Shown here piece after piece: positions 1-64,000 of a stretch of 64,000 nt of DNA. Source of the stretch: Promethearchaeota archaeon (GTDB lineage: Archaea; Asgardarchaeota; Lokiarchaeia; Sigyniarchaeales; SOKP01); the NCBI GenBank assembly GCA_019058295.1, contig JAHPZI010000030.1, positions 1 to 64,000 on the forward strand, in the 5' to 3' direction. Both the position numbers and the translations under genes were made by a program. Below the pieces are notes generated by a model. The model was given only the letters and a program-made list of their open reading frames with translations, was not told the DNA's origin and ran no database searches. The stretch's first letter is position 1, and each line of letters starts with the position of its first letter.

Positions 1-1
1 T

Positions 2-1957
2 GTGGAGGAATTATACAGAGAGCAAGAGACAACGGAACAAGATAGAGAAAATGAATTAATACAAGAATTAATGGTAGAATCAGAACAGGAAACAGTTGAG
101 AAAGTAGAACAAGAAATTGTTCAAGATGAAGAGCAGGAAATTGAAATAATACAAGAAGAAGAACAAGATTTCGAGAGACAGGAAACTGAATATAAAATTG
201 AAAAAGAGATGGAACAACAAGAAGTAGATAAAGAGCTAGATGAATCAGAGGAAGAGGGACAATCTCTCAGAGAAAAATACCGTCAAGAAACAGGGAGAAG
301 ACCTATTTATGGAGGGGAACCAACTAAGGGTTATAAAAAATGGTTAGAAATTAAAAATCAAGAGGAAGGTAGAAGTGAAAAAAAAGCTGAAGAAACCTCG
401 AAAAAATCAATGAAGAAATTAGAACCGTGGGAAAAATTATTAATAAATTGGATTAATAAATCAGAAGAAATATCCAATGAAGATAAACAGGAACTAATTA
501 GAATAATTACCCAATATCAACAATTAAGAAGAGATTACAAAAAATTACATCAGTTAATTCAAAAATATTTAAGAAATGCTATTACAAAAGAAGAAACCGA
601 AGAACTATTAGCTTTAGCGAAAAAATTTAACAAAGTTGGCATTGTACAAAAGGAACTTTTTAAAAATCTTCAAGCTTTCAGAAATTTTTATTATAAAAAT
701 ACTGGATATCGAATCTTTGTTGAAAGAGAGAAATTCACGAGGCATTTAGCTAATAAATTAAAAAAAATAAAAGCTCAAAGTTCATCTCAACAAGAAAATT
801 GGAGGCAGTTAATAAAGAAAAGGGGAATAATTTATAAATTAACTAATTTAATAAATAAAAAAGTATATATAGGGAAAACCGTCAGAACATTAAAGGTAAG
901 ATGGAATGAACATTTACAACATTTAAGAAATGGAGATCAAAGGCATTTATATCGTGGTATGAGACTTTATGGAAGTGAAAATTTTAAAAAGGAGATTATT
1001 GAAGTATGGAAAAATATAAAAAACTTAAAAAAGAAATTAATAGAAAGAGAAATTTATTGGATTGCTTATTACAATTCAAGGGACCGAGATTTCGGTTACA
1101 ATTTAACAGAGGGTGGAGATGGTGCTGGTTGGGGAAAAGATAATCCAATATATAAAGAAGTAGATAAGGATTTGCTCAAAAGACTAATAAAAAAAGGCTT
1201 TAAAGCAGAAGAAATTGCAGAAAAACTTAATATTCGTCGAAAAACAGTAAATAAGCGAATACAGCAATTTTGGGGTATAACTCTAAATGAAGCAAGGAAA
1301 CGTTTTATGAATAAAAATGAAATGGCAAAATATATTTTAAAACTAAAAATCGAAAATCCGAGTTATAAAGAGATAGATGGGAATTTACTTAAAAAATTTA
1401 TTATCAAAGGATTGACTTCAAAACAAATCGCTTCAAAACTCGGAATAAATTATACAACAGTATTTGAAAAAACTAAAGAATTATGGGGATTAAGCTTGGT
1501 TGAAGCAAGAAGAGCTTTTATAAAACCAATTTTAAAATCATTAATAAAACAGAATTCGACTGATGTTCAAATAGCTAAAACGCTTGGCATATCAATTTCT
1601 ACTCTATATAGATTAATTAATAAATTCTGGGGTATGACATTGATTGAAGCAAGAAGAGATTTTATTACATCAGATTTAGAATTGTTAATTATGCAACATA
1701 AGACAGCAGACGAAATAGCTAAAGAACTTAATATCTCATCCCCTACTGTTCACTTATGGGTAAAAAAAATATGGGGTAGAACTTTATCACAGACTTGGAA
1801 ATTATTAATAAAACCTAAATTAAAATCTTTAATTAAACAAAACCTAACTGCTGAACAAATTGCTGAATTATTACATATTGATCAATCTTCGGTTTATAAT
1901 TTGACCAAAGAATTTTGGAATGTAAGGTTTTCAGAAGCGAGGGATTATTTAAAATAA
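2..1957 (+). CDS. GIY-YIG nuclease-domain protein with acidic N-terminus and five C-terminal HTH-like repeats (probably 5'-truncated by the window edge)
   Basis: GIIYKLTNLINKKVYIGKT..RWNEH..EREIYWI..GYNLTEGGDG; five ~49-aa repeats of the form L..LI..G.T..EIA..L.I...TV......WG..L.EAR. Confidence 0.8.
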   Translation: MEELYREQETTEQDRENELIQELMVESEQETVEKVEQEIVQDEEQEIEIIQEEEQDFERQETEYKIEKEMEQQEVDKELDESEEEGQSLREKYRQETGRRPIYGGEPTKGYKKWLEIKNQEEGRSEKKAEETSKKSMKKLEPWEKLLINWINKSEEISNEDKQELIRIITQYQQLRRDYKKLHQLIQKYLRNAITKEETEELLALAKKFNKVGIVQKELFKNLQAFRNFYYKNTGYRIFVEREKFTRHLANKLKKIKAQSSSQQENWRQLIKKRGIIYKLTNLINKKVYIGKTVRTLKVRWNEHLQHLRNGDQRHLYRGMRLYGSENFKKEIIEVWKNIKNLKKKLIEREIYWIAYYNSRDRDFGYNLTEGGDGAGWGKDNPIYKEVDKDLLKRLIKKGFKAEEIAEKLNIRRKTVNKRIQQFWGITLNEARKRFMNKNEMAKYILKLKIENPSYKEIDGNLLKKFIIKGLTSKQIASKLGINYTTVFEKTKELWGLSLVEARRAFIKPILKSLIKQNSTDVQIAKTLGISISTLYRLINKFWGMTLIEARRDFITSDLELLIMQHKTADEIAKELNISSPTVHLWVKKIWGRTLSQTWKLLIKPKLKSLIKQNLTAEQIAELLHIDQSSVYNLTKEFWNVRFSEARDYLK

Positions 1958-2050
1958 ATTTTATAATTTTTATTTTATTTCATAAGTCTAAAGTTTTAAC
2001 TATATTTCATTACTATATTTCAATATAGAATTAAAATTAAAATAAAGGAT

Positions 2051-3018
2051 ATGTTAAATAAAAAGCAGTTTAATGAGTTATTTGAAAAGCGCTTAATAAA
2101 GGAGAGTTATGAAGAAGAAATAAATATTATTTTAACTGGCCAATATGGAAAAGCTCTGGAATTGCTACGTGATGCAGAAGCAACACAACTATTCCCTGCT
2201 TTAGTAGGTCCACCAGGTGTTGGAAAAACTATTCTCTGTAGATATTTTGCTAGCCTTAGAGCGAAAGAGGATAAAAATAAGAGTTTTCACTGGATTACTT
2301 TTGATGAATCGATTAAACCTTCCCATCTAATCGGAATTTTCCTCGCATAAGCGATGGAACCGAAAGTTTTGATCCCGCTATTACTTTAAAACAAGGATTC
2401 ACTTTAGAAGCATTTCATCCTGGACCTTTACTCAGTGCTATGTTAGAAGGCGGTACATTTTTGGCAAATGAAATTAACAGAGCGACGGAATACTCACAAA
2501 ATACACTATTAGAACCTTTAGAAGAAGCTTCTATTGCTATTCCTCATTTAGGTCGAATTAAAGCAGATAATGATTTCTTTTTTATATGTGCTATGAATCC
2601 AGAAGAACTTTCTGGAACTCATCGTTTATCTGAAGCTTTAAAAGATAGAATAAAAGTATGGATAAAGTTAGATTATCCTCAAAAGGCAACGGAGTTAGAC
2701 ATTATTAGAATTAATTTACCCGAGCATTTTATAATTGAGGAATCTGAATTAGAATTAATCTATTCCATTATTGAGGCAACTCGAAAAAATAAAATTGATA
2801 TTGAAATTCCCGCTTCAATAAGAGCAGGAATTGCTATGGCTAAGTTATTAGGTCACCAAAGAGCATTAGAAAAAGAAAAAAAAATTAGTGAAAAAGACTC
2901 ATATTCTTACTTGTCCGATATCGCAAAGCATGTATTATTAGGTAGTCTTAAACCTAAACCAGGTATGAAAGTTGAAGATATTGTTGAAGGTATTATTGCT
3001 AGAACTTTAGGAGGGTAA
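2051..3018 (+). CDS. MoxR-family AAA+ ATPase, spliced: join(2051..2336,2366..3018), 312 aa
   Basis: Walker A GPPGVGKT in ORF 2051-2350 and Walker B region FLANEINRA in ORF 2440-3018; removing 2337-2365 gives continuous SHLIG-SFDPAITLKQGFTLEAFHPGPLLSAMLEGG. Confidence 0.85.
2337..2365 (+). other. Putative 29-nt BHB-type mRNA intron in MoxR ATPase gene
   Basis: Central helix TCGG(2331-34)/CCGA(2360-63); inner stem TTCC-TCGC-ataa-GCGA-t-GGAA; 3' bulge AAG; 5' bulge is 4 nt (AATT, relaxed); cuts after 2nd bulge nt restore frame. Confidence 0.8.
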
Positions 3019-3027
3019 AAAGGATTC

Positions 3028-5523
3028 ATGGGTATTTTTCCTGAAAATCCATGTGAATTTGCTGTCGAATTTATACGTAGGATGAGATATCATCCCGATA
3101 TAGTCCAGATGCCTTCCTCGAGACAAGTATTATCTATTCCAAAATTAATTTTAGCGCGATACTATCGCAAAGGCTCAGTCAATCCAAATGATTTTATTGA
3201 AATTAGCACTATGACTTCCTTTCCTGATAATCAAAAACTTGCTAAAAATCTTGCTTTTGAAATCCTTTTCCCAAACTATAAAAAAGATTTGATGCCATCC
3301 TTTTTTAATGATAAAGAATTTCTTGATCAGATTAATCAAGAGGATTTCATGAATCAAGAAGTAAAATCTGAACTAGATCAACTTCAAGATCTAATTGATG
3401 ATATAGAATTGACTAAATCAATAGATACAGATTTAATTGAGCAAATGGAACAATTTCTTGAAGAATTGAACCAAAATAGAGATAAACAACCTTATGAATC
3501 TGCTTTACAGTTTTTCAATGATGATTCTGAATTATATAAAGAAGAAATAACCTCTTTTGAAGAGTTAATTGAAGAAGCGAAAAAAAGAATGATGGAGAAA
3601 ATTAATTCACTCTCGCCGGAGGATCTTAAAGCGGGAGCAGAATTGGATTTGAATGACTTAATTCAGCAGGCATCCAAACGAGATTGGGAAAAGATTACGA
3701 GTAAAGCGCTTAATGACCAAGACATTACAAAAGATATTAATGATTTATTTAAATCTGGTAACTTTGAAGATCTTATTAAATCATTGAAGTTCTTGAATGA
3801 AACGGATGCCATTCCTAAAGATCAAATTCAAAATATGAAAGATGCTCTTGAAAATCAAATACAAAATCTTGACCAACTGTTTCAGGCCGCAAAAAATTTA
3901 GGTGATACTCCTAAATTCGATCAAAATAATGTGTTGGACAATTCTTTACAACAATCTTCTTTTGAACATAATTTTAATCTAGCCAATTCATTGGATCAAT
4001 ATTTCGGTACTAATTTAAGAGCTCAATTGCTTGATAAGTTTAATCAACAATTCAGTGGTTCTAATATGAACCTTTCACTTGAAACTCTCACAAAAAATGC
4101 ATTTACAAACAAATCATGGAATGACCTTTTAAATCAAGCACTTGAAAATGCGATTCAAGATGCATTGAAACAGAAGAAGAAATTCGAAGGATTTAAATCT
4201 TTATCTCATCAATTACAACAACTTGCAAATTCTTGTGAAAATATGCATTGTAGTCAAAAAATGGAACAGCATCTGCCAGAAATAATTAAAAAAGCTCTTG
4301 AATCAAGTGAGAATCCTAACGAATTAAAAAATGTTGTTGAATTTCTTAGAAGTATTGGTTTAAATCCAGAATCAGAAGACATAAAACGAGTTGGAAAAAA
4401 ACTTGAAATGCCTGATGACGAAATCTTTGAATTAATAGAACCAAATTACCAACTTCTAAAGAAGCTAATTGATAAAAATATTGGAGACTTCGAAAGAATA
4501 AACAATTTAATGAATCAAATAAAGGATCAAATTAATAAAGATCGAATGAAAGAGCTTTTATCAAGTGCTTTAGCATCTGAAAATAGAGATGCATTAGGAG
4601 CTCTTGGGCATTTTAATTTAGAAGAAGCTTTAAAAGGAGCTGGACAAATTGGTGGGGAAGAGGGACAAGATATGCTAATTCAAAGCCTTAGTGCTGGGAC
4701 CGGAGAAAACTTACTGAAACAGTGGTTTATACACCGTCAGAATTTACATGCTGATGCGAAACAAAAAGTAAAGGAATTAGCAAAAAAAATGCTTATTGAA
4801 CTGGGAATCTTTTATTCTCGAGCACGTTTAGGTAGTTCGGTGTCGGGACCAATTCCTATTAATATCGTAAGACCATTTACTATAGGTGATGATTTCGAAA
4901 ATGTAGATTTAGAAGAAACTATTAATAACATTATGGAAAAGGGAAAAAAGCTCGATCATATCAATTACGATGATTTTTTTGTTTTCGAAACTGCAAAAGG
5001 TTTAAGAAGCGCTTGTTTTGAACTCGATATTAGCGGGTCAATGTCCGGAGAAAAATTAGCTTATATGGCAATCTGTGTGACAATGTTGGTTTATGGAATG
5101 AGGAAAGATGAACTTGGTATTACTTTCTTTGAATCAGACACGCACATTCTAAAAGAATTAGATCAAAAAATAGATTTAGAAAAATTGGCAGATGAATTGC
5201 TTACGATTAACGCACGAGGTGGAACAATGGTTCAAAAAGCACTTGAATGGGCTAGGCGTCAATTTAAAGAAAAATCTGCCACTCGTGAAAAGCTGAATGT
5301 TCTCTTTACAGACGCTGAGATTTTCGATCTTCAGCAATCGCTTAATGAATTAAGAATTTTTCGTAGTATGGGGATCGATTTTATTTTAGTTGTGCCAGAA
5401 AATTCATTCAACCTTAAAGATGCAAAAAAAATCGTAAAAATTGCTGGCGGACAGCTACTAACAATAAAAGATTGGAATGAATTTCCCCAATTAATATCAG
5501 ATATAATTAAATCGAAATTTTAA
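3028..5523 (+). CDS. VWA (MIDAS) domain protein, MoxR partner
   Basis: C-terminal ELDISGSMSG (DxSxS), GGT, LFTDAE; directly downstream of MoxR. Confidence 0.85.
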   Translation: MGIFPENPCEFAVEFIRRMRYHPDIVQMPSSRQVLSIPKLILARYYRKGSVNPNDFIEISTMTSFPDNQKLAKNLAFEILFPNYKKDLMPSFFNDKEFLDQINQEDFMNQEVKSELDQLQDLIDDIELTKSIDTDLIEQMEQFLEELNQNRDKQPYESALQFFNDDSELYKEEITSFEELIEEAKKRMMEKINSLSPEDLKAGAELDLNDLIQQASKRDWEKITSKALNDQDITKDINDLFKSGNFEDLIKSLKFLNETDAIPKDQIQNMKDALENQIQNLDQLFQAAKNLGDTPKFDQNNVLDNSLQQSSFEHNFNLANSLDQYFGTNLRAQLLDKFNQQFSGSNMNLSLETLTKNAFTNKSWNDLLNQALENAIQDALKQKKKFEGFKSLSHQLQQLANSCENMHCSQKMEQHLPEIIKKALESSENPNELKNVVEFLRSIGLNPESEDIKRVGKKLEMPDDEIFELIEPNYQLLKKLIDKNIGDFERINNLMNQIKDQINKDRMKELLSSALASENRDALGALGHFNLEEALKGAGQIGGEEGQDMLIQSLSAGTGENLLKQWFIHRQNLHADAKQKVKELAKKMLIELGIFYSRARLGSSVSGPIPINIVRPFTIGDDFENVDLEETINNIMEKGKKLDHINYDDFFVFETAKGLRSACFELDISGSMSGEKLAYMAICVTMLVYGMRKDELGITFFESDTHILKELDQKIDLEKLADELLTINARGGTMVQKALEWARRQFKEKSATREKLNVLFTDAEIFDLQQSLNELRIFRSMGIDFILVVPENSFNLKDAKKIVKIAGGQLLTIKDWNEFPQLISDIIKSKF

Positions 5524-5531
5524 AGTGCAGA

Positions 5532-7895
5532 ATGATTAAGGAATCCTTACCAGAACTTATAATAGGAGAATTCGGTGAAAAATTATACCAAAAATCACTG
5601 ATTTTTCCTAATAATAAAATAAATATAATTTACATCAGAGAAGATCCAATAAAAATTAATTCAATAATTTTGGATAATGATCGTGAATTCCATCTAATTA
5701 TTGACGAAGAGAAAGCAGAAATTTTTCATGACTGTCCGAGTTTTTTAATACATTCACTAAAAGAAAAAAAAATATGCGTCCATTTAATTAAAGCGTTATT
5801 AATGATAAAAAGAAACCTTGCTTTAAAAATTTTAAATAATTTTAATAATTATAAGTTAACTTCTGAAGATTTTGGTTCAAAAAAAAAAAGTAAAAATTAT
5901 ATATTGCTCTCAAACACCTGTTTTGAAAGAGATAATTGTGTTGAGGGTTTAAGCTATCTAAACAAGGCCATAATTAATCAAAGTGAATGCGAAAGTATCA
6001 TTGAAAATTATTTAAAAAAGTCCATTGATAATAACCTATATGTTGAATTCTTTGAATTTTTAAAAACATGTATTGAAAATGAATTAATTGATCCTCTTTT
6101 ACAATTCAATCATTACATTATTGAGGGCTTTAAAAATTTATTAAATTCCACAGCCAATTATTCTTTCATTTATATACTCTTTATCATCGAATCCTTAAAT
6201 GTTATTTTTAACTTTATTGATCTCTCATTTTCTAAAGATTTATTTAATAAATTTGAAAAAATGGTTTATAGCTCCAGTCTAAATGAAAAATATTTTTCAA
6301 TTTATTTTATTATGAAGAATTTTGACAAATTAATAGATATAAATCCATTATTTAAAGCTTTAATTGAAAAAAATCATTTAGAATCTTTAAAAAACGAAAT
6401 TTTAGAATATTTTTTTGGTGAAATTGAAAATCTTGCTGTAATAGATAAATTAAAATTAATGAAAAGGCAATTTAAAGTAATAGGAATTTCAAAAAATAGA
6501 TTTTATAATGAATATAGGAGCTATAAAAATGAAATAAAGGAATTAGAAAAGAAAGTTTATTTAAAAAAATTCTCTTTTCTGAAACTCTTAATGGAAAAAT
6601 ATAATATAATTAGTTCTAAAGGAGAATTCAGAAAAAAAAGGAATACTTATATAATTCAACACGATCCAGTAAATTTAAAAAATCCAGTCTATCAATACAT
6701 TATAAGGCGCCTTGGATTTTTTGGTTTGAATGATCAAATAATTAAATCCAATGATATTGGAATAAATTATTTTATTATTAGAGAGCTTTTCTTAGATAAT
6801 TTAACCAATCATCCTGATATATTTTACTATAAAAAACAATTTTGGGGAGATAATGAAAATGATTTAGAAATAAACTCTATCGAAGGATTTTCTTTATTCA
6901 GTGAAATTATTCATTATAATTATGATATTGATCAACAATATTCCAATATTAACGATGTAATTATAATTGAATGGGATTTAGCAAATAAACCGAGACAAGG
7001 AAGCATTGTGAATGCCTATGGATCTCAAATAATTATTCCTGATCAAAATAATCCATTGTTTCACGATTTGAAACCTTTTGATCTTTGTTATTGTCTTAAA
7101 ACTCCAGTAAAAATTGAAGGAAATATAATAAAAACAATTAATGTTATATCAAAATGCTCGTTTAAAGACGCAATTAATAGTGTTTCTAAAGGAATGAGTT
7201 TTATTGAGGGATTTTATCCATTATCTCTCGTTAAAACTGTATTGGACAAAGAAATTAGTCCATTTAAAGCTAATGAAATTGCGGTAAATAATCCTAATAA
7301 AATCTTTATCCCTAAATATAATCAGTTTATTAAGAACTTTAGAGAGTTTCTTTTTGATTTTATTAATAGAGAAAGAGATTATATTTTTGAAGAAGTAAAA
7401 TCTGATCCAGAGAAAAAAGCAAATCAGATAATTATCTTATTAAATTTAACAAATGAACTTTCCGGATTGAATTTACCATATTCTACAATTTTAAAGAAGT
7501 TATTAAATCAAAATGTAAATTTACAAGAATTTAAATTAAAATTTTTAAAGGAAATACACATTATTATAAAAGAAATTTTAGAAAAAAGAAATGTTGGTAA
7601 TACGATAGTTTTTGATTTAAAAAAAATGCGAAATACACCATTTTCTAAATATTCGAACGAAATTCTCAATATCAGAAAACAAGAATTCGAATCTGGAAAA
7701 GTTTATAAATTTCAAGACAAAGCAGAGATATGGTATGATGTCTCAGAAATTAAAAACACATTTTATGGAAAAAAATTCTTTAATATTTTGAATATAGACA
7801 AGGAAATATCAATAAAACCAGATAAATTTATAAAGTTCTCTGAGTTTGCTTCAAAACTAAGATTGAAAATAACTTTAAGAATTACAAATAATTAA
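5532..7895 (+). CDS. SWIM zinc-finger-containing protein
   Basis: HDCPSF...ICVHLIKAL near N-terminus; co-oriented with MoxR-VWA. Confidence 0.6.
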   Translation: MIKESLPELIIGEFGEKLYQKSLIFPNNKINIIYIREDPIKINSIILDNDREFHLIIDEEKAEIFHDCPSFLIHSLKEKKICVHLIKALLMIKRNLALKILNNFNNYKLTSEDFGSKKKSKNYILLSNTCFERDNCVEGLSYLNKAIINQSECESIIENYLKKSIDNNLYVEFFEFLKTCIENELIDPLLQFNHYIIEGFKNLLNSTANYSFIYILFIIESLNVIFNFIDLSFSKDLFNKFEKMVYSSSLNEKYFSIYFIMKNFDKLIDINPLFKALIEKNHLESLKNEILEYFFGEIENLAVIDKLKLMKRQFKVIGISKNRFYNEYRSYKNEIKELEKKVYLKKFSFLKLLMEKYNIISSKGEFRKKRNTYIIQHDPVNLKNPVYQYIIRRLGFFGLNDQIIKSNDIGINYFIIRELFLDNLTNHPDIFYYKKQFWGDNENDLEINSIEGFSLFSEIIHYNYDIDQQYSNINDVIIIEWDLANKPRQGSIVNAYGSQIIIPDQNNPLFHDLKPFDLCYCLKTPVKIEGNIIKTINVISKCSFKDAINSVSKGMSFIEGFYPLSLVKTVLDKEISPFKANEIAVNNPNKIFIPKYNQFIKNFREFLFDFINRERDYIFEEVKSDPEKKANQIIILLNLTNELSGLNLPYSTILKKLLNQNVNLQEFKLKFLKEIHIIIKEILEKRNVGNTIVFDLKKMRNTPFSKYSNEILNIRKQEFESGKVYKFQDKAEIWYDVSEIKNTFYGKKFFNILNIDKEISIKPDKFIKFSEFASKLRLKITLRITNN

Positions 7896-8030
7896 AAGGT
7901 TTTAGAGTTCTTAAATCAAATTTAAAGAATTAATTATAAATAGATCTGAATAAAGTCATTCGGAATTTTTAGGTAATTCTTTTTATATTTTAGATACATT
8001 TTATATCACAAATTAAAAGGTGAAAACAAA

Positions 8031-8846
8031 ATGGAGAATAAAAAAACCGGGGCATTAAAGATTGATTGGTTTAATTTAAAAGTCCAATTTTCTCCAAATG
8101 TCAATCTTATTTCTAAAAAAAATCAATCTAGTGCTGGTGCTGAAGATATAAAAGAATCTGTTATTTGGTTTGAAATTTTATCTAATAAAATTGAAAAATC
8201 TGAGTGCGATACTTATAGTTTAGAAAATGACGAAATAATCAATACTGAACCTAATAATAAAAGTAATCCATGGTATTTCGATTTTTGTGGTGATACACCA
8301 TCACATGATTATAGAAAAAAAACTCTCTATGAAACTACTCCAAAAGTAGATGAAAAGGCAGAAACTAAAACACCATCTCTTCTTGAAGCTCTTAAACCCG
8401 CGCCTGAACTTTCTCTTCCATCTGAACCCAAAATAACCCCAGAAAAAAAACCATCCTCTCTTATTAAAGAATTTACAAAGCCAGCTACAAAAACCTCTCC
8501 TCCTCCTAAACCTAAAGCATCTGCTACAAAAACCTCTCTTCCTCCTAAATCTAAAGCATCTGCTACAAAAACCTCTCCTCCTCCTAAATCTAAAGCATCT
8601 GCTAAAAAACCAATTTCGGAGTCACCTTCTGTTTCTGAAACTTCTACTAAAAAGATTTCTATACCTACTGGGGAACAAATTAAAAATTTGGAAGAACAGC
8701 TAGATTCTACTAGAGATGTTATTTTATCTCTTGATAAAAGATTCAATGCTGGATTATTCAATCTTGAAGAGTATTTAGAGAAAAAAAATGTTCTAATTAA
8801 GAAAGTAGAGACATTTAAAAGCCAAATAGAAAAATTAAAAAAATAA
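8031..8846 (+). CDS. Hypothetical protein with Pro/Lys/Ser-rich linker and C-terminal coiled coil
   Basis: 271-aa ORF, upstream GGTGA Shine-Dalgarno-like motif. Confidence 0.7.
   Translation: MENKKTGALKIDWFNLKVQFSPNVNLISKKNQSSAGAEDIKESVIWFEILSNKIEKSECDTYSLENDEIINTEPNNKSNPWYFDFCGDTPSHDYRKKTLYETTPKVDEKAETKTPSLLEALKPAPELSLPSEPKITPEKKPSSLIKEFTKPATKTSPPPKPKASATKTSLPPKSKASATKTSPPPKSKASAKKPISESPSVSETSTKKISIPTGEQIKNLEEQLDSTRDVILSLDKRFNAGLFNLEEYLEKKNVLIKKVETFKSQIEKLKK
8484..8604 (+). repeat. 3 x 39-nt coding tandem repeat (ATKTSPPPKxKAS)
   Basis: Unit gctacaaaaacctctcctcctcctaaacctaaagcatct with few substitutions. Confidence 0.9.
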
Positions 8847-8987
8847 ATTTATTATAATAAAATCTTAAACTCTAACTTTTATTTTTGCTCTTTGCAATTT
8901 TTTACAATTCATTATTATCAAAAAGATTTTTATAATCATTTAATTACCTTCTACATAGATACGATAAATAATTGAAAAAAAGGAAAA

Positions 8988-10259
8988 ATGTTTGATAAAC
9001 ATCCAAGCAAGGATATTCTAGAAACTAAAGGAACTATTTTAAGAGGAAAAACTATATGTATATGCTTAACTGGCTCTGTAGCTGTTATTTCAACCCCTAT
9101 TATTGCTAGAGAACTAATGCGGCTAGGTGCTGAAGTCATTGCTGTAATGACTAAAGCTGCGACTGAATTAATAACTCCTGCTTTAATGGAATGGGCAACT
9201 GGAAATCCTGTTATCACTAAATTGACAGGTGCGGTTGAGCATATTTATCTAGCTGGCGAGCGCCCTCGAGAGGTTGGAAGAGCTGATTTAATCTTAGTCT
9301 GTCCTGCTACTGCGAACACAATATCAAAAATAGCAAATGGAATTGATGATACTCCCGTAACAACTGTTGTAACCACAGCGTTCGGTAGCAGCACTCCAAT
9401 TGTGTTGGTACCTGCTATGCATGAGTCAATGTATAAACACCCAATACTAATTTCTAATGAAAAAAAACTGCGAAAATATGGTGTTGATATATTAGGACCA
9501 AGAATCTCGGAAGGTAAAGCAAAGATAGCCCGAGTAGATGATATAATTGACCGTGTAATAGATTTGCTAATCTCAAAGAAAGATCTTGAAGGTAAAAAGA
9601 TTCTGGTAACTGCTGGACCTACAAGAGAATATATTGATGAAATTCGCTATATTAGTAATAATTCAAGTGGTAGAATGGGTATTGAAATTGCAAAGGAGGC
9701 ATCAGCAAGAGGAGCTGATGTTTTATTAGTAGCGGGTCATTGTATGGCAAAAATTCCTGATTATTTAAATAAAATCAACTGTGTTTCCACTAATGAATTT
9801 ATAAGAACTGTTAAGGATGAATTGGGCTATAAAGATTACGACTTTTTTATTTGTGCCGCTGCTATAAGTGATTATTCCCCTACTAATCACATTGAAGGAA
9901 AAATATCGTCGGATAATGTAAAAGAATTACAAATAAATATGAGATTAACACCAAAAATTATTAACGAGGCTAGGAGAAAAAATCACAAGGTGTTTATCGT
10001 CGGATTTAAAGCAGAAACAAATGTTTCTCGAAGTGAGTTAATAGACCGTGCATACGAACGTCTCAAACGTTCAGAAATTGACTTGATTGTGGCTAATGAT
10101 GTAGGAAGAGAGGATATTGGATTTGTAAGTAAAGATAATGAAGTTTACATTATAGATAAAGAAAAACATATTACCCATGTAGAAAAAAATTCCAAGCGTT
10201 ATGTCGCATCTAAAATATTAGACGCGGCTATAGAAAATTTTAGAATTAAAAATCTGTAA
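8988..10259 (+). CDS. coaBC: Bifunctional phosphopantothenoylcysteine decarboxylase/synthetase
   Basis: LTGSVA, CPATANTISK, PAMHESMY, VTAGPTREYID.IRYISN.SSGRMG, VGFKAET, IVANDV. Confidence 0.95.
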   Translation: MFDKHPSKDILETKGTILRGKTICICLTGSVAVISTPIIARELMRLGAEVIAVMTKAATELITPALMEWATGNPVITKLTGAVEHIYLAGERPREVGRADLILVCPATANTISKIANGIDDTPVTTVVTTAFGSSTPIVLVPAMHESMYKHPILISNEKKLRKYGVDILGPRISEGKAKIARVDDIIDRVIDLLISKKDLEGKKILVTAGPTREYIDEIRYISNNSSGRMGIEIAKEASARGADVLLVAGHCMAKIPDYLNKINCVSTNEFIRTVKDELGYKDYDFFICAAAISDYSPTNHIEGKISSDNVKELQINMRLTPKIINEARRKNHKVFIVGFKAETNVSRSELIDRAYERLKRSEIDLIVANDVGREDIGFVSKDNEVYIIDKEKHITHVEKNSKRYVASKILDAAIENFRIKNL

Positions 10260-10507
10260 AAATCTTCTTTAATTAACATTAATATTCCTTCTTTGCTTTC
10301 TTTTTTAGATTTTTTCATCTAAAGAAAAACTTTAAATAATAAATCAATTTCTCTAAAAATTGAAGTTTAAGGAAGTAAAACATTTGTAGAATATTAGATA
10401 TTAGATTATATCTTAAGTACTAAATAATTAAACTTTTACCTTATGTATAAATACATACATAATTAAAAGTATTTTAAAGAAAGAAAAATAAAAAAGTAAA
10501 ATAAAGA

Positions 10508-13500
10508 GTGCCTCAAATTACTGCGCAAAAAGAGAAATCAACGATTAAACAGGGAACAATAGCGGAATTTATGCGCAAGCGTACACAATTAGTTGGATTT
10601 GAATTTGGTTATTGGAAGCACTCACAATATGCCGCTGAATTTCTTGATAATTCTCTAGATGCAATTGAATCTTTTCAATGGAAAGAGCTTAAAAAGCCGG
10701 ATTCAAAAATTAAATTTACACTTGATAAAGAACTTTCTTTAGAGAATTTATCAATACTTAAAACCGAAAAAGAGGAGGAAAAGAAAAGCTCTGAACCAAT
10801 AAATGATGAAGCAAAACATATGTTAAAGCAAGAAATTGGCATTGAACCTGTCGAAAACGACGCAGCTGAGGTCGAAATATTAGAACCTATAGAAATAAAG
10901 TCTGAAGAAATAATTGATGAAATTGAAGTGGAAGAAGAAGTAAAAAATATAATTAAAAACATGGAAGAAATTATAAAACCAGTAGAAACTATAATCGATA
11001 ATGAACCCATCGTAATCATCCGCTTAAGCGAGGCTGAAGCAGCCTCATTTTTAACTTCCGAATTAAGTCAGAAAAATATTATGAATTATACTTTTGAGAT
11101 TTTTGATAATGGCACAGGTATGAATAAATTAGATCTCCGAAAATTCGGCAGATACTTAGCTTCCTCCAAAAGCCTGGAACTTAAACAAACTCGAGGATCG
11201 CAAGGATTCGGGGCTCCATCTGCTTTCAGTGATGCGCAAAATACAACAGGCAGACCAATTGTTGCAGTCTCAAAAGATAAACATAATGTTTATGCTATAG
11301 TTTCAGAATTTTTCACAACATCAAAAAATGAGAAAAAATATTTAGTTCATCCCACAGAGATAGATAGTCCTTTCCTACACGGAACGTATATTAAATTACA
11401 TTATCTCAATGTTAAATATATTCGAGGCTATGTTGATGTTTATGTAAAAGAGACAGCTTTAATGAACCCACACATTACAATCATTTTTATTGATCCTTAT
11501 AATGAGGAGTTTATTTATCCAAGAAAAGTTTCGAGTTTCCCTATTCAACCAAAATATGCCAAACCTCATCCTTCGTCAACAAATATAGGGGATCTTCAAG
11601 ATTTACTGATTAAAGCTGAAAATCTCACAGTATCATCATTCTTAAAAGATAATTTTGTAAGAATTAGTTCAAAAACAGCAAAACAAATTATAGATCTTGC
11701 AGAGAGAGATCTACAAGACAAACTTAATTTTCTTATTCTCGAAAGTGGATTTATCAAGAAATTAGAGAAAAAAACCGATCCTATTCATTATACTCGTTTT
11801 GAAAAAAGAATTTATGGAAGATCTCAAAAACCAAGAGATAAATTGATAATTTATGAAGTTATTTCAGATGAATTTAAGAATAAATACTGGGATTTAATAT
11901 CGGACTATAATGAACTCAATAAAAAACATGAAAAGATCTCTAAAAAGATACAAAAAGAGTATAATTTAATCGAAAAAGCAGAGACTCAAAAAGAAATAAA
12001 AAGTTTTGAAAAAAATGTTAGAGCCTTTTTAAAGGATATTGATGGTATAAGAAAACAAAAGGATAACATCAGAACAGATCTAGATAAAATGATAAATAGC
12101 TCAAAAGATGGGTTAAATGAGCTTAAAAAATTTAAAGATCGAAGTGATATAGAGGATCTTGTCAAAGAAATTCAATTATCAAAAACAAAACCTGCTGAAT
12201 TAACAAACGATCAATTTAATTCCCTTTTTCTTGCTTTTAAGTCCGTAAAATATATGGCTCCTCCGACAGACACAGCAATCCCTGTAGGAGAGTCTGTGTT
12301 AGAAAATACTTTAATAAAAGAAATAGGCTTAAAAGTCTCAGATAATTTAGATGATTTTGACACTCCCGTAGAGGAACTTAATAAATCAATCGATATTATA
12401 CTTGAAGTTAAGAAAAACGAATTAAAGAAAGGAGATCCAACAATAAAAGACGAAATTTTAAATAATATTTCAATATCTGATGAAGAAGTCCATGATATTA
12501 GTTCACAGATTTTAGCTAATGTAGATATTAAGGATGAAAGTTTGGAAACAGAACAATTTAAACAATCTCTTGAAAATATTATAGCATCTTCGGAAGATGA
12601 GTCTCAAAATGTTTATGGAGAGGTATTTGATTATTTTATTGAAAGTTTTACTAGAGACGACGATTTTGTAGCAGCTGAAACTAGAGATCCTACTAGTGGA
12701 AAAGGCTTAGCATATGTTGTGGAAGCTGTAATGGCACATTCAAAACTTATTGAAACGCCGAAACGTTCAAGAGATGTTTTATCAAGATTTGTTAATAGAA
12801 CTCCTAAATTAAGGGATAGTGCTGATTGTGCTATTACTAAGGCAGTTCAAGCAGTAAATTGGAAAAATTATAAATTAGAAACATATGATAATAATTTACC
12901 TAAAGGTCCAATCAAACTTCTTGTAAACGTTTCTGGACCCTTTGTACATTTAATGTTTAAATCACAATCAAAAAACTCTTTAGCTGACGATGAAGATTTA
13001 ATTAAAGAGATTAAATATTGTCTAGAAGCAATAGGAAGAAGATTAAGGATCTATCTAAATCGAAGAGCTTCAATACGAAAAACTGAAAAACGAGCAAGTT
13101 TAATCGATAAATATATCCCTCTATTCGTTAAAAGTCTGTATAACATAGTTTCAGAGGGTGAAGGTTCAAAATATAAAGAAAAGGTAAAAGAAAAGGAATT
13201 ACAGAACCTTATGAGAGATGCCATAGGAAAAAAACCTGCTCCTGTTGGCGAGGCAAAAGCTGAGAGAGAAGAAATAAAAATTGAACCTGTTAAACCATTA
13301 ATAAAAGAGGAAGTAATAGAAGCAAAACCTAAGATTGAAATTCCTAAGGAGGATGAAGTAAAGAAGAAGGAATTAGAGAAAAAAGAAGTTGAAGTAAAGA
13401 AAATAGAACCTAGAAAAGAAGAAGTTAAAATTCAAGACTTTAATGAATTAACAGTACGTCAATTATATAAATATGCAAATGAAAATAACATAAAGTTGCC

Positions 13501-13957
13501 TTCAAAAGCTAGAAAAAATGATATAATTAAAAAAATTAAGGAATCAATCAGTAAAAAGGAAATTATTGAACCAAAGATTGAAGAAATCCCTCCAAAACAG
13601 AAAAAAATTGCCCCTCCTCCTCCTAAAGAAGTAGCGAAAGTAAAACCAAAAGTTGTAGTAAAACCAAAACCTGCAGTAAAATCAAAACCTGCAGTAAAAC
13701 CAAAACCTGCAGTAAAACCAAAACCTATTGTAAAACCTCCACAACCTAAACAAACGCACTTACCGATGATAACAAATTCAAATATTTTAAATGCATTGAC
13801 TAATGAATGGCAAACAATAAAACATTTAATCTTTAAGTTAAAAATAAAAGATATGATGGATGCAAGATTTTTACAGATAAAGCTTAAGGAATTAGAACGT
13901 AAAGGTGAGGTTTTAGTCGATATTAAGATGGGTAAAAAACATTGGAAAAAAACCTAA
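10508..13957 (+). CDS. top6B: DNA topoisomerase VI subunit B, greatly expanded (1149 aa)
   Basis: EFLDNSLDA, DNGTGM, QTRGSQGFG, KPHP, RFVNRTP; adjacent to top6A; GTG start. Confidence 0.92.
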   Translation: MPQITAQKEKSTIKQGTIAEFMRKRTQLVGFEFGYWKHSQYAAEFLDNSLDAIESFQWKELKKPDSKIKFTLDKELSLENLSILKTEKEEEKKSSEPINDEAKHMLKQEIGIEPVENDAAEVEILEPIEIKSEEIIDEIEVEEEVKNIIKNMEEIIKPVETIIDNEPIVIIRLSEAEAASFLTSELSQKNIMNYTFEIFDNGTGMNKLDLRKFGRYLASSKSLELKQTRGSQGFGAPSAFSDAQNTTGRPIVAVSKDKHNVYAIVSEFFTTSKNEKKYLVHPTEIDSPFLHGTYIKLHYLNVKYIRGYVDVYVKETALMNPHITIIFIDPYNEEFIYPRKVSSFPIQPKYAKPHPSSTNIGDLQDLLIKAENLTVSSFLKDNFVRISSKTAKQIIDLAERDLQDKLNFLILESGFIKKLEKKTDPIHYTRFEKRIYGRSQKPRDKLIIYEVISDEFKNKYWDLISDYNELNKKHEKISKKIQKEYNLIEKAETQKEIKSFEKNVRAFLKDIDGIRKQKDNIRTDLDKMINSSKDGLNELKKFKDRSDIEDLVKEIQLSKTKPAELTNDQFNSLFLAFKSVKYMAPPTDTAIPVGESVLENTLIKEIGLKVSDNLDDFDTPVEELNKSIDIILEVKKNELKKGDPTIKDEILNNISISDEEVHDISSQILANVDIKDESLETEQFKQSLENIIASSEDESQNVYGEVFDYFIESFTRDDDFVAAETRDPTSGKGLAYVVEAVMAHSKLIETPKRSRDVLSRFVNRTPKLRDSADCAITKAVQAVNWKNYKLETYDNNLPKGPIKLLVNVSGPFVHLMFKSQSKNSLADDEDLIKEIKYCLEAIGRRLRIYLNRRASIRKTEKRASLIDKYIPLFVKSLYNIVSEGEGSKYKEKVKEKELQNLMRDAIGKKPAPVGEAKAEREEIKIEPVKPLIKEEVIEAKPKIEIPKEDEVKKKELEKKEVEVKKIEPRKEEVKIQDFNELTVRQLYKYANENNIKLPSKARKNDIIKKIKESISKKEIIEPKIEEIPPKQKKIAPPPPKEVAKVKPKVVVKPKPAVKSKPAVKPKPAVKPKPIVKPPQPKQTHLPMITNSNILNALTNEWQTIKHLIFKLKIKDMMDARFLQIKLKELERKGEVLVDIKMGKKHWKKT
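13640..13737 (+). repeat. ~5.5 x 18-nt coding repeat (VKPKPA) in Top6B tail
   Basis: gtaaaaccaaaacctgca units at 13640, 13658, 13676, 13694, 13712. Confidence 0.9.
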
Positions 13958-13972
13958 AATTGGGAATTTATT

Positions 13973-15160
13973 ATGGCAAAAAAGCAATCTAAACGAAATT
14001 GGGATTTTAAGGCTGCTAAAGATTTGTTTTATGAATATTTAGAAAAGCGTCAAGAGAAAAAAAAAATTAATCTTCCCCCTGAAACAATACAAATAGACAA
14101 TTTGAACAGAAAAGAAGCGCTAAATCGTTTATATGATCTAACAGATTCAGTTATAGAAAAAATCTATGCTTCTGGACGTCCTACTATTCAATTACCCTCA
14201 AGAACAAGTACTAACATTATATGGGATGAAGAGAACGACTTATTATTGCTTGGAAAGCAACTTCAAGAGAAACAGTTCCACAGTCTGTCCAGTGTGGCAG
14301 ATATAACTCGATTAATGCGAGTTCTAGAAGCCGTTAATGAATTACTTGTAAAGGATCTCCATGCTACAAAAAGAGAGATTTTCTATTCAGATGTAAAATT
14401 ATTTGGGGAACAAAAAAATAGCGATAAAAGCATTGAAGACATAGCAACTATGCTCTATACAACAAGAAATTCTACTCATATTGTAGCCTCTGCTAAAGGC
14501 TCATGTATAGGTAGACTTAGAATTAGAGATAAAAGCGATATTATTGATTTAGAAGGATTAGGAAGTGGTGGTTGGACGATAAGTCCAATGCTTGACAATA
14601 TTGAGATTCTTGAATCAGATGCCGAATTTATCTTGGTTGTTGAGAAGGATGCTGCTATGATCCGGCTTGCAGAAGCTCGATTTTGGCGAAAATATCCTTG
14701 TATCATATTAACAGCAAAAGGTGCAGCTGATATCGCTACGCGTATGTTTCTTAAACATTTAAGTAAAGATTTAAAGCTCCCTGTATTTAGTTTAGTGGAT
14801 TCGGACCCTTATGGGCATTATATTCATAGTGTATATTTACGTGGCTCGAAGAGATTAAGTTATGAATCACCTTTTCTTGCTACGCCCAATATAAAACTCC
14901 TTGGTGTTTTGACTCGAGATTTAGATAAATATAAAATACCAAAAGAAGGAAGACTTCCTATGACTAAGATGGATATCAAACGGACTAAAGAGTTACTTAA
15001 CGAAGATTTCGTTAAAAAAAATAAAGCATGGCATGATGATCTCAATCTAGCTTTAAAATTAAAAGTAAAAGCTGAAATTCAAGTTCTTTCTTCACACGGA
15101 TTTGAATTTTTAACAGATCAATATCTTCCAGAGAAACTGACGACTGGGGACTGGATTTAA
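13973..15160 (+). CDS. top6A: DNA topoisomerase VI subunit A (Spo11 family)
   Basis: TKREIFY catalytic Tyr; TOPRIM VVEKDA and DSDPYG. Confidence 0.95.
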   Translation: MAKKQSKRNWDFKAAKDLFYEYLEKRQEKKKINLPPETIQIDNLNRKEALNRLYDLTDSVIEKIYASGRPTIQLPSRTSTNIIWDEENDLLLLGKQLQEKQFHSLSSVADITRLMRVLEAVNELLVKDLHATKREIFYSDVKLFGEQKNSDKSIEDIATMLYTTRNSTHIVASAKGSCIGRLRIRDKSDIIDLEGLGSGGWTISPMLDNIEILESDAEFILVVEKDAAMIRLAEARFWRKYPCIILTAKGAADIATRMFLKHLSKDLKLPVFSLVDSDPYGHYIHSVYLRGSKRLSYESPFLATPNIKLLGVLTRDLDKYKIPKEGRLPMTKMDIKRTKELLNEDFVKKNKAWHDDLNLALKLKVKAEIQVLSSHGFEFLTDQYLPEKLTTGDWI

Positions 15161-15178
15161 AAGAGGTGATTATTCGAA

Positions 15179-15697
15179 ATGCGAATTTTTAATAAAAAGG
15201 ATGGCGGTATTGTTCAATTAATCGATAAAGAGAAAATGCAAGAATGGCCAGTTGAATTACCACTTATATTTATTGAATACATCAGAGAAAAACAAATTGA
15301 AAAATATGAGGATGCAAAGGTAAAAAAGGAAATTTCAAATTATCTTAACGAGATTCTTAAAGATGTAGCAATTCCAAGATTAATATCTGTATTAGAAGGA
15401 GATAATAATGAAGAAACTATTTCTGCCCTTCAAAGGATTGAAGAACTCTCTAAAAAAAATATAGAAATGACAAAACCAATAAGACCATATCTTAATAATT
15501 TGTTAAAACATAGAAACAAAACTATCGTTAAACTCGCCCAGAATATTTCAAATAATTTTACTAAAGCTGATAGAAAGAAAGAACTGGCTAAGAAAAGAAA
15601 AATCATGCAAGAGAAAGAAAAAGATTTCTTAGCAGGAAAAATTAGCGGAGAAGAATATGCGCGTACGAGAAAAGAATATTTAACTCTTAAAGAATAA
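15179..15697 (+). CDS. Hypothetical helical (HEAT-like) protein
   Basis: 172-aa ORF, GAGGTGA upstream. Confidence 0.65.
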   Translation: MRIFNKKDGGIVQLIDKEKMQEWPVELPLIFIEYIREKQIEKYEDAKVKKEISNYLNEILKDVAIPRLISVLEGDNNEETISALQRIEELSKKNIEMTKPIRPYLNNLLKHRNKTIVKLAQNISNNFTKADRKKELAKKRKIMQEKEKDFLAGKISGEEYARTRKEYLTLKE

Positions 15698-15706
15698 TAA
15701 TAATCA

Positions 15707-16396
15707 ATGAAATGGGAAAAAGAAAAATTTTACGATTTTATTATTGAGAACAAAGTAATTGGCTTCTTTGATGAGCCCCTAGAATTAAAATCTGGTAGAA
15801 AATCTTATTTTTATGTAAATTGGAGAAATATTGCTGAAGATGTCTATTTAATTGATAAATTAAGCGACTTCCTTATAAGTTTTGTTGAAAAGCTTGGTTT
15901 AATACCCGACTGTTTCTATGGTGTACCAGAAGGCGCCACCAAAATAGGAATAATTACACAATATAAATGGGCCAAAATTCAAAAAAATTATAATCATGGA
16001 ATTTATCCATTATCAATGGGTCGAGCAAAACCTAAACAGCACGGCGACCCTAAAGACAGATTCTTTTTAGGTATTCCAAGAGGAAATGTAGTAATACTTG
16101 AAGATGTAACTACTACAGGAAGTTCGTTAATCCAAACTATAAATAAATTATTCGATAACAATATTAAAATAATAGCTGCCATTGGTCTAACAAATAGAAA
16201 CGAAATTAGGGATGATAATAAATCAGTTGAGGAAGTTCTCAAAGATAAGGATTTAAAATATTATGCTATGAGTAATGCAATAGAATTATTACCAAAAGTT
16301 TATGATCTATTAAAACCGGGTGAAAAAATAGCTAGACACATAGAAGATTATTTTAAAAAATATGGAATTAAAGAAATCAAATTCTTAAAAACATAA
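15707..16396 (+). CDS. pyrE: Orotate phosphoribosyltransferase
   Basis: LKSGRKSYFY, PRPP loop VILEDVTTTGSS. Confidence 0.85.
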   Translation: MKWEKEKFYDFIIENKVIGFFDEPLELKSGRKSYFYVNWRNIAEDVYLIDKLSDFLISFVEKLGLIPDCFYGVPEGATKIGIITQYKWAKIQKNYNHGIYPLSMGRAKPKQHGDPKDRFFLGIPRGNVVILEDVTTTGSSLIQTINKLFDNNIKIIAAIGLTNRNEIRDDNKSVEEVLKDKDLKYYAMSNAIELLPKVYDLLKPGEKIARHIEDYFKKYGIKEIKFLKT

Positions 16397-16454
16397 ATAA
16401 TAAGCATAGTAATTTAAAAAAGACTCGCTTAAGATATGAATTTCAATTTTATTT

Positions 16455-17030
16455 TTATTGATTCGCTCCTAAAAAAAAGTTTCTCCATGTCCTTATATGT
16501 TCATGGATATAATTAAATAGTATTTTTTCAGAACTAGTCAACCTTTTCTCATCATCTAAAGATAATTTTGTTCTTGATAATCTTAACAATTTCAATAATC
16601 TGCCGTCGATTGTACTGGATAAGTATGAATAAAACCGATCTAAATCGTCTTTTGGTTTAATTCCGGCTTTTACTTCTTCTTGCGTGAAAAATTGGAATTC
16701 TTTTATTTTATTTAAAAAATATTCAGTATCTTGTTGAACGAGCCTCTGATTATCTCTTTCAGCAATAGCATATCTTTGAACATCCACATGATCACATTTA
16801 TCACTCGATGCTATTTTCATTATATTATTTTCAATAAAAGGAATAGCTAAAAATAATTTCAATTTATATTTTTTTCCTTTTTCGAATGGACCAAAAGATT
16901 CTCCAAATATCGATAATGAATTTTGATCCTTTGTACATTCTGTATAAATCTCATCATTTTTAAAAATAAAATTTATTCTGTTAAGGGAATCAATTAAATT
17001 ATCATGAATTTTATTCAAATTTAAACTCAC
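16455..17030 (-). CDS. GINS complex subunit (B-domain first, Gins23-like)
   Basis: GPFEKGKKYKLKLFLAIPF B-domain, RLLKLLRLS..LTSSEK A-domain; near mcm. Confidence 0.7.
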   Translation of the reverse strand: MSLNLNKIHDNLIDSLNRINFIFKNDEIYTECTKDQNSLSIFGESFGPFEKGKKYKLKLFLAIPFIENNIMKIASSDKCDHVDVQRYAIAERDNQRLVQQDTEYFLNKIKEFQFFTQEEVKAGIKPKDDLDRFYSYLSSTIDGRLLKLLRLSRTKLSLDDEKRLTSSEKILFNYIHEHIRTWRNFFLGANQ

Positions 17031-17126
17031 CAGAATTTAATATAACAAGTTGATTTTATATATTATATTAATTATATTAAGAAAAATAAAATTTATATTA
17101 AGATATTAATACTCTATTAAACTGAA

Positions 17127-20100
17127 ATGGACATTATAATTATTATATTATTTATAGTCTTTATTGCGGTTTTTATTTTTGGCTTTTTAATTATTTACAA
17201 GCAAGTTGCACTTATAAAAAAGGGAGAATTCAAGCTTAAAGATCGCTTTCAATGTATCGTTTATGGATTTATATTTAGTTCTGCGGTATTAGTAGTTGTT
17301 AGTATGGCATTGATATTTACGATAGAAACTCCTGAATTCTGGACAGATACTAGTCCTCCAGATTTGAATCCAATTCTTTTTCTCATTCCATTTATGATAT
17401 GCCTAGCTTATATTTCTTTTTACCCTTTGATTGATTTTCTTTTTATTGCTCTTAGCGGAGAAGCAGACGAGGGTCTTACTCCATTTCATAAGTTCATTGG
17501 TGAAAAAATCATAAATAAAACAAATTATAAAATAATAAATGTTATCATCGCATTGGCTTTTTATTTTGGAGTTTTTTTTTTACCTCCAATTTTACTTGCA
17601 TTATTAGGATTACCCTTTATAATGATATGGATAAGCTGGATGCTTGTTTATCCATTAATGATTTTAACTTTTTATGGAACTAAGGGATATATTGCCCAGT
17701 TATCAAATTTTTATCTCCATATCCCAGAGATTAAAAGATCTGTTTTCCTTGGATTTGAAGATGGGAAGAGAACTTTTGAAGAATTTAAAAAAGGATGGGC
17801 ACCAAGAATTCTTGTAGGATTAATGATTTTTGTTTTTGTCTGGGCGTGGATTTCCATGATTCAAACAATAGGTTTTTATTTTACGGCAACAATGCCCTTC
17901 GCAATAATGTCTTCTATTTTTGTTTTCGTCACGCTTTTTTTAGGAGTGCTTGGATATTTTACTAGATTCTGGGCCCGTAAAATAAAATATAGAGGTATAG
18001 ATATCTATTTCGCAGCTTACTTAATAGCCGCCATTGCTATCAACATACTAGTTAATTTTTTAATCTTAAATGCAGAAAAGCTAGAAAACACATTTATTTT
18101 CTGGAAATTCACTCGTGATATTACTCCTAATTATTTAATGTTCGCTTTTGCTGCAGTTATCGAAGAAGTAGTTTTGTTAATATTTACTACATACTATTTC
18201 TTATCTAAAACAAATGAATTCAAAAAAAATATTAAAATTTCAATTATAACTCAATGTGGCCAGACTTTTGATCCTATACCCCTTTTTAATTTAATTAAAA
18301 ATAAAAATCAAGAAATAAGTAAATATGCTGAAGAAACATTAATTATGATGTATGAAAGAATCCCTCTTAAAGAAAAGACTATTCTTGATGATATGAAATT
18401 TAAAAATTCTTTAATAGATGGAATATGCGATCCCCATCCTAATTCTCGGAGAATTTGTTATAAGATTTTAGTTCAATTGGAAAACGATGTCCCAGATAAA
18501 ATATTACCATGGGTTGTTGAATCATTAGAAAGTCCTAATTATGATAAAAGTATCCCTTATGCCAAATCTTTGCTCATAGCTGATATGAATTTGGTCAATA
18601 ATATTCCTATAACTGCAATATTTAATCTTGTCGAGGATGCTGAGTGGAGACTGAAATTATTTGGATTAAAAATCTTATCAAGCTTAATTCAAAAAGATAA
18701 TACCCTAATATTGAATCTGGATGTTAATAAATTATTGAATGATCCAGATTATCATGTCCAAGTTGAAACTCTTAATATATTTTCAAAAGCTTCGGAGGAA
18801 CTACCATTAGAATTGTTAATTGAAAAATTAAATCATCCTAATCAATTTATAAGATCAGCTACTATTAAAAATATTAAAAATTTAAAATCTGAGAACATTA
18901 AAGATGAAATAATAACAAAGATCGTCCCCTTTATAAAAGATCCAACAAGCTCGGTTAGAGCATCAATTTTTGAGCTCTTTTCCAAAATAGGGAATTTTAA
19001 GAAATTTTCAATTCCAATTCAACCTTTTCTCGAAGGTTTAACTGATATTAATAAACATGTAAGAAAAGCTTCAGTTTTAGCACTTGAAAAATATTTTAAT
19101 GAAAAACCAAGGTCCTTAGATATAGACTTGATTATAAATAAAATAGATCCTAATAATATTGAGATCTTAAATAGCGTATTATCATTACTAGGTAGATTCT
19201 GGGAAAAAGATCCTGAAAAGATCTTAACTACTTTATTAATATTTTTAAAATTTGATAACGATCAATTAAAAGAAGCAATATCAAAGATTCTTGTTGAAAA
19301 ACATAAAACTAACCCCAATTTAATCGTTCAGAATTTAATTTGTATTCCTGATGTTTCTAAATATATTAAAAAAGGTATTGTTTCCACAACAATAATAAGA
19401 ATTGCTAAAAATGATCCTAAAAATGTAATTCCTAAGTTAATTAGTTATTTAGATTCTAATGATGATGATATCAGATTAAATGCGATCCTATCATTGGAGG
19501 GATTAGTTGATGATTTTTCAGATAAAATTAACATTAAATCTTTCCTAATACTTTTAGAAAAGGATACAAACCAACAAATAAAAAAAGAATGTTCAAAAGT
19601 TATATCTAAAATAGCAAAAAAGAATCCAATGATGATAAAGCCTGAAATGATTGCTATTTTACAATCCTTAAATAATCAAGAACCGTCAGTTAAGATTTCA
19701 TTATTTAAATCTTTATTAGAAATTGCTAGGGAATCACCAGACTTAATTCCAATCCCTCCAATTATTGATTTTCTCTCAGATTCTGATTCCTTTATTCGAG
19801 AATCTTGTGTAAAAATATTAGGTTTTATAGGATATAAATCTCCAGAAGAAGCTATTGATATATTGTTTAATATTGGTTTAAAGGATGAAGATTGGATAGT
19901 TAGAGAAGCTAGTATTTCAAGTTTAGGAGAAATTATCGAACACCTCGAAAATAGAGAATTAATCATTAATAAACTTGTATATTTTCTTGATGATGAAAAC
20001 ACTTGGGTAAGAAGATCGGCCATGAACATACTTTCTAATCTTAAAGAAATTAAAACTTCACAAATTCCCTTTGAGAAGGTTTTAAAGAATTTAAAAGATA

Positions 20101-20474
20101 AAGACCCAAAAGTTAGAGAAGCATCAACCGGATTGCTTAAAATCTATGGTATTCATAATGTCGATTCAATATTTGAAAACATAATTTCTCTTTTAGACGA
20201 TGATTCTGAGGATGTTAGAAATAAAATGGTCAATGATATGGTCTTAATCATTAATAAAATTGGACTCAATAAAGTTTTATCAAAACTCTTGAAAAATCTG
20301 AGCGGAGAAACCTCTTTAGGATTACAACGCTCAATAGCCTTAATCTTGGAGCGAACCTCAAAATACGAAGGCGAAGAAATCAAAAAGAGAGTCATATCAT
20401 TATTAAAAATAAGGTGTGAAATGAGCCAGGATCCCATTATATGTGAAGCATTACATAAAATAAGAGAAAGTTAA
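17127..20474 (+). CDS. Multi-pass membrane protein with long HEAT-repeat C-terminus
   Basis: ~360-aa hydrophobic N-terminus; repeated L.D....VR..A motifs. Confidence 0.8.
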   Translation: MDIIIIILFIVFIAVFIFGFLIIYKQVALIKKGEFKLKDRFQCIVYGFIFSSAVLVVVSMALIFTIETPEFWTDTSPPDLNPILFLIPFMICLAYISFYPLIDFLFIALSGEADEGLTPFHKFIGEKIINKTNYKIINVIIALAFYFGVFFLPPILLALLGLPFIMIWISWMLVYPLMILTFYGTKGYIAQLSNFYLHIPEIKRSVFLGFEDGKRTFEEFKKGWAPRILVGLMIFVFVWAWISMIQTIGFYFTATMPFAIMSSIFVFVTLFLGVLGYFTRFWARKIKYRGIDIYFAAYLIAAIAINILVNFLILNAEKLENTFIFWKFTRDITPNYLMFAFAAVIEEVVLLIFTTYYFLSKTNEFKKNIKISIITQCGQTFDPIPLFNLIKNKNQEISKYAEETLIMMYERIPLKEKTILDDMKFKNSLIDGICDPHPNSRRICYKILVQLENDVPDKILPWVVESLESPNYDKSIPYAKSLLIADMNLVNNIPITAIFNLVEDAEWRLKLFGLKILSSLIQKDNTLILNLDVNKLLNDPDYHVQVETLNIFSKASEELPLELLIEKLNHPNQFIRSATIKNIKNLKSENIKDEIITKIVPFIKDPTSSVRASIFELFSKIGNFKKFSIPIQPFLEGLTDINKHVRKASVLALEKYFNEKPRSLDIDLIINKIDPNNIEILNSVLSLLGRFWEKDPEKILTTLLIFLKFDNDQLKEAISKILVEKHKTNPNLIVQNLICIPDVSKYIKKGIVSTTIIRIAKNDPKNVIPKLISYLDSNDDDIRLNAILSLEGLVDDFSDKINIKSFLILLEKDTNQQIKKECSKVISKIAKKNPMMIKPEMIAILQSLNNQEPSVKISLFKSLLEIARESPDLIPIPPIIDFLSDSDSFIRESCVKILGFIGYKSPEEAIDILFNIGLKDEDWIVREASISSLGEIIEHLENRELIINKLVYFLDDENTWVRRSAMNILSNLKEIKTSQIPFEKVLKNLKDKDPKVREASTGLLKIYGIHNVDSIFENIISLLDDDSEDVRNKMVNDMVLIINKIGLNKVLSKLLKNLSGETSLGLQRSIALILERTSKYEGEEIKKRVISLLKIRCEMSQDPIICEALHKIRES

Positions 20475-20646
20475 AAAAAATGGTATTTCTCCTTATTAAT
20501 AATAAATTACTAAATTGAACCTCTATTTTTCTTAAATATTTTCCAGTAGTTTTAATATCTAGTTAATAAAATAAGTTGTTAATATTCCAAATTAAAATAC
20601 TATAAAAAATAATTTGTCTATAACAATAAAATTGAGTGATTTTTAA

Positions 20647-22785
20647 TTGACAACGCAAGCTCCTACTCCTACACGTCCCATCAATAAGGTTCAGAAGTTT
20701 GAGGATTTTTATCGTTTGTTTCAAGATAAACCAGGCGTTTATAAATACCAAGATCAAATAAATGATATTTATTCTCTCTCTGGAAATACTTTAATCATCT
20801 TATACGAGGATTTACTTGCATTTGATTCTCAAATCGCAGAAATGTTAAGAAACAATCCCGAATCTTTATTAGAAGATGCTGTAGAGGCTTTTAAAAATGT
20901 TTTAAAATTCCAATCAAGTGGAAGTTTGAGCCATCAGAATTATTTTGTCAGAATAACAACTAAAGACGAAAAAAGTCCCTTAGCAATCCCTATAAGGGGA
21001 TTAAGGTCAAAAAATATTGATAAATTGGTCTGGTTCAAGGGAATTTTGGTAAGAACTTCCACAGTAAGACCTAAATTAGTAAAAGCTATGTTTCAATGTA
21101 ATTTATGTGGAGCTCAGTTTGAAATTATTCAATTAACTTCTAAAATAAGATGGCCCAGATCTTGTACGAATACTCGTTGTAAAGCTAAAGCTCAATCTGA
21201 TTTTATGCTTATATCAAAAACTTCAGAATTCATTGATTGGCAAAGTATAACAATCCAAGAAGTCCCGGAAGATCTACCACCTGGAAGAATTCCTAGATCT
21301 CTTCAAGCAATATTAACTTATGATTTAGTTGATATCGTTAAACCTGGCGATAGACTTAAAGTTATGGGGATCTTTAAATCAGTCTTAGCTCAATCTATTA
21401 AGAATATTAATTCTACTCTGTTTAAAACTTATATAGATGTAAATTTTGTGGATCCGGAAGATAAAAGTGAGGAATATTTAGATATCTCAAAAGAGGAGAT
21501 TAAAAAAATCGAAAAATTATCAAAAGAACCTATGATTCAGAAAAAAATTGCACGGTCAATAGCCTCTAACATTTATGGAAGAGAAGATCTTAAAATGGCA
21601 TGTGCATTAAGTTTGTTTGGTGGAACAAGGAAAAAAAAAACCAGTGGAGGTTATAAGAGAGGGGATATCCATGTATTATTCATTGGTGATCCTGGAACTG
21701 GGAAATCTGAGATCCTAAAAAGCGCTGTAGAAGTATCACCAAGAGGACTATACACATCAGGGAAAGGTTCTAGTGGAGTTGGATTAACTGCTGCTGTAAT
21801 AAAAGATTCTGAAACAGGTCAAATGAATCTAGAAGCAGGAGCGATTGTTTTGGCCAATGGCGGTATTGCTGCTATTGATGAATTTGATAAAATGGATTCT
21901 GCCGATAGATCAGCACTTCATGAAGGAATGGCTCAACAAACAGTAAGCATAGCTAAAGCTGGAATTGTTGCTACTTTAAAATCAGAGACTGCTATAATTG
22001 CGGCTGCAAATCCAAGACTTGGAAGATTTAATGAATACAAAACTTTTACTGAGAATACTTCCATGCCACCACCTCTACTGAGTCGATTTGATCTAATTTT
22101 TAAAGTTGTGGACCGTCCAGATCCTGCTAAAGATGCTCAAATGGCTGAATTTATATTAAATAATGCTACAATGGTTACAGAAGATGATTTTAAAGAAATA
22201 GATGAAAATGAAAGTATTTTAGCCCCAATAAGTGGAGATCTTTTAAAAAAATATATTAAACACGCCAGAAGAAATTATTTTCCAATAATAACCGAAGAAG
22301 CCAAAGAAAGAATAAAAAATTTTTATTTAGAATTAAGGGGAAAATATGATAGTGAAGATGCTGTTGTGTCAATTTTAGCAAGAAATCTTGATGCTTTGGT
22401 GAGATTAAGTGAAGCTTATGCAAAGATGGCTCTAAGGAATAAAGTACTGAAAGAAGATGTTGATGATATTATCAAACTCTTTAAACGATATTTAAAAGAT
22501 ACTGGTTATGATAAAGAAACGGGAAAAATAGACGTAGATATAATCTTATCTGGTAAACCTAGAAGTAAGATCAATAAACTTACTCGATTGATGGATAGAT
22601 TAAAAGAGATATTCGAGGAAAACAATTGGAAAACTCTAGAAAAGAAAAATGTCATCCAAATTCTTGAATTAGAAGAGAATATAGACAAAGAGTTTATTAA
22701 AAACTTTATTAAAGAAGCTATTAATGAAGGGACGCTATATTGTCCCAAACATGGATTCATTCAGTTTACAAGAAAACCAGATTAA
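20647..22785 (+). CDS. mcm: MCM replicative helicase
   Basis: Zn finger C..C/C....C, GDPGTGKS, IDEFDKM, LLSRFDL; TTG start. Confidence 0.97.
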   Translation: MTTQAPTPTRPINKVQKFEDFYRLFQDKPGVYKYQDQINDIYSLSGNTLIILYEDLLAFDSQIAEMLRNNPESLLEDAVEAFKNVLKFQSSGSLSHQNYFVRITTKDEKSPLAIPIRGLRSKNIDKLVWFKGILVRTSTVRPKLVKAMFQCNLCGAQFEIIQLTSKIRWPRSCTNTRCKAKAQSDFMLISKTSEFIDWQSITIQEVPEDLPPGRIPRSLQAILTYDLVDIVKPGDRLKVMGIFKSVLAQSIKNINSTLFKTYIDVNFVDPEDKSEEYLDISKEEIKKIEKLSKEPMIQKKIARSIASNIYGREDLKMACALSLFGGTRKKKTSGGYKRGDIHVLFIGDPGTGKSEILKSAVEVSPRGLYTSGKGSSGVGLTAAVIKDSETGQMNLEAGAIVLANGGIAAIDEFDKMDSADRSALHEGMAQQTVSIAKAGIVATLKSETAIIAAANPRLGRFNEYKTFTENTSMPPPLLSRFDLIFKVVDRPDPAKDAQMAEFILNNATMVTEDDFKEIDENESILAPISGDLLKKYIKHARRNYFPIITEEAKERIKNFYLELRGKYDSEDAVVSILARNLDALVRLSEAYAKMALRNKVLKEDVDDIIKLFKRYLKDTGYDKETGKIDVDIILSGKPRSKINKLTRLMDRLKEIFEENNWKTLEKKNVIQILELEENIDKEFIKNFIKEAINEGTLYCPKHGFIQFTRKPD

Positions 22786-22904
22786 GACATATATGGAGAG
22801 ATTTACACATCCTAATAAAGGAAAAACTTGATTAATTAAAAAGCTTTTAAAAATTTCTCTTAAAGTTTAAAATAATTTATTATTTTAAATTACAGAATCA
22901 TTTT

Positions 22905-23423
22905 CTAGTCTTTTAATACTTGTTCAGATATTAGTTTAAAAGCTTTTTCAACATTTACACCAGTTTTTGCCGAAGTAATTAAGATATCTTTAGCTTTAAT
23001 TTTTTTTCCTAAAGCTTCTATTTCTTCTTCAGTAATTTCCCTTTTTAAATCACTCTTATTCATAAGGAGAATAATAGGTGAAGATATATTATTTTTTTTT
23101 AGATCTGGATACCAAAACTTCTCAATTTGTTCAAATGTGTTTTTTCTAGTTAAATCTGCTACGATTAATACACCATCAGTTCCCTTATAATATATCGACC
23201 TCATTGCTATCCAACGTTCTTGTCCAGCAATATCCCATATGTGAATTTTTACATCTATTCCAGAGTTCAAATTTATTTTTGTTGTAAATATATTCGTTCC
23301 AATTGAAGCTCGATAATCGTTTACGAATTGCCCCGATACAAACTTTTTAACGAGAGATGTTTTCCCTACAGCTGGCTCTCCTATTATAATTATTTTTAAT
23401 TTAAACTCCATAGAATAAGTCAA
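22905..23423 (-). CDS. Rab/Ras-like small GTPase
   Basis: GEPAVGKTS, WDIAGQE, NKSD, TSAK; no C-terminal CaaX. Confidence 0.93.
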   Translation of the reverse strand: MTYSMEFKLKIIIIGEPAVGKTSLVKKFVSGQFVNDYRASIGTNIFTTKINLNSGIDVKIHIWDIAGQERWIAMRSIYYKGTDGVLIVADLTRKNTFEQIEKFWYPDLKKNNISSPIILLMNKSDLKREITEEEIEALGKKIKAKDILITSAKTGVNVEKAFKLISEQVLKD

Positions 23424-23546
23424 TTTTTTTTTAAAATAATATTACACTTTATCTATTATATTTAATAATAATGTATAAATATAAAAATAGTTAAAACTAA
23501 AAATATAAAAATATTAAAGTAAAATTATCCTAAAATTTGATATATA

Positions 23547-24635
23547 ATGACTACGGGAATTGTTTATGATGATATTTATCTTCAACATCGAATTGGAACT
23601 CATGTAGAGAGCCATGAAAGACTTATTGGTATTATGGATTTTTTAAAAGAAAAAAAGCTTTTAGATAATCCTGATTTTAAGGTAATTACACCGAGAAAAG
23701 CCACTTTAGATCAAATTCGATATGTTCACGAAGATAGTTTAATTAAAGAAGTAAAAGAAGTAAGTGAATTAGCAGAAAAGACTGGTCATATTCAAAGTCT
23801 TGATTTAGATACTTCCGTTTCCGCAAAAACCTATGAAGCTTCGTTATATTCTGTTGGAGGAAATTTGCAAGCTGCTGATGAGATTTTAAACGGCAATCTC
23901 ACTAATGCTTTCGCAGCAGTACGACCACCCGGTCATCATTCTAATTCTTATAAATGTGCCGGATTTTGTATCTTCAATAATATAGCAATCACGGCTGAAT
24001 ATCTTTTTAAGGAAAAGGGAATAAAGCGTATAGCAATAGTGGATTTCGACTGCCACGCTGGAAACGGCACCTCGGATATTTTTTATTCTGGCTCAAAATC
24101 TGATGGTGAGTTAGTCTTTTTTGACTCTCATCAAGATGGTAGAACGCTTTATCCTGGGACGGGATTTATTGGCGAAATTGGTTCAAGAAAAGGAGAAGGA
24201 AAAATAATCAATTATCCTATGCCTCCAAGAGCGGCTGACGATGTTATAATGATATTTTTTGATGAAATAATATCTCCTATGCTTCATGAGTTTAAACCTG
24301 AATTTATTCTAATCTCCGCAGGTTTTGATACCCATTGGACGGATCAACTCACTGGAATGGGCTGGACATACCAAGCACCGGCAAATTATCTAAAAAAAAT
24401 CAAAACTATTGCTGAAGAATTTGCCCAAGGTAGAATTTTGATAACTTTAGAAGGTGGATATGAAATTGATAAACAAGCACGCGCAGTGCATAATTGTTTA
24501 AAGGTTCTTAATAATGATGATGACTTAATCGAAGAGAACCCCAGAGAATCAGGAAAAGACGTATTAAACTATATTAATGATAAATTGATTCCAGCATTAA
24601 AAGATAAACTTAGACCCTATTGGAATTGTTTTTAA
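23547..24635 (+). CDS. Zn-dependent histone deacetylase family protein
   Basis: RPPGHH, GFCIFNN, DFDCHAGNGT, SAGFD, LEGGY. Confidence 0.93.
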   Translation: MTTGIVYDDIYLQHRIGTHVESHERLIGIMDFLKEKKLLDNPDFKVITPRKATLDQIRYVHEDSLIKEVKEVSELAEKTGHIQSLDLDTSVSAKTYEASLYSVGGNLQAADEILNGNLTNAFAAVRPPGHHSNSYKCAGFCIFNNIAITAEYLFKEKGIKRIAIVDFDCHAGNGTSDIFYSGSKSDGELVFFDSHQDGRTLYPGTGFIGEIGSRKGEGKIINYPMPPRAADDVIMIFFDEIISPMLHEFKPEFILISAGFDTHWTDQLTGMGWTYQAPANYLKKIKTIAEEFAQGRILITLEGGYEIDKQARAVHNCLKVLNNDDDLIEENPRESGKDVLNYINDKLIPALKDKLRPYWNCF

Positions 24636-24753
24636 ACAGAATGTGATCAAAACACTTTAATAATTTATTTTATGCTATAATTTTATAAACCCAACTAAAC
24701 TTATTTATAATAAATATTTGTTTTAAAATTATAATAATAATTTGGAAAATAAA

Positions 24754-25599
24754 ATGTCAGAAAATAATGAAGATGAAAGAGAAAAAAAGGTAGGAACGCC
24801 TCCATCTATGCCTCCTCCGTCAATGCCGCCACCAACTACAGCTCCCCCGTCAATGGCACCACCAACTACAGCTCCTCCATCAATGGCACCTCAACCTGCA
24901 CCAACAATGGCACCTACGCCTGCACCAACAATGGCACCTACGCCTGCACCTGCAGTTCCTAGTGGTCCATCTCAACAAGAATATGATGCTTTATTGAGAC
25001 AAGTTAAAGAAAAAGACAATCAGATTAATCAATTAAATACTCAATTGTCTCAATTAAATACTCAATTGTCTTCTCTTCAAGCGTCAGCCCAAAATTACGA
25101 AAAACAAATTAAAGACCTAAATGACCAAACATCTAATTTAAATAACATACTTATCGAAAGAGATAAAGAAATAGATCAGTTGAGCAACGAAAGGACTCAA
25201 TTAGAAAATCGGGTTCAAGAATCAACACAAGAGGTTCTTACTTTGCAGCAACAGCTCACTCCACTACAACAACAAGTTGGTAAACTACAAGAAGAGGTTG
25301 GTTACCAAAAAAAACGCATTGAAGAGCTAAAAGAACCTAAAGCAGTAATGCCCTCAACTTTAGCACGACAATCAATGGGTTCCCAATCAATGGGTTCCCA
25401 ATCTCCAGTAAGCTCAAATGTAAGTACGCCTTCAGCACCTGTTTCGGATGTGAGCGGAGGCAGAAGGGTATGTCCTAATTGCAACGCTTCTGGATTTGCA
25501 ATTAAGGAGGTTGAAGACAAATCAAAAGTTATTTCTTACATTCCGAAACCTATATATGCTAAAAAGATGATCTGCACAAAATGTGGTTATGAGTTTTAA
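24754..25599 (+). CDS. Proline-rich / coiled-coil / C-terminal Zn-ribbon protein
   Basis: ATG at 24754 (TTG at 24742 is an alternative); PPSMAPPTT repeats, heptad region, CPNC...CTKC. Confidence 0.75.
   Translation: MSENNEDEREKKVGTPPSMPPPSMPPPTTAPPSMAPPTTAPPSMAPQPAPTMAPTPAPTMAPTPAPAVPSGPSQQEYDALLRQVKEKDNQINQLNTQLSQLNTQLSSLQASAQNYEKQIKDLNDQTSNLNNILIERDKEIDQLSNERTQLENRVQESTQEVLTLQQQLTPLQQQVGKLQEEVGYQKKRIEELKEPKAVMPSTLARQSMGSQSMGSQSPVSSNVSTPSAPVSDVSGGRRVCPNCNASGFAIKEVEDKSKVISYIPKPIYAKKMICTKCGYEF
24796..24955 (+). repeat. Degenerate coding tandem repeats (PPSMAPPTTA / PAPTMAPT)
   Basis: 30-nt and 24-nt units visible in DNA. Confidence 0.8.
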
Positions 25600-25891
25600 A
25601 CTGTTTGATGCCTTAATAAAAACTAATTAATCATTTCTCTTTAACTTTTATTCTTGATAAAATCACCGGATTACTTCTTCTAAATACAATTTTGAAATTT
25701 AAATATAAAAAATTGAATTCTAAATAAGAATTAACAGTTATGTTATGCTCATTAATTTTTAAATTGATTATAAAGAGCATTGAATAGATTTTACATATTC
25801 TAAAAATATAGGAGTTAATTATAAATATTACAATTTTTTCTAATATTTAAAAGAATTCTGTGGAAAATAATTTTTTAAATAAAATCTTTTT

Positions 25892-28800
25892 ATGTCTGAA
25901 TTAAAAAAAGAATTGTTAGGACCGGCAATTACAAAAAAAAGGATTATCGGGGTTATTATTCTTGCTGGTGTATTAATTTTTGCATTTGTATATTCTGTAT
26001 ATGCTTTTAGTTTAATTTTTGGTACTCAACGTATTGAGCCAAGTGATGAATTAGACAAAGCAGAATACGAGGATGCCGAACTTTTGGAACGCTACTTTCC
26101 AATTGATTTAGATGATTTATTGGATTGGCTTATAGATAATTACGATGAAGAATTCGATCCAAGTGATTTCGATCTTGATGATTTAGAAGATTTAGGTATA
26201 GATATAGATGACATAGATCTAGATGATTTAGCCGAACTAGCTGATTTAATAGATTCGGAAGATGTAATTGAATTCTTAGAGGAAATGCTCGATGGAAATA
26301 TAGATGATTTTGATTTAACAATGGCAGGTTTAATAATCGCGGCATTATTATTCTCAGATGAAGAGGCTTTTAGAGTTTATGATTATCCCAGACCTATTGA
26401 TGCTGAAAGAGAAGATATTTTATGGAAATATGAATGCTTTGATCAATTTAATGGGGATGGATGGATATCCACCGTACCTATGGAACAAACTGTTTATCCA
26501 GATAATGCTGATCCTGGTTCAGATGTAAATACAATACAAAGATCCTTGTCAGTTATAGACGGTTCAAATTCGATGGTTTTTGGTTCACGTTTTAATGAAT
26601 TGGTAAATCCCTCTATTATCGAAGATAGTATTGTGGCTAGTAATTTAGACCAAACCATGTATTATTATGATGAATTAGGGTGTTCCTCTCTCGATCTTTA
26701 TTTTGATTTAGAGGAAGATATCACAACATATAATTTAAATATGACATATAATGTATTTGGAATAGATTTACGTACGAATGAAGAGATTAATCAGACTGCG
26801 CGGGGTACAGATCAAAATCCCTCTGATCCCGATTTTCAAAAATTTTTACAATTACCAGGAGGCGTAAGCAGTTATATTAATGGTAACCCTTTTTTTTTGG
26901 AGGATTGGAATAATTTAGATGCAATTATAAACAGTAATGATAATGTTTTCATGGTAGCGAATAAAATTAGAAATTATCTACAGTCCAATTTTGATTTGAC
27001 TTTTGATGCATTAGTTAATGATGAACCTGAAGATGGAGAAGATATTGTTTATTGGTTTTGTGAACATGATGAAGGATTATATTCTGAATTTGCGTCTGCT
27101 TTTTGTGCTTTCACTAGATCCTTTGGTGTAGCAAGCAGATTTGTTGATGGATTTAATAGCAGATTGATAGAAGAATTCAATGATACAAATGACAACCCAT
27201 ATTATCCAATAAAATATAATAATATCTATAATTGGGCAGAGATTTTCGTTCCGTGGGGTATTGGAACCGGTAGATGGGTTCAAATGGATATTCTTTATGA
27301 TACTTTTGGTATGGGGGGTGCTCCTGTCGGTCCAGAGAGATATAATATTACCGTTCTTGCGAACTCTTCAAAATATAATATATTCAATAGAAATGATTAT
27401 ATTAATATTACTGCTAAATTAAATTCAACTCATTATAATGTCAATGGATTAACTGTCACTTTTGAAGACTTGAAAACAGATCAAGTCTTAGGTACTGCTG
27501 TTACAGATTCAAATGGACTCGCTTGGCTTTTAGTAAAACTTGATGATACACATATCGTAGGGCCTAATACGATTGAGGGATCTGTCCTTGGACATATTGA
27601 TGAGACAGATTACCTACTTAATGATGAAATTAGAGTGATTCTAGAAAATATCTCTCCAGCAGAAGTTAATGTTTCTGAAACACCTCATACAACGTTTATA
27701 GAAGGATATGTTGAAGATCCTATAAATTCTCAAAGAATTGAAAATGCAAATGTAACATTTTTATTATTATATAAAGGGACTAATGATCCCGTAAATGTGC
27801 CTAAACCATTCAATCCAATGTTTTCAATTACTGATAATAATGGTAGATTTGATGTTACATTAGATGTTGCAGATTATAATCCTTATGGAGAATACGATAT
27901 TAGGGTCGATTTCAATGGTTCTTGGGCGTTTAGTGGTGCATCTCCATTTATAAATGATTCGAGTGATGTTATGGATTTCAATATAACAAGGGAGTTAACG
28001 TATGATATTAATTTTTTTATAAATGGTACTCCAACAGAATATCCATTTGGTCCAACTCTCAATAATCTAATAGTTGCAGAAAGATATAATGATATTAATC
28101 TTACAGCAATCGTTCTAGATGCTGTAACAAAAAATAGGGTCTCCGGAATATCAGTAGAGTTTTATGATTATCTGGATGGTTTTATTGGTTCTGTTGTTTC
28201 GGGTGTGAATGGAAAAGCAACTCTAATATTTAATAATGGGGCAGTTCATAATGCTGGTCCCACTTTAGTTTATGCTAAAATTGGAAGTGTCACAAATTAT
28301 TCATATTATATAATAAATGAGTCAATTTCAATAAAAATTAACTCATATTTACCAATTCCATTTCAATTAGATATTGCAGCAGCTGTACCACAGACGTATA
28401 ATATTACATGTGAATTACTTGATGATAAAAACAATTTCATTGGTTATTCTCAAATTGAAATAAAAATGAATAGAAGCTCTATTGATTATTCGAGTTTCAT
28501 AACTCCATCTACGATTGTTAATCCAGATTCAGTTGGATCAAATAATTTTGATTTTGAAAGAGGTGTTAGAAACGATACATCTCCCAATAATTATTCCTTA
28601 AAACTTGAGTTCAATGGATTTTTTGATTTATTAAGTTTCCCTTATTCTGCGATATTTAATTTAAATTATTTGAGTAATTTCACTTATCTTCCTAATCAAC
28701 TTCAAGTTATTGATGGGAACCAAATTGAAATATTTCTTAGTGTAGAGGATATTCCAACAAGAAATGTTTATGATCAATCTAATCAACCTCAAAATTATAC

Positions 28801-29809
28801 ACATGGAAGTGGCAATAAAGCTCACTTTCAGGTACGAGTTGTACGCGCCGGGGGTGCCATTTCTGTGAATGGGAATACGACTAGGATCTATGATGATTAT
28901 TCGAATACATTATTAGAGAGTTATACATATGATGGTTCTGAAACTCCTGCTGGATTTGTACAATTTAATATTTCAATAGACAAATTTAATCATTCTGGAA
29001 TACATCGAATTAGAGTTGAATTTCATACTTTTACAAATGCTAATTTTACATTAATAGTAATTAATGAAACTGTTGATATTAGCCCAAATTTCATTATTAA
29101 TGGAGATAATGAAATCACTAGAGAAATTGAGAGTTTTAGTGTTTCAGGAGTTATTAAAGATAATGGGACGCTTTTAAGAGGTTTAGTACTAAGGATTTTG
29201 TTATTGGATCAAAATTTTCAAAATGTGACAACATATTTAATTGGAAATCAATATGCAATTACAGGTAGCGACGGATATTTTCAATTTGATATAAATAGAA
29301 TAAATGAATCTCTTATTCAAGGACTATATTACATTAGAATTGATTTCAATGGTACTATTTACCTCGTTGGTGAGGTTCCAAGAATCGATCCAATTCAGAA
29401 CTATATGGTAACTAATAGCAGTTATTTGATTCCTATAAATGTCACAGCTGATACCTATATTATAGAAGGCGGTTTTCATACTTCTGAATATGAAGATGAA
29501 TATCCAAGTTATTGGGTTAATGCGACCACTTTATATGTTTATGGAACTTTAAATTGGGATAACACGTCTGGAATTGTCGATGCCTTTATAAATATTTCAA
29601 TAATTAAAATAAGTGATAATAGTGTAATTGCATATAATGATACTGTCTTAACTATTATTAATGGTGATTTTAATGGTTCGATAGTAATTAATGAAAATTG
29701 GCCAAATTATCGTAGTGAGACTAAAATTATTGTCACTTTTAAACCAATTAATACATTTAATTATCCTGATTATTTCTTTATAGAAGAAACTTCAATTGAA
29801 TTTACGTAA
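25892..29809 (+). CDS. Membrane-anchored transglutaminase-like protein with beta-rich (Ig-like) extracellular repeats; catalytic residues degenerate
   Basis: N-terminal TM; GLYSEFASAF..RSFGVASRFVDGF..IYNWAEIF..WVQMD; many N-x-S/T sequons. Confidence 0.75.
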   Translation: MSELKKELLGPAITKKRIIGVIILAGVLIFAFVYSVYAFSLIFGTQRIEPSDELDKAEYEDAELLERYFPIDLDDLLDWLIDNYDEEFDPSDFDLDDLEDLGIDIDDIDLDDLAELADLIDSEDVIEFLEEMLDGNIDDFDLTMAGLIIAALLFSDEEAFRVYDYPRPIDAEREDILWKYECFDQFNGDGWISTVPMEQTVYPDNADPGSDVNTIQRSLSVIDGSNSMVFGSRFNELVNPSIIEDSIVASNLDQTMYYYDELGCSSLDLYFDLEEDITTYNLNMTYNVFGIDLRTNEEINQTARGTDQNPSDPDFQKFLQLPGGVSSYINGNPFFLEDWNNLDAIINSNDNVFMVANKIRNYLQSNFDLTFDALVNDEPEDGEDIVYWFCEHDEGLYSEFASAFCAFTRSFGVASRFVDGFNSRLIEEFNDTNDNPYYPIKYNNIYNWAEIFVPWGIGTGRWVQMDILYDTFGMGGAPVGPERYNITVLANSSKYNIFNRNDYINITAKLNSTHYNVNGLTVTFEDLKTDQVLGTAVTDSNGLAWLLVKLDDTHIVGPNTIEGSVLGHIDETDYLLNDEIRVILENISPAEVNVSETPHTTFIEGYVEDPINSQRIENANVTFLLLYKGTNDPVNVPKPFNPMFSITDNNGRFDVTLDVADYNPYGEYDIRVDFNGSWAFSGASPFINDSSDVMDFNITRELTYDINFFINGTPTEYPFGPTLNNLIVAERYNDINLTAIVLDAVTKNRVSGISVEFYDYLDGFIGSVVSGVNGKATLIFNNGAVHNAGPTLVYAKIGSVTNYSYYIINESISIKINSYLPIPFQLDIAAAVPQTYNITCELLDDKNNFIGYSQIEIKMNRSSIDYSSFITPSTIVNPDSVGSNNFDFERGVRNDTSPNNYSLKLEFNGFFDLLSFPYSAIFNLNYLSNFTYLPNQLQVIDGNQIEIFLSVEDIPTRNVYDQSNQPQNYTHGSGNKAHFQVRVVRAGGAISVNGNTTRIYDDYSNTLLESYTYDGSETPAGFVQFNISIDKFNHSGIHRIRVEFHTFTNANFTLIVINETVDISPNFIINGDNEITREIESFSVSGVIKDNGTLLRGLVLRILLLDQNFQNVTTYLIGNQYAITGSDGYFQFDINRINESLIQGLYYIRIDFNGTIYLVGEVPRIDPIQNYMVTNSSYLIPINVTADTYIIEGGFHTSEYEDEYPSYWVNATTLYVYGTLNWDNTSGIVDAFINISIIKISDNSVIAYNDTVLTIINGDFNGSIVINENWPNYRSETKIIVTFKPINTFNYPDYFFIEETSIEFT

Positions 29810-29840
29810 AATTTACTTAAAAAGCAAAAGGTGAAATTTA

Positions 29841-31478
29841 ATAAACTGTATCAAATCTAAATTAACTCTTATAAAAAAATTTTGGTTTTCTTTTATCTTC
29901 ATCCTTCTAATTCTAATATTTAATTCTATTTTTATAATCAATATTACTAATCATAAAGACTCAAAAGAAAACACAAGTAATTACAATCAAAAGAAAAGAG
30001 AAAATGAGATACTAAAAATATCCGCTGTAGTTGGGGAAATAAATTTAACTAATTACCAAATTAACAATACTTGGTATCTTCATAATGAAACCATTCAAAT
30101 AGAGGGTCGTATCTATACTATACCTCCTCCTAGTGTGGGAGTTCCTGATCTAAATGTTGCCATATTAATGGATGGAAACCTATATCCCGAATTTAATGGT
30201 ACTACAAATTTTAATGGCGAATTTATAATCAAATTTACAATTCCTTTTGAGACTAATATCTATTTAGAACATAAAATAGAAGTTGAAATAACAAACGATA
30301 CAGGGATTGATTTATATCTTAAAAAAAATCATTACACCTTAAATTTCAGTTCGACTTCATATTTCGATATTGATAATCATAATTTAAACAATCCTCAACT
30401 CGCCAGAGGGTACTACTATATTCCAGGCTTTTTAAATTATGATAACCATAGTGGTATTCCCAATCAAATAATAAAGAGCACTTGGAAAAATGAAACAAAA
30501 AAGGATTTAGATCCTCCGAATTCTCCTTTTAATACGAATTCTGATGGGTCATTCAAATATATAAAAATCCCAGATGATAATGTTTCTAACATATTATTTT
30601 TAAATTTAACCTATAATGGAAATAGTCCTTATATTAATGGATCTCAAGAACTTTTATCAGTAAGAATTTATAGGAATATCACTTGTGTATGGAATACAGT
30701 AGGTTCCGCAGACGAAGGAGATACAATAACAATAAGAGGCCAATTATTGGCAAGAAATAACTCAAATCTAGTAATTAATTTTACAGACGTGAGAATAACA
30801 AGAAACTATGCTACAATTGCCAACATAACCACAGATTCAAATGGAACTTTTACCTACATTTATAGATTTCCAACAGGATCAGAAGGAAATAATATTTTTG
30901 GAGTAGAACTAGCTAATTTTTCAAATATATTTTCAAATACTACACATATCATTAGTATAGCTTCAGCACCAATTATTCCAGCTGAAGATATAGGAGAAGA
31001 TGGTGAAGATACACCTCCACCATTCCAAAATTTTTTCATAGTATTTATTCCTATCATTATTGGAATTGCTGCTGTATTAATTGTATTTATATATATTCAT
31101 TTAAGAAAACAGAAAGCAGAATCACTTGTAGTAAAATTACCTCTCGAAGATAGAATTAGAAACCTCAAAATTCTTAAAGATACAGGAAGATTGGAAGAGG
31201 CCTTATCTTATTTATTTCAATCAATTTATCTGGAATTAATAAATGCTAAATATGGTAGAAGAATGAAGGAGAGTGAAACAATTAGAGATTTTGCCATTAT
31301 TTCGGTCAGGGACTTGAAACTCAATCCAGCATCAATCTATCCATTTATTCAAAATATTGAAAAAATCATTTACGACAAACCGTTTTTAATCGAAGAAAAG
31401 GACTTTTATGCATTGGTTGAGCTATTTTCACCAATATATCATCAACTTACGGGATATTATTTTGTAACCAATTTTTAA
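29841..31478 (+). CDS. Secreted Ig-like protein with C-terminal TM and DUF4129-like cytoplasmic domain; true start uncertain (frame open from 29835)
   Basis: Frame of ORF 30135 is open upstream through signal-like KKFWFSFIFILLILIF; C-terminal ETIRDFA...IEKIIY. Confidence 0.65.
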   Translation: MNCIKSKLTLIKKFWFSFIFILLILIFNSIFIINITNHKDSKENTSNYNQKKRENEILKISAVVGEINLTNYQINNTWYLHNETIQIEGRIYTIPPPSVGVPDLNVAILMDGNLYPEFNGTTNFNGEFIIKFTIPFETNIYLEHKIEVEITNDTGIDLYLKKNHYTLNFSSTSYFDIDNHNLNNPQLARGYYYIPGFLNYDNHSGIPNQIIKSTWKNETKKDLDPPNSPFNTNSDGSFKYIKIPDDNVSNILFLNLTYNGNSPYINGSQELLSVRIYRNITCVWNTVGSADEGDTITIRGQLLARNNSNLVINFTDVRITRNYATIANITTDSNGTFTYIYRFPTGSEGNNIFGVELANFSNIFSNTTHIISIASAPIIPAEDIGEDGEDTPPPFQNFFIVFIPIIIGIAAVLIVFIYIHLRKQKAESLVVKLPLEDRIRNLKILKDTGRLEEALSYLFQSIYLELINAKYGRRMKESETIRDFAIISVRDLKLNPASIYPFIQNIEKIIYDKPFLIEEKDFYALVELFSPIYHQLTGYYFVTNF

Positions 31479-31578
31479 ATTAAGATTTTAAAAAAATAGA
31501 AAAAAGTAAAAAAAATTATAAATTCAAAATAAATTATTAAATAAACCGTTTGAAGAAATAAAGAAATAGTGAATAAAT

Positions 31579-31962
31579 ATGGTTAATATATCGACAAAAA
31601 AGAAGAAGAAAAAAGCAGAGCCAGAGTTTAATATTAAAGAAAGATTCCGAAATGTAAAAATTCTGGTAGAAACAAATAGACCAAAGGAAGCAATTGCTTA
31701 TATTTACTTGGCATATTGTGCTGTTATGAATCACAAATTTAAGAAACCTCGCTTGCCTCACCAAACAATTCGTGAATATGCAATTACTGCTGTAAATCAA
31801 TTAGGACAATTACCTGAATCAACTTATTCATTTGTCAAACGCATTGAAGATATTATCTATGGAGGCTTAGAACCTACAAAAGCTGAAATAAATTACACAG
31901 CACAATTATTTTCAACCTTATATAAAGAAATTACTAACAAAAATTTTTCTTTTAGCATTTAA
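31579..31962 (+). CDS. Small DUF4129-like protein
   Basis: EAIAYIY..QTIREYA..IEDIIYGG, similar to C-terminus of the preceding ORF. Confidence 0.65.
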   Translation: MVNISTKKKKKKAEPEFNIKERFRNVKILVETNRPKEAIAYIYLAYCAVMNHKFKKPRLPHQTIREYAITAVNQLGQLPESTYSFVKRIEDIIYGGLEPTKAEINYTAQLFSTLYKEITNKNFSFSI

Positions 31963-32019
31963 TTGTTTCATATTAGAATTATGATTAAATAATTTCAATA
32001 AACAAAAAAGAACATTAAG

Positions 32020-33759
32020 ATGGTTAAAGTTAAAGGTGGAAAATCTTCGGAAAAAAGTATAAATATTTCAAAGGGAATTATATATACTTTTTTTACAATA
32101 TATCTTATAATTTATGGAATTGGAATTAGTATTTTTATTGAAAATTATAATAAACCGATTCCTATTTTTTTAACTTACCTTCCTCTTTTATGTTTTATTG
32201 GCGGAGCATTTACAGGTTTTGCATTATTAAATTTTATTAAAAATGTTCATACGCATAAAATACGTGAAACTAAATCCCGGAAAAAGACAGGCCCCTCAAT
32301 CTATAAGTATACATTTCTATTACTTATATTTATCTTTTCTTTTGTCCCTTTATTGGCCCCTACAATCGATCAAGGTAAAAATGATCAAAATTTTTCAGTT
32401 TACAATGAAGATTGGAAAGGCTGTTCTGATTTTAAGAAATTATTAGAAGATGATGGATATGATGTTCGTAACATTCAATCAAGTTTAAGTACGACTGAAA
32501 GGATCAATAAATCAATAGTATTGGTTATATTAGGTTCAAATGAATTCTATAACCCTATTTATGAAATTCCCTATTTTATGGAATTTTTAGAAGATGGGAA
32601 TTCAATTTTATTATGTCATGATCATGGGTCTACAAGTACATTATTATGGGAAATTTTTTTTGCTAATATCATGAATCCAGATGTGGAAGAAATAATACCA
32701 ATTACAATATTTCCTGATGGGATTTTACGGGATCACCTATCCTACGATAAAAGACCTGATTTTCCCATTATAACAACATTTACAAATCATCCAATAACAG
32801 AAGGGATTCATAATGTTGTTCTTTCAAAAAGCAGTGTTGCTGTAGGAGGACCATTTGTTGAATATTCAGGATGGGATGTTTTGGGATATTCTAGTTATTC
32901 TAGCTATGTTGATAAAAATGACGACCAAGAATTTGATGAGGATGACGATAATATTGATCTTAGTTTTATTGCTGATGCTCTTGGTGATGATTTTCCTGAT
33001 GATTTTCCTATTGAAGAATTTCCTCTTGGAGTATACGAACAAGTGGTTTTTATGGCAAAAGAAACTGATGATGCTCGAATAGTAGTTTCAGCTGATGCAA
33101 GCTTATTTAACAACGAATTGATTAATGAAGATGGTTATGATAATCAACAACTAGCACTTAATATGATTGAATGGCTTACTCATGACGAAGATAAAGACGA
33201 TTGGATAATTGCCATTGATGAAGCTCATATAAGACCAGAAAAATCAAGAGATGTGTCATCCGCGGGAATATTTGGCTTTTACCTTCAATATATAGTTCAT
33301 CTTTCTACTAATCCAATTACTGCATGGTTTTATCCGCTTTTTGCTATATATACATTAAATAAATATTTACCTAAAAAAAATAAGAAAAAAGAAGAAGAAA
33401 AGAAAGCTAAAGAGGAAGAAAAAAAAGAAGAACAAGCAAGATTTAGAACCTCATCCTTTTTTACTAAAAAAATCGAATGGTATAGAGAAAAAGCTCGATA
33501 TGGAAATGCACTATCCCTGCTATATAGGAGATTGGAAAGAAAATTAAATGCCCAACTCGGAGGGCGTAAAATTACAACTCAAAATGTAATTAATATGGTA
33601 AAAGAAAAAGATCCAAAAATTACACGACACAAGTTAAAAAGAATAACTCGATTTATGAATAGGATTTTATTAATCAAAAAAGGAAAAAGAAAAGTTAGGA
33701 GTGAACATGAATTCGAGCAGTTATTTTTTGAGCTGGAATGGGTTTACTCCAATATTTAA
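32020..33759 (+). CDS. DUF4350-like membrane protein
   Basis: FSVYNEDWKGCSDF, IVVSADASLFNN, IDEAH; typical position upstream of MoxR. Confidence 0.7.
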   Translation: MVKVKGGKSSEKSINISKGIIYTFFTIYLIIYGIGISIFIENYNKPIPIFLTYLPLLCFIGGAFTGFALLNFIKNVHTHKIRETKSRKKTGPSIYKYTFLLLIFIFSFVPLLAPTIDQGKNDQNFSVYNEDWKGCSDFKKLLEDDGYDVRNIQSSLSTTERINKSIVLVILGSNEFYNPIYEIPYFMEFLEDGNSILLCHDHGSTSTLLWEIFFANIMNPDVEEIIPITIFPDGILRDHLSYDKRPDFPIITTFTNHPITEGIHNVVLSKSSVAVGGPFVEYSGWDVLGYSSYSSYVDKNDDQEFDEDDDNIDLSFIADALGDDFPDDFPIEEFPLGVYEQVVFMAKETDDARIVVSADASLFNNELINEDGYDNQQLALNMIEWLTHDEDKDDWIIAIDEAHIRPEKSRDVSSAGIFGFYLQYIVHLSTNPITAWFYPLFAIYTLNKYLPKKNKKKEEEKKAKEEEKKEEQARFRTSSFFTKKIEWYREKARYGNALSLLYRRLERKLNAQLGGRKITTQNVINMVKEKDPKITRHKLKRITRFMNRILLIKKGKRKVRSEHEFEQLFFELEWVYSNI

Positions 33760-33856
33760 TTCAATTAAAGTTTTAAAAAATAAATAAAAAATAATAAAAT
33801 AAAAAAATAAATATAAAAAAAAAACAAACCAATAAAAAAAAGGAAGTGTAAACTAT

Positions 33857-34834
33857 ATGGAAACTCCAGAAAAAGCTCAATATCGTGAGGAAGATTTTGA
33901 CGTAACACCAATTAGAGAAATAGCACAGGATGTATTAAGCGAAGTAAGCCGAGTTATTGTAGGTTATGGAGAAATACTTCAACATCTTTTCATCGCTTTA
34001 CTCGTGAATGGACATGTCCTTTTGGAAGGAGTGCCCGGGCTTGGTAAAACAGTTATGGCAAAGACTTTTGCAAATACGCTTGGAATAAGCTTTAGACGCA
34101 TTCAGTTCACCCCAGATTTACTCCCTGCTGATATAACTGGAACAAAAATCTTTTCACAAGAAGAAGGTACGTTTGTTCTCCAAAAGGGACCAGTCTTCGC
34201 AAACTTAATATTGGCTGATGAAATTAATCGCGCAGCTCCAAAAACACAAGCGGCACTACTTGAAGCAATGGCAGAAAAGCAAGTGACAATCGAAGGAGAA
34301 ACATTAATACTTGATATGCCTTTTATAGTAGTAGCAACGGAAAATCCTGTGGAAATGGAGGGAACGTATCCTCTACCTGAAGCTCAAATAGATCGTTTTC
34401 TATTTAAACTCTGGCTTGATTATCCAGAACAAGACGAGGAAGTTGAAATTCTCAAGAGACAAATAACCGGTGAATCTCCAGCTGTAGATCACGTTACTTC
34501 GGGAGAAGAAATTCTGGCTGCTCAAAAATTAATGAATAAAGTATATATTGACGATAGAATCTTAAAATATATCAGAGATATTGTTTTAAAAACCCGTAAT
34601 CACCCACAAATCGCGTTAGGCTGTGGACCACGAGCAAGTCTAGTTTTAATGAAAACTGCCAAAGCAAGAGCCGCCATTTTAGGTCGAAAATATGTAACAC
34701 CAGACGATGTTAGAGCGTTAGCAGTCTCCACGTTTAATCACCGAATGCTATTAAAACCAGAGGCAGAACTTGAAGGTCTCGATATTAAAACAGTTATAAA
34801 AAATATTTTAGAAGAGATTCCAATACCTATCTAA
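33857..34834 (+). CDS. moxR: MoxR-proper AAA+ ATPase
   Basis: GHVLLEGVPGLGKT, RIQFTPDLLPADITG, LADEINRA, EGTYPLPEAQIDRF. Confidence 0.95.
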   Translation: METPEKAQYREEDFDVTPIREIAQDVLSEVSRVIVGYGEILQHLFIALLVNGHVLLEGVPGLGKTVMAKTFANTLGISFRRIQFTPDLLPADITGTKIFSQEEGTFVLQKGPVFANLILADEINRAAPKTQAALLEAMAEKQVTIEGETLILDMPFIVVATENPVEMEGTYPLPEAQIDRFLFKLWLDYPEQDEEVEILKRQITGESPAVDHVTSGEEILAAQKLMNKVYIDDRILKYIRDIVLKTRNHPQIALGCGPRASLVLMKTAKARAAILGRKYVTPDDVRALAVSTFNHRMLLKPEAELEGLDIKTVIKNILEEIPIPI

Positions 34835-34927
34835 AGATTTTTTATATTTTTCTGATTAGATGGTGGATTGAATAAAATAGAAAATGTTTTTATTAAAAAA
34901 ATTTAAAAAATAATATGGTGTTGTGAA

Positions 34928-36256
34928 ATACTAGGTGGAAAGGGTAGGATATTAGTTTTATTTGCTGTCTTCTTTCTTACAGCGGGTTTTGCATTTGTTA
35001 ATTATTTTTTGATCTATTTTGCAATATTATTGTTATTCAGTACTATTATTAGCTTGCCAATTTTCCACTATCAGATGAATATCGAAGAATTGAAGGTACA
35101 TCGAGAACTTGAAAAAGAGAAAGTTTTCAAGGACGATTTCTTTCATGTTAAAGTAGTAATAGAGAATACAGGTAGAAAAAGTTTTGATTTCATTGAAATC
35201 AGAGATTATTACAATCCACAACTTTTTAGATTAATTTTGGGAGAGAATTATATTACCACGAGAATAGGTCCTAAAAATATAATAAAGTTTTCATATGTGC
35301 TTGAACCAAGGGTTAGAGGTGAATATCCTCTCGGACCATTGAGTGTGACGATTAAAGATAGATTAGGCTTTAATTCACTTGAAAGAATTGTTCCTGACAG
35401 CGTTTCAACCATTCTGGTTTATCCACCATACGAAGACATTAAAAGAATTGAAATATTAGGTTCTAAGAGATCTTTAGAATTAAGCTTTGGCGCTCAAAGA
35501 TCTAAGCAAAAAGGCATTGGTTCAGAATTTTATGGAATGCGCAAATATGTTTTTGGAGATCAATTTAGATTAATTGATTGGAAGGCAAGCGCCCGAACTC
35601 AAAAATTAATTGTTAAAGAATTTGAAACTGAAAGGGATGTTAATGTCATGATATTAGTAGATTGTTCAACCACAATGGCAGGAGGAGCGATCGACAATAC
35701 TAAATTTGAATATGCTATTAGGGCTTGCATGTTGTTAACAAAAGTAGCACTAGCTCGTAAAGATAATGTTGGTTTGTTTATTTTCTCAGATAAAAAGAAC
35801 CTTCACTTTCTAAAACCTGGTAGAGGTGAGGATCATTTTTATCAAGTATTAGACTTTGTTGCTCGAATTAAACCTCAAGGTAAATGTGACTTTATTTATG
35901 CTATAGATTATTTTATAAGGCTTTTTCATAGAAGATCCTTAATTTTTATTATTTCCGATTTAGAAGTAGAATCAAAACAAATTAGTATAGCCATTAGAAA
36001 ACTAATTCCTTTCAACCACACTGTTATTATTTTTAATCCATTCAGTCCTTGGTTTGAAATTCATGAAATTGATTTATCATCAACAGATAAAGCTCTTGCT
36101 GAAGCTATAAGTGAAGAAATGATGGAACACATCCTTAAAATTAGACATGAAGTCCGTAATTATGGTATTAATCTTGTGACGGTTGGTCCCGATGATATAA
36201 TGAAGCAAGTACTAAAAAATTATTTAGAAGCAAAGAAAAAGGGGTTTGCTTATTAA
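34928..36256 (+). CDS. DUF58 domain protein; start probably upstream of the called TTG 35009 (ATA 34928 proposed)
   Basis: EFYGMRKYVFGDQFRLIDWKASAR..VKEFE; frame open to (I/M)LGGKGRILVLF. Confidence 0.85.
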   Translation: MLGGKGRILVLFAVFFLTAGFAFVNYFLIYFAILLLFSTIISLPIFHYQMNIEELKVHRELEKEKVFKDDFFHVKVVIENTGRKSFDFIEIRDYYNPQLFRLILGENYITTRIGPKNIIKFSYVLEPRVRGEYPLGPLSVTIKDRLGFNSLERIVPDSVSTILVYPPYEDIKRIEILGSKRSLELSFGAQRSKQKGIGSEFYGMRKYVFGDQFRLIDWKASARTQKLIVKEFETERDVNVMILVDCSTTMAGGAIDNTKFEYAIRACMLLTKVALARKDNVGLFIFSDKKNLHFLKPGRGEDHFYQVLDFVARIKPQGKCDFIYAIDYFIRLFHRRSLIFIISDLEVESKQISIAIRKLIPFNHTVIIFNPFSPWFEIHEIDLSSTDKALAEAISEEMMEHILKIRHEVRNYGINLVTVGPDDIMKQVLKNYLEAKKKGFAY

Positions 36257-36258
36257 AG

Positions 36259-37719
36259 ATGTTAGCTAGAAAGTTTTTATTCATTTTAAATCTCATTAAT
36301 GCAGCAATTTTTGTCTTTATCTTAGTTATTTTTAGCTCTATCTTTAATTTTGAAAATGTAATAGAAAATCCTGATGGAGAATTTGTCTTTTTTGAAGTCA
36401 TATATTATTTAAAAAATACTCTTACTTATTCAATTTATTATTGTCTATATATCGTCGCAATCTCTATTGGTTTAGCGATAGCATTTCTATTTAGTTCTAG
36501 TCCAGATTTTAATGAGGAATTTATGTCTCAATTTATCAATGAATTTTTTAAAAATTATTTAAGTTTATGGTTTTCTTTTCCAGAAGGAAAAATTCCCGAG
36601 ATATGGGAAATTCCAGATTTAATTGTTGAAAATTTTTTAAAATTTCTTAATAATCTCTATTTATTTTCGTTTCTGATATGTTATATAATTGTGATTATAT
36701 TTTTTATTCGAGCAATATTCCAAAACAATCCGAAATATAGTCTTATTGCAATTGGTTTTTTAATATTAATGGTAGTAATACCTCTAATGGTGTTTGGTTT
36801 TAATAATATGTTGCGTGTATTCAATGTTAAATTCAAAGAATTAAAGAATTTAGTGAATCCTCTTTCAAGAAAATTTACAGAGTTGCCATTAAATAATTTC
36901 TTTGAATTTATATTTAGTCCAGTTGCCTTGCTTGCTATAATGTGCTATATTTATTTAGAAATTGCATTTCAAATTAATTATACAGATACAGTTACCAAAC
37001 CATCTTTAGAAAGAAGCGAAAGATTAGGAACACAATTACGGATCTTACGTAGAGAATCAATGCTCATAACTACTGATATAGATAAAATTAAGGAAGAAGC
37101 TAAAAAAAGAAGAGAAGAAATTGAAGCAGAACAAGAAAAAGTTGGCAAATTTCTCGGCAAAACAATTGAGAGATTTTCTTATGTAAAAGAAATGATTGAG
37201 AAGAGAAAATTAGAGCAGGAAGAGAAAAAACTCGTTAATGCAGCTTCAAAAACAAGAAGGCTTGGTAGATATTTAGAAAGGCTTCTTAAAGAAGATCCTG
37301 AAGCAGAAAATACTTTAACGGCAAAGACATCAACTCCAAAAGCCTTGAATTTAGTAACTTCCACAGTTATTAATTTCAGCTTTAGAATATTTCTTTTAAT
37401 TATTTTGAGTTTTATTATTATGCATCCTCGTTGGTTCTTTGTCCATGTCTTTAATCTGCCACCAGCAATTACTGAAAGTATGGCAATGTATTCTCCAGAG
37501 GCAATAATAATATTACTTGTACCAATTATGTTGCTCTTCCCGTTAATAGCTCAAGCTATTTCTTATGCCAAGCATAGAAATTTGATTATAAAATTAAAGC
37601 AAGAAGGTCAAATAAAGGAAATTCTTGCTTCGGTTGGCGATTATGTCAAAATTGAAGAGGAAATAGAGAAAAAAGAAGAAGTAATTGAATCGGGGGCAGT
37701 AGCAGCAGAAACAGCATAA
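36259..37719 (+). CDS. Multi-pass membrane protein with cytoplasmic coiled coil
   Basis: Hydrophobic segments flanking a charged region; last gene of the MoxR operon. Confidence 0.7.
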   Translation: MLARKFLFILNLINAAIFVFILVIFSSIFNFENVIENPDGEFVFFEVIYYLKNTLTYSIYYCLYIVAISIGLAIAFLFSSSPDFNEEFMSQFINEFFKNYLSLWFSFPEGKIPEIWEIPDLIVENFLKFLNNLYLFSFLICYIIVIIFFIRAIFQNNPKYSLIAIGFLILMVVIPLMVFGFNNMLRVFNVKFKELKNLVNPLSRKFTELPLNNFFEFIFSPVALLAIMCYIYLEIAFQINYTDTVTKPSLERSERLGTQLRILRRESMLITTDIDKIKEEAKKRREEIEAEQEKVGKFLGKTIERFSYVKEMIEKRKLEQEEKKLVNAASKTRRLGRYLERLLKEDPEAENTLTAKTSTPKALNLVTSTVINFSFRIFLLIILSFIIMHPRWFFVHVFNLPPAITESMAMYSPEAIIILLVPIMLLFPLIAQAISYAKHRNLIIKLKQEGQIKEILASVGDYVKIEEEIEKKEEVIESGAVAAETA

Positions 37720-37722
37720 TTT

Positions 37723-38670
37723 TCATTCAATATTAATCAAAAGTTGAGCTAGTTCTTTCTTTTTATTCAAATTTGTCATTAGTGTATCAAAACAAAAAGT
37801 TTTAATCCCTAATTCTTCAATTTTAGGCTTTAATTTGCAATCTTTATTATCTATAACAAAATTCCCTAAAAAATCGTGGTAAAATTGTGCAACTCCAACG
37901 CAAGAAGCTTCTAAACCGATACTTCTCATAAATTTATCAGCTGGTCCTTTAACTGTTGTGCCTTTAATTATAGGTGATATCGCATATACTTTCTTTCTTT
38001 CTTTTATTAGTGATTTTTTAATTCCTTTTACTTGAAGGATAGTCCCAATAGAAACTATAGGATTAGAAGGACAAATTATTATTTTTTTCGCATTCTTTAT
38101 ATATTCTAATACCATATCAACAGGCTTTGCATTCTTAATACCTTTAAATTTTACATTGAGAATCTCTGGTTCGCAACATTCTTTTATGAAATATTCTTCA
38201 AAATGAATTTCTCCTTTAGGAGTATCGATATATGTTTCAACATTTTCATTACACATTGGAATAATATGGGCCTTGATGTTTAATTTCTCACAAATTTTTT
38301 TAGTAATTTCAGCTTTAGTATAACCTTGTTTAAATAAATCGGTGCGATAAATATGAGTGGCTAAATCTTTATCTCCAGCATTAAACCATCCTGTATCATA
38401 ATATTTTTTGAGAATACTCAAGCAGTTAAAAGATTCATCAATAAAACCCCAGCCCTTTTCCTTATCTACTAAATTTGCTAAAGTATAGGTAATTATATCT
38501 AAATCAGGACAGATTTTAAGACCAAATAATTCAATATCATCACCAGTATTTACAATTATTTTGAGTAATTCAGGTCTTACAACATTTGCTAAGCCCTCAA
38601 TAAATTTTGCGGCACCAACACCACCCGCTAATATTAAATAGAAATCATTGTTCATATTTTCCATATTCAC
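37723..38670 (-). CDS. cofD: 2-phospho-L-lactate (F420-0) transferase
   Basis: GGVGAAKF, VNTGDD, CPDLD..YTL, PSNPIVSI, KGPADKFM. Confidence 0.95.
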   Translation of the reverse strand: MNMENMNNDFYLILAGGVGAAKFIEGLANVVRPELLKIIVNTGDDIELFGLKICPDLDIITYTLANLVDKEKGWGFIDESFNCLSILKKYYDTGWFNAGDKDLATHIYRTDLFKQGYTKAEITKKICEKLNIKAHIIPMCNENVETYIDTPKGEIHFEEYFIKECCEPEILNVKFKGIKNAKPVDMVLEYIKNAKKIIICPSNPIVSIGTILQVKGIKKSLIKERKKVYAISPIIKGTTVKGPADKFMRSIGLEASCVGVAQFYHDFLGNFVIDNKDCKLKPKIEELGIKTFCFDTLMTNLNKKKELAQLLINIE

Positions 38671-40071
38671 TCATTTTTTAAGTCTAAAAATTATATCTTC
38701 TAATTTTTTTCGTGCTGGTGCTTTTGGACTCTTAATGGGATATCCTACTGTAAAAAAAGCCATAGGAACAAAAGATTCTGGAAGGTTCAAAGTCTTTTTA
38801 ACAATTTCTTTTGTAAATAATGGGGCACAGTACCAGCATGCAGAAATGTCTCTTATGGCAAACGCGAGAAGCAAATATGTTGCAGAAGCACTAATACTTT
38901 GCACACCTAAAATAAATTCATTTTGAGTTCGCTCAGAATCGGGATACTTTTCTATTCCATCTTCATCTAAACATAAAAGAATTAAATATGGAGCCTGCAA
39001 GAAATTCTCTCTGGTTCGATTTATCTTATTTTGAATAAATTTTTCTGATTTACCATCCTTTTCCAAGTCATTTCTTAATATTTTATTCATATTATCAATT
39101 AGAATACTACGAGTATCATCCTTCTCTAATATGATATATCGCCATTGTTGGGCATTATGAGCACTTGGCGCCCATCTAGCAAGATTAATACACTCTTTTA
39201 TAATTTTTTTTTCTATTTCTTTAGAATCAAATTTAAATTTATAACTCCTTCTACTTGTTAAAATATTAGAAAATGCTGTTTTATCCCTAAATATATCTGA
39301 ATTTTTTTCTCTTAAAACGGGTGATATTGATGCTTCCTCATTTAAGTCAAAGGAATATCCTCGAATTATTATAACTGGGAGCCCTTCATTAGCCTCACCC
39401 ATTACTAATTGTGCTGCTGAGGCTAGATTATCACCTTGTCCTACGATTGTACTTTGCAACTCATGCTCAAATAAATCTTTTTCACCACGTCTATCAAGGA
39501 TTGCATTAATTCCAGAAACACCTAGAGCTACTCCTACTGCTCCCACTCTAAATGGCCTCCCAAATGAGTCTGAAATAATAATTGCCACGTCTTTATTAGT
39601 TAATTTCTTAAGAGTATATCTAATTCTCTCAGCTTCTTTATCAGCATTCTCGGGTAATAATGCTACATTGCTTTCACCCTCGATATTAGATTTGTCAATT
39701 CCTGCATTAGCACATACGAAGCCATGCTTTGTTTCCACGATTATAACATGTTCTACTTTAAGAATTTCTTTTGATTCGTCCAAAATTAATTGAATTAATT
39801 CAGGTTCTTTTATTGGTATTCCTTTATTTTTTGCTTTCTTTAAATGTTGCTCATATATTTCGAGAGCTTTATTGCTAGGAGCTATTTTCTTAAGATCAAC
39901 AATTCTTCCAAGACTTTTTGAAATTATTGTTTGAGCAATAACTAAAATATCTCCATCCTCTAAAGATAAATTATTGTCTTTAATTGATTCAAGAATAATT
40001 CTTCCAATATTATCTCCTGGTTTAATGAATGGAATCCCTTGTATTCCAATTATATTTATCATATCTTCCAA
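38671..40071 (-). CDS. cofE: F420-0:gamma-glutamyl ligase fused to nitroreductase domain (FbiB-like)
   Basis: ANAGIDKSN, ISDSFGRPFR, MGEANEG; C-terminal RRSY..WAPSAHNAQQW. Confidence 0.93.
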   Translation of the reverse strand: MEDMINIIGIQGIPFIKPGDNIGRIILESIKDNNLSLEDGDILVIAQTIISKSLGRIVDLKKIAPSNKALEIYEQHLKKAKNKGIPIKEPELIQLILDESKEILKVEHVIIVETKHGFVCANAGIDKSNIEGESNVALLPENADKEAERIRYTLKKLTNKDVAIIISDSFGRPFRVGAVGVALGVSGINAILDRRGEKDLFEHELQSTIVGQGDNLASAAQLVMGEANEGLPVIIIRGYSFDLNEEASISPVLREKNSDIFRDKTAFSNILTSRRSYKFKFDSKEIEKKIIKECINLARWAPSAHNAQQWRYIILEKDDTRSILIDNMNKILRNDLEKDGKSEKFIQNKINRTRENFLQAPYLILLCLDEDGIEKYPDSERTQNEFILGVQSISASATYLLLAFAIRDISACWYCAPLFTKEIVKKTLNLPESFVPMAFFTVGYPIKSPKAPARKKLEDIIFRLKK

Positions 40072-40241
40072 TCCTTATTTGATTGTTTCTCTACAATCAA
40101 TTTTTTGGCTAATTTCCAATATCTTTATCATTTTATTTATCTTTTTAATGTAGTTAAAGCAAAAAAATTTATTGAACCAATTATTGAATAATTAAATATT
40201 GTATATATTCTGTAATATTGAAATTCATAGGTTAGTTAATA

Positions 40242-43016
40242 ATGGTTGAATACGATCCACAGAAAATAGAAAGAAAATGGCAAGATAAATGGCAAAAGGA
40301 TAAAATATTTGAAGTTAGAGAGTCAAAGAAGGAAAAGTATTATGTTTTGGAAATGTATCCTTATCCAAGTTCTGCACTTCATATGGGCCACCTACGTAAT
40401 TACTCTATTGGCGATACATTTGCAAGGTATAAGCGGATGCGAGGATATAATGTCCTTTATCCTATGGGTTATGATTCCTTTGGATTACCTGCTGAAAATG
40501 CAGCAATAGATCATGGTGCTAATCCAGAAGAGTGGACGGATTCAAACATAGAAGCTATTAAAGAACAACAAAAAAGAATTGGGCTATCCTATGATTGGAC
40601 GAGGTTAATATATAGTCATGATACAGATTATTATAAATGGGATCAATGGCTTTTCTTAAAATTTTTAGAGAAAGGTCTTGCTTATAGAGAAGATTCCTAT
40701 GTTAATTGGTGTTCTGGTTGTAATACGGTATTAGCTAATGAACAAGTACAAGGAGGTAAATGTTGGCGCTGTAATTCTGAAGCAGAACAAAGATTTTTAA
40801 CTCAGTGGTTTTTGAAAATAAGAGATTATGCTGAAGAATTGCTAGACTTTACCGATCTTAATTGGGGAGAAAATGTGAAAACGATGCAGCGTAATTGGAT
40901 AGGGAGATCTGAAGGAGCAATTATTAAATTCCCGATCTTAGGTGAAGATAGAAGTATTGATATTTTTACTACAAGACCAGATACTCTATATGGGGTTACT
41001 TTCATGGTTTTTGCTCCCGAACATCCCTGGGTAGGTGAATGGGTAAAAGGGACTGAATACGAAAGTGAATTTGAGAAATTATATAATGAGGTTATGAAAC
41101 AGGATAGATTTGTAAGAACTGATGTTGAAATTGAAAAAAAGGGTATTTTTATCGGGAAATATTGTATAAATCCCATTACAAAGGAAGAAATTCCTGTTTA
41201 CATTGGTAATTTTGTTATATATGAGTATGGTGCAGGTGCCGTTATGGCAGTACCCGCCCATGACCAACGCGATTTTGAGTTTGCCAAAAAATATGACATT
41301 CCCATAAGAATTGTAATTCAACCATTTGATTACGAAATTAAATTAGATAAAATGGTAAGATCATATGAAAGCGACGGACTTCTTATCAATTCTGAAGAAT
41401 TTAATGGAATGGAAAACAGAACTGCTATTAATTCAATTACGGAAAAATTAGATAAAATGGGAATGGGATATGCAACAATTAATTATAAATTAAGAGATTG
41501 GTTAATTTCTCGACAACGTTATTGGGGGTGTCCTATTCCGATTATTTATTGCGATGATTGTGGAATCGTACCAGTCCCATACCAAGATTTACCCGTTGAA
41601 TTACCTAAAGATGTAGAATTCACAGGAAAGGGTAATCCCTTGGAAACTAGTGAAAGTTATATTAATACTACCTGTCCAAAATGCAATAAACCAGCTAAGC
41701 GAGAAACAGACACGATGGATACTTTTGTTGATAGTTCTTGGTATTTTTTTAAGTTCTGTGATCCACATACAGAAGTTTGGCCTTATAGAAAGGATATAGT
41801 TAATTATTGGATGAATGTCGACCAATATATAGGAGGAATTGAACATGCGGTAATGCATCTGCTTTATGCTAGGTTCTTTACTAAAGTAACTCGTGATCTT
41901 GGACTACATAAGTTTGACGAACCATTCCAAGCTCTTTTGACTCAAGGAATGATTAACAAAACTCATCCTTATTGTCCCCAATGTGATTCATTTGCTGTGG
42001 CAGCAGAAAAAAATAATAAAAAATGCAAAAGATGTGGTACCGAATATATCTTGAAAAGTGTTAAAATGAGTAAATCTCTTGGAAATACTGTTGATCCTAT
42101 TGGAATTATGAATGATTATGGAGCTGATTCTGCACGATTTTTTATATTGTTTGGAGCAAGTCCACAATCGGGCTTAGAATGGTCAGATGAAGGTGTTGGT
42201 TTTGCTTCTAAATTTATTAGAAATGCATTTTCACTCTTATCCGAACCTCCTGAGAACATTAGAAAAGAAAAAACTATTCGGGATACGCTTATCACTTATG
42301 TCTTGAATAAAACAATAAAAGAGGTTACGGAAAGTCTTGACAAGATAGCAATTAGAAATGCAGTCAATAGTATAATACAATTTACGTCAGAATTTACTAA
42401 ATATAAGTTAGAAAGTGTTAATAAAGAAATTTATGAAATGTGTGAAGAGAATTTAGCTTTATTACTTCATCCTATTGTTCCCCATGTTACTGAAGAAATT
42501 TGGGAATTGAAAGATAAAAAAGGGTATATTAGCTTAGCCTCTTGGCCGTCCTACGATGAAAAATTGCTTACCCCTGACTCCGATTTTAAATGGAAGCTTA
42601 TGAATAATATAATGGACGACATTAATAGCATTAAATTAGCAATGAAAAAAGAAATTTTAGAAGATATTTCAATCATTATAGCTGAGGATTGGAAATATAG
42701 ATTCTATTCTCTCTTAATGTCTTCAATAGAAAAAACAAAAAATCAAGGTGAAATCATGAAAATTATAATGAAAGAGAAGGAGTTAAAGATACATAGTAAA
42801 TATATTGGCCAAACCGTAGGAAAAATCTTAAAAAATATAGGAAAATACACTAAATTTACAATAACTCCTAATGAGGAATATCAATTCTTCAGCGATATAA
42901 AGCCAATTATCGAGAAAAAATATGGATGCCCAGTCAATATATATTTTGAAGGAGATTCAAAAGAAGGTAAAGCTATTCAAGCTCTGCCAGGAAGACCCGC
43001 TTTAATTATTTCATGA
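40242..43016 (+). CDS. leuS: Leucine--tRNA ligase (bacterial-type core)
   Basis: [47 protein letters not shown]. Confidence 0.97.
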
Positions 43017-43130
43017 AATTCTTTTCTGAACCCTAAAAAATAAATTTTTGGTTTGTTATATTTTAAATAATAATCTAATTAGAGACTTAGTTTTACTTTC
43101 CAAAAATCAATTAAGTCAATTCATTTAATT

Positions 43131-43730
43131 ATGCATAATTTAAACCTATTAGATCAAATATATTTTTTTAATATTGGAAAATATCAGGCAAATGACACTT
43201 ATTTTGAGTGGACTAATGCATCTCATAATAAATCCAGCATACTTGATGTGAGAATGACTAGAAATCCTCCAGTTAATAATATTTTTTATTGTATTCTAAA
43301 ATTAGATTTAAAAATTGTCTATTACTTAAAAGATAAGGTTGTGTTCTCAATAGGGTCAAATCCAGAAGTTCAATCTCAGTTATTAGAGGCGATCTTAGAA
43401 TATTTAATAGAAAAATTTTTCTTTATGTTTGATGAATCTTTACTCGAAACTTGTTATGGAGATGTTAGCAGTATTTTTAATAGTTTTACCTCTGCAGTAG
43501 AAAGCACCTTTAAAGATTACAATAATCTCAATATAATTAGAACACAATTAGTAAACTGTAAAGCTTGTAATAAAACTATCCCTGTAATAATAAAAAAGTC
43601 ATTAATTGAAAATTCTAAAAAATCTACGATACCATTAGTTTATACCCATTCAGGTCATGCAATATTAATTTATTTCGATAAGCAATGTAAAATCAGGGGT
43701 AGTGAACCGGTAGACGTCTCATTAGGTTAA
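43131..43730 (+). CDS. Hypothetical protein with C-terminal CxxC...HxxH putative Zn-binding module
   Basis: CKAC...YTHSGHAILIYFD...IRG. Confidence 0.6.
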   Translation: MHNLNLLDQIYFFNIGKYQANDTYFEWTNASHNKSSILDVRMTRNPPVNNIFYCILKLDLKIVYYLKDKVVFSIGSNPEVQSQLLEAILEYLIEKFFFMFDESLLETCYGDVSSIFNSFTSAVESTFKDYNNLNIIRTQLVNCKACNKTIPVIIKKSLIENSKKSTIPLVYTHSGHAILIYFDKQCKIRGSEPVDVSLG

Positions 43731-43892
43731 AAAATTTGTTTAATTTAGAGAAAAATAAAAGAAATTCTATTTTTAAAATATCTTTGAATTTTTTAGTTAT
43801 TAGCACAAATTAATTTCAATTCGTTTAAATTTATATATTTAAATTTTATATATAATTAAAACAGATTTATTCAATTCAAGTAATTATTATTT

Positions 43893-44753
43893 ATGACAAT
43901 TTACAACATATCAATAATAACAAGCTCCGGTTTTCCTTACTATCAAAAGGATATCAGAGATTTACCCGAAGGAATTATGTTATATCAGAGATTTTTTGAT
44001 TTCACTGAAGTTAAAAATACTCCTTACAATCCAAACGGTGCTGTTTTTGAGTTAAATGCTGGGCTTGTCTCTGCGTTATTTGGATTTGCTAAAAATTTAA
44101 ATAAAGAAATCAGAACCCTTGAGTTTAAATCCGTAAAAAGAGAAAATGATGAGGAATTATTAGAAGGGAAAAAAAAATATAAAGGAAATGTTTTAATTAC
44201 TGCTCAAACTGAAACTTACTTGCTACATAAATCTGTTAGAGCAAAAATCGACCTTATATATGACTCAATTATCTCTCATAAAATTCCCCTCCAATCTGCT
44301 GAAACAATCAATGAAAATGAAGAGAAAAAAATTACTGATATTTTAACTGATGCTAGCGCAAGAAATCGTGTTAATAATCATCAAAAAGAAATACAAAACC
44401 TATCAAAAAAGTTTTTAACAGAAACTGGAAAATATGGATTATTTAATATTATAATTACCTCGTTTGATCTAAGTCCTATTGCTGTTTTTGGGGATAAATA
44501 CACTTTCAAAGAAATAGAAATAATTTTAAGAAACATGGGGGATATACCAAATATAAGACCCATGGAATGGGAGCATCGCCAGAGCTTCTATAAGGATAAT
44601 CAACTATGGGTCTATCTTATTAATTCAGCTATAGGAGTTACGGTCGATGGATTGTTCGAACCCTATTTTTACCTTCTATTTACTGATTTTGAATCTTATC
44701 TAGGGGAGTTCCCTGCAAAACTCACAAATAACTTTAATTATATACTTGGTTAA
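43893..44753 (+). CDS. Longin-like domain protein
   Basis: IYNISIITSSGFPYY and LNAGLVSALFGFAKNL..IRTLEF match the longin beta-beta-alpha pattern. Confidence 0.55.
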   Translation: MTIYNISIITSSGFPYYQKDIRDLPEGIMLYQRFFDFTEVKNTPYNPNGAVFELNAGLVSALFGFAKNLNKEIRTLEFKSVKRENDEELLEGKKKYKGNVLITAQTETYLLHKSVRAKIDLIYDSIISHKIPLQSAETINENEEKKITDILTDASARNRVNNHQKEIQNLSKKFLTETGKYGLFNIIITSFDLSPIAVFGDKYTFKEIEIILRNMGDIPNIRPMEWEHRQSFYKDNQLWVYLINSAIGVTVDGLFEPYFYLLFTDFESYLGEFPAKLTNNFNYILG

Positions 44754-44768
44754 AAAATTGTCAATTTG

Positions 44769-45539
44769 TTATAATCTAGTTTTATCAGCAGCTTTTATTA
44801 TATCGAATAATGAATCTACTTGGAGCGAAGCTCCGCCTACTAATCCTCCATCAATATCTCCTTGTTTAAATAGTTCTTCGGCGTTATTAGGCTTAATTGA
44901 TCCTCCATATTGAATTCTAACATAATCAGATGTTTCTTTATCGTATTTTTGAGTTAAAAGTTCACGAATAAAAGCGTGAATTTCTTCAGCTTGCTCAGGA
45001 GTCGCAGTTTTTCCTGTACCTATTGCCCAAATTGGCTCGTAAGCTATTACTGTTCTTATCATTTCTTCTTTTGTAATATCTTTAAATGTTCTATCCATCT
45101 GATTTTGGATTATTTCTTTCGTTTTTCCACTTTCTCTTTCTTCTAATTGCTCTCCTATGCACACTATCGGACTTAAAACCATTGATAATGCTTTTTTAAG
45201 CTTTTTATTAATAAGAGCGTCTGTTTCTTTGAAAATATTTCTTCTTTCGCTGTGTCCGAGGATTACATATTCACATCCTATAGCTTTCAAAAAATTTGGA
45301 GAAATCTCTCCTGTAAAAGCGCCTTTCTCTTCAAAATACATATTTTGAGCTCCTAATTTAATATTCGTACTTTCTAAAATCTCTTTTACAGCATATAGGG
45401 CAGTAAAAGGTGGAGAGATTACAATGTCAACGGATTGGATATCTTTAACGAGTGGTATCAATTGTTTTAACATTTCTGACGCTTCAGCTGGAGATCCCCT
45501 ATTCATTTTCCAATTGCCACCTATAATCGGCTTTCTCAA
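44769..45539 (-). CDS. tpiA: Triosephosphate isomerase, bacterial/eukaryotic type
   Basis: GNWKMN, GAFTGEIS, GHSERR, AYEPIWAIGTG, YGGS, LVGGASL. Confidence 0.97.
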   Translation of the reverse strand: MRKPIIGGNWKMNRGSPAEASEMLKQLIPLVKDIQSVDIVISPPFTALYAVKEILESTNIKLGAQNMYFEEKGAFTGEISPNFLKAIGCEYVILGHSERRNIFKETDALINKKLKKALSMVLSPIVCIGEQLEERESGKTKEIIQNQMDRTFKDITKEEMIRTVIAYEPIWAIGTGKTATPEQAEEIHAFIRELLTQKYDKETSDYVRIQYGGSIKPNNAEELFKQGDIDGGLVGGASLQVDSLFDIIKAADKTRL

Positions 45540-45672
45540 GAATAATTACCTCAAATAAGAAAATTTTACTTAAAAATTGAAATAATTTGTTATATTCAAT
45601 TAAGTTTTAAACTCTATAAAATTCTAATGAAAATTTATTTATAAATAGTCTTTAAGAAAAAGCGAAAAAAAT

Positions 45673-46173
45673 TTATGATTTCGGAAGCTTCTCTGCTAAT
45701 TTTGTTGCTGTTAATAACTTTTTTACTTCATCCATATCAGGAGGCATAACTGCGGGTAATCCTAATTGTTCACGTCTTCTTTCGATCGCAGGTTGGCTTG
45801 GTATGGCTTTACCATGCTCTAATACGGTTGAAGCTTGGCCTGTGTAATGCTCAGGAGCCTCGCCTCTCTCTACACTTATATTTTTTAAAATCGTGAATAT
45901 TTCTGTAAGCTCAACTTTTTGGGGACAAACTTCGTCGCACGTATCACAAATTGTACAACCCCAAATATTAAAAGCGTTTTCCTTTCCAAATATTTTTTCT
46001 TTTAATCCCAACAGGGCATCTAAAATTAGTCTTCTTGGATTATATCGCCCTTCTGTAACTAAAGCCACAGGACAGGCGCCGCTACAAGTTGCGCATTGAT
46101 AGCAATAAGCAAGTGTACTGCCAATATCATTGCCAAGAATTTGGTTTCGAAATTCAAAATCTAAAGTAGCCAT
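45673..46173 (-). CDS. hdrC: Heterodisulfide reductase subunit C-like 2x[4Fe-4S] protein
   Basis: CYQCATCSGACP and CTICDTCDEVCPQ. Confidence 0.85.
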   Translation of the reverse strand: MATLDFEFRNQILGNDIGSTLAYCYQCATCSGACPVALVTEGRYNPRRLILDALLGLKEKIFGKENAFNIWGCTICDTCDEVCPQKVELTEIFTILKNISVERGEAPEHYTGQASTVLEHGKAIPSQPAIERRREQLGLPAVMPPDMDEVKKLLTATKLAEKLPKS

Positions 46174-46342
46174 TTTAATAATATTAATAATTTTTATTAA
46201 TTAATGTAATGAATTATTTTTGAATTTTAAAATTATTTCTTTTCAATTTTTAATATCCTTATTTTAAATAAATAAAAAGAATAAAAGTGAAAAAACACTT
46301 AATTGAATTATAAATCGTTTAACAATTTTAAGTGAATATTAA

Positions 46343-46687
46343 GTGAATATTGAAGAACTGAAATCAGTAGGAATTGATGGACCTAAAGATGGTATACTTT
46401 TAATTGATGTTTATACGACTTGGTGTGGGCCCTGTAAATTCGTCGCACCTATATTACATAAACTTCGGGATGAAGGGCTTATACAACTCATCCAAGTGGA
46501 TCTTGATCAAAATCGTCCCTTAGGTGAAATGTTTGGAATTACTGCAATCCCTACGCTACTCTTTTTTAAAGATGGAAAATTATTAGAAGGAACAATAGAA
46601 GTCCAAGGACAGCCGCTTGTGAACAATGGAATAATGATTGGAGCTGCTGGAGAGCCAATTCTCCGTGAGATTATTAATAAAATGTAA
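46343..46687 (+). CDS. trxA: Thioredoxin
   Basis: WCGPCK, IPTLLFFKDG. Confidence 0.9.
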   Translation: MNIEELKSVGIDGPKDGILLIDVYTTWCGPCKFVAPILHKLRDEGLIQLIQVDLDQNRPLGEMFGITAIPTLLFFKDGKLLEGTIEVQGQPLVNNGIMIGAAGEPILREIINKM

Positions 46688-46879
46688 ATTAGAAGATTTC
46701 TTATTTTAAATCTATTTTTTCTATTTTGAACTTTAATGAAATATTAAATTGTATGAAGGTTTATTAGAAAAAATCTTTTTAGATTAGATATTTTTAATAT
46801 TTTTAATTAGATTAAAAGCTTTAAAACTGATCGTTATTTTACATTTATAATTTAATATAATTAACAATAATAATCGATT

Positions 46880-47389
46880 ATGAGCTATACAAGAAGCGAT
46901 CTTTTCTTAGCAGAAGCAGCAATGAACCAAATGCGTAATAGCATCTATTTTCTTGCCCGTCTTATGGAAAAAAAGGGCAATATTGATATCATTGGAAGAT
47001 TAAGAAGTATGGGGCGCAATATTGCAAGGACATTTATTAAGTATTGGAAGCCTATAGAAATAGTAAATGATTCAAATATAAAAGATGTTTTACAAACAAT
47101 TTATCAAAAAATAGTAGATAGCTCTATTTCAATTGAAGTCAACAGTGAAGAGAAGATAATTATAATTAAAGATTATAAGTGTTCACTCTGTAAATATAAT
47201 TACAAGGATATTAATATTGCAGGGTGCGAAATATTATTAGGATTAGTATCTGAACTTATTTTCCTTATAAATAATGACTTAAAAGATCCTTCGGTTATCT
47301 TCTTGGAACCATATAAAGTTGAAGAATCAAGGGCTCGTGGAGATAATTTATGCTTACAAATCTTTAAATATAAAATAGGAGGTTCTTGA
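46880..47389 (+). CDS. Bet3/TRAPP-like (V4R fold) protein
   Basis: RLRSMGRNIA resembles Bet3 L..MG..IG; CSLC, GCEILLG, C-terminal Cys. Confidence 0.55.
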   Translation: MSYTRSDLFLAEAAMNQMRNSIYFLARLMEKKGNIDIIGRLRSMGRNIARTFIKYWKPIEIVNDSNIKDVLQTIYQKIVDSSISIEVNSEEKIIIIKDYKCSLCKYNYKDINIAGCEILLGLVSELIFLINNDLKDPSVIFLEPYKVEESRARGDNLCLQIFKYKIGGS

Positions 47390-47393
47390 ACTC

Positions 47394-48845
47394 ATGGGGG
47401 CATTCCAATGGTTGATGAAGAAGATACTGAAAGCTTTTGGTCGAAATACTAATAGTTTATTTTATCAATTACTTTATCGTGAAATCCTCAAAGAAATTAA
47501 CGAGATTATAAAGGATGAAGAAGAAAGTATTACTATTTTAAGAGAAATTTGTAAAAGAGCTGCTTTTGAATCTTGCGAACGACATTCTAGCATTTTCAAG
47601 TTTATGCCGGGGAACCCGAAAAAAGTATTAACGTACTTCGAAATTTTATTCTCAATAGTCCTCGGAATGAATATGGGTGAATATGATTTCGAGGAAATCC
47701 CAAAAGAAGGTGCAAAATATAACGATTACGTTTTAAACGTTACAGTTAATCCGATTTGTGCAGGATATGGAGATGATACAGAAGATACCTTTGATTTCAG
47801 CAAATTAAGTAAAGAGGTTGAGGGTTGTTCGGCAGGTTTGTGTGGTATGCTTGAGACTGTGGCAAACTTTATACTAAAAGTAAAAAAGAACGATTTTCGC
47901 ATAGGAATCACAGAAACGAAGTGCCTTATGAAAGGTGATGAATACTTACAAATTTATTGTAAAGTATATGATTTTAGAGAATGGAAAGAATTTCTGGATT
48001 CTAAACCAGAAATTAAATATTTCGAAGAAATCTTAGAGGAAGAAATTCAAGAAGAGGCCAAATTAGATCTTATTGATAAATTACAAGAAATTTTTTCGTT
48101 AGATAAATTGGATGATTTATTGGATGAACCTCTTGAAAGTATTAAAGAGAAAGTTGCTGAACTTATTAGAGATAAATTAAACATGGAACCTGATCATTTC
48201 TTTGACTATTTCAGAAATTACGAGGATGACATGATTAGGATTATTGGATATTTAGCTGTTCATCTGATGAATGAGTATGGAGGTTTTGTGGAAAAATCGT
48301 TAAGTAGCGATTTCACAGCTAAAATAATAGGTTATTTTTTTAAACATCTTAAAGAGATGACATTACTATTTATACCATTAGATGTCATTCGTGATTATAA
48401 TGAATTATTTGTAAATTTTTTGGGAGGGCTAGCTCCTGTCGAAATGGTCGATAATGTCAGACAGATTACAGGAAAAGATACTATAAACTATATTTTTGAA
48501 GGTTCTGAAATGGCATTAGAAAATTTAGGTATTGAATTTTCAGAGTTAAAGGAAAATGTATGGGAAGAACTGAAAAAAGAAAGGGAAGATGGATTAATTT
48601 CGGCAGAACAAACAACGATGGAAAAAACCAGAGAAAACTTCCCGAAGATAATTAACATCATTCAAGAACTCCTAATGATATTCAACGAAATTTTGACTCT
48701 GCCTATAAGAGTATTAATCTCTGAGAGCCATTATGGATTAAAAACAGCGATAAATTCAGTCGCTTCTGAAGAAGAGGGACTTTATGGCTCCTTAAGAGAA
48801 AGATTCGATAATATTTTTGATCAAATCCAAGAAATAAGGAAATAA
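47394..48845 (+). CDS. V4R/Bet3-like N-terminal domain plus helical C-terminal domain
   Basis: NPIC...CSAGLCGMLE...ETKC..KGDEY V4R-like pattern. Confidence 0.5.
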   Translation: MGAFQWLMKKILKAFGRNTNSLFYQLLYREILKEINEIIKDEEESITILREICKRAAFESCERHSSIFKFMPGNPKKVLTYFEILFSIVLGMNMGEYDFEEIPKEGAKYNDYVLNVTVNPICAGYGDDTEDTFDFSKLSKEVEGCSAGLCGMLETVANFILKVKKNDFRIGITETKCLMKGDEYLQIYCKVYDFREWKEFLDSKPEIKYFEEILEEEIQEEAKLDLIDKLQEIFSLDKLDDLLDEPLESIKEKVAELIRDKLNMEPDHFFDYFRNYEDDMIRIIGYLAVHLMNEYGGFVEKSLSSDFTAKIIGYFFKHLKEMTLLFIPLDVIRDYNELFVNFLGGLAPVEMVDNVRQITGKDTINYIFEGSEMALENLGIEFSELKENVWEELKKEREDGLISAEQTTMEKTRENFPKIINIIQELLMIFNEILTLPIRVLISESHYGLKTAINSVASEEEGLYGSLRERFDNIFDQIQEIRK

Positions 48846-48861
48846 TATTTAAAAATTCTTA

Positions 48862-49305
48862 TTATTCTACCTTTTTACACATTACATAGTGCTCGATTTC
48901 ATCAAAAAGAAGTGGACCTTCTCCAATAATTACATAATCAAGCTTTGTGAAGAGCTCTTTTGCCGTTTTTCTGGCATTCAACATAATGCTGGAGACTCCG
49001 AGACTTATCGCGAAACCTTCAATGTACCGAATTAATTTAGTTGCAATTCTTTTTTTTCGGTATTCTTTTTCAACTGCTATATATCTTATTTGTCCTTCCT
49101 TTTCGCTATTTTTATGAAAACGAGCAGTGGCTACAATTTTATTATTTAAAATTACAATGAATGGATATGAATCATTTTCGAGATCATCCTTTTCTGATCC
49201 TCTTGGTTGATTCCAAGGCTTTCTTAACACTCTCCATCTCAAATCATACATAAATGAATAATCTTCTTTAGAGAGTGGTCGTTGAATTATTAGAGGTTCT
49301 TTCAT
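48862..49305 (-). CDS. GNAT N-acetyltransferase
   Basis: LRWRVLRKP, QIRYIAVEKEYRKKRIA, LNAR. Confidence 0.9.
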   Translation of the reverse strand: MKEPLIIQRPLSKEDYSFMYDLRWRVLRKPWNQPRGSEKDDLENDSYPFIVILNNKIVATARFHKNSEKEGQIRYIAVEKEYRKKRIATKLIRYIEGFAISLGVSSIMLNARKTAKELFTKLDYVIIGEGPLLFDEIEHYVMCKKVE

Positions 49306-49323
49306 TTAAAAAGTCCCATAATT

Positions 49324-50841
49324 TTATTTTAAAGATCTTTTTGAGGATATGTAGATTTCGTAAAACCAATCTATTATGTATTGAAAGAAAAATCGTTCTC
49401 GAAGGACATCATAGTGTGATTTATTTTTTAAACTGGTCAATTTTGCAATATCTTCTGACTTAATCTTACACTCGGCAATTAAATTCATTCTCGCCTTAAA
49501 TTGGTCAATCATTGATATGGGCCTCAAAATAACTTCAATTGCATTAGAGATCTTGTTTATTAATTCGCGAAATTCTTTATTATAATCATATTTAGATTTT
49601 CGAGATTCGCTTAGAAAACTATTTATCTTCTTTAAAATTGGCTCTTTTTTGTAATAATTAATTAATTCTTTTTGATCTATTACTTCTGAGAGATAATCTA
49701 TAACTTTTTTGATAATCGAGGATTCAATTTGTAACTTTTTCATTTCTTTTTCTAATCGAACTAAAAATTGTTGCTTTAAAAACTGCTTATATTTAACTAT
49801 AATCGCTTCGTTTTCTTTTATGTCTGAACAAATTTCGACAACCTCTCCCTTAGGGGTTGAATAAGTGAAACCATGCCCTTGAGGTCCAAGGCCCCCAAGT
49901 AGGACCATTCCTAGAATATAAAATTTGTAATTATCCTTAGCAATTATATTATTCAGATTTATCCTTATATTCTTTGGAGATATTAAATGCTTTTTAATTT
50001 CAGTCTCTTCTCGTAACTCTTCAAAATCATAAAAATATGTATTGTAACTATTTTTATAATTAAATTCAATAAAATTTTCATTTTCAGTTAGTAAATCGCC
50101 TTGATTTTTGTCTGATTGATTTTTATGCTCTATAATAATCTTATTAAATTCTCTAATGAATTTCTTTATTGAACCTAAATTTTTAACACTAAGACCGTAT
50201 ATTGAGTATTGATTAAAAAAAAAATTTTTAATGTAAAATATTAATTGCTCTATATTCAAATTATATAATAGAAATCGATCGTTTACTAAAAAATTGTAGA
50301 GATCTTGAGGCATAACTTTAAAAACATATAAAATCAAAGAATTGGATACATTTCCAAACAAATCGTTTAAATTTGAGAGCAGCAATTTATCTTTTTTGAG
50401 GTCTTCTATGGTTTTTAAATCATCATTATCAAAATCTTTATCAAGCAAATTATATTCGTTGAAAAATCTTAAAAGCTCAATTATTTTACCAAGTGAAGAA
50501 GTTTTATATTCTGTAGCTACTTCTTCTGTACAATTCAATAATAATTCTGAAATAATTTCAAAGCGATCAGGAATTTTTCTCACATCAATAAAAATATCAA
50601 AATAGGATGATAAATTAAAAAACTCCCTATAGGTTTCAAATTTTTTATGTTTAAGATTTTTTGAAAGACACTTGTAAAAGTTCTCTTCCATTTTTTCTTT
50701 ATAAATTTTATTTGAGGATGAGTTGATTAAATTTGAGAAGTTTTCTATTTCATTTTGCTCGATAAAGCTTTTAATTTTAAATACTTCTCCCGATTTTAAA
50801 AAATTAATTAGTGAATCAAAAAACTCTTCTAAAGGTAACAT
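49324..50841 (-). CDS. Hypothetical protein
   Basis: 505-aa ORF; conserved-looking core LLGGLGPQGHGFTYSTPKGEVVEICSD. Confidence 0.7.
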   Translation of the reverse strand: MLPLEEFFDSLINFLKSGEVFKIKSFIEQNEIENFSNLINSSSNKIYKEKMEENFYKCLSKNLKHKKFETYREFFNLSSYFDIFIDVRKIPDRFEIISELLLNCTEEVATEYKTSSLGKIIELLRFFNEYNLLDKDFDNDDLKTIEDLKKDKLLLSNLNDLFGNVSNSLILYVFKVMPQDLYNFLVNDRFLLYNLNIEQLIFYIKNFFFNQYSIYGLSVKNLGSIKKFIREFNKIIIEHKNQSDKNQGDLLTENENFIEFNYKNSYNTYFYDFEELREETEIKKHLISPKNIRINLNNIIAKDNYKFYILGMVLLGGLGPQGHGFTYSTPKGEVVEICSDIKENEAIIVKYKQFLKQQFLVRLEKEMKKLQIESSIIKKVIDYLSEVIDQKELINYYKKEPILKKINSFLSESRKSKYDYNKEFRELINKISNAIEVILRPISMIDQFKARMNLIAECKIKSEDIAKLTSLKNKSHYDVLRERFFFQYIIDWFYEIYISSKRSLK

Positions 50842-50914
50842 TTAACAGATGAATTATAATAAAACTTGCTATTAAACTTATTGATATATATACAAAGAAA
50901 GTTGATTTTTTAGT

Positions 50915-51286
50915 TTAATCTAAAAGGTCAGCAATCTTTTGACTAACTGATTGGATGTTGAGGAAAACCATTCCAAGCGAGGCATCTGCTTTAGTGAGAG
51001 TCGCCAAAATAGCATTATTACCTGCTTTTGATAAGATTATTATTCCATCAACACCTTCTATAAGAATTCTCTTAAGATTTCCTCGAGCAAGCTCTTCAAC
51101 TGCTCTCTCAGATACAGATAAGATAGCTGCAGACATGGCGGACACAATACCATCATTTACATCCCTCGCAAGAACTGAACAAATAGGAAGTCCTTGCACA
51201 CTCACAATTGCAGATCCTTGTATGTCAGCGTTGACCGCTTCCATTTTTCGCAATAATTCTATAAGATCGCTGATGTTTTCACTCAA
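50915..51286 (-). CDS. Roadblock/LC7 domain protein
   Basis: IQGSAIVSVQGLPICS, VSAMSAAILSVSERAVEEL.RG.L..ILIEG. Confidence 0.92.
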   Translation of the reverse strand: MSENISDLIELLRKMEAVNADIQGSAIVSVQGLPICSVLARDVNDGIVSAMSAAILSVSERAVEELARGNLKRILIEGVDGIIILSKAGNNAILATLTKADASLGMVFLNIQSVSQKIADLLD

Positions 51287-51418
51287 TGATTTATCAACTA
51301 AAAAAAAATGATGTTATTATTATTATATTCTAATTTAATTTTAAATATTTTTTATTATTTTATTCTTTTTCATTTTATTTTAATATTTTTTATTTTTTTT
51401 ATTATTTTATTCTTTTTT

Positions 51419-51472
51419 TCAAAATAATGACTAATCTTTTTATCAAAATAATGACTGATCAAAATAATGACT
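51419..51472 (+). repeat. Three copies of TCAAAATAATGACT spanning the map start codon
   Basis: Copies at 51419, 51443, 51459. Confidence 0.9.
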
Positions 51473-52432
51473 GAGGATAAAAAAACTCTTTCTAAGGAAG
51501 AGTTAGAAAAAGAAAAAGAAGAAAAGGAAAAACAGATTAAAATAGATTCCTTAAGAAAGGCTGGTGGAATCGCAAGCGAAGTAAAAAAGTTTATGAAACC
51601 TCGTTTAAAAGTAGAAGCAAAAGTTTTAGATTTAATTAACACTGCAGAGCAGAAAATCATAGAATTAGGCGGGGAACCGGCATTTCCTGTTAATTTATCA
51701 ATTAATAACGTAGCGGCTCATTATACATCTCCAATAAGAGATGATGGTTTAACAATAAAAGAGGGGGATATAGTTAAATTAGATATGGGAGTCCACATTG
51801 AAGGATATATTGTGGATACGGCATATACAATTAGTTTTAATGACGATGTACTGCTAGAAAATATTATTCAGTCTACTGAGGTGGCGGTTGAAGCTGCTAA
51901 AATGATGGTCAAACCAGATATCAATACCAGAGAAATAGGGAAAAAAATTGAAAGCATAGTCAAAGGTTTTAAATATAATCCAATCCGCCAATTAGGGGGT
52001 CATCAAATTGAGAGATGGATTGTTCACGGAAAAAAGGCTCTTCCCGAATTAGGAAATCAAAGTGGAGATGTTATGGAAGAAGGGGATGTATTTGGAATAG
52101 AAATATTTGCATCTACAGGTGAAGGGTCCGTTCATATGACTAATAATTCTTTTATATATGAATTAAATACATATTCAGGAAGGGTTCCCTTGCGTCGGAA
52201 AATTTCTAAACAAATTCTAGGATTTGTGAATAAAAATTATAAAACATTGCCATTCGCAGAAAGATGGGTGGCAAAAGAATTTAGAATGGGTGTAGCATTT
52301 GGACTTCAAGAACTAGTAAAACAAAATAAATTACAGGCTCATTATGTGCTAGCAGAAAATAAAGGTGAGTACGTTGCTCAAACTGAGGAAACAATTATCG
52401 TAACTGAGGATGGATTTGAACAGTTAACTTAA
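51467..52432 (+). CDS. map: Methionine aminopeptidase type II
   Basis: AFPVNLSINNVAAHY, KLDMGVHIEGYIVDTA, GGHQI, AQTEET. Confidence 0.95.
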   Translation: MTEDKKTLSKEELEKEKEEKEKQIKIDSLRKAGGIASEVKKFMKPRLKVEAKVLDLINTAEQKIIELGGEPAFPVNLSINNVAAHYTSPIRDDGLTIKEGDIVKLDMGVHIEGYIVDTAYTISFNDDVLLENIIQSTEVAVEAAKMMVKPDINTREIGKKIESIVKGFKYNPIRQLGGHQIERWIVHGKKALPELGNQSGDVMEEGDVFGIEIFASTGEGSVHMTNNSFIYELNTYSGRVPLRRKISKQILGFVNKNYKTLPFAERWVAKEFRMGVAFGLQELVKQNKLQAHYVLAENKGEYVAQTEETIIVTEDGFEQLT

Positions 52433-52476
52433 ATAATTTAAATAATTTATTTTAAAAAATCAATTTTAGTTTTTAT

Positions 52477-53586
52477 ATGAGAAAACTAAACATTTGTCTT
52501 GTTTCTTTGACTATCGCTCCAGATAGTCAAGATGGAAGTGCTAAATTTTTTAGAGGGATTTTTGATTATTTGAAAAAACAAGGTCATAATGTATCTCTTT
52601 TAACTGGAAAATGGAATTATCAGCTTGATAATCCAAACATATTTCAAATAAATTTAATCAAGAAAAGTTATTTCTGGATACCTCAATTTAGTTTAAAGGT
52701 TAAAAAATATCTTAAGAATCATAATTTTGATATTATTCATGGAAATGGACCAAAGGGATCGTTGCCCCTTCTCTTCATCGGTAAGAAAAAATTTATATCG
52801 ACACTTCATGACTTGGGACCATATGAAACCACGTTCTCACGATTTCCAATAGAAAAATATCTATTTAAAGCTGTTGCTAAAAAGGCTGAATATTTGACAA
52901 CTTGTTCAGAATTCATTAAGAGTGAAATTAAACATAATATTCCTCAAGTAGATATTAATAAGATATATAATCTGTATTCTGCTATTGAACCAAAATTCAA
53001 ATGCTGTCTAGAAGAGGCTCAGGAATTAAAGAAAGTATTAAATATTCAAGGACCGATTCTACTCCACATTGGTCGTATAGCGCTATATAAAGGTGTACAC
53101 AATTTAATTTCTGCTTATCAAATAGCGAAAAAAGAAATTCCAGATCTTAATTTAGTTATTGGAGGAAAACCCGATTTTTATATGGAAAAATATTATAAAA
53201 TTTGGAAACAAAAATATAAGGATATTCATTTTTTAGGATTTGTCCCAGAAGATGAGATCCCAATTTATTATTCTATGGGTGATATTTTCGTAAATTATTC
53301 ATATGCTACAGAAGGATTTGGGCTTACCCCTCTCGAAGCGATTGCTTGTGGAACGCCAGTAATCTGTTCATCTATAGAGCCCTACAAAGAAGTATTAAAA
53401 GATAATGCCATATTCGTTCCTCCAAAAAATCCTGAATTACTTGCTGAAGAAATTATTAGATTAGTACAAAATGATACTCTAAGAAGAAAATTGGTTGATA
53501 AAGCTCAAAAATATATCGAAAGGTACACGTGGGATGCTGTAGGCAAAAAACTTGAGAAAGTATACAGTAAATTTCTAAAAAATTAG
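52477..53586 (+). CDS. Glycosyltransferase family 4
   Basis: GRIALYKG, EGFGLTPLEAIACGTPVI. Confidence 0.92.
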   Translation: MRKLNICLVSLTIAPDSQDGSAKFFRGIFDYLKKQGHNVSLLTGKWNYQLDNPNIFQINLIKKSYFWIPQFSLKVKKYLKNHNFDIIHGNGPKGSLPLLFIGKKKFISTLHDLGPYETTFSRFPIEKYLFKAVAKKAEYLTTCSEFIKSEIKHNIPQVDINKIYNLYSAIEPKFKCCLEEAQELKKVLNIQGPILLHIGRIALYKGVHNLISAYQIAKKEIPDLNLVIGGKPDFYMEKYYKIWKQKYKDIHFLGFVPEDEIPIYYSMGDIFVNYSYATEGFGLTPLEAIACGTPVICSSIEPYKEVLKDNAIFVPPKNPELLAEEIIRLVQNDTLRRKLVDKAQKYIERYTWDAVGKKLEKVYSKFLKN

Positions 53587-53597
53587 AAATTAGATAT

Positions 53598-63084: not shown

Positions 63085-64000
63085 ATGAGCAAAATTAAAA
63101 ACTTAATACATTTATTGCGTTGCCGGCAATATTACAAAAATGGTTTAATTTTTGTAGGGGCATTTTTTAGTGGAAATATACTTGATTTCTTTGTTATATC
63201 CTTACTCATTATTGGCTTCGTTATCCTATGTTGTGCCTCTTCAATCAATTACATTATAAATGATATAAGAGATATTGAAAAAGATAAAAAACATCCAGAA
63301 AAATTTGAAAAACGCCCTCTTGCATCTGGAGAATTATCTGTTTTTTTTGCTATTCTTTTATTGGCACTATTATTTGGAGCTATAGTTATCTTAACTTTCC
63401 TTTTCATCATTCCAAATTGGAATTTTATTATTATGATAATATTAATCTTAATAACAGGACAATTATACAATCTCCTTTTTAAAAACTATGCTTTTATAGA
63501 TATTTTATCTTTGTCATTAATCTATCTATGGAGGGCTTTAGCAGGATGCTTCTTAATTGAAGTTTTTATTTCACCTTGGTTATTCTTAGCTATTTTTGAA
63601 CTCGCATTATTTTTGGTAATTGCTAAGAGGAAGGGCGATTTAATACTCATTGGTGAAGAAAATGCCCTTGAGCATAAAAAAAGCTACGATCAGTATTCTC
63701 TTAAGTTATTAGATCAATTTCATGTGATTATAGCAGGATCTTTATTTATTACTTACTCCTTATACCTTATATTACATTTTAATCTCTTTTCAGCGGAAAG
63801 AGTTAATTTACACGAATATATAACGATTTTAACAATTCCATTGTCTCTTTTTATTATTATGCGATATATGTATTTAACTTCAGCTAAACCAAAGATTGCA
63901 CGTAATACTGAAAAGGCACTATTAGATCCTGGAATAGTCATTGCTGGTATATGTCTATTAGGAATATTAACGTATTCCTTTTATTTAAAACTATTTCTAA
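63085..64000 (+). CDS. UbiA-family prenyltransferase (decaprenyl-phosphate phosphoribosyltransferase-like), runs off the window end
   Basis: Not in ORF track; frame from ATG 63085 reads LRCRQYYKN, YIINDIRDIEKDKKHPEK..RPLASG, KRKGD. Confidence 0.85.
   Translation, partial: MSKIKNLIHLLRCRQYYKNGLIFVGAFFSGNILDFFVISLLIIGFVILCCASSINYIINDIRDIEKDKKHPEKFEKRPLASGELSVFFAILLLALLFGAIVILTFLFIIPNWNFIIMIILILITGQLYNLLFKNYAFIDILSLSLIYLWRALAGCFLIEVFISPWLFLAIFELALFLVIAKRKGDLILIGEENALEHKKSYDQYSLKLLDQFHVIIAGSLFITYSLYLILHFNLFSAERVNLHEYITILTIPLSLFIIMRYMYLTSAKPKIARNTEKALLDPGIVIAGICLLGILTYSFYLKLFL

What the first reader, a model, noticed from the sequence alone, without database searches (positions are those of the whole stretch)
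2325..2373. MoxR ATPase 'frameshift' is a 29-nt BHB-like intron
ORFs 2051-2350 and 2440-3018 are two halves of one AAA+ domain. The insert TTTTCCTCGCATAAGCGATGGAACCGAAA forms a stable hairpin on a perfect UCGG/CCGA central helix. Cuts at GGAA^U and GAAA^G give ATC GGA AGT TTT GAT CCC = I-G-S-F-D-P, the expected LIG.FDP motif with no extra residue. The motif is relaxed (4-nt 5' bulge, weak outer helix), so a broad-specificity endonuclease would be needed. The downstream VWA and SWIM genes are intact, so the operon does not look decayed.
Basis: partly seen in the sequence, partly recalled or inferred. Interest (0 to 1): 0.85.

Follow-up and report, generated by a model that had tools for sequence, protein, structure and literature searches.

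The report
tRNA-type mini-intron splitting Asgard MoxR gene
The apparent frameshift in this Lokiarchaeon's MoxR ATPase gene is a 29-base intron of the kind normally cut out of tRNAs, which in print is known inside an archaeal coding sequence only for cbf5, and here it seems to have arrived by recombination next to a homing-endonuclease gene.

Summary
Window 2337-2365 is a 29-nt insert in a MoxR AAA+ gene. About 120 orthologs of 312-313 aa read H-[FL]-x-G-S-F-D-P with no extra residue, and an ortholog's DNA lacks exactly these 29 nt.

It is not an assembly error or a dead gene. The same-length insert sits at the same site in six distinct lineages. Excision leaves every ORF intact (dN/dS 0.05-0.11). 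The inner stem shows four pairs with compensatory double changes. The 4-bp helix UCGG/CCGA and both bulges are kept.

The geometry is that of a bulge-helix-bulge intron. Cuts after the second bulge base give the ortholog sequence. The outer exon-exon helix is weak, so this is the relaxed HBh' type.

The genome has EndA alpha and beta paralogs, and alpha keeps the K-P-R loop linked to broad specificity. RtcB was found in 5/5 congeners but not in this 79%-complete assembly.

Canonical BHB introns also split uL11 and Sec61beta in this genome.

New here: intron carriers are scattered on the gene tree. The window's 5' gene part is a recombination tract from an L072-like donor. An I-TevI-like GIY-YIG gene lies directly upstream.

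The scan has noted similar mini-introns in other Asgard genes, but not this one. No RNA data were available.

The parts
2051..2336 (+). MoxR exon 1 (Walker A GPPGVGKT; ends ...H-L-I-G plus the first base of the Ser codon)
   Evidence: AAA_5 profile positions 4-45
2337..2365 (+). 29-nt BHB-type (HBh') intron. It carries a TAA in the exon-1 frame (2348-2350).
   Evidence: Exact 29-nt gap against ortholog DNA. Same site and length in six lineages (alignment A3).
2366..3018 (+). MoxR exon 2 (GT of the Ser codon, then FDPAITLK... to the stop)
   Evidence: 96% identical to full-length orthologs
2331..2334 (+). H, 5' strand (UCGG, exon) of the 4-bp central helix; pairs with 2360-2363
   Evidence: 4/4 Watson-Crick pairs, invariant in all six versions
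2360..2363 (+). H, 3' strand (CCGA, intron)
2335..2337 (+). 5' bulge AA^U (predicted cut after 2336)
   Evidence: Geometry. The rule of cutting between bulge bases 2 and 3 is from PMC2738675.
2338..2359 (+). h' inner stem-loop (U2338-A2359 ... C2346-G2351, loop AUAA, one C.U mismatch)
   Evidence: 94% of cells paired; 4 of 9 pairs have compensatory double changes
2364..2366 (+). 3' bulge AA^G (predicted cut after 2365)
2325..2330 (+). Weak, interrupted outer helix h, 5' strand (A2330-U2367; then 2325-2327 with 2371-2373)
   Evidence: pairable in 6/6 versions, but no double changes and the sequence is constrained by coding
2051..2411 (+). Recombination tract. This 5' part of the gene, with the intron, is 84-98% like L072 but only 64-80% like the otherwise 96-100% identical sister G007. 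The 5' limit is not seen.
2..1957 (+). I-TevI-like GIY-YIG endonuclease gene with about 6 HTH repeats, cut at its 5' end by the contig end. Candidate free-standing homing endonuclease.
   Evidence: homolog upstream of intron-bearing MoxR in L028 and a remnant in L072
3028..5523 (+). VWA-domain partner gene of the MoxR operon, intact
5532..7895 (+).

Best explanation
Window 2337-2365 is a bulge-helix-bulge (relaxed HBh'-type) intron in the pre-mRNA of a MoxR AAA+ ATPase. The transcript folds so that exon bases UCGG pair with intron bases CCGA. This helix is flanked on the 5' strand by the bulge AA^U followed by an 8-9 bp intron hairpin. It is flanked on the 3' strand by AA^G followed by a weak exon-exon helix. 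The heterotetrameric splicing endonuclease EndA (alpha-beta)2 cuts after the second base of each bulge. An RtcB-type ligase then joins GGA-A to GU-UUU. The product is a 312-aa protein reading ...HLIG-SFDP.... Shown: the exact 29-nt insert, its structure and covariation, purifying selection on the exons, and the presence of the endonuclease. Inferred: the cleavage and ligation themselves. At the DNA level the intron probably entered this lineage by homologous recombination with an intron-bearing allele, possibly driven by the adjacent GIY-YIG endonuclease.
For: (1) Orthologs of 312-313 aa have no residue at the insert, and ortholog DNA lacks exactly 29 nt.
(2) A second assembly, 97% identical over 6.8 kb, carries the identical insert.
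(3) Six distinct lineages carry a 29-nt insert at the same site (window/L001, L072, L008=L073, L014, L028, L068=L074). Three of them were found by BLAST among relatives, independently of any pattern.
(4) After excision all give intact ORFs. dN/dS is 0.05-0.11 with saturated dS.
(5) Structure counts on A3: 92-97% of cells pair against 26-47% when the partners are slid. Four h' pairs show double compensatory changes. H is invariant.
(6) The canonical geometry with cuts between bulge bases 2 and 3 reproduces the ortholog junction. This rule is as used for cbf5 (PMC2738675).
(7) Random 29-mers at this site reach that geometry in 4-7 per 10,000 trials.
(8) There are two EndA paralogs. The alpha subunit is most similar to Aeropyrum EndA alpha and keeps K44/R46 of the loop that confers broad specificity. 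PMC5829648 reports (alpha-beta)2 EndA with this loop in Asgard.
(9) Precedent in the same genome: uL11 and Sec61beta are split by canonical hBHBh' introns. The uL11 intron is conserved in two congeners, with exon-intron covariation in H (G-C to A-U).
Against: No RNA evidence is available. The outer helix h is only one conserved A-U pair plus an interrupted 3-bp helix, so the 3' splice site is not in a closed bulge. The unconstrained MFE is a different fold. RtcB was not found in this assembly, which is 79% complete, though it is present in 5/5 congeners. H invariance in L068, L072, L073 and L074 follows partly from the search pattern used to find them. A blind genome-wide BHB scan gave as many hits with a decoy geometry, so the structure alone would not single this site out. 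Only three substitutions separate the window from L001, so selection since acquisition in this species cannot be measured.
Confidence: 0.85

Rival explanations
1. Translational recoding. The ribosome passes the conserved hairpin by a hop from GGA (2333-2335) to a downstream landing codon, or by a -1 frameshift near GGA-AUU-UUC. No RNA is removed.
For: A stable hairpin follows a Gly codon, and a stop lies soon after it in the window. GGA recurs at 2356-2358, in the frame of exon 2. The insert is conserved across lineages, as a recoding signal would be.
Against: The hop to GGA 2356 would add T-E, and a -1 shift would add 10 residues, inside a loop where about 120 orthologs have none. The second GGA is not conserved: it reads GAA or AGA in four of six versions. 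An exact 29-nt bypass would need GGA to land on GAA. [quoted passage not shown] There is no canonical slippery heptamer.
Confidence: 0.06
2. A disabling 29-bp insertion. The MoxR gene is a recent pseudogene and the hairpin is incidental, or a remnant of a DNA-level mobile element.
For: The nearest congeners (G007, G005, 93% identical CDS) lack the insert. Within-species data are too few to show selection after the insertion. The unspliced reading stops after 99 aa.
Against: Six diverged lineages keep the same 29-nt length, intact exons, dN/dS of 0.05-0.11 and compensatory stem changes. The downstream VWA partner gene is intact. Essential genes of this genome (uL11, Sec61beta) carry inserts of the same architecture. 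There is no second copy of the 29-mer in the genome.
Confidence: 0.04
3. The insert is spliced, but its main role is to protect the allele from the neighbouring GIY-YIG endonuclease by interrupting that enzyme's DNA target. It is then a selfish partner, and the MoxR product is incidental. This changes the reason the intron persists, not the RNA mechanism.
For: An I-TevI-like gene lies 93 nt upstream of MoxR. It or a remnant of it is present in 3 of 5 intron-bearing loci with upstream sequence, and in 0 of 25 intron-less loci. There is a mosaic tract around the intron. Carriers are scattered on the gene tree.
Against: Two carriers (L073, L068) have no such gene within 2-4 kb. The endonuclease's target is unknown. 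The gene tree is poorly resolved (12 of 29 branches open), and intron loss could also scatter the carriers.
Confidence: 0.35

Closest known systems
cbf5 pre-mRNA intron of Crenarchaeota (Aeropyrum, Sulfolobales, Desulfurococcales; Watanabe 2002, Yoshinari 2006, Yokobori 2009 = PMC2738675)
   Same: Both are short introns inside a coding sequence. Both have a relaxed or unconventional BHB, predicted cuts between bulge bases 2 and 3, dependence on a hetero-oligomeric EndA, and a patchy distribution that implies gain and loss.
   Different: This one is in a different gene (MoxR AAA+ ATPase) and a different phylum (Asgard, Lokiarchaeia). It is only 29 nt long. Here the acquisition can be seen as a recombination tract, with a GIY-YIG endonuclease gene alongside. 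Splicing has been shown by cDNA for cbf5 but not here.
Non-canonical tRNA introns with HBh' motifs in Thermoproteales and Asgard (Marck and Grosjean 2003; PMC4090602; bioRxiv 10.64898/2026.10.13.758758)
   Same: Same motif architecture (H, bulge, h'), the same enzyme type ((alpha-beta)2 with the specific loop), similar lengths, and repeated gains.
   Different: The host RNA here is an mRNA. The exon half of the motif is made of codons (Ile-Gly-Ser) rather than tRNA structure.
Collaborative homing of a free-standing endonuclease and an endonuclease-less intron (cyanophage psbA with F-CphI; T-even phage seg and mob genes).
   Same: A GIY-YIG/HTH endonuclease gene lies beside, not inside, an intron-bearing gene. 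Flanking exon sequence was co-converted. Carriers are patchy.
   Different: Those introns are self-splicing group I introns of phages. Here the intron is protein-spliced (BHB) in a cellular archaeal genome, and no cleavage activity or target has been shown.
Programmed translational bypass (T4 gene 60; mitochondrial byp elements of Magnusiomyces).
   Same: A short structured insert in a coding sequence that is absent from orthologs, with a stop codon near the take-off point.
   Different: There are no conserved matching take-off and landing codons, and the conserved features are those of a BHB.

Membership tests
BHB (endonuclease-spliced) archaeal intron | 4-bp central helix H between exon and intron bases | tested here: met
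   UCGG 2331-2334 pairs with CCGA 2360-2363, 4/4 Watson-Crick and invariant in six versions. In four of the versions the invariance follows partly from the search pattern.
BHB (endonuclease-spliced) archaeal intron | Two 3-nt bulges on opposite strands, each 3' of its H strand | tested here: inconclusive
   The 5' bulge AA^U is closed on both sides by H and h' (met). The 3' AA^G is followed by only one conserved A-U pair and an interrupted helix. The motif is therefore HBh' rather than strict hBHBh'.
BHB (endonuclease-spliced) archaeal intron | Flanking helices h' (intron) and h (exon-exon) | tested here: inconclusive
   h' is met: 8-9 bp, 94% of cells paired, 4 pairs with double changes. h is weak and shows no covariation.
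BHB (endonuclease-spliced) archaeal intron | Cuts between bulge bases 2 and 3 give the correct mature sequence | tested here: met
   Cuts after 2336 and 2365 give ATC-GGA-AGT-TTT-GAT = IGSFD, as in orthologs. The rule is from PMC2738675.
BHB (endonuclease-spliced) archaeal intron | A splicing endonuclease able to read relaxed motifs is encoded | tested here: met
   Two PF01974 paralogs, on C1 and C26. The alpha subunit has Y/H/K and the K-P-R of the crenarchaeal specific loop. The beta-like paralog lacks the His.
BHB (endonuclease-spliced) archaeal intron | RtcB-type ligase encoded | tested here: inconclusive
   Not found in this assembly, which is 79% complete. Found in 5/5 congeners.
BHB (endonuclease-spliced) archaeal intron | Spliced RNA, or a circular or linear excised intron, observed | not testable with these tools
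   No transcriptome data are reachable.
MoxR AAA+ ATPase with VWA partner | AAA_3/AAA_5 domain with Walker A/B, and an adjacent VWA-domain gene | tested here: met
   Pfam AAA_5 positions 4-45 in exon 1 and AAA_3/AAA_5 positions 53-138 in exon 2; VWA_2 in the next gene. Sources name the orthologs MoxR family ATPase.
Free-standing GIY-YIG homing endonuclease (I-TevI-like) | GIY-YIG catalytic domain plus a C-terminal DNA-binding module | tested here: met
   Pfam GIY-YIG at residues 275-359 and HTH repeats at 390-640. PHROG homing endonuclease, E 2.5e-24. I-TevI catalytic domain 1LN0, E 6e-7.
Free-standing GIY-YIG homing endonuclease (I-TevI-like) | Cleaves the allele that lacks it and is copied in together with flanking markers | not testable with these tools
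   Indirect evidence only: the mosaic tract and co-occurrence in 3/5 carriers against 0/25 non-carriers.

The most novel reading that the evidence does not exclude
The MoxR mini-intron is a mobile BHB intron that spreads at the DNA level together with a free-standing I-TevI-like GIY-YIG endonuclease. The enzyme would cut intron-less MoxR alleles near the insertion site. Repair from an intron-bearing donor would copy in the endonuclease gene, the intron and about 50-75 nt of downstream exon, and the intron would then shield the new allele. This would be collaborative homing, so far described for group I introns of phages, applied to protein-spliced introns in the closest prokaryotic relatives of eukaryotes. 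It would also give a mechanism for the repeated gain of BHB introns in Asgard genes.
Probability: 0.35. Interest if true: 0.92.

Novelty: new member of a known kind. Interest (0 to 1): 0.8.

Why it matters
In the literature I could search, endonuclease-spliced introns inside archaeal coding sequences are documented only for cbf5 of Crenarchaeota. This case adds an ordinary, non-essential operon gene in Asgard archaea, backed by comparative evidence from six lineages with compensatory changes. The same genome also has canonical introns in uL11 and Sec61beta.

The practical consequence is that gene callers will mis-annotate such genes as frameshifted or split. Two public assemblies call a 192-aa fragment here.

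Conceptually, the splicing machinery shared with eukaryotic tRNA and HAC1/XBP1 splicing would be routinely needed to make mRNAs translatable in the archaeal lineage nearest to eukaryotes. The mosaic tract and the neighbouring homing-endonuclease gene also make the long-open question of how BHB introns are gained directly testable.

Tried and rejected
1. Blind genome-wide scans for canonical BHB geometry plus ORF joining. Total hits equalled those of a mirror-geometry decoy (1718 vs 1750; 160 vs 195; 366 vs 375). Only the two top hits (uL11, Sec61beta) were clearly real. The scan cannot be used to count introns, and MoxR (h 2, h' 4) lies within its noise.

2. Search for other copies of the 29-mer in the genome, allowing up to 5 mismatches: none found. 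The insert is not a multicopy element.

3. The simple reading that the insert is species-specific (judged from match lengths) was wrong. Closer inspection found carriers G023, G030 and G015.

4. uS11 and iorB inserts reported by earlier notes. uS11 does carry a 30-nt stop-containing insert, but the correct product needs a 5' cut after the third bulge base. iorB gave no canonical solution in the range I scanned. I did not use either as support.

5. RtcB in the own genome: not found.

6. Within-species dN/dS (window vs L001): only 3 substitutions, so no power.

7. Literature searches for Asgard mRNA BHB introns found only tRNA-intron papers.

8. The search of earlier findings by sequence: no earlier look-alike of this locus.

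9. No structure prediction or complex prediction was run. None was needed.

Full report
WHAT IS THERE

The window is the first 64 kb of a 205-kb contig of a 3.2-Mb, 30% G+C assembly that is 79% complete. Sources name the orthologs of the gene in question as Promethearchaeota/Lokiarchaeota, that is, Asgard archaea.

ORF 2051-2350 carries the Walker A motif GPPGVGKT and matches AAA_5 profile positions 4-45. The reading frame that is open from 2338 to 3018 matches AAA_3/AAA_5 positions 53-138. The two pieces are therefore halves of one MoxR-type AAA+ domain. An intact VWA-domain gene follows.

THE INSERT IS EXACTLY 29 NT

A database search with the second half returned 472 relatives. The best ~120 are nearly all 312-313 aa and up to 96% identical. 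Aligned with both halves, they read ...DESIKPSH[FL]xG-SFDPAITLK..., with no residue between the Gly that ends the first half and the Ser-Phe-Asp-Pro of the second.

At the DNA level the ortholog L002 lacks exactly 29 nt. Because of flanking A's, the same product results if both cuts are moved one or two bases to the left.

A simple -1 frameshift would add 10 residues. A hop from GGA 2333 to GGA 2356 would add two, T-E. No ortholog has either.

IT IS NOT AN ARTEFACT AND NOT A DEAD GENE

A second public assembly (L001, GCA_019058335.1) is 97% identical over 6.8 kb and carries the identical insert.

Among 30 species representatives of the family that have the gene, three others (G023, G030, G015) have a 29-nt insert at the same site. 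A pattern scan of metagenome and genome collections added L072 and L068=L074, and re-found G023 as L073. This makes six distinct versions in all (alignment A3).

After the 29 nt are removed, every version gives an intact reading frame to the natural C-terminus. Pairwise dN/dS between carriers is 0.05-0.11, with dS at or beyond saturation.

Window and L001 differ at only three positions in this gene. Selection since the insert arrived in this species therefore cannot be measured.

STRUCTURE

With c5 = 2336 and c3 = 2365, the RNA fits the architecture of an archaeal bulge-helix-bulge motif:
- Central helix H is UCGG (2331-2334, exon) paired with CCGA (2360-2363, intron).
- The 5' bulge is AA^U.
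- Inner helix h' runs from U2338-A2359 to C2346-G2351, with loop AUAA and one C.U mismatch.
- The 3' bulge is AA^G.
- The outer helix h is only A2330-U2367 and A2329-U2368.

The 3-nt register is the one shared by all six versions.

Counted on A3, 92% of cells pair, against 26-47% when the 3' partners are slid. Four of the nine h' pairs show changes on both sides (for example C-G/U-A and U-A/A-U/G-C). H never varies.

One caveat applies. Four of the versions were found with a pattern that fixed UCGGAA and CCGAAAG, so their H invariance is partly by construction. The three found by BLAST are free of that bias.

Given the ortholog-defined boundaries, shuffled inserts or random genomic 29-mers reach the observed geometry in 0.04-0.07% of trials.

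A blind scan of the whole genome for this geometry gave no excess over a decoy geometry. The structure is significant only because the boundaries are known independently.

MACHINERY

The genome encodes two EndA paralogs. One has the catalytic Tyr/His/Lys and is most similar to the alpha subunit of the Aeropyrum pernix heterotetramer (3P1Z_B, E 4e-36). It aligns K-P-R with K44-P45-R46 of the Crenarchaea-specific loop. That loop, and K44 within it, confers cleavage of non-canonical motifs (PMC3241643). The other paralog lacks the His. This fits the published statement that Asgard archaea have (alpha-beta)2 EndA with this loop (PMC5829648).

RtcB was not found in this incomplete assembly. It is present in all five congeners searched.

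PRECEDENT IN THE SAME GENOME

Prompted by unchecked first-stage notes, I examined two further cases.

uL11 (C30:126695-126724, minus strand) is interrupted by 30 nt carrying an in-frame TAA, inside GPPIGP-VVGPTGIN. The insert has a strict hBHBh' motif: h of 7 contiguous pairs, H GGUU/AGUC, bulges GU^A and AA^A, and h' of 6 pairs. The same intron is present in congeners G007 and G004 and absent from G001, G018, G019 and others, which read GPPIGPAVGPTGIN uninterrupted. In G004 a synonymous exon change (CCG to CCA) is matched by C to U in the intron, so that G-C becomes A-U in H.

Sec61beta (window 56079-56110, minus strand) has a 32-nt canonical intron whose removal gives GGAGL-MRFFED.

These genes cannot plausibly be pseudogenes, so this organism must remove such inserts from mRNA.

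The uS11 insert is real but off-register, and iorB was not confirmed. I do not lean on either.

HOW THE INTRON GOT HERE

On a maximum-likelihood tree of 32 spliced genes, the six carriers are scattered. Well-supported branches force at least three changes.

The window's gene is sister (100/99 support) to the intron-less G007/G005 genes. Even so, its intron is 27/29 identical to that of L072, whose exons are only 80% identical overall.

A sliding comparison explains this. From the start of the compared region to about 45-75 nt past the intron, the window is 84-98% identical to L072 and 64-80% identical to G007. Beyond that point it is 96-100% identical to G007. The intron therefore arrived within a recombination tract from an L072-like donor.

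Upstream of about 2112 there is no similarity to G007 at all. That space is occupied by ORF 2-1957, which has these features:
- an I-TevI-like GIY-YIG domain (PDB 1LN0, E 6e-7);
- a match to PHROG homing endonuclease (E 2.5e-24);
- about six HTH repeats.

A 56%-identical homolog lies in the same place and orientation in carrier L028 (G015). An HTH-only remnant lies there in L072. None is found upstream of the gene in 25 intron-less loci, nor in carriers L073 and L068.

This pattern is what homing by a free-standing endonuclease with co-conversion would leave. However, the enzyme's target is unknown, two carriers lack the gene, and the tree is poorly resolved. I give this reading about one chance in three.

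COMPARISON WITH WHAT IS KNOWN

The closest described case is the cbf5 pre-mRNA intron of Crenarchaeota. It is also a relaxed BHB, cut between bulge bases 2 and 3 by a hetero-oligomeric EndA, with a patchy distribution (PMC2738675).

Full-text searches found papers on Asgard tRNA introns but none on Asgard mRNA introns.

Within this scan, earlier reports describe similar mini-introns in other Asgard genes (fbp, kae1, rpoA2, infB, aEF-2, gatA), two of them next to homing-endonuclease genes. None concerns this locus.

I therefore class the finding as a new member of a known kind. The mobility reading would make it a new variant.

VERDICT

- Spliced BHB-type intron: 0.85.
- Translational recoding: 0.06.
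- Disabling insertion: 0.04.

The missing piece is RNA evidence.

Noticed in passing
window 55935-56185 (-), intron 56079-56110: An unannotated-looking Sec61beta gene is split by a canonical 32-nt hBHBh' intron (h 9 bp, H GGUC/GAUU, bulges UA^A and AA^A, h' 6 bp). Excision gives PLGGAGL-MRFFEDSS.
   Followed up: partly
G000:C30:126695-126724 (-), = L035/L038; relatives L039, L040, L045-L048: The uL11 gene carries a 30-nt canonical BHB intron with an in-frame TAA. It is conserved in congeners G007 and G004 with exon-intron covariation in H, and absent in G001, G018 and G019. G022 (L048) has a different insert five codons downstream, after GPTGIN.
   Followed up: partly
G000:C1 about 158860-158890 (-), L036: The uS11 gene has a 30-nt stop-containing insert inside SSPYAA-MQCGFR. 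The correct product needs the 5' cut after the third bulge base, so it is off-register. Its first 22 nt resemble the uL11 intron.
   Followed up: partly
G002:C3:15844-17180 and G006:C13:33313-34649: In two congeners the RtcB ligase matches Pfam in two pieces (profile positions 1-47 and 47-426) separated by about 26 nt. This may be a mini-intron in the gene of the splicing ligase itself.
   Followed up: no
G000:C22:30303-33335: A tight array holds 27 intron-less tRNA genes covering most amino acids, whereas the dispersed tRNA genes of the genome mostly carry introns. It may be a mobile or viral tRNA array.
   Followed up: no
window 58832-58936 (+): ARAGORN finds an intron-containing tRNA-Ser(UGA) only when run with intron search. 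The default tool call reported no tRNA in the window.
   Followed up: no
L072:5513-6670 (-): In the L072 lineage a second GIY-YIG/HTH endonuclease-like ORF (30% identical to the window's) lies just after the VWA gene, where the window has the 787-aa gene.
   Followed up: no
window 2214-5520 vs L001: Between the two 97%-identical assemblies, MoxR differs at 3 of 805 positions but the adjacent VWA gene at 68 of 2493. This is consistent with a recent sweep or transfer of the MoxR 5' region.
   Followed up: partly
window 1 (contig end) and L001 position 1: Both assemblies break in or next to this locus. The window's contig starts inside the GIY-YIG gene, and L001's contig starts inside MoxR exon 1.
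   Followed up: no
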